DNA of 64,000 nucleotides. It comes from Lama glama (lineage: Eukaryota). Under the pieces are notes generated by a model, which saw only the letters and a list, made by a program, of their open reading frames with translations, made no database searches and was not told the DNA's origin. The stretch spans positions 33,046,001 to 33,110,000 of the forward strand of contig CM052824.1 of assembly GCA_028534125.1 (NCBI GenBank), written 5' to 3'. The translations under genes and the position numbers were made by a program. Positions 1 through 64,000 of the stretch are shown here, piece by piece (position 1 is the first letter of the stretch; each line of letters opens with the position of its first letter).

Positions 1-23371
<23,371 letters not shown>

Positions 23372-23549
23372 CACACAGCCCTCCTGCGCCGGCCCGGGCC
23401 AGAGAAGCTGTTCCGCTGGTGACCCCTGACCCGGGTTCCTCGCTCCCAGAAGAAACCGGAAGCGAGTGGGAGGACTGAGACCTGAGCTTTCTGATTGGCT
23501 ATCTTGGAAACCGGAAGAGGAACTAGTTGACGTCGCTAATGCCGCCGCA

Positions 23550-26500
23550 ATGCAGGTGAGGATCAGGTTGGCGCTGGTGACTGCTAACCAGCCTCTGGTA
23601 ACGGGACAGAAGGTGGGCTGGCCGAAGAGAGAGGAGTTGGGGCTGGGCGAAGAGGGCAGAGCCGGCGGCTGACGGATAAGGAGACGCGCGATGGGGGCGA
23701 GGCCTACTGGAGAGAGCGCGGCGCCGATGAGAGATGGGGGTGGAGCCCGGCTAATAGGAGACTTGAGACTGCGGCTGGGGCTAAATCGGGAGGGAGGAGG
23801 CCGCTCTGATTTGCTAGGGTGTGGGAAAGGATCAGGTTGCAATTTGGGAAGGTTAAGATGCAGCCCAAGGAAGATGGGTCGAGAAAGTGGCGCACTGACT
23901 CAGGCCCCGACCTAGGCTGTTGGATGGCCGCTGTTGGATGCAAACATAACAGGGGATCTGTAATTGGAGAGAAGCCCCAGGGTGGAAGAAATTGTGGGAC
24001 CGCGATGGCCAAACTAATGTACTCCGAGGCCGTGGGTGGAATCCAGGATCAAGGCTCCTATCCTGCACATTGGCGAGTTTGCAAGACAATTTTGCTTCAT
24101 TCTTCCTAGCCTGTTCTGGATAGTGTTAAGGATAAAGAAACGAAATAAAACTGTAGGCCATAGATGGAAAGGAAATGCTTTGCACACACCCCCTACCCTC
24201 CAGCCTATCAAATTGTTTGTCTAGTGCTTAGGGGCATGTGCTTTTTTGTTGTTGTTGTTGTTGTTTCATTTGTCATTTAGTTTCTTGCACTTGGTAGTCT
24301 CAGTAAATATTTATAGCTTGACTAATCTTGAAAAGGGCATAGAAATATTGGCACAAAGATAAAATGAGTGCAGATTAGTTCAGCAAGGAGGAGGCTGAAA
24401 CATTGAATGTTGAGGGTAAACGAAGGGGCGGGGAGTGGCAGGTATTCAGCGGAACCTTCACGTGTAGGTAGATTTTCCAGAGATAGTGTCATTGGCAAGA
24501 ACAGCCGGGTTCACAAGGTAGTTTCTAGGACAGAGAAAGTCTGGGTACGTATGTGGCAGAGGTGCACAAAAGATAATAAACCACAGGTGTTTAGGTCTGG
24601 TGAAAATTTCTCAGAATAGAGTGTACCTGATACGGAGAAAGACCAGACATGGATTAGGAGGTGACAAGAGAAAAGATTCAGTAGGTAGGAGGAATTGAGG
24701 TCAGATGAATGGGTGGAAAGGTCTAAGGGTTGATGCCGTTTGTAATCCAAATACCAAAGATAGAAAACAATCTGGCTCTCCCTGTGCCAGTGAGATCCCA
24801 TGTCATTTGACTGGGGTTGCACACTGTCGCCTTGGCTTTTCAGCTTTTCTCTGTGTGTGTCACTGAGTAACCAACCTATTCATATTGATGCAGAGGGAGG
24901 AGAAGCAGCTTGAGGCATCATTAGATGCACTGCTGAGTCAAGTGGCTGATCTGAAGAACTCCCTGGGGAGTTTTATTTACAAACTGGAGAACGAGTATGA
25001 CCGTCTGACCTGGTAAGGGTTGCCAGGGCAAGCTGGGGAGGGCTCCATGGAGGGGGGCCTCGCCACCTGGTGGATAGGACATCTCCAATGATGTAACAAC
25101 TTATCTGTTTGGAAACATCTTGTGATTTAGAAAGAGCTGGGTTTCCCAATATTTGACAATACAGTTGGCTCTGGGCCTCCATTATAAGGAAGTAGAGAAA
25201 TGCCCAGTTTCTCAAGCCAGGTTATTTCTGGCTTTTGGCTTCTCGGAGAGGACCTCCGAGAAGTGTAGTGGGAGGACCTCCTCCCACTACAGTATTCATA
25301 CTGGATCTCTTGCCATGGGTGTTGCTGTGTCTTTTAGGTCCTACCTACTTTGGAAGTATGAATCATATTTTCAGGCTGGAAAAGAGGCTTTTACCTAGTT
25401 TCTGAATTTTTAGTGATAACAGCGTGGCCATGGTTCCTATTTTGCCACTGTTCTCATCCCATTCAAATACAGTAGTCCCCCTTTATCTGTGAGGGATAAG
25501 GTCCAAGACCCCCAGTGGATACCTGAAACCGCGATAGTACCAAACCTTATACTGTATATACTATGGTTTTTTCCTATACTAACTAGGTGTGTAGTATATA
25601 CAGCATGGGTATGCTGGACAAACGGGTGATTAACATCCCAGGTGGGACAGAGCGGGACAAAACAAGATTTCATCATGTTATTCAGAATGGCACTCAATTT
25701 AAAACCTACGAATTGTCTACTTCTGGAATTTGCCATTTAATATTCTTGGGCCATGGTTGACCATGGGTAACTGAAACCATGGAAGGTGAAACTGTGGATA
25801 AGGGGGGACTACTATAACAAACTCCCTTTTTTCTCCATCTGTGTCAGAAACTGCAAATATGTCCCTCTTTCCTAACCCTATAATCCATGTGAGCCAGTCT
25901 AGTTCCCACCCAGACCAGCTGTAGGGCTATGAATCTTTTGGGGGTGAGTCTGGGTATTCCTAGTCTGAGGGGACCCCTTTGAGGCTACTTAACTGGGAAT
26001 ATTCTGACATCTTACCACCACCAGGCCCTCTGTCCTGGACAGTTTTGCCTTGCTGTCTGGACAGTTGAACACTCTGAACAAGGTCTTGAAGCATGAGAAG
26101 ACACCACTGTTCCGTAACCAGGTCATCATCCCTCTGGTGTTGTCCCCAGACCGAGACGAAGATCTCATGGTAAGAGAGGGAGAGAGATACAACTTCGAAA
26201 ATGAAGTTCTTGGATGAGGACCTAGAGCACAGTTGTTGGTTGGCTCTCATACAGTAGAGGGTGGCAGTAAAAAGTGAGGGCTGCATTTTGGAGGCCTTGG
26301 TTTTGGTCCTCTGGAATCTGGGGAGCTACTCCCAAAAAGTGCTGAATTAACCTGAGGCATATGTACCTGAGGCAAAGACCTTTCTCCTCCAACACCTGTC
26401 TCAAGCAAAAAGTATGTTCTTTTGTGACTTTTTCTATTTCAATCTTTGATTAAAATGTGGCAGAGAGAGGTTTGCCCCTAGGTCTGGTAGAGATAGGGAT

Positions 26501-28579
26501 ATGAGAAGACAGAAGTGAAAGAAGTGAAGTGTCCTAAGAAGGCAGATATTGTAAGTCATAGGTTGTGTTTTCCCTGAAGAAGTACTGTGTGTCTGTGGAA
26601 GGAACTATGTACATAATAGGCCAGATTGAGTCTTCTTGGAGTGCATAGTAGAATCAATAAAATCTGTGTGTTACAGCGGCAGACTGAAGGACGAGTACCT
26701 GTTTTCAGCCATGAGGTGGTTCCTGACCATCTGAGAACAAAGCCTGACCCTGAGGTTGAAGAGCAAGAGAAGCAGCTGACAACGGATGCTGCTCGCATTG
26801 GTGCTGATGCAGCTCAGGTTGGATCGAATCACTGCCCTGCTGACCCCACCCCCAAGCTTTATCATGAGAAGCTAGGCATTACCACTCCTGTGTGGTAGGG
26901 ATGCACAGTTGTTTATACCTAAGTTGTCCCTGGAAGAATACAAGGAAGAAATTTCCTGTAATAATGTCTTGCTTGTCCTAAACTCTGCACAAATGTATGT
27001 GTGTTACAGAAGCAGATTCAGAGCTTGAATAAAATGTGCTCAAACCTTCTGGAGAAAATCAGCAAAGAGGAAAGAGAATCAGAGAGTGGAGGTATGGAGG
27101 GATTGGTGACAAAATAGAGAAGGAAAGAGGGATAAAATCACTGGAATAGAAAGGGTGGTTTTGGTAGCAGTGAAGTGAGGACATAGAATGAGCTGCTCAG
27201 GAAAGGGTACGCATCCATGCTGTCAGCCTTTTGTATTTAAGGCCAGCTCTGGGGCAGGTGGGAAAAATGGGCAAAGTGAGAAAGGAGAATTTTAAGATAG
27301 TCATGGGCTCCTCTGGCTCTTCCTCTGAGCTGTCAGGGAGTCTAGATGCTGCTGAAGTCAGAACTCCAAGTCCTGGTACTCATACTGGTCTTTCTGCTGC
27401 TTGGTTGAGTCCAGCGCTGGAGGCACACCTCAGGGTCCTCACTTACCTTTTTCTTCAGGTCTCCGACCGAACAAGCAGACCTTTAACCCAGCAGACACCA
27501 ATGCCTTAGTGGCAGCTGTTGCCTTTGGGAAGGGGCTATCTAATTGGAGGCCTTCAGGCAGCAGTGGTCCTGGCCAGCCAGGCCAGCCAGGAGCTGGGAC
27601 AATCCTTGCAGGAGCGTCAGGATTACAGCCGGTGCAGATGGCAGGCGCTCCAAGCCAGCAGCAGCCAATGCTCAGTGGGGTGCAGATGGCCCAAGCAGGT
27701 CAACCAGGTAAGGTAACATGGCTTGGCATGGTGACAGACCTTGAGCAGGAAGTGGGAATGAGCTGGGTTACCTGGGCTCCCAGCATCCCCAGAACTGGAG
27801 ATATTCCCCTTTTCTCCCTTGGACTGTGACCCAGAAAAAAATTTTAGGAGTAAAAATCTCATTAGAGGCTGTTAACAGGCACCAGACAATGCGGAAAGAA
27901 CTTTGATTAGCAAAAACTGCTCTCACCTCCCAGCCCATTTCAGATCTGTCTCAACTGCCCTTCTGTGCCATTTACTCTGGACATTAGATGTGTTGTCAGT
28001 GTCTTATCTTAGAGAAATGCATGGTTAGGCCTTAATTAGGACCCCTGGGTAGGTGCATTGGGAACTGACAAGCAGGCCAAGTTTCCCAGTTCTACATGTA
28101 TTCTTTTCTCTGTATCCTGTCTTTCCTGTTCACTTTTAGTAATTATAAGAAAAATTTGGAGGAGTTCAGATGCAAATAGCTAGAAGAGATATTTTCTTCC
28201 AGGCTGTCTAGGCAAAGGAACAATTAAAATAAGAGAACATAGCACTCTTTTACCTGTGACATTAAATGGTGGTCACACAGGTTTAGCTCTCTTTTACCAG
28301 AAGACTGCCGGGGTGTGTTCTGATCCCTCCCCTAATTCCTCCTCCTAGACACCTTCAGGGAAGGGCTGGGTGAGGAGCCATACCTCTGAGCCTTGCCGCT
28401 CAGGGTCAGATGCCACAGAGATTCTGAGATGGTAGAGACTGTGACAGATCACATTTCTGATTCACTGTCAAAGTCTTCCTGTGCTTCAGGTGTCTTCCTT
28501 CATGTTCCTTTTAGGGAAAATGCCAAGTGGAATAAAAACCAACATCAAGTCGGCTTCAATGCATCCCTACCAGCGGTGA
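23550..28579 (+). CDS. MED8: Mediator complex subunit 8 (268 aa)
   Basis: Exons 23550-23555 (MQ), 24894-25012, 26025-26169, 26677-26817, 27010-27091, 27459-27707, 28515-28579 (TGA) total 807 nt. Translation [26 protein letters not shown]...[14 protein letters not shown]. Introns are GT-AG. Confidence 0.97.
25470..25814 (-). mobile_element. MER44A-like TcMar-Tigger non-autonomous DNA transposon (MED8 intron 2)
   Basis: Terminal inverted repeats CAGTAGTCCCCCTTTATC…GATAAGGGGGGACTACTA, with TA at both flanks. Confidence 0.8.
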
Positions 28580-28674
28580 GTGTGGCTGGCAACCTCCACC
28601 CCCAGGTGCTCTTTGCAGAGTTGGGCCGTGAAATTGCCTTTTGCCCAGAGCTGACCTAGATGGGTACAATAAAA

Positions 28675-28880
28675 AGAACATGGGCTTTCAGCAACAGACA
28701 AGTCCCATCTCCACTGCTGACTAGTGGTGTGATCTTGGGCAAGTGACCTAATTTTTCTGAGCCTGTTTTCTTGTTTATAAATGATGAAAATACCTACCTC
28801 ATAGGGTTGTTGTGAGGATTAAAATAAGAAAATGAATGTAAAACACTTAGCATGGTCTATGAAATAATGGGTATTTAATA
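28675..28880 (+). mobile_element. MIR SINE in the MED8 3' region
   Basis: GTGATCTTGGGCAAGTGACCTAA…CTACCTCATAGGGTTGTTGTGAGGATTAAA. Confidence 0.7.
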
Positions 28881-29080
28881 AATGAGACTTTCTACAGCCA
28901 CTTCTCCCCACCGCCCTCCTCAATCCAGAACTTAGCCTGATCTGATACAGCTTCATGTCTGTGGTGAGTTGATGGACACAAGATCATGGACCACTCAGCT
29001 CTGTTTGAAAGCCTGTGCTTATTTTGTGCTGCCAGAACTGTGACAGCCTCTGTGTCCTTAGGGGCCTACTATCTCCACAG

Positions 29081-29129
29081 GCCTTCCTGCCCAGGTTCCA
29101 TCCTGGCCATCTCTTCAAGCTGCAGATGA
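29081..29129 (+). CDS. MED8: MED8 alternative terminal coding exon (short alternative C-terminus PSCPGSILAISSSCR*)
   Basis: The donor CG|GTGAGT at 28575/28576 overlaps the main stop codon. An acceptor ctccacAG lies at 29079-29080. The peptide resembles the start of the human long-isoform tail as I recall it (PSCLGFILAI...). Confidence 0.5.
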
Positions 29130-29704
29130 CGAGGCTTCTGGGCTGGGACAGACCGCCCACTTGCAGCTCTGGTGAAGCTCAGGCCTGCTCTGCTCTCCAT
29201 CCTCGGAAAAGCCAGTTTAGCTCTTATCTGAGATACTGTCACAAAGTGCTCTATCCTTTACCCCACCAAACACTCATGAAGGAAGATACGGAAGGCCCAG
29301 TGGGTGGGGGCTTTCTCAGGAAGTGGCTCTACCAGGCAGGACTGTATGAGAAAGGGTTTTTCTTAGAACATGAAAAAGCCCCTTGTCCCCCAGACTCATT
29401 TACTTATTTTGGAGGGAGAGGGGAATAGTATTTCACACCATCTTTCATCAGGGTTGCATTATCTTCACATTGTGCCTGGTTCCTGGGCTCCAGGCAGAAT
29501 GGCTTTCCTCAGTCCACTGAGCCTGTGGCTCCAATAAGGGCCAGGTGGATGGTAGGAGGCGGCAGCCGTCAGGACCTTTGCCTGCATTTATAAAGCTGGA
29601 GAGCAAAGTGGGCTTGGGTCTCCAGCCTAAGCTGCCTTTCTTAGCGCTCCTTTGTGAGCCAGGGCAGGGGTTGAGTCAGCAGAAGTGGGCCCAAGGGTTC
29701 TCCG

Positions 29705-29760
29705 AATAAAGTTATGTCAGTTGATGGCTGCTGTGTCAGGGTTATCTGACAGCAAATAAA
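29705..29760 (+). terminator. MED8: Candidate distal MED8 polyadenylation signals
   Basis: AATAAA at 29705-29710 and 29755-29760; proximal AATAAA also at 28668 and 28877. Confidence 0.5.
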
Positions 29761-32749
29761 CTGAGAGAGCTATGCAGGAGTTGGAGACTATATGTCAGAG
29801 ACTTTCAAGGTTGCTGCAGGGCAATTCTAATTTGTTCTCCATAAAAAGTGTTCTTTGATTAGCTTTGATCTAAAAGTCCTGAGAGGTAATAGGAAGGACT
29901 GCTTATACCTTCCAGCTGCCTTTTTTCAATTCTTTTCTGTCACACACCAGTACTTTGGCATTTGTTCAGTGTCAGGCAGAATCCTGCCAGGCTGTGGCAG
30001 CAAAGGACTGGAAAAGTGGTCACAGATGTCACATCCATTCCTGTTCCATCAAGACGAGAAATGGTATCCACACAGCTCACTGACCACAGTATGCAAGAGC
30101 ATGGAAATTCTGTCATTGGCTCTGAGGCAATGTCACACCTTTCCGCTACTTCAACAGTGCTACCTTACTGGTCCGTCAGCCCATTCAGGTGTTCCTTATC
30201 TTCCCTCCCCGCAGGAATTGTCACCTCTAAGTCTCATATTAGGTTGAGTTCAAGGTGCACTTCTCTAAAACCCCTGGAGCATCTTTCAGTGACTCCTGTC
30301 CTTTATTCCGCCAAAAGATTCCTTCCTATGGAAAGCTTTTTGAAAACTTTTTGAACCTATTGAAACCAACCCTGAGTTTCTTTGTTGCCCCAGCTAATAC
30401 TGACTTCAGCCCCAAAGTACTAGTTGAAATAGATTCCTTGTCTTCCCAGAGTGGAAATGTCTTCCTGCCCCAACAGGAACATATGCAGGACCCCACCTAC
30501 ATCTTGTGCCCGGAAGCAAGCATTCCTTACTCCACAGGCAATTACATCTCTATATTCTTTACTCTGGGAGCACATGCTCTCATTTCCAACCCGCTAACCC
30601 CAAATCGTCTGGAATACATAAACCTAGGTAGCATCACCAACTTTGGGGTCCACACAACCCAGTAAATGCCTCAATGGAGAATATCTCCCACCCGTAACAT
30701 AGTCATTCCCAAAGAATGGAATATAGAGAGAGTTTCCCTTCAAGAAGAGGACATTGACCTGCTTCCTTGCTTAGATTCAAGACTGGCAAAAGATGGGCCT
30801 CTTGTTCCACTCTGGTAGTGTTGCTCAGTCTCTGGTGTCTCTTTTGCCTGAGGCCTGTGCCTTCTCCTACTCCTGGGGCCAAGGAGACTGAGATTAAGCC
30901 ATTGTGTCCCAGGTGTGTGTCTAGGATGGAGAAAGCGGCAGCTGTGAAACTTCACGTTACTGTAGCACAGAGGTCACCCTGCTGAAGGCGGAAGCTTACT
31001 GCATCAGTATTTGTATGACACTCACTACTAGGACTTCTCCCTCTTCAGCTCTGCCCCAAGGCTGGGACTCTGTCATTGTTAAGCCTTCCTTTTGCTCATT
31101 GCTCCAATCACCCGATTCTCTTTCCCTCCTGGTATCTATTGCTGTCCTACCTAGCTGGGTCACTTCACTTAACCTTGTACTTTCTTAGGAAACAGCCAAG
31201 TAGATAGCTTGTAGCTAAGTGCTCCTAACTCCACAATCAGTCCTGGCACTAGGACTGAGCTGGAGGGGTATAGTCCCTGCCTCCCATCCTGCTGTTGAAG
31301 GGAAGGAGCTGAACTCTGCAGGAATGCCCTAGTGCAAGGCTGGTCCCTTTTCCCACCCCCTTCTCACCTCCCCCAGGCAGCTGGGAACAACCTCTCCCTT
31401 TGTTTGAGCTTCTTGTACAGAATAATCCTCCTTATGGACAATGTATTCTCTGTGCCTTGTGGACACAGGAGCCGTGTGTGAGCTGATCCCAGCACCAGGC
31501 AGGACGGAGGCTGAATCCTTCCAAACGCCCACCCTAGGTCAACTCCTGATTACTGTCCAGAGAAACTACTAAGGGATGTACATTTTATTCCGTCTATTCC
31601 AGATTTGTGGGGATAGCCTACTGAAGTTTAGCAATGGGCCAGGGGCGGTGGTCCCTTTTTGATCCAGTCCTGAGGGTTCACCATACCAGCCTCTGGAGGC
31701 TCAATGTGGCTCTGGCCTGGCAGCCTTAAACACACAGAGGCTAACACTTGGATAGGATTTGCCACCCTGGAGATGCGGCTTTCTAATTGGAACAGAAAGC
31801 GAGCTCTCCAACCTGCTGACAGGGCCGTGGCACCCATTACTTCAGCATGTGTTTTGGCCCACAGGACAGACTTCCTCTCTTCTTCCCTTTAATTTCCCTC
31901 CCTTTTGTTCTGGAGCTCCTGTGTGTTGCTGAGGCAGATCCTGGATCTCTGTTGTGGTTTCTTGTTGAGTTCTCATGCTCTCAAGAAGTCACCTACCATT
32001 TGGACATGGCCGCTTCTCCAAGAACATCATGGACAAGGCCCCTGACTTCCCTGGGCCACAGTTTTCTCACCTGGGTGATCCCAGCAATCCTTCCTAGCTT
32101 TTAAGTCTCTGGCAATGATTCTCAAGCCTGTTTGTCCCTGGGCATTTTTTGTTTTCCTCATTGCATGACTATGTTACTATAGGCCAGATTTTTCCAAGAT
32201 CAGCCCCCAAATCCCTTGAACCCCTGTAGACTCTTCCTAAAGTTCCCTGTCACCTACAGCTTAAAATACTGACATCCCTCTAGACCACTTCCCTAAAATC
32301 GTCTTCTAGCTTTCACTAGTTCTTTAGTGAAAATTCATCAAAGAGGTGGTAGGTTATCGAGATACATGCATTAAATGTCAGAAGTCACCATCCCACTCTT
32401 GGGCATCCCTCTCTCTGGGCAAGAGTCATGTACTGGAGAGACTCCTCCAGTGAAAACAGTAAATTATGCTTTTCTATGTGATGATAACGTCCCCTACTGA
32501 ATCAAATTCACGGGGCCCTGGGCTGCTCCCCTTCCTGCTTACCCTCAGCCTGGAGGGCCACTGCCTTCCTGGCTCTCACCCGAGTCTCACTCGTTTCCGG
32601 TCATTTTGATTCTCCATCTTCTCTCACCCATCCTCATTCTTGTTACTAGTTTCTCTGGGCTCCACCCACTTTCATGGCTCTGGTTAGTGTCCTTCCATGT
32701 TAATCCTTCTTGACCCCACGTCCCCACTCACTGACTTACAGCCACTCTG

Positions 32750-33540
32750 TTGAATAAAAGCCTACCATCACTGTCTTCTTCTACACCCCCTCTTCACTCT
32801 TCAGCCCCACTTCCCCCATTCCTCTGAACTGCCCTGTCACAGGTTACCGTTGACCTGATGGCTAAGTCCTGACTTTTTTCAATCCTTATCTTACTGTATC
32901 TTAATGGCATTTAACAGCTGACCATTACTTTTTACCTCTTTCTCTTCACCAGCTCCTATGTCTCTAACCATTTCTTCTCTGCAGCTTTGGGCCTTCTGTC
33001 CCTCTGCCTGCTTCTTGAATATTGTTATTCTCCAGGACTCTCTTTTCTTATTCTACCTGCCATCTCTCTGACCACCACCTTTACGTACATGACTCAAGTT
33101 TTATTTTCAACCCAGACCTCTTTGCTGAGCTGCAGATGCCTATTGGCTATCTCTGCCCATATGATCCACAAGTACCTCAGGTTCTGAATGTCCAAATCCA
33201 ATCATCTTTCCCTCCAAATCCATTTCTTTTCTAGTATCCAGTGTTGACCCAAGCCAGGTCTATGGAAGCCATCCTAAACTCCTCCCGCCTTCTGTGTCCC
33301 AGTCCCACAGCACCAAATCAAATACTAAATCCTGTCAATTCTGTCTCTCCAGTGGTACCCATACATCCTGCCCTGCAGTGCAGACCCTGGGCCTCTCACC
33401 CTCAAAGTATTGTTCAGATTCCCTGTGCCCCGTCTTACCTACTTCAACTCATCTTCCATATGACTGCCAGATAGATCTTTTTGAACTGCAGTTCTGATCA
33501 CATTACTCCCTTGATAAAAATCCTTTTGTTAGTTTCCTCC
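32750..33540 (+). mobile_element. L2 fragment
   Basis: Pyrimidine-rich L2 motifs (CCCAGACCTCTTTGCTGAGCTGCAGA…CTGATCACATTACTCCCTTG). Confidence 0.55.
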
Positions 33541-34429
33541 CCGTGTTTCTCAAACTGGGGTCCACATACCTGGTAGGTTGGTAGGGGCAGTGTGCCAGGC
33601 ATACTGAAAGTCACAAGATAAAAATCATCCTAAAATGCCCACTTGACTCAAGGGTAAGTAATTTAAACAGAATGCAAAATTATCATGTGTGCATTTAGAG
33701 AAAATAGGCTTCAAAGAATTCCTACTAGTCTGAAGGGCTTCTTACCAAGCTGCTAGATTCCCTAAGGATATTTCTTTCTTCTCTTTCTCCTCCCCGCCCC
33801 CCTTTTTTTGTACGTTTACTTCAGTGGAAAAGCTTGAAAAACAGCTTAAATTTCCCAGAAAGGCAAGTTAGATTCTGTGTCATCTAGCCCCCTGACTTCT
33901 CCTGGCTTACTTTCTCGTTTGTCCCACCACCCACTCTATTCCCAAGCCGTACAAACTGCTTGAAGTTTCCTGAATGTAACAGACTCTTCAGCTTCCATTC
34001 CTTTATTCCCACTGTTCCCTCCGCACGGAACACTTTTCCCTATTGTTCTATGTGATGAATACCCAATCATCTTTCAAAATTCAGCTCACAAGTCACTCCT
34101 CTGTGACGCTTCCCAACAGCCCAGTCTGTCAACAGATCAGTGCCGCTCCCACCAGGTGAGGTCAGTGACCCCCACTTCTTTGCTCCACATTTGTACCTTG
34201 AACAAACTTATTCTAGCTCCTGCTGCTCTTTATTGTCCCCCAAGTTCAAGCACCCTGAACTGTCAGGGTTTGGATCCCAGTTCTTCCATCTGAGAGCTGT
34301 CTGTTCTTTGGCAAGAAACTTGCATGTTTGGCATTCTCTGGCATCTGGCCCACCATAAACACTATAAATGGTAGCTGCTACTATTACTGTTACTGTTATG
34401 ATTTGGCTGACTTCGGAGAGAGTATAATG

Positions 34430-34675
34430 TAGCATTTTTAGTTAAAGGAACAGTTTCTAGTGCTAGACCGCTTGGGCTCAAATCCTAGCTGTGCCACCTA
34501 CTAGCTTTGTGGCCTTAGGCAAGTTGATTTATCTCTCTGTGCCTCAGTTTCCTTATTTCTGGGGATGATAATAATAGTGGCTATTTCAAAAGGTTGTTGT
34601 GAAGTTTAAATACATAAATACATACACAGTGCTCAGAATAGTGTACTTGATAATAGCAGAAGCTCAGTAAATATA
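34430..34675 (+). mobile_element. MIR SINE
   Basis: GGCTCAAATCCTAGCTGTGCCACCTACTAGC…GGCAAGTT…GTGCCTCAGTTTCC. Confidence 0.7.
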
Positions 34676-37600
34676 AGCTGTCTTCAGGGAAGTGTCTCAA
34701 ACTCTGCTGTCAGTAATTGTTGCTTAAATCAATGATTGACCAGAACCTCTCTGAAGAGGTAACTCTTCCTCCCCCTGCAGCTCGTCTGTGCTTACAACTA
34801 TTGTTTGTCTCAGGAGCTTGGCCTCAGGAGAGACCCTGTGTGCATGTTTCATCCCCCTTGGGGTCTCCTTAGCACCTAGTGCAGAGCAGGCACTGGAACA
34901 TTCTTACACTGGCTTTCCTGATGTGATAAGTCACTTTCAAATATAGTTTTGTGAATTTCCTTTCTCCCACTTAGTTGTCACCTACACTCTTCTCTTAAAG
35001 ACCAGTTTGGGCTCTCAAAATGTGCGATTTTGATTTGAGACCAGGTGACAAGCTCCCTTACCAGAAATATTCCTTTCATCCCTTCTAAACTATATCTGTT
35101 CCCTGTCGACACCGGCTAGACTCAGTTCCACAGTCTGCCTGCATCCTGTCTAAAGGGGGGACCTTTCACCCCTCAGAGGTCTCTCTGTGCAGTTGTGGTG
35201 CGTTCTTTCCTCCTCTGTCTTGCTTACTTGGTCTGGGCTCCTGCTCCAACCCCCTTGTTCACCTAGTGAACAGTTCATCCCTCCAGTGGTACCCACTCCT
35301 GTGAAATCTTTTCCATGTCTTCCCCTGTACACTTGACCATTCTTAAATACACCTGACCTGGATGCTTATCCATTGTGTGACCTTAGGCAAGTTACTTCAC
35401 TTCCAAGAGCCTCAGTTTCCACCTCTGTAAAATGGGATTGTAGCACCAACCTCTAAAAGGTTCCTTCCACAGAGCATATTTGAAATTAAATTTAAACCTC
35501 TAAATAGCTCATAATTTTCTGCAAGATAAAGTCCAAGCCTCTTTGAAGGGCAAATAAGGCCCTCCAGGCATATAGTCAGCACTGAAATGCTAATACTAGT
35601 CTCCTTTTCCCCTTCTCTCTCCTGAGCAGTATCATTTTTATCACATGGTTTTGACTGCCACACATTACAATTCAACTAGCTTAATTGACAACCAAAAGAT
35701 GGGACCCCCACCAGATTTGGGCTATGTGGATGGAGAGTTGAAGGGTGACTGGCTCCAGGTGGCTCAGGGGCTCCAGTGTTGTCTAGCCCCTCTATCTCCA
35801 CATTTCTCCATGCTCCCGCAGTGTAGCTTATCTTGTAGAAGAACTCTGATTGTTCTTGCTTGGGTTCTGTGCCATTGAGAGCTTGGACTGGGGAATGTAG
35901 GGAGAGCATCATGATCAAAAGGCCAATGGAATGAGGCAGGAATTCCTTAAAGGCAATGAAAGCAGGGGGACGGGAAAGCATCTGAGTACGACCAGACCTA
36001 GAGCTACTACAGTCCACTTCGTGTAGTTCCGTCTCTACAAGGAACCGTCAGATTCTTTTTGCCACCTGAGCCCTGTCCTTTCTCCTAAACTTACAGTACT
36101 GTGTTTCAGAATGTTTGCAGAATGTGTCCTCTTCCCTCAAACTCGGGGTGTCCCAAACCACACTCACTTCCTCCATCCTGCTCCACTTGAGTTATCCAGC
36201 TTGACAGCCTTGCTGTCCATTCTGAGCCCTCTCTCTGCTCTGTGTCCTCTTCTACCTTCTCACCGCATTGCTCCAGGTTAGGCCTTCACCATGTCACACC
36301 TGTGCCTCTGAGCTGGTCTCCCCCGAGTCTCTCTTCCTCTGCTTTCCTTTTGTAATACACCTGTCACCAGGTTTTTCTTTGTAAATAACAATGGGGATCA
36401 TGCCAGCCCCTTTCTTAAAAATCATCAGGGATTTTTAAGATACAAACAAAACTCATTCTTTCATTCAAAACATTTCATGATTTGAGGCCCACCTACTTTT
36501 TAACCTTTGAGCATATGAAGGCCTTTCATTCACCATGTCCTTCAGCCAAACAGAATCCCTTGCAGTGCTTTCTCCATCCATCTCTTGGTCCACACTTTTT
36601 CCTCAGCCTGGGACACCTATGCTGCTTCCCCCTTACTTGCTGTGTGACCTTGAGAAAATCCTTCACCCTTTCTGATTCCAGTTCTTTCTTCTGTTAAGCA
36701 GTGAGAATAGTACTTACCTTCCAGGACTGAACCGTCAGAGCACATGGGAAGCAGCTGGCCCCAGGCTTGCCAGAGAAGGGATTGAATAGTGAGCTGTGTT
36801 TCCTCTTTTCCCCTTTTGGCCCTTCTCACATATCTTCCAGATCTCGCTGACTCCTTTTCCTCCATCTCAATAACCTCCCCTGGTTTGTCCCTGGCCAAAA
36901 GCCTTCCCTTTTCTCTCACCAGAGCTCTTCTGGCACATTCTGTCACAGCCCTCTCCCCCTACCTGACTTTCTTCAGTTCAGAGAACACAGAATGATACCC
37001 CTAGGGTGTTGGCATGGGCTAGCTACTGACGGATCAGACCTTGTCCCTGACCTCTCAGGGGTCCAGATGACAGGATGAGAGCACGCAGTCTCTCCCTTCT
37101 GCTGGCTGGATGTCTTTCCAGCCCCAGTTCCTTCTGCCAAGGTCCCAGCCTTAGGCAGAGGACACTCACTCAGTGACTCAGGCCCAGGGACATGCAGAAT
37201 GATTAACTGACAAACCCTTCACCCTCGTCTTTACTCCTCTGTCCTCATGGACCCAGCCCTCCCCTCAGCTCCTCTGTGTGGGTACTGTGGAAGAAGTGCC
37301 CTTTGTCCTTTACAGGTTGGGGAAGGGAGAAGCTTGACCCAGGCCCCAGGAGGCTGCTTCCATTTCTACCTGCCACTCCTGTTGTGTCTCAGCCTGGACC
37401 CTCAGTGCCTGTTGTTCTTGGCCAGTTCCCCTGCGTCTCCCATGCCCCGTTCCCTCCACTGCTCCACTGCTCCCTCCCTCACCCACTCATGCACTTCCAT
37501 GTATACCTTTTCCCATTTGTTTCCCTGCTTTGATCCCGTTGCCCTTGAACTTTTCTGCTGAAACAAATAAAGCCTCAAATAATCACAGGAATAGAGTTGT

Positions 37601-40600
37601 TAGAGCTCATACAGATGGTGGTTTTCAAACTGAACCCTTGGAGAAGGTAAATCAGTGGTTTATCTTCTGGGGAAAGAGGACAGAGAAGGGCCTCTCAGAG
37701 AGCCGTGAGTACGGTGTGAGTCAGAGAGGGTGGGACACAGTCGAAGCTGTCGCCTCACTTCCCATTAGTCAGGAAGGCTCCATGAAGAAGGGGGAATTTT
37801 ATCTATTGGGCTGGATATTCTTCCCTACCTAGACGCATCCCTGGCCTTTATCCTTGTCAAGACTGAGTTCCTGGACCCCTTCAGTTTCTCAGCCTGCCCC
37901 TGGTAGAGGGACGTAAGAGTGAACCATCTTACCTCCAAGGCCTTCTACCTAGCTTCCCTGCAGGTCCCAAACGGTCCCTCTTCCTCCCGGTCCATTGACA
38001 AATGTACCTTTCTTTTCCATATATTTCAGTCTGTGAGGTGTTCTCTTGAGCCAAAGGCTAATCTCCCCATGTGTACACTGAATCTCATTGTCTTCCACAC
38101 AGCACATAAACACGCTCAAGCCTCTTCCCATTAAAAACCACCATTAGAATCAGTCTGGAGGTGAGAGCCAGGCATTGATATTTTAAAAGCTCCCCAGGTG
38201 ACTCTAGTATGTAGCTAGGGCTGAAAAAGAGAAACAATTAAGCCCACACTTCTTACCAAGGCCCACAGGGCTCTTCATAACCAGCTCCTGCCGACATTTC
38301 CCCCTTACCTACATGCCCTCTGAGCTGCAGCCACACCAACTATGTAGGGCTCCCCACACCTGCCACACCTCTTATTTCTGTACCTTCACACACATGCTTC
38401 CCTCTGCCTGGAGAACATTTCCCTGCTTTCTAGAAAGTGTCCTTCAAAGCTCAGCTTTGGTATCATTTCTGTGACATCTTCAAGAACTAACCCCCACCCT
38501 GGGGTAAGGTGCCCCACCCAGTGCTCTCATAACCCTCCCGCTTTATCTCTGTGGAATACTCACCACATGCTACTATAATTGTTAATTTATATGTCTGTCT
38601 CCTCCTCTAGACTGAGTGTTTTGCAGGGACCCCAGGGCCATGGAGATGCCATTTGGTAGGTCCTGGGTAAGTGGTCTTTATCAGATATTTGAAGATGCTT
38701 TCTCCCAGGACTAGGACAAGAACTGAAGGAAGTGAATCTTTGGGCACGTGCATTCATGTAGTCAGTGGGCCTTTACTGAGGGCCTGCTCTGGTCACTTAC
38801 CAGTGTGGTCCAGGGAACTAACGGGTAGTTGAAGTTCCCTATCTCTACTATGTTTGACCTCTGGGACTGTTTCATCATTTATAGTAATCTGCTTTTTTTT
38901 GTCGCTAGTTGGACTTCATCCAAAAGCTTCAGAATAGTGCTCTCAGAACAGTGCTTTGCACACAGTGAACATTTAGGAAATACTTGTTAAATGGATGCTC
39001 ATGAATCTATGTTACAAGTATATGCCTTCTTGCTTCCCCCCTTGTCTGTGAAATGTTGAGACGAAACATGCTGAGCACTCTACCTGGGTCATCTTTCATC
39101 TTCACAACAATCCTGTGAGACAGGTACTGTTGTTCCCATTTTCTGGAGGTCAGCCATGTACATAAAGTCCTACAGGTACTAACCAGGAGATCTAAATTCA
39201 GGTCTTTGGAGTCAGGTGTGTCCCCAAAGCCACTTAAGTATACCTGGAACACATGAGGCTTTCAGTAAACATTTATTGACTCAACGGATACTGCCACCCC
39301 AAGGGAAGTAGGAAGGCTTTTGAATTCTTACTGTCTTCCGTGCTTGACTCTGGGTCCCTGGATCTCTCTTGTCTTTCTTACATTGTGTTATTCACTCAGC
39401 AAACATCGTGGAGGGTCAGGTGAGCCAGACATTGGGACAGATGCTAGAGACAGATGACTAAAACTGGGTCCTGCTGAGAGGAACTTATAGTTAGGAGAGG
39501 GGAGGAATACAGATAATTGCATTGCAGTAAGATTGTGGGAGCAAAGTGAGGGAGTGATTTGTTGCTTGGGAGAGCTGCTTGGTCTTTGTGTTGAGTTAGG
39601 GAACAAGGCTTGGTGGGTGGAGGGGAGGCTGATATCCTTGGGAAACAGTTCAAGCATAAGATGTGACCCAGGAGAGCAGCACAGGTAGAATGCGAGGCTG
39701 AGGGCCAGATCAGGTCGGCCTTAATGTACAGCGCTAAGAAGTTTGAGCCTTTTGAATGGTTGAATTCTTTGGCCTTTTCCCTTCTAGGGTAGGCACTAAT
39801 AGTTTAGATCATGGCTGTACTTTGGTGCTGACCTCTTAACTCTAAGACTAAACTTCCACACCATTGACAAACACATTGCTTCTCCCAAACCACCACCCCT
39901 TCTGAATTCCACATGTACATCATATAATCCTGTAAGCATTTACTGGATCACTCTATGCAAAGCACTGTTCTAGGAGCTGCTGGAGATACAGATTTCATTT
40001 TGCTAAAACCTAGTCCTCACCAGTGAGTGTGTGCAACAGGGAGGGGAGAGTGCAGGAAGCCAGATAGACAGTGAAGTATACAGAGAGGGTCCAGCTGTCT
40101 CAGGGAAATCTCCAGCGTCTGCTCCTCCAATCCCATCAATTTCCAAACCTTCTTAGGTCGGGGTGCTCTCTTATCTGGTCTCCCTCCAGTACCCTCATCA
40201 CACTGGCTGCCAGAATGAAGTGATTTGATCAGACAGTAAACCCCATGCAAGGACAGCATGTGCCTTGTTCATTGATGTGTCACCAGCAATCAACTCCATC
40301 TTGCACGTGGTAGGATGTTGATAAATATGTGAAGAGTATTAGATAATACAGGCCTGACTATAGCCTCCTGAAAACTCTTCACTGTTTCCCCTCTGCTTCC
40401 AAAATAAATCGAACTGCCCCATTTGGCGTTCAAGACCTCCTACCTTCAGCCACAGTTGACTTCACTTCCCGCTCCTTTCACTACCTGGAAGGCCAGTGTA
40501 GCTGGTGATTCACTAACTTCTGCTCCAGGCTACTTGTATTCTCTCACCTCCACTCCACAAAATCCTCCCAGCAACTCCTAATGCTAGTCTTATCCAAGTT

Positions 40601-40659
40601 TACAGGCTCGTAGGGAAGGCTTTCCTCCGCAACTGCTCCCTGGGGCTGAGACCTCTCAG

Positions 40660-41340
40660 CCTCACCTAGTCGGCGGCTCTCGCAGGCTGCCTCCAGCCCA
40701 CCCCTCCCGTCCCACCCTCTAGAGAGGGAGCTCTTTGAGGGAAGGGCCGAGCCCTGGAACATTTCCCAGGTTCCTAGGCTGCGTGGGCCGGCCACCAACA
40801 GAAGCTGTATGGGTCGTGTTGGTGGATTAACCCCCGGAGGCCCAGAATGAGGCCATCCAGGGGCGGAACGTCAGGAAGACGCAGGGTGCAACTCTGGCGG
40901 GCGGAGGCCAGGCCGCGCAAGCTGACCAGGCGGGCTGCGATGCGGAGGGAAAGGGTGGGGAGCCTGGGCTGGGCGTGCTTCCTGCCAGGGCATCTGGCGG
41001 CCCGCCCCTGCCCCCGCCCCTCTGGCCTCAGAGCCGGGGCTGGACGGCCCCTCCTGCCTCCGCCCGCGGCCCAATCAGCAGGCGCCCCCCAACCCGGCCC
41101 GCCCCCTCCTCCTCTGGTGACAGAAAGTCGGCCCAGCAGATGAGGAAGTGGCAGGCAGGCTGGCCCCGGGGACTCTTCTCTGGCCCTGCTCCCTCTGAGC
41201 CCTCCACGACTGCCCGCCTGGCCCCCACTGGTGAGTCTGGACCTTCCAGGGCGGGCTCGCCACGTGCCGGGGCCCCTGCCCCGCTGGCCCGCCTGACCCG
41301 GCCTTGCCCTGCCCTGCCCAGGCTGTGGGCGAGGCTGATC
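40660..41340 (+). promoter_or_regulatory. ELOVL1: ELOVL1 CpG-island promoter
   Basis: CpG/GC-rich, with several GC boxes (CCGCCC), CCAAT at 41071-41075 and an ETS-like GAGGAAGT just upstream of or within exon 1. Confidence 0.8.
41130..41230 (+). other. ELOVL1: ELOVL1 first (5'UTR) exon; 5' end approximate
   Basis: Lies in the CpG island downstream of GC and CCAAT boxes and ends at a strong donor CTG|GTGAGT (41230/41231). It splices to the acceptor at 43782, 14 nt before the ATG. Confidence 0.8.
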
Positions 41341-43795
41341 CTGGGGAGAGTGGGTGGGAGGTCCTAGCTCTCTGGGGCTGGGCCTCCCCAGCAACCTCCC
41401 TCCCGCCTGGCCCCCATTTGCTTAAACCTAGGCTTTCCTCCACCACCTCCTGGTCTAGCCCCTATGCGCCTCCTACTCCTCCTTCCCCTTGGCTCCCTTC
41501 TCCACCCCCACCTCCCCCTTCCTTTGCCTGTCTCCTTTTCCCTTCCATCCATCTTAAAGGAAGCAAGGACCACACTGAGTTTCCCTACCTGTAACACACC
41601 CAGATTCTCCTCAAACTTGGGGAGAGGTTCTTTCCAGAAGCCTTGAGCCAACCCTGATCTCCAGGGTGTGTGTGTGGTGCTTGTGGGGGGAGGTGAACTT
41701 GGGGATGGTAGCTGGAGAGACCAGGAGATAAGTAGCTGGCGAACTCACATGGTGAGGGAGGAATCGAGTGTGGGAGCACATGCCTCCGGTGAGCCCTATC
41801 CCAGAATAAATGACCAACAAAGATCTGACCGTGAATGAATGAATGACAACTGCTATCAGTGAAAAGAGATCTGTCCTGCTGCACGACCCAGGGCAGGTGT
41901 GTGTCTGCAAACCTTGTGGTTCAGTTCATTCACCTGCAGGTGGGCTGTGGGAGTTTGTGTGACTGCATTTACCGGTGACTCACATACATGTGAGGAAACC
42001 TGCGTATGAACCCACCGTGTGAGTGTAAGCATTTGCACATGGTAATGCGGGACCTGTAAAGGAGTGTTTGTGAGTGTGGGTGTGGGTGTTTGCCAGTGTG
42101 AACGCAGTTAGGAGTAGGCCTGAGTGTTAGAAACCATGCATGTCAAAGTCCACGGAGACTCGTCCGGGTGGTGTGTCAGAGGAGGGCAGTTGTGGCCAGC
42201 GGGAGGTATGTGGACTCTGTGTGTGCCTGGGTATACTAGCCACTGGTGAGTTGTTGTTGGGAGCTGGGGAGAGCCGTGTAACAGGAGATGTATGTACGGG
42301 AGGCCTAGGGGCCTGACCATGGTAGGGCAGTTGTGGGTCAACATGGAGGTTGGGGGAGCATCTGGGAGCTGTGTGTGCTAGGGGCGCGGGTGCAGCCTCC
42401 GTGGCTGTGTCAGATGTGTTCTTCACTTCGTCCCTGCACAGGTGGTTCTCTGGGTAGAGGGAACCTGGCTGACTTGAGGGCAGGCAGCTTGCAGAGTATT
42501 TGCTGCCCTGGCTGTTTGGGGAATGCCTTGTCCCTCTGGGACTGCCTCTGAGTCCCAGGCTCTCCTCCATCTGGGCGAAGGCTTTTGTATCCCTGTGAGC
42601 CCTCCCCCGACATTCCTTTTGGGCTCTGAGGGGAAGAGGGCCAGAGGGCCAGAGGGCCTAGCTCATGAGGACCCCTCCCTGTGGGAGGGGAGGACGCCTG
42701 AGACCTCTCCCACTTCCCACCTCCTCACATGCCACTGGCTTCCCTGCCCCTCCCTGGGAGAGAAGGGTGATCATACCCATTCTGAAGTAGGGCAAACTGA
42801 GAATTTCTGGCTAGCTTAAGAGAGGATGCTGGGTGTGGGTTTTCAGCAGTTCTCTTTGGGCCAAGACTAAGGCTGGGGATGGAGTCCTGGGAGGTTTCTG
42901 GCTCAAAACCTAGAACCTTAGCTCATCTGACTGGTCCAAGATGGGTGGGTGTTGAGTCTTGGGCTTTACTTGGCTTTCTCAATCCTGGTGGGTCCTGCAG
43001 GCACTGACCTGTGGCCTGGACCCACCCTCCACCCCATATGCTCAGTCCAGCGGGGGCGGGTGAAGGGCGGGACTGCTGCCAGATCTAGTCAGACAGGTGG
43101 AGCTGCCAGGGCAGGAGCCTCAAAGAGCCAGGCTCCTGCAGAGGAAGGGCGAGAGGAGTGCACCCGAGACAGACGAGAGGAGAGGCTGGAGGTGAGAGCC
43201 CAGGAGGACAGAGGAGAGCCGAGGGGGTGTCCCGACAGGGAGAGGAGGAGGGGACAGCAGGGACCATCCCGGGAGGTGAGCATCCTGAAGTGGGACAGAA
43301 GAGGTTGAAGGGGAGGGTCCCTGGAGAGAAGAAAGACCCAGAGCTGAGAGATGGAGATGTGAGACTTTGGTGAGGAAGGGAGAGATGGCTCATTCTGGAG
43401 ATGAGTTCTCTGTTGGTGAGGGTTAAGACTTTCTGGAAGGACTCCAGAAACAGAGTTCTCGTGGAAGAAGAAGGGAGGGGAGGTCAGGAAGTTAAATCCC
43501 TGGAGAGGACCAGAGAGTGAGGAGAGGAGAGTAAGGTGTGGAGAGGAAGGGCGGAACAGCCCTTCCCAGGCAGGCAGGATGTACGGGAAGCAGATGCCCC
43601 TGCCAAACGGCCTCCTCCTACCCCTCGTCCCCAGTCCCTAGCAATTCCTTCCTCTCGCTGTTCTGTGAGGTGTGGGGTGCTGTCCCGTCTGGTCTGTGTC
43701 CTGTCTGTGGGTCAGGGGTGAAGGTAGGGGAGGGAGAATGCAGTCGGCCCAGTCTGACACTCATCCTCCATACCTCGCCAGAGTCCTTAGCCAGG

Positions 43796-45471
<1,676 letters not shown>

Positions 45472-45971
45472 GAAACATGGCCTAGCTGGGCGCCCACCTA
45501 AGTGCCTCAGGACTGCACCTTGGGCAGCATCTGTCATTGTCCTCCCCAGCTACACCTGTGACCAGAGCTCATGTGATCAGGACTGAGCTGGGGGACAGGC
45601 CCTCTGCTCCCCACAGCTGGTACACAGGGACCACTGCTTCCGTTCCTCCCCCACTTCTCCCGGCCAGCCCCAGGGACGTGGCCTCACCGCCCTCTGCCGC
45701 TCCAGAGCAGAGCTAGGGGCCTGGAAGGGCTGGACACTTACTTTCCCCTCCCTGCCTTACACTTGGGAGAGGAGCACTCAGGGCTGGCCCCCACCAGGGT
45801 CTTGTGGCCTTTTTCCTCACACTGAAGAGGTCAGCAATAATCTGTCACTATGGATCCAGGCTCCCTCCTTGTCCACCTCACACTGAAGCAGGAGCTTCTT
45901 GGCCAAAGGTCAGGGTGGGTGGGAGGCCTGGGAATATAGCCTGTGGAGGCTGCTCACTCACTTATGTCTCC

Positions 45972-45977
45972 ATTAAA
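45972..45977 (+). terminator. ELOVL1: ELOVL1 polyadenylation signal (ATTAAA)
   Basis: About 500 nt after the stop codon, followed by a GT-rich downstream element (gctgtgtgtgtacatgtgtg). Confidence 0.7.
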
Positions 45978-46188
45978 AGTGACAGAGGCAACCACTGAGG
46001 CTGTGTGTGTACATGTGTGAACGGATGAGGTGGGGTACAAAGCCGGCCAGCCTGCCTGCAAACAGGAGGGATGGGCAAGGCTCCCACAGGGTGACTGTTT
46101 CTCGAGCTCTCTGTCCACAGTGGAGAGGGAGCCCTTGGGAAGGCTGCGGGGACAGAGGTCATGCAAAGAGAAGAGAGGGAGGCGTGAC

Positions 46189-46194
46189 TTTATT
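46189..46194 (-). terminator. CDC20: CDC20 polyadenylation signal (AATAAA)
   Basis: 55 nt after the stop codon, preceded by a U-rich tract and followed by a pyrimidine-rich element. Confidence 0.8.
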
Positions 46195-46249
46195 AGAAAA
46201 AGTAAAAAAAAAAAAAAAAAAAAAGCACAAAAAACTGGTGAGTTGGTTC

Positions 46250-49200
46250 TCAACGGATGCCTTGGTGGATGAGGCTGCTTTTGGCTGCATTGGCCTTTTC
46301 CCGCTCCCGCCGCCGTGCAGGGTCCAACTCAAAGCAGCGCCACAGCCGCAGGGTCTCATCTGCTGCTGCTGATGCCACTGTAGCTCCATCTGGGCTCATG
46401 GTCAGACTTAGGACCCGGGCTGTGTGACCTGGGGCACAACAGGGGGAAAAGTGAGAGCAGTACCTATGAAGGTAGATACCTGTAGCCCTCCAGGTCTGAA
46501 AGCTGCCTAGCTTTTTTGGTTTTTGGTTTTTTACGACAGCTTTATTGAGATAATTAACAATTCACATACTACAAAATTCAGCCTTTTAAAACATACTATT
46601 CATTAGCTTTTAGTATACTCACGAGCTGTGCAAACATCATGACAGTAATTCTAGAACATTTTCATCACTGCATAAAGAAAGTCACTCCCTACTACTCTGC
46701 TCCCAGCCCCTAGCAACCACTAATGTTCTCTCTCCCTGCATTTGCTGCTTCTGGACATTTCATATAAATAGTCATACAATAAAGGTGGCCTTTTGTGTCT
46801 GGCTTCTGTCACTTAGCACCTACCTTTGAGCTCAGCNNNNNNNNNNNNNNNNNNNNNNNNNNNNNNNNNNNNNNNNNNNNNNNNNNNNNNNNNNNNNNNN
46901 NNNNNNNNNNNNNNNNNNNNNNNNNNNNNNNNNNNNNNNNNNNNNNNNNNNNNNNNNNNNNNNNNATGAGAGAGGGCCAGTGCCACTCAAATCAGAACCA
47001 AGTCCTCTCTGGTGTTAGGCACCCTGCCAGGTGCTATGGACTCAAACTTGAATGTTCGTCATCTTTACAAAAGCCTTTTGAGAGTTGTAACTGTTACCCA
47101 TTTTACAGACAAGGAACCAAACAGAAGGAAGTTCAGCAAGTAGCCTAAGATCACATGTAATTAAGTTAGTAGGTGAGAGAGCCAGGATTTGAACTCTTGC
47201 CCCAGAGCCCAAGTGTTGAGTGCAGGTTGCATGCATGAAGGTGGGAGGAGGGGAAGCCAGAGTGGTTGCAGACAGACCCTCCAGCAAGGGCCTCAAGTAT
47301 TCTGACAGATTTGGATTATACATGGAAGGTGACAAGGTACCATCACCAGGCTGAAGGGGGACAGTAACAGACCACCTGGATCAGTGCAGAGGACAGACTG
47401 GAAGAAACAGAGTGCTGAGACCAGTACTGTGGGAAGGAGGATGAGGCCGAGGGGAGGGGTGAATGATATTCTGAGGTAAAACTGATACATCTTGGTGACT
47501 AGGTGAGGAGGATGAAAGATTCAAGGTTTTTCAAATTTCTGAGTAGTGTCACTCTCAAAAAACGTAGGAGGAGGAACATGTTTCAGGGAGGCAAGGGGAA
47601 ATGACAAGCTTAATTTGGGATATATTAGGGTGGTGCCACCTATAGGACATGGGGTTAGAAATAAGCGGTCTGTGGACTGTTGGAAATAATGGGTCTGGAG
47701 CTCATGAGTGAGCGCTGAGTTAGCAGTTTGGAAATCATCAGGGTATAGAGTTGTGAAGCCACTGGAGGGGACATGGTTGCCCAGGAAGACTATATAGACT
47801 AGGAACACATCTGGGAGTGAGAGGCTGGAGTAAGGAGGACTACCTGGGAATGGGCATCCACAGCACTCAGACAGGCCCCAGAGCAGACATTCCAGATACG
47901 AATGTGTCGATCACTGGTGCCCCCTCCAGTTGCCAGGACATTGGACTGCCAGGGACACCAAGCTACAGCCTAGGTGGGAAAAAGGTGGGGTCAGCAGGTA
48001 CTAGAGTGAGACAAGGAGCTATGTAGGAGTTACAGATCAACCCAGTCCCATCCTACCATCCCATCTCCCCTTAATAGTCCCCAGGTTCTGGGTGAGAGTC
48101 TGCAGAGGCCCCAGCCCAGCCCCACTCTCACCTTGACAGCCCCTTGATGCTGGGTGAATGTCTGCAGAGGAACCCAGCCACCCTCTCCAGGAGCACTGGG
48201 CCACACGTTGACCAAATTATCATTGCCACCACTGGCTAAATGTCGTCCATCTGGGGCCCAGCGCAGCCCACACACTTCCTGGCTGTGGCCACTCAGTGTG
48301 GCCACATGGTGTTCTGCCACCCGAACGTCATGGTGGTGGATGTGGCCAGAGCGTGAGCCACTGCAGGAGGGAAGAGGGAATCAGGTTTTGTGGCAGTGCC
48401 AAATGCTGCCAGCAGCCAGAGTTAGAACTTTGGAAATCATCAGGGTATAGAGGTTCAGTTTGGAGGTGTACAGTCAGTCTGGGAAGAGTGAGCAAAAATC
48501 ACAGACTGATTTTGTAACAGACTAGCAAAATCCACTGACCTGGACAGGATATAGCTATTCCAACAGAGAGAGCCCACTCGGGCAGAATGACTGGTCATGT
48601 TTCGAAGTCGTTTCTGCTGTTGCACATCCCATAGCTACAGAGAGCGAAGACCATTAGGATCAGAGATTGGGATTTGGCATGACCATCCTCCCGCTGTGCC
48701 TGGGTCTGGGGGACAGGGGAGCTGCAGCACAGGGACAAGTCTCACCTGCACCTCAGCACTGCTGGTGCCCACAGCCAGGTAGTTGCCCTCTTTGATCCAG
48801 GATACAGAAGACACATAGTCCCCAGGCTGCTCCATTTGCAGCAGCTGCAGGATGTCACCAGAGCTGGCACTCCACAGGTACACACTGTTGTCCAATGCCA
48901 CAGCGAGTACATTCCCAGAGCTCCAATCCACAAGGTTCAGGTCTGCCAGAGGAGGAAGGGAAGCACATGAGCTACCTTGCTTGCCTAGTTCCTGAGCCCT
49001 CTTTCTCTATCTACTGGACAAGGGGAAGGCTGCACTCACAGTAGTCATTCCGGATTTCAGGGGCATCCAGGATCCGGTCTGGCAGGGAAGGAATGTAACG
49101 GCAGGTCTTCCTGCTAGAGCCGGGTGTGGCCTTCTGGCTATAGAGTACTTTCAGTCTGTTCTGGTAACCTGTGGCAACAGAGTGGGTCTAGACACTGGGA

Positions 49201-49966
49201 GAACTGACACCTCCCCCAGCTCCTCACCTGGAGGGCTGGATAAGCACCTTCCCTCCCCTCAGTCTTAGGTGCCAAGAGCAGACAGGCATCTCCCCTGAGC
49301 CGGGACGATGGAACAACATCTCCCTCCAAGAACTTTAGGTCTTACCCTCTGGGGCATTTTGTGGTTTCCCACTGAGCCGAAGGATCTTGGCTTCCTCTAC
49401 ATCAAAACCGTTCAGGTTCAGAGCCCAGGCTTTCTGATGTTCCTGGCACATAAGAGTGGTGGTGAGGCAAGCGGTGTTATCCAGATTACACAGACAGGTC
49501 CCCTGCCTTAAGCCCCTTTGGGACACATACCTTTTTGGTGGGCGTCTGGCTGTTTTCGGGCTGATTCTCCTTGCTCAGGAGGAAGCTGGCCACCTCCATC
49601 TGGGAAGCACTGCGATGGGGGATATAGCGGTCACCGCCAGGTTTGCTGGGAGTGGTCTGAATCTTGGAGCTGGATTTCCCTGGGGCGGGGAGAGGGAAAC
49701 CAGACAATCTGACCAGGCTCCCGTGGGAGGAGAAAGCATTCAGTCTTTCCCTCTCCCTCCCGGTGTCCCGCCGCACCCCACTGACCGGGAGTTCGGCCCG
49801 GGGTCCTGCCAGCGCTATGAGATCGGTTGGCGGCCCGCATGGGCGAGGGGACGGGCCCCGCGGCTTCCTTGGCTTTGCGCTGCCAGCGCGCTGGGGGTGC
49901 ATTGGGGATGGGTGTATCCAGCTGCAGCAACGAGTGCAGGTCACTCTCGAACACGAACTGGGCCAT
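46250..49966 (-). CDS. CDC20: Cell division cycle 20, APC/C coactivator (499 aa)
   Basis: Exons 49966-49786, 49679-49531, 49442-49346, 49168-49040, 48942-48746, 48634-48540, 48360-48132, 47969-47844, ~46941-46824 (mostly in N-gap; AELK-G end visible; 118 nt assumed), 46428-46250. Motifs: C-box DRYIPHR, KEN box, MAD2-interacting KILR, CRY box, WD40 repeats and C-terminal IR tail (HQGIR*). Confidence 0.98.
46520..46820 (-). mobile_element. L1M 3'-end fragment in the last intron of CDC20
   Basis: CAGCTTTATTGAGATAATT…TTTTAGTATA…CAACCACTAAT…TTCTGGACATTTCATATAAAT…GTCTGGCTTCT is characteristic of old L1 3' UTRs. Confidence 0.7.
46837..46965. other. Assembly gap (129 N) covering most of CDC20 exon 10
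   Basis: Run of N. Confidence 0.99.
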
Positions 49967-50660
49967 GGAAGCGTCTGGACGGGGAGAGGTCCTTGCAGTG
50001 GCTGCCGGCCGAGCTTCGGAGGAAGAGAGATGACCGTGATCTGGGACGCCCGGCCCCACAGTCAGGGCCACCCAGGCCGCAGCTCCTCCTGGCCCGACAC
50101 CCCCGGCCGCGGCCCCACCCCGGCTCTCTCGTCCCAGCTGCCTCTCACCGTCAGCTCACAGCAAGTTCCGATCCCGGACCAGCCTTAACAGTGTGGACTG
50201 AAGCTTCTTAAACTCTCCGCTCCAAGCACTCATTGGCTCCTTCAAAACTCAACTGTCCCAACCGTCGCCCTCTTCCATTGGCCTCCACGGCAGGGGGGCG
50301 GGTCTTCCGGGGGAAGTCACAGATCTCACGGGAGTCCAGCCGTGGAGCGGGATTTGAAGGGTGAGACAGAGGCAAAGGCAGGTCTTAGAGAACCAGTGTC
50401 GGATAGTGGGCGGGGCGGGGCGCGTCTGGGGCGGGGCCTGCGTTGCTTGCATTCCCCAGTCGCTTCCATTCATTCCGCAGCTTCCCCGCACCCGCCCTTC
50501 ATATTTAAACCCAGCCTGTGGATCGTATTTACGATGCATAGTGCAGGACTCGGTGGAATGACCTAAAGCACTTCAGGTGTTTAGAGAAGGTTACAGGCAG
50601 CAGGCGGCCGCTGGCGGGCTAGAGTGGAGCGAGGAGGGGGCTGCGGGGAAAGGAGTAGAC
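49760..50660 (-). promoter_or_regulatory. CDC20: CDC20 CpG-island promoter with CHR and NF-Y elements
   Basis: CHR TTTGAA on the minus strand at 50241-50246 and on the plus strand at 50353-50358. CCAAT boxes on the minus strand at 50232-50236 and 50277-50281. GC boxes at 50294-50302 and 50407-50437. This is the typical layout of a G2/M DREAM-MuvB target promoter. Confidence 0.8.
50149..50215 (-). other. CDC20: CDC20 non-coding exon 1 (transcription start approximate)
   Basis: Donor ACG|GTGAGA at 50149/50148. The next exon begins at 50013 after the pyrimidine tract tctctcttcctccgaAG. Confidence 0.7.
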
Positions 50661-51824
50661 GGAAAAGCTTGGGAGCAGAAACAAGGCCAGAGCATCCACT
50701 GTTTAGTACCAGCAGGAATACTGCTAGGACGGAAGTAGCACGTGTTTGTTTTTAAAAACTGTTTTGTTATTGCTTTACAAACAAGTAAAATGAGGCTGAA
50801 AGAGGGGTGAATCCTTTGGTCCAGAAAAAGAATCAGGATTCAGACTTGCCTATCTGGGAGATAAGATTGGGGTGCCCTGTGAGGGGAAACTGGCTTACCT
50901 CCATGAGGCTTTAGCAGTGTCAGGGATTTTAGAGCTTCACTAGTTTAATCTGCACGTGGTGCACCCTCCCTATCACAGCAACATACCCATATTTTTGGCT
51001 GAAGAAGCCGAGGCCCAGGAAGGGATTTGCCTGAGGTCCCATGGAATCCAGGTCTGACTCCCATTCAGTCCATGCTCTAATAATGACTTAAGTGAATTGT
51101 GTAATATGCTTAGAGGTGAAGCAGCAATAATATAAAATAATGGGTACCATTCTTTGGCCATCTGCTAACTACTGTGTTTAAACAATTTACATACATTACT
51201 GTGTTTAACCCTTAATCTTATAAAGCAGATGCTTATCCTCTTTTTACAAAAAATGGGTCAAGGAAAGGTTAGAAACTTGCCCAAAGGCACATAGCCAATA
51301 ATAATAAGCAGTGAAGCCAAACTATCTCACTAACCCCAGCAACCTAACCATATGCTATACTGTCCTAGAGAGAGGCTAGAAAAATCATGTTTTCAATCAT
51401 TAGGTTAAGATCGACTCTGATGATGACAGAGAAAAATCTGGGGCTCTTAATGCAAACTTAATATTGTTATATTATTATTATTTTTTATTTTGAAGCATTC
51501 ATGTTGTCTATTTCCATTTACCTTGGAAAACAAGGAGTTAGCTGTCCTGGGCTGGAAATAGGGAGTCCCTGAATGTCAGAGAACACAGAAAGCAGTCAGA
51601 CTGGTCAGGGCCTTAAAAGTTAAAGCTAAGTTTAGACTTAATCTGCCAGGATTGTGGAATCAGTGAGAGTTTCTGTGCAGGGAAGGGCCAAACAAAACAT
51701 TTCTGAGGGCAGGACATGGACAGAAATTTGCAGCTTCTGGAGTAAGGGTAGCTGTAGAGAAAAAGAATAGGGTAAATATGCGTACAACCTCAGGGAATTC
51801 GTACATTTAAAAATAAAGGAATGA

Positions 51825-51962
51825 GGGGGAGGGTATAGCTCAAGCTGTAGAAGGCATGCTTAGCATGCATGAGGTCCTGGTTTCAATCCCCAGTACCTCC
51901 TCTAAAAATAAAGAAATAAAGCTAATTACCTCTCTCTTCCCGCCAAAAAAAAAAAAAAAAAA
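51825..51962 (+). mobile_element. tRNA-derived SINE (vic-1-like)
   Basis: Same head and body with a pure poly(A) tail, flanked by AAAGGAATGA / AAAGAATGA. Confidence 0.85.
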
Positions 51963-53013
51963 GAATGAAAGAAGCCATTGGAGTTTCTATTGATCTGGAC
52001 CTTGAAGGGGAAGGAATTCTAATATGATACAAAACGATCAAGTAGGATGATGACAGAAAAGGTCAGAGCTGGTGATTGAGAAGCAAATTATCAGTGAACT
52101 TGGAGAGAGGTGAAGGTGCTCCTGTTCTATTTGGAAGGGGTTACAGAAAGAAGGGCAGGGAGAATGTGGAGGCAGCAAGCACGGGCTACTTGTGTGAGAA
52201 ATACGGGAGTGAGAAAGAGGGCAGTGCATGGGAGCTCAAGGGAATGCCAGCACCAAGATGCCTATGCGTGTTTGAAGGTGAAGGCAAAAGGGCCAGGGGA
52301 GATGGAAGAGGATGGGCAAGGGCCAGCTGGTAGAACCAGATGTCTGGATACCTTGCCCAGGAAGAAAGGGGATAGAAAACACAGGGAGGTTTTTCAGTCT
52401 AGGAAAGAAAGGTCACTTCCTCTTAGGCTGGAGGGAAGGAGAACAAGGCCTTAGAGATAATTAGAGGCTGAGGAACAGTGTAGATGGGGAAACTCCCACC
52501 TAAAGGACCTAAATCCAGGTTAGCAAAGGGCATGGCAGGAATAAAATATAGGTGATATTCGGGGAGTGGAACAGCCCAGTTGAGATAATAATAAAAATAT
52601 CTCAGTAAACACTGAGTATTTACTATGTGCTTGGCATTGTGTTGATACTTTTAATCCTCACGCTAGGGAAATAATGGAAGAGAAAGAGATCAGGTTCTGA
52701 AGAGTCAAGCTAAAGATTTAGAGGTAAGAAGTGGGCAAGGAGAGAGATGAATAGGAAGATCAATTTGGAGGCAACGTACAGATTGGATTTAAGGAGAGAG
52801 ACTGGAGGCAGAGATATTAGGTAGAGGCTGTAGTAATAGCTCAGGTGAGATGGAGAAGAGGAGGCAGAATTCAGGACGTAAAAGTGGTCATGATGGCTGA
52901 ATGGGTGAAGAGGCGAGAGGTTCAGTGGTTTGGATCTCAACCTTAGTTTTGAGTCCCTAGGGACAGAGTCGGAGCCTTGGACATGGCTGGGGGAAGGAAT
53001 TATGGGAAGTGAG

Positions 53014-53983
53014 TATACTGGATGTCATCCATTTGTCCCATCCAGACCTACTCTTCATCCTTCTCTACTCTGCCCTGGGCCCAGTGAGGCTGACATATAT
53101 GACCTGCATCAAAGGATTCCCTTGGGCTTGGGTTTCTATTTGTATTCCACCAATGGGAGGATGTTATGTGTTAAATTGTGTCCCACCCCCTGCCAATTTA
53201 TATGTTGCCTACTTAAGTCCCAGTACTTCAGATTGTGACCTTATTTGGAAATAGGGTCACTCCAGATATAATTAGTTAAGATGAAGTCATTTGGGTGGGC
53301 CCTCATCCAAAATGCTAGATGTTCTTGTAAAATGGAGAAATTTGGACACAGACACATACAGGGAGAACGCCACGTGATGATGAAGGCAGAGATGGAGGTG
53401 ATGCTTCTACAAGCCAAGAAACACCAAAGATTGCCAGGAGACCCCTAGAAGCTAGGGGAGAGGCATGGAACAGAGTCTTCCTTATAACTCTCAGAAGGAA
53501 CCATCCCTGCTGATACCTTGAATTTCTAGCCTCCAGAACTGTGAGAAAATAAATGTCTGTTGTTTAAGCCGCCAAGTTTGTGGTACTTTGTTACGGCAGT
53601 GCTAGAAAACTAATACAGAGGAGATCAGAGGGTGGGGTAGAACAGGCGTGAGCTTTTTATTCCCCTGGCTCAGTCCCTACCATGTCCCCACAGGTTGGCT
53701 GTGGCTCTGCCACAACTCCTGCCAGGCAGCCCTCTCTAGCTACTGTCTCTGGATCTCGGATCTCGGAGCTCATAACCACTCTGTCATCTTACCCCTTGAT
53801 GCCTAGTGGTGGGGAGGGTGGGGAGGGGACCAACTCCCAGCTGTTGTTAGCCCTGGGATACTGCACTATTTCTTGATGGTTTTCCTAACTCCTGCCATAT
53901 CTTTATAAATATGCCGTTTATTAAACTCTCATCAAGATACCCAGACTGAATATATCATCTATGCCAAGATCCTGACTGATACA
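53014..53983 (+). mobile_element. LTR33-like ERVL solo LTR interrupted by MLT1
   Basis: Flanked by a 5-bp TSD GTGAG (53009-53013, 53984-53988) and ends in ATTAAACTCTC…CTGACTGATACA. Confidence 0.6.
53162..53617 (+). mobile_element. MLT1 (MaLR) solo LTR
   Basis: TG…CA ends, internal GACCTTATTTGGAAATAGGGTC and CCAGAACTGTGAGAAAATAAAT motifs, and a perfect 5-bp TSD GAGGA (53157-53161, 53618-53622). Confidence 0.85.
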
Positions 53984-54549
53984 GTGAGTATGTCTGGAGT
54001 CAGCAGAAAATACCACTGGTTTGAGAATTTGAATGGGTCAGGGGAATTCATAACCAGAACGGCCTAAGTGCATTTACCACTGCATATGAATGGCATAAAA
54101 GATGAGGGAGGTCGGCCTGGGGTTAAGGTGGCATTGTCCAGAAAGATTTCCTTCATTGAGAAAACATTTATTGAAGGCCTACCACGCACCAAACACTACT
54201 CTAGGTGCTGGGGGTAAGTGTTGGGGAGGGGAGAAGACAAATAAATCACAGCCTTTGCCCTCAAGGAGCTCACAATCTAGTAACAGAAAACAGATATGTA
54301 AATGGTTACTTGCATAAAGGATCACAGGTACTGTAACAGAAGTCTGGGCTGGAGATAAGAACTTTGGAATGGTCAGTAGAGAGGAAAACAATGAGAGTAG
54401 ATGGGATTGGAAACTGTTACGAATGGACTCTTGAGGGAATGCAATAATTAAAAGGGGAAGAGACTCAAGGTTAAGAGATTAGGAAGGAATAATTATGATT
54501 ATTTAGATATATCAAACACAACACATTCATAGGCAACATGCTTTACTCA

Positions 54550-54730
54550 GATTACCTCACTAAATGCTCTTCACAACCCTATGGGGTTCTATTATTACCC
54601 TTGCTTTATAGATGAGAAAATTAAGACTCGAAGACTTTAGGTTATTTGTCCAAGATTGCACAAATAGCAAGTGGGAAAGACAGGAATTGAACCCAGCTCT
54701 GACTCCAGAATTTATGTTCTTGATTACTAA
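54550..54730 (-). mobile_element. MIR SINE
   Basis: CTTCACAACCCTATG…ATTATTACCC…TTTATAGATGAGAAAA…GGAATTGAACCCAG.TCTGACTCCAGA. Confidence 0.65.
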
Positions 54731-55234
54731 TATACTTAGAGAGACCTGAGCAGAGCCAGGAGAGAGAGTAATTATGCGAGCTATGGTAGGAGAGAATTTA
54801 AAGGAGAAATGGGTAGTCACCATGACAAATGCCAACAGAGAGATCAAATAAATTGAGGATTAACAAGATCCAATTGGATCTTTTTTTTTTCTCTATTGGA
54901 TCTTGCAGTTAGAAAGTCTGAGGAGTCTCATTAGCAGAGTGATAGTGGGAGGGATTAATTGAAGTAGTCTGAGGAGCAAATGGGAATAGGGAAATGGAGC
55001 CTTCTTTTCAGGGAGTTTGGCATTAAAGAGGAGAGAGAAAGGAGGTGAAAGTTACAGGATCTTAGTCAAATGAACCTTGCCTGAGGAGAGAAGGTCCTGG
55101 ATCTATGTCAGTGGCAGTACCGAAAGATCAGTGTTACAAAACCCAGCTAGGAGGATAGACAAGGGGGAGGGAAGTGGGGTCTGAGATGGTTGTGTTGTTG
55201 AGATAGGATGGGTAGGGAAGTTTAGAAGGAAGCT

Positions 55235-58200
55235 CTAGAGGGTTTGGATCTGTCCAGGGTACTGGGACCGAGGGGCCTGCCAACAGCTGAGAGGTAAGTA
55301 GGAATGGTTGGCGATGTGAGTAGTGCAGTAGGACCCCAGCTCAGCCACAGGTGGGCACACAGACAGGGGCATGGTCCCCAGGCAAGAAGGCTGCAATCCT
55401 CTGTAGTCCATCTGGGTTTGGGAGGAACATAGGGGCAAGGGAGTCTTCTCTGAGGTCTTAGGTAGAATTTCAAGGAGGCTGGGTTCCACTTCCTCATAGG
55501 CATCTGAGACTGCAGCCTTGGGCTGGGAGAAATGGAGGTTTGGATTAGAGCAGGTCCTGTGGGAGCAGGACCTGGACTGTGTAGGAAAGAGGGTTTGGCT
55601 GGAGGTGAGTTCTTGGGATGGTATGCTGGTGGGCAAGGGCCTTGGAAAAGTTGTGTAGTGGGGCAAAGATCCAGCTCCAGGCAGGGCTGGTGGTGGGGAC
55701 CTGGGAGGGGAGTGCACTCACCGGATTCAGGCCAGCAGTATCCCTAAGGTACTGGCCGAGGACCCGGTGCAGGTCTGGAAGTGAGGGCCACAGGGCATGC
55801 CTCAGGCTCCTTGAGAAGAAGAAAGAGAAGGAGACTGAGTTGTGGGAGTGAGTTGAGAGGAGGGATGAGAGTACTGAGGTGGGGCAGTGGGGGAGGTAGT
55901 GAGGTGAGGGAGTAAGGCTTGGAGAGGTAACAGTGTAGCCAAGGCAGTAAAGTAAGGTAGAGGAGCACAGGTGGAAGGGAAACCTTAGATGGGAGAGGGA
56001 AGTCAGTGATGGGGAGGTTCAAAAAAGGGGTTTTCCTATCCTCAAACATTCCTGCCTCAGGGCCTTTGCACTTGTATTCTCTGCTTGGAACACTTGATTT
56101 ATTCCCTCACTTCATTTAGGTTTCTGCTCAAATGTCATCCTGCCAGAGAGGCTTTCCTTGACTACCCTGGCTAAAATAGAACTGCCTCCCTTTCCCATTA
56201 CACTGTCTCCTGCTCTGATTTATTTTTCTTTATAGTACTTCACTTATTCTGTATTTATTATATTACTATATATATTAAACATACTAGAGTGTAAACTTCA
56301 TGAGAGCAAAGAGTTTGTCTATTTGCTCACTCTTGTATCTCCAGGATGTAGAAAAGTGTCTAGCCCATAATAGGTGCTCAAGAAATTAGTTGAATGAAGG
56401 AGTGAGGAGAACCAATAGAGCTTAACATTAAGTTGCTGAGGAAGGTGGTCTATCTGGGAAGAACATGAATTAAAGTATATTGGGGGAATCTCCAACTCAT
56501 ATTTCATATTTCCTCATGGAGAGACTTTAGCTGAACAATATTTTAGGCCTCTTCTGTGACCTCACTCCTATCTTTCCAGGGGAGGAGGAGTGATGTATCG
56601 TAAATGGGGAAAAGGAACTGAGTAAGCCTGTTTCCCCAACATTTTTTTGTTGTTGTTGGATCTGGCTCCCTGCATCAAGGCTACAGTCCAGTCTGCTCAT
56701 ACAGATGGGTGGATTAAAAAGCTCAAAGACATGTTCAAGGAGAGATGCGGGCACAGAATAGGGGCATCTCATCTAGCCTAGAGCCATTGAAAGAGGCCAC
56801 CTGGAGGAGCTGCCTTCTGAGCTGAGTCTTCAAAAAGCGAGAGATATTACCAATTGAAGGACTGAGGTGGCGTGGATTCTATCCTTTATGTTTATAACTT
56901 CCAATGACACTTCTCCTCAGCCTTAGTCTTCCCACCTAAACAAGTCATTCATTAGTAACATTTATTTAAGGGTGTGCTATTTGGCAGGCAAAGTGCTGAG
57001 GTTTTAAGGATGACCAGTAAGGCATGGGGAAGATATATAAAGAAATGAATGCAGTAAAATGCTATGGTACTATGAAAGAAGTCCGTACTGGGGCACAAAG
57101 AGAGCAGCCAATAGGGGAGGGTCAGGAAAGGTTTCCTAGGAGTTAGTGAAGAAAGTTATTTAAAGATAAATGGGTATTAGTCATCCAGGGAGGATATTCC
57201 TGGCAGAGGGGACCTTACGCGCAAAGGCACTGAGAAGTAAAACCGCTTGGCTTGTGGAGGAAATCACCAACAGTTTGGCATGGCTGATGCACAGGGTGGG
57301 AGGGTGGAAGTGCTGGGAGCGGCCAGATTTTGCACAGCCTTGTGTCTCATTCTAGAGTTTGGATTTTATCCTGGGGAGCTAATAATGAGATTTAAGGAGG
57401 TGGAGTGACAAGTTCACGTGTGCATTTCAGAAAGATTATTCTGGTGGCTCTGTGAGGCTAGGTTAGGGGAGAGAAGAGGCTCTGTTTCAGTGAATCAGGT
57501 AGTGCTTGTAGAGCTGGAGAAAGGGAGTCATTGTTTGAACGAGGTTCAGGAGGTGGAATGACCAGACCAGAGCAGACTGAGTAGGGGGGAGGGAGGCGCC
57601 TAAGTGTTCTGTCTTGGGTGACAGGTGGACAGTAACCTTGCTACTGGGATGAAGAGCCAGAAGGTGGGGCTATTTGAGGTGTCCAGTATAATGGGCTTGC
57701 TCAAGTGTAAGGAGGCGGTGTGACGCCACGGGATGGATGTAGGATTGTCCAGAGAGCGGGTGTCCCAGAGTGACCTGGGGATGCTCCTTTAGAGGACGCA
57801 GGCCCCACCGGACCGCAGCCCCGTCCCGCGCGTAGCTCTGAGAGGTACCTGTAGTGCTCAGGAAACTGCCACCTCAGCAGCAGCACGCCCAAGAGGGCGC
57901 TGAGGCCCAGCACCAAGAGCAGAGCGGTCACCAAGGAGATCCAGGCTGTGGGACAAAGTAAGTCAGACCTGGGCAGCCCCTGGCCGGAGCCCCGCCCCGA
58001 GGTCCGTCAGACCCCGCCCATGCCCCGCCCCTCGCCGTCCCGAGGCTCCGCGTAGGGTCTGCGCAGCCGCTGCCGGGTGGGGTCCGAGCCCCGCCCCTCG
58101 CTGCGCCGGCGCCCCTCCACTGGCGCAGGCGCAGACCGCCTTTGCCCCGACCCTGCCCTCACCGGTCTCAGACGAGGTCTCCACCCACGCTGGGTCTGAC

Positions 58201-60808
58201 CAGGGGCTCCAGGGACCTCGGAAGGTGGAGCCGTGGAGCCTGGCGCGCAGCTGTACACGGTAGCGAGAGCGTGGGCGCAGCTCCAGGGTCTCTCCCTGGG
58301 CCCCGAGAGCCGTCTCCAGCACCTGCACAGAGGAGAAGCGAGCGGGTGGTCAGGCTCCAAGTGCCGGTGGGCTAGCGTCGGGGCCTCGAGCCTGGCGCCA
58401 GACCCAAATCCAATCCCTTTGAATTCCTAGGGGTCCCCCCAAAGAGCCTCACGGGCAGAAACACGCATCCTGGCGGAAACTGACTGGAGAGAACACCCCA
58501 GAGAGTCTTGCCCTGACTGCGGCCTTGCCCTGCCCGGCCCGAAAGCCGCGACACACTGACTCATCTACACACAGCACTACTCATCCTGACACATATGACT
58601 CCAGTACACCTGCAGGGACTCTGGTGCACACACCCTGACCAGGATGCACAGACATCCTGCCAGAAGCGCGCACCAGAACTCCAAGTCCAGCGATGGAAAC
58701 CCCAGACACGGTCAGATACTGAGAGCCACGTGGACCAGTCCACAAATAACATGCATTCAACAGGGTTTCCCGCATTATGCTAGGTGCTGGGGGTACGAGG
58801 ATAGATTCCATGTAGAGGGAACAAGCATCGTGTGTACAGGCAGGGAGACGTTATTAACCAGTTAGCAAACATTTATGAGCTGCTTGTGATATGCTAAGCT
58901 TTGGACTAGGCGCTGGGGAAAAAGATAAGTGAAACATGGTCTCATGTGCCCAATGAGGACGATGTCCAAACAAGTAATAGTTACCAGGAGTAATTAGCAC
59001 GGTAACAGTGACATAAGTAATGCACCACGGGGGCACCAAGAAGCATGTAATGCTACCTTAGGTGCCTGATGGGGGGTTACAGAGTAGTCCTGTGTCCTCA
59101 GAGCATGGGTGGGCAGGCTGGATGCTCAGAGATGAGGCAGAGGCAGTGGTAGTAGGGATTTGAGGCCTGTTAGGACAATAAACTCAACTTATTTGTTGAT
59201 GAATAGGGGGAAGGGACAAGGGAAAAGGGAGAAGAGTCAAGGATGACTCCCGGCTTGAGTAACTGGAGGAGTGTTGGTGACATTGTCAGAGATAGGGAAC
59301 AGAGGAGAAGGAAGTTTGAGGAAAAAATACTGAATGGATCTATTTTATTAAGTTCTACAACAGTGAAAACTTATCAGTGGTAAAGTGAGAATAGTTGTCA
59401 CCTTGGATGGGGTGTGTGTGACTGTAGGGGCATGTGGCACTTCTGGGGTGCTAGAAATCACCTATAATTTGATTTGGGTAATGATTCCATGGGTGTATAC
59501 ACACATACAGATGAATCAACTGTATGTTTAAGATTTGTGTACTTTATGTAACTTGTATCTCAACTTAAAAAGAAGTTTGGGAAGGAAAATGAGTTCAATT
59601 TTGGATACATTGAGTCTGAAATGCCCTGGGAGGGGTGCTTTTAGGTAGAGCTGTCTGGTAAGAAGTGGTACATACATGTAGTAAGTGAGAATAAAAGTAG
59701 AGAAAAAAATGAATATTTAACTAATGCATAGTGGGTACCTTCTATTGGCCAGGCAGTATGCTGGATATTGATGTATTTAATTTTTACTATACCTCTGGAA
59801 AGTAGATATCTTTATCACCAGTGAGGAAACTGAGACTTCAGAAGTCTAGGTAATTTGCCTATGGTATAGAAGTTCCTTTCCATATGGGTATGGGAATGGT
59901 AAGTTTGGGATGGTTAATATATAACTGTTGAAACCGTGGAGTTGAAGCATTTGCCTAAGGAGAGCATCCATACATTTATTTAGAGGAGAAAAGAGCCAAA
60001 GGTGGGGCCGTAGGAAGCACAACATATTAAGTAAGGGTGGAAAAGGTGGAGCCAGGGAAGAGTGAGGAGATTCTGTCAGAGAAGTGGTATGAGTATCAGG
60101 AGAGACTATATCCCAAAAACAAAGGGAAGAGAAAATTTGAAATAGGAGTAGTCAGCAATGTCAATGACAAAGAGAGATTAAGATATTAGTTGAATCAGAT
60201 AAGCCTAGATAAACAAGCACAGACATAGATACGCAGACACCTTCACTGCTGATAACAGACATGGTGAAACTCAGGAATACCCTGAGTGTGTGGTCTGCGA
60301 ACGTTTGTTTCTTGACTGTACCTTCCAGTCCTGATGGCCTTCTCCTGAGTATCGAAGCTGATAGCAGGTCTCTTGGGCTGCCCAGGACGATGGATGCTGC
60401 CATTCCAATTCCAGCTGCCCGCTAGAGACCTCCCTCCAGTGCAAATTTGGAGTGGGAATGAGCACTACAGGGACGTCAGCAGGGACTGGCCTAAGCCCTT
60501 CTGTGCATGAGACATCATGTCACCAGGGCCATGGGTCAGACATGTCGGAGCTGGTGATTCCGGGCATGGGGTCAGATGGGGTAGGGGTGGGAACTATGTG
60601 GGAGGAGAGGGGAAGCAAGTTCTTACCAGCCTGGTGGATCCAGAAAGGGGAGCCCAGGTAGCTGTGAACAGCACCCTGGGCTGTGGTCACCTCCACAAGG
60701 ATGTGAATGACACTGTCATTTCGTGACTTGAAGTGGCAGCGGGAGAACCGGGAGGGCTGTGATCCTGGAATTTTCTCCTCCTCTTCACACTTCTCCCAGA
60801 TGGGGTCC
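55235..60808 (-). CDS. MPL: Thrombopoietin receptor, exons 7-12 (5' exons beyond right edge)
   Basis: Exons 60808-60627, 60464-60322, 58322-58163 (WSPWS motif), 57945-57849 (TM helix, RWQFP), 55809-55722 (Box1 WPSLPDL), 55522-55235 (Box2 LEIL, DYR, NHSY, TAG). Introns are GT-AG and phases are consistent. Confidence 0.97.
56035..56400 (+). mobile_element. L2 3' end
   Basis: CCTCAGGGCCTTTGCACTTG…CTGCTCAAATGTCA…TAGGTGCTCAAGAAATTAGTTGAATGAA. Confidence 0.7.
57700..58560. promoter_or_regulatory. Intragenic CpG island over MPL exons 9-10
   Basis: Abrupt CpG enrichment with GC boxes (CCCCGCCC, several copies) in introns 8-10. Confidence 0.6.
59370..59570 (+). mobile_element. L1M 3'-end fragment
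   Basis: AATAGTTGTCACCTTGG…TTCTGGGGTGCTAGAAAT…GATTTGGGTAATG…TTAAGATTTGTGTACTTTA. Confidence 0.55.
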
Positions 60809-63129
60809 CTAAGAATCAGCCCCATATAGTCACTGAATAGGGCCTGCCTCAGAGATGAAGGCTGACATGCCTATCCCACAGGGGCTTTGGGCTGCTTGGA
60901 TTATAATCTAACTCCTCCCTTGGAGGGGCCTCCAGGATTTCTCTGTGTCTTCATGCCATGATGTTTTGTTTTCTAAGCTTTGCTTTGGTGTCCAGACTCT
61001 TCCTCTTAAGAAAAGAGCTGGAAGATATGTGAAAATAGCATGGTCTATAGAATTCAGGTCTTGGCTTCTTGGTGTATAACTCTGGGCAGATTACTTGACT
61101 TATCTCTGCCCCATTTCTGTCATTTATTTATTTCCTTCATCTTTCTGGGGGAAAATATCCTTATATTTTTAACCTATTCTCATTAGGCAGCCGTCTTAGT
61201 CACCTCTACATGGTATTTTACTAATAGGTAATTACGAAAACCTCCTAACTGGCTTTTCTGCCTCTGTTTTTGCCACTCTCTTCAATTTGTTCTCCATGCG
61301 GCAACCAGAATTTAGATCCAAAGTGTTGATCTGATAATGTGAAATATATGACAAATCTGTCCATTAATTTTGATCTTTACCCCCAGAACATTAGGTGAAA
61401 CCATTACCTGTTGCTTGAATTAAGGCACATTTCTAACTGGTGATCCTGCTTCTATTCTTACTTCTTTCTAATTGCACTGAGAAACATCTTTTTAAAATGT
61501 AAATCATATCATGTAACTCTTTTGCTTAAAATCCTTCAGTGGCTCCCCATCCCACTTGGAATAAAATCCAAACTCCATAGTATGGATTAGTTCCTCCCTA
61601 CCTCTCCACTCTCACCTCCTACAATCCTCACACCAGTTTGCCACCTTTCATCCACCGGGACCTTCTCTCTCGGCTGCAAATACACCAGATGCACTGTCTT
61701 TGCACTTCAGTTTGCCCTGGACTGCCCTGCCTCCAGATCTCACGTGACTCACTCCTTCTCAGCTCACCTGTCACCTACTTGGCAAGGCTTTCCCTCTCTA
61801 CTCAGTCTAAATTAGCACCTGCCCCCCATCCTCTCAATCTCTGTCATATAACCTTGTTCCTTGATTTCTTTTCTTGTTTGTCTCCTCTTCTCTCCCTCCC
61901 CCAACTAAAACGTAAGCCCCCCGAATGCTGAAAGGTTTTCTGTTTTGTCACTCTAGCCCCAGTGCCTGGAACATAGTCACCTTCAATCATTGTTTACAGA
62001 ACAAATAAGTCATGTTTCCTTCCTGATTATAACACCTAAATGGCTAGCTCTGACTAGAATTATTTATCACTTTATGTATTTATATGTTTACTAATTTATT
62101 CTATGTGCCAGGCACTGTGATAAGCCCTGTGAAGACATAGAGGAATAATTTTCAAGGAGCTCTCATTTCAGTGGGAAAGGCAGAAAAATGAACAGATGGT
62201 ATTCTCCTGTGATGAGCACAGGCTGGCTTGGGAGTATCAAGGAGGACCATCTAATTCAGACGGGGAGGGTCCGAGGATATTTCCTGTAGAAGGCAGTGCT
62301 TAGACTGAGTCTTGGACTGGAAATAGGATAGGCGAAGGGGACAAACAGGCATCCCCAGCGCGGGCTTGTGCACAGGTAGGAGACATGGTGCTTTGGGGGA
62401 AACTCCAAGTTATGCAGAATGCTTTTAGCATAGAGGGCCTGGTGGTGAGTGGAAGATGTGAGACAGCAGACTAAGGTCATAGATGGCCTGTGGCCTTTCT
62501 AAGGAGCTTGAATTTAATCTTGTAGTAATGGTGGAGACATTGAAGGATTTTAAACAAGGAATTGTCATAATTAGCTTTGTACTTTAGGAAGGCCACTGTA
62601 ACTGCAGTTTCTAGGGAAGGATTTGTCAGGGGACTAGAAGCAGAGAAATTTATTGGGACAGTGTTATGGTTTTTCACGTGCAAAGTGATGGGGATCTGAA
62701 AGTAGGGGCAGAGGGAATTTGATGGATTCAAGGGATACTGAAGCAGTAGAAATGACAAGTGTTTCTGACTGGACCTGGCAGGTGTAGAAATGGCAGAAGT
62801 CCAGGACGGAAGAGCGGAGTTGATGGTAGGATGGACAATAGGAGGAGGAGCAGGTTTGGGCAGAGGAAATGATGAGGTCAGTTTTGCCTCCCCTTAGTCT
62901 GTTCACGGCACCTCCATACTATGAAAATCTGTGCAGTTATTATAAAGAATGAGTTACAACTTTTTATAATGATCTCCAAGAAATATTTTTAAGTAAAAAA
63001 GTAAGGTAAGAAATCATATATGTAGTGTGATCCACTTTATACTGAAAGCTAAATGTTGTGTATAGACATACGTGAACACATGGAAACACTGGAAGAATAC
63101 ATTAAAACTATTCATAGCAGTTTTTTCAT

Positions 63130-63950
63130 TATCCATTCATTCAACAGTTTTTTACTGAGCACCTACTATGTTCCAGGCAGTGTGGTAGGTGAGAATACAC
63201 TAGTGAGTGAAAATAGACACTGACTTTGCCCTCATGGATTGTGTATAGTCAAGATCAGCCTTTTACGGCTGGAGCTCTGAGCGAGAATTTTCTTATCAAT
63301 AAAATAACCACATAAAGTATAAATGTGAAATTGTAACTATGATAACTATTTAAGAAGGAGAAGTACATGGTACAGCAAGGTTGTATAATAGTGCCATTGG
63401 ACCTAAGGAGGAGGGTCAGGGGAGGGTTCCTTAGGAGGTGACATCTGAGTTGAGATCTGAAGGACAAGTAGAAGTTAAGTAAAGACAGGAGAGCTGGATA
63501 AACAGCGTGTGTAAAGACCCAGAGGCAGAAGAGGAATATGTCAATTAGGAGGGGACCAATGAATGCCAGTATCGGAGCACAGAGCACGAAAGGCAGCATG
63601 GTATAAGATGAAGCTGAAGGCAAGGATAGGAGCTGAGTCTTCTAGAACTCTATATGGCTACAATAGAGTTATTTCCTTTGTCCAAGGACCAGTGGAAGCT
63701 ATGGATCTTGGAAGAATTTTAAACAAGGAATGTTTATTTTTGCACTTTTAAAAGATCCCTCTGGCTTCTATGTGGAGAATGTTTTGGAGGATTCAAGAGG
63801 TGGTCTTCTCAGTAGCCTAAGTGAAAAATGATGATGGCTTGTACTGGCCTAATGGCAGTGATGAACAGAGTAGGCAGATTCTAGAGATATTTAATAAGTA
63901 AAATCAACAGAACTAGGTCATAGATTGGATATGGGCATATCAGCGAGGTG
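63130..63950 (-). mobile_element. L2 3' region, reverse orientation
   Basis: CATTCATTCAACAG..TTTACTGAGCACCTACTATGTTCCAGGCA…TTTAAAAGATCCCTCTGGCT. Confidence 0.7.
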
Positions 63951-64000
63951 TTTGGTAGAAATTCTTGAAGACCAGGTGATGTTTTCATTGGATCCGATAG

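Follow-up and report, generated by a model that had tools for sequence, protein, structure and literature searches.

The MPL tail of the llama is a laurasiatherian form extended beyond the human-type stop codon

The thrombopoietin receptor MPL of the llama (Lama glama) ends in a cytoplasmic tail 11 residues longer than its human counterpart and carries a tyrosine motif, YPGQ, within the added part. This tail is not camelid-specific, but common to every hoofed mammal, whale, bat, carnivore, pangolin and shrew sampled. Our preferred reading, to which we assign a probability of about 0.5, is that the camelid tail is the general laurasiatherian form, generated by one five-codon in-frame deletion which removed an ancestral stop codon, and that the tyrosine in the extension is a dispensable tuning site, not a replacement of human Y631.

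The window analysed comprises 64,000 nucleotides of the llama assembly GCA_028534125.1 (contig CM052824.1, positions 33,046,001 to 33,110,000 of the forward strand), to which all coordinates refer; MPL is encoded on its minus strand. All coding exons were located in the window and the adjoining 10 kb, the gene is the single match in the assembly and thus present in one copy, and its best camelid match over the whole length is the alpaca protein. The features of an MPL orthologue are all present, namely two cytokine-receptor modules, the transmembrane helix (exon 10, 57849..57945), the Box1 region (exon 11, 55722..55809, splice sites read from the sequence), Box2 and the NHSY tail. Exon 12, the last coding exon, extends over 55235..55522 with an AG acceptor at 55524-55523 and consists of 95 codons and a TAG stop. 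Translation of the minus strand places a Cys codon at the human Y631 column (55283..55285), the YPGQ motif (55250..55261) and the TAG (55235..55237) exactly where a sequence-only reading of this DNA had put them. Neighbouring MPL, CDC20-like exons at 46253-49740 (minus strand) match the second half, which we take to be CDC20, of a fused 978 aa gene model from Camelus ferus (P0159), and a model from the star-nosed mole (P0389) is similar; these MPL-CDC20-like records are probably annotation fusions.

An assembly or annotation error as the source of the tail, a possibility the sequence-only reading had itself raised, is effectively excluded and of negligible probability. The 95 residues of exon 12 match the MPL annotated for Camelus dromedarius at every position (100% identity), the same tail is found in the independent annotations of C. 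ferus/bactrianus and Vicugna pacos, and a homologous extension is present in 114 species. All 111 sampled words of 54900-55900 occur in 14 of the 24 public runs listed, 13 of these 14 being flagged as possible sources of this DNA; runs with a small share (X19-X24) were excluded from all claims. Five Logan-only proteins (P0122, P0271, P0272, P0380, P0109) span exons 9/10-12 unbroken and end in the extension, and as their source contigs measure 1.5-3.3 kb where the same exons lie kilobases apart in the genome, they most likely derive from spliced RNA. What speaks for an error is that no reads were placed over the tail itself, with a read depth of 0 over 55206-55335 in four of four runs, which may be an effect of filtering. 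The extension is most likely transcribed and is under coding-like constraint, the latter as measured on the protein level only. As to chance, YxxQ occurs in 199 of the 23,873 stop-free 13-codon windows of this stretch (0.8%), a post hoc figure. In the RNA-library run X19, two low-depth contigs with seven differing letters lie on the MPL 3' UTR at 54814-55192; they do not count as evidence of expression here.

The comparison across species started from 389 proteins and retained, for each species, one named protein with a complete tail. This left 198 placentals, of which 114 belong to Laurasiatheria, once isoforms and duplicates, models in which exon 12 was missing or cut, v-Mpl and proteins without a name had been set aside. 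The sample represents the matches listed, which leave out 29 of the 149 of one search and hold at most 15 members of large clusters. As species were picked for having the tail, the invariance of NHSYLPL is partly a selection effect. Models ending in CW, WQAP, WQVP or QQPC (P0068, P0101, P0178, P0313, P0347, P0352-P0354, P0379) were treated as cut off and omitted since fuller models of the same or a close species continue. The species tree was assumed and ancestral polarity assigned by parsimony. Marsupials are represented by one gene model (wombat), and tails of birds, reptiles, monotremes and tarsiers are absent from the sample. Two scans of metagenome contigs gave no mammalian MPL DNA, a search at 50% clustering gave 11 matches with none from outside placentals and two being unrelated repeat proteins, and a search of short proteins yielded placental-type fragments only.

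MPL has five tyrosines in its cytoplasmic part; Y631 is listed among these and has long been studied in human and mouse. The sequence-only reading had taken the llama Cys as a loss of Y631, and with it of YWQQ, for which YPGQ was recruited from untranslated sequence as compensation. Across the 198 placentals, the column holds Cys in 147, Tyr in 46 and Gly in 5 species. Tyr is restricted to simians (one platyrrhine and the catarrhines) and myomorph rodents (jerboa, mole-rat, cricetids, murids), Gly to pinnipeds, and Cys is found in Afrotheria, Xenarthra, tree shrew, colugos, strepsirrhines, lagomorphs, squirrels, hystricomorphs, pocket mouse and Laurasiatheria. With Cys at the root, three changes account for this distribution, as opposed to nine losses, never regained, if Tyr were ancestral; on this count YWQQ was not lost in the llama lineage, and a relocated site lacks its original in the ancestor. 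The single wombat model possesses Y626, but neither Y631 nor a downstream YxxQ, and is unalignable past YLP. As judged from these sequences, the llama lineage likely never had Y631, and the Y631 of human and mouse is likely a later acquisition, made once in simian primates and once, independently, in mouse-like rodents. In favour of compensation, Cys631 and the extension co-occur within Laurasiatheria, with YxxQ in 101 of 114 species. On the other hand, 29 of the 198 species possess Cys631 without an extension, and the 13 laurasiatherians that lost YxxQ show no reversion to Y631. Furthermore, there is little to compensate in vivo, as signalling is normal in mice with the Y631 equivalent mutated (Y604F), which still activate STAT3 (PMC11147766). 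A loss of Y631 followed by compensation is contradicted by this distribution of states and, with a very small probability, effectively excluded.

Several other positions of the tail show related behaviour. The African thicket rat (P0281) and the douc langur (P0214) have independently changed YWQQ to YWKQ, keeping Gln at +3. Cys/Tyr flips are frequent in the MPL tail; the column of human C560 by Box2 (55496-55498, minus strand) toggles between Tyr, Cys and Phe with 13 changes on the 198-species tree. At the column of human C616 (55328..55330), Tyr is found in 113 of 114 Laurasiatheria and both colugos, and Cys in 80 of the 82 others; Tyr616 changed once within Laurasiatheria, less often than the YPGQ Tyr, and both groups with Tyr616 end in IQTL. 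Laurasiatherian tails mostly contain six to seven cytoplasmic tyrosines, compared with five in most others.

In 123 species, comprising all 114 Laurasiatheria, two colugos and seven squirrels, the reading frame continues beyond the human stop; a stop closes it in 75 of the 198. Colugos, with Arg at the stop position on the protein level, and squirrels read through the same frame by a point change. The squirrel read-through tail reads WQQPCRLAPHSQYSGQI; five of its codons, the stop position among them, are missing from Laurasiatheria. The protein alignment with colugo and squirrel places the junction of the deletion (15 nt, size and breakpoints deduced from this comparison) at 55276..55277, in agreement with the proposal of the sequence-only reading that a short deletion joined WQ to downstream sequence; the 11 additional amino acids it counted stand as the net gain from 13 codons (55238..55276) whose sequence lies behind the stop in human-type MPL. 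Across the junction W-Q-x-P is kept, with Pro at the human P635 position (55271..55273) as in 197 of the 198 species.

Counted without weights, parsimony favours an ancestral stop with three steps over an ancestrally open frame with four to five. When the reopening of a stop is charged at twice the cost of creating one, the ancestrally open frame wins with 5 versus 6. This leads to a possible, though unlikely, history in which a colugo-like long tail with YxxQ was ancestral to placentals or Boreoeutheria, CGA became TGA about five times, the laurasiatherian deletion locked the tail in, and simians and myomorphs regained YxxQ by C631Y; compensation would then lie on the human and mouse side. 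The hypermutability of CpG is established, and the Arg of colugos at the stop position is one transition away from TGA; five open-to-stop steps suffice. The colugo extension also matches 11 of the 13 common laurasiatherian residues along with Tyr616, and the wombat frame continues far past this point. The colugo codon CGA is presumed from Arg, though, and the divergences between colugo and squirrel (about four changes) fit both histories by a rough estimate. Moreover, no stop is found before the Gln of YxxQ where 6.6 were expected; as such a truncation was never fixed in Laurasiatheria, five fixations elsewhere need explaining. Bolder and more doubtful still is the proposal that the distal YxxQ acts as a toggle, ancestral in a longer tail, removed in about five lineages at one CpG codon and rebuilt independently in human and mouse as Y631. 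If it were true, the textbook 'conserved' Y631 would result from repair by convergence, and the site conserved from the start would be that of the laurasiatherian tail.

Stop loss went a step further in Carnivora. The camelid TAG aligns with Gln in most carnivorans, where this second read-through adds about 35 residues that changed at 0.78 per column versus 0.38 for the carnivoran exon 12 core. The in-frame translation of the llama 3' UTR (55157..55234) resembles this extra tail, with 14 of 27 residues identical to fox in an ungapped alignment. The repeated loss of stops in colugos, squirrels and, as a second step, Carnivora shows that the C-terminus is permissive. The tail is short and likely disordered; a PDZ-ligand reading of its QTL end was dropped, as position -2 is Gln, against the consensus.

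With respect to constraint, the first 12 columns of the extension accumulated 33 changes in the 114 laurasiatherians, which equals 2.75 per column; the mature protein stands at 2.45 and the remainder of exon 12 at 2.06. Neutral simulations, calibrated with assumed neutral branch lengths, gave a mean of 102 changes (112 with a CpG effect; 75 and 53 at 70% and 50% scale), and none of 150 came as low as 33 in any setting. A control free of calibration compared camelid with carnivoran residues inside the extension and in the stretch that is UTR in camelids; identity amounted to 10/12 versus 14/27 for fox (p=0.06) and 11/12 versus 13/27 for cat (p=0.01), with p=0.003 for hyena, 0.06 for panda and 0.18 for badger, these species pairs not being independent and the seal row being invalid due to an indel. 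The extension hence evolves at an ordinary coding rate, whereby protein data cannot separate constraint on the protein from constraint on the RNA. Its invariant columns across Laurasiatheria are Pro631, Gly637 and Gln640 (camel numbering), of which Pro631, with no change in Laurasiatheria, falls exactly on human P635, where P635L impairs or destabilises MPL (PMC5600916). The block around the Y626 equivalent (camel residues 615-625; NHSY at 55298..55309) is likewise unchanged in all 114 species.

That the invariant residues are not the Tyr and Gln of the motif agrees with a further, improbable explanation, in which the tyrosine has no signalling role and the tail is kept for receptor stability, avoidance of a C-terminal degron or an overlapping RNA element. 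The younger carnivoran extension is slow as well (0.78 per column versus a neutral estimate of about 1.3), and stability is affected by the extreme C-terminus (PMC5600916). This explanation is opposed by the history of the tyrosine, which changed only twice, to Ser in pangolins and to Phe in eared seals and walrus, and never to its one-transition neighbours Cys or His. Two changes compare with about nine expected under neutrality (weakening to P=0.05-0.11 at lower calibration). The Gln of the motif was not significantly conserved in the neutral model with stops forbidden (P=0.09-0.63), with four changes against a protein mean of 2.45, namely to Glu in muntjacs and in Hipposideros, His in beluga and Pro in badger. 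Taken together, six events removed YxxQ from 13 of the 114 laurasiatherians. None of these 13 species regained Y631. A distal YxxQ is missing from 42 of the 198 species, 29 with a stop and 13 with an extension.

The motif has the form of a STAT3 docking site, a Tyr followed by Gln at +3 in the cytoplasmic part of a receptor. On the tree a distal Tyr was added five times, each time giving YxxQ, and Y631 and the extension occur together in none of the 198 species. This mutual exclusivity is accommodated by a rather doubtful scenario in which convergence produced a second YxxQ that docks STAT3 on five occasions, by three read-throughs and two Cys-to-Tyr changes, with a subtle benefit, for example in stress thrombopoiesis, and no prior loss. 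All 13 residues of the extension are the same in Sciurus and six marmotine squirrels, and in shrews, hedgehog and squirrels the tail ends one residue beyond YxxQ. Yet the three read-throughs are not independent draws, as they used one pre-existing stretch, and the two Tyr gains in stop lineages are too few for significance. Replacement of the Gln by Glu twice, by His and by Pro also counts against this scenario, and the YPGQ motif carries Pro at pY+1. A proline right after the phosphotyrosine is unfavourable for SH2 binding; a literature search on proline at pY+1 found no paper. YxxQ is described as the STAT3 docking motif of gp130 (PMC1963337), but STAT3 was activated normally in Y604F mice (PMC11147766).

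The published role of Y631 points the same way as the preferred reading of a dispensable site, though not throughout. In reviews, Y626 ranks as the primary phosphorylation site and Y631 as a secondary one (PMC8292222, PMC5374145, PMC8500957). For knock-in mice, PMC11147766 reports that only Y599 (=Y626) is required for platelets, for stem cells and for the activation of STAT3, STAT5 and MAPK, and that Y604F (=Y631F) leaves STAT activation normal, with Y604 a modest negative regulator in vivo. On the other hand, cell-line work, in the summary given by PMC4877759, linked STAT3 phosphorylation to both Y626 and Y631. According to the preferred reading, the deletion on the laurasiatherian stem that took out the ancestral stop would have been tolerated because Y626 was left intact and Pro restored at position 635, and the appended peptide would then have come under moderate constraint like the rest of the tail. 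The extension tyrosine may be phosphorylated by JAK2 and act as a mild modulator like mouse Y604, with STAT3/STAT5/MAPK output putatively running through Y626.

What counts for this reading is the frame open in 114 of 114 Laurasiatheria, the three-step ancestral stop, the Cys root together with the wombat model devoid of Y631, the Pro635 column (197/198), the coding rate of the extension, the weakly kept Gln at +3 and the mild mouse Y604F phenotype (PMC11147766). Against it count the 2:1 weighting of stops, the cell-line link of STAT3 to both tyrosines (as summarised in PMC4877759), a possible RNA-level constraint, the assumed neutral scale and the single marsupial model, unaligned past YLP. 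The word dispensable is challenged in particular by the clear constraint on the Tyr, the lack of stops before the Gln (6.6 expected), and the exclusivity of Y631 and extension along with the five YxxQ-giving events, both unexpected for a dispensable site. The effect on signalling or physiology is probably small.

The data indicate that human and mouse share Y631 through convergence and that most placentals are devoid of it, which fits the weak knock-in phenotype and cautions that identity between human and mouse is not proof of deep conservation. Dogs, pigs and cattle, used in platelet work, possess a different MPL tail with extra tyrosines. The locus offers a natural series for the origin of a docking site from untranslated sequence, with short Cys tails, short Tyr tails, three read-throughs and six motif losses, and it helps to place the human stop-loss variant X636W. 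The tail sequences are already contained in public annotation and stop-loss extension is a known process; a search of the open-access literature, supplements aside, gave no paper dealing with the extension in Laurasiatheria or with an independent origin of Y631.

Among known systems, the MPL annotated for other laurasiatherians (Vicugna pacos XP_006200407.1, Bos taurus NP_001179592.1) has the same exon 12 tail, identical in the case of alpaca, and these records differ from the present account not in the tail but in carrying no functional or evolutionary reading. With human and mouse MPL (Y626/Y631 = mouse Y599/Y604), the llama receptor shares NHSYLPL, W-Q-x-P and a second distal Tyr with Gln at +3; this second Tyr, however, lies 13 residues after Y626 as opposed to 5, has Pro at +1 and originates from read-through, and column 631 holds Cys. 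The human stop-loss X636W (X636WX12, +12 residues; PMC7716329, PMC8421373) is a read-through behind the same stop and equals the squirrel extension in length (1+12 residues), but it is a rare point variant which retains the five codons deleted in Laurasiatheria; its basal STAT5 activity is reported as wild-type-like (PMC8421373). The gp130-type YxxQ sites likewise place a Gln three residues after a Tyr in the tail of a cytokine receptor; while conservation of a gp130 site reaches from fish to mammals and includes pY+1 (PMC12014907), the laurasiatherian MPL motif changed its Gln four times and its Tyr twice.
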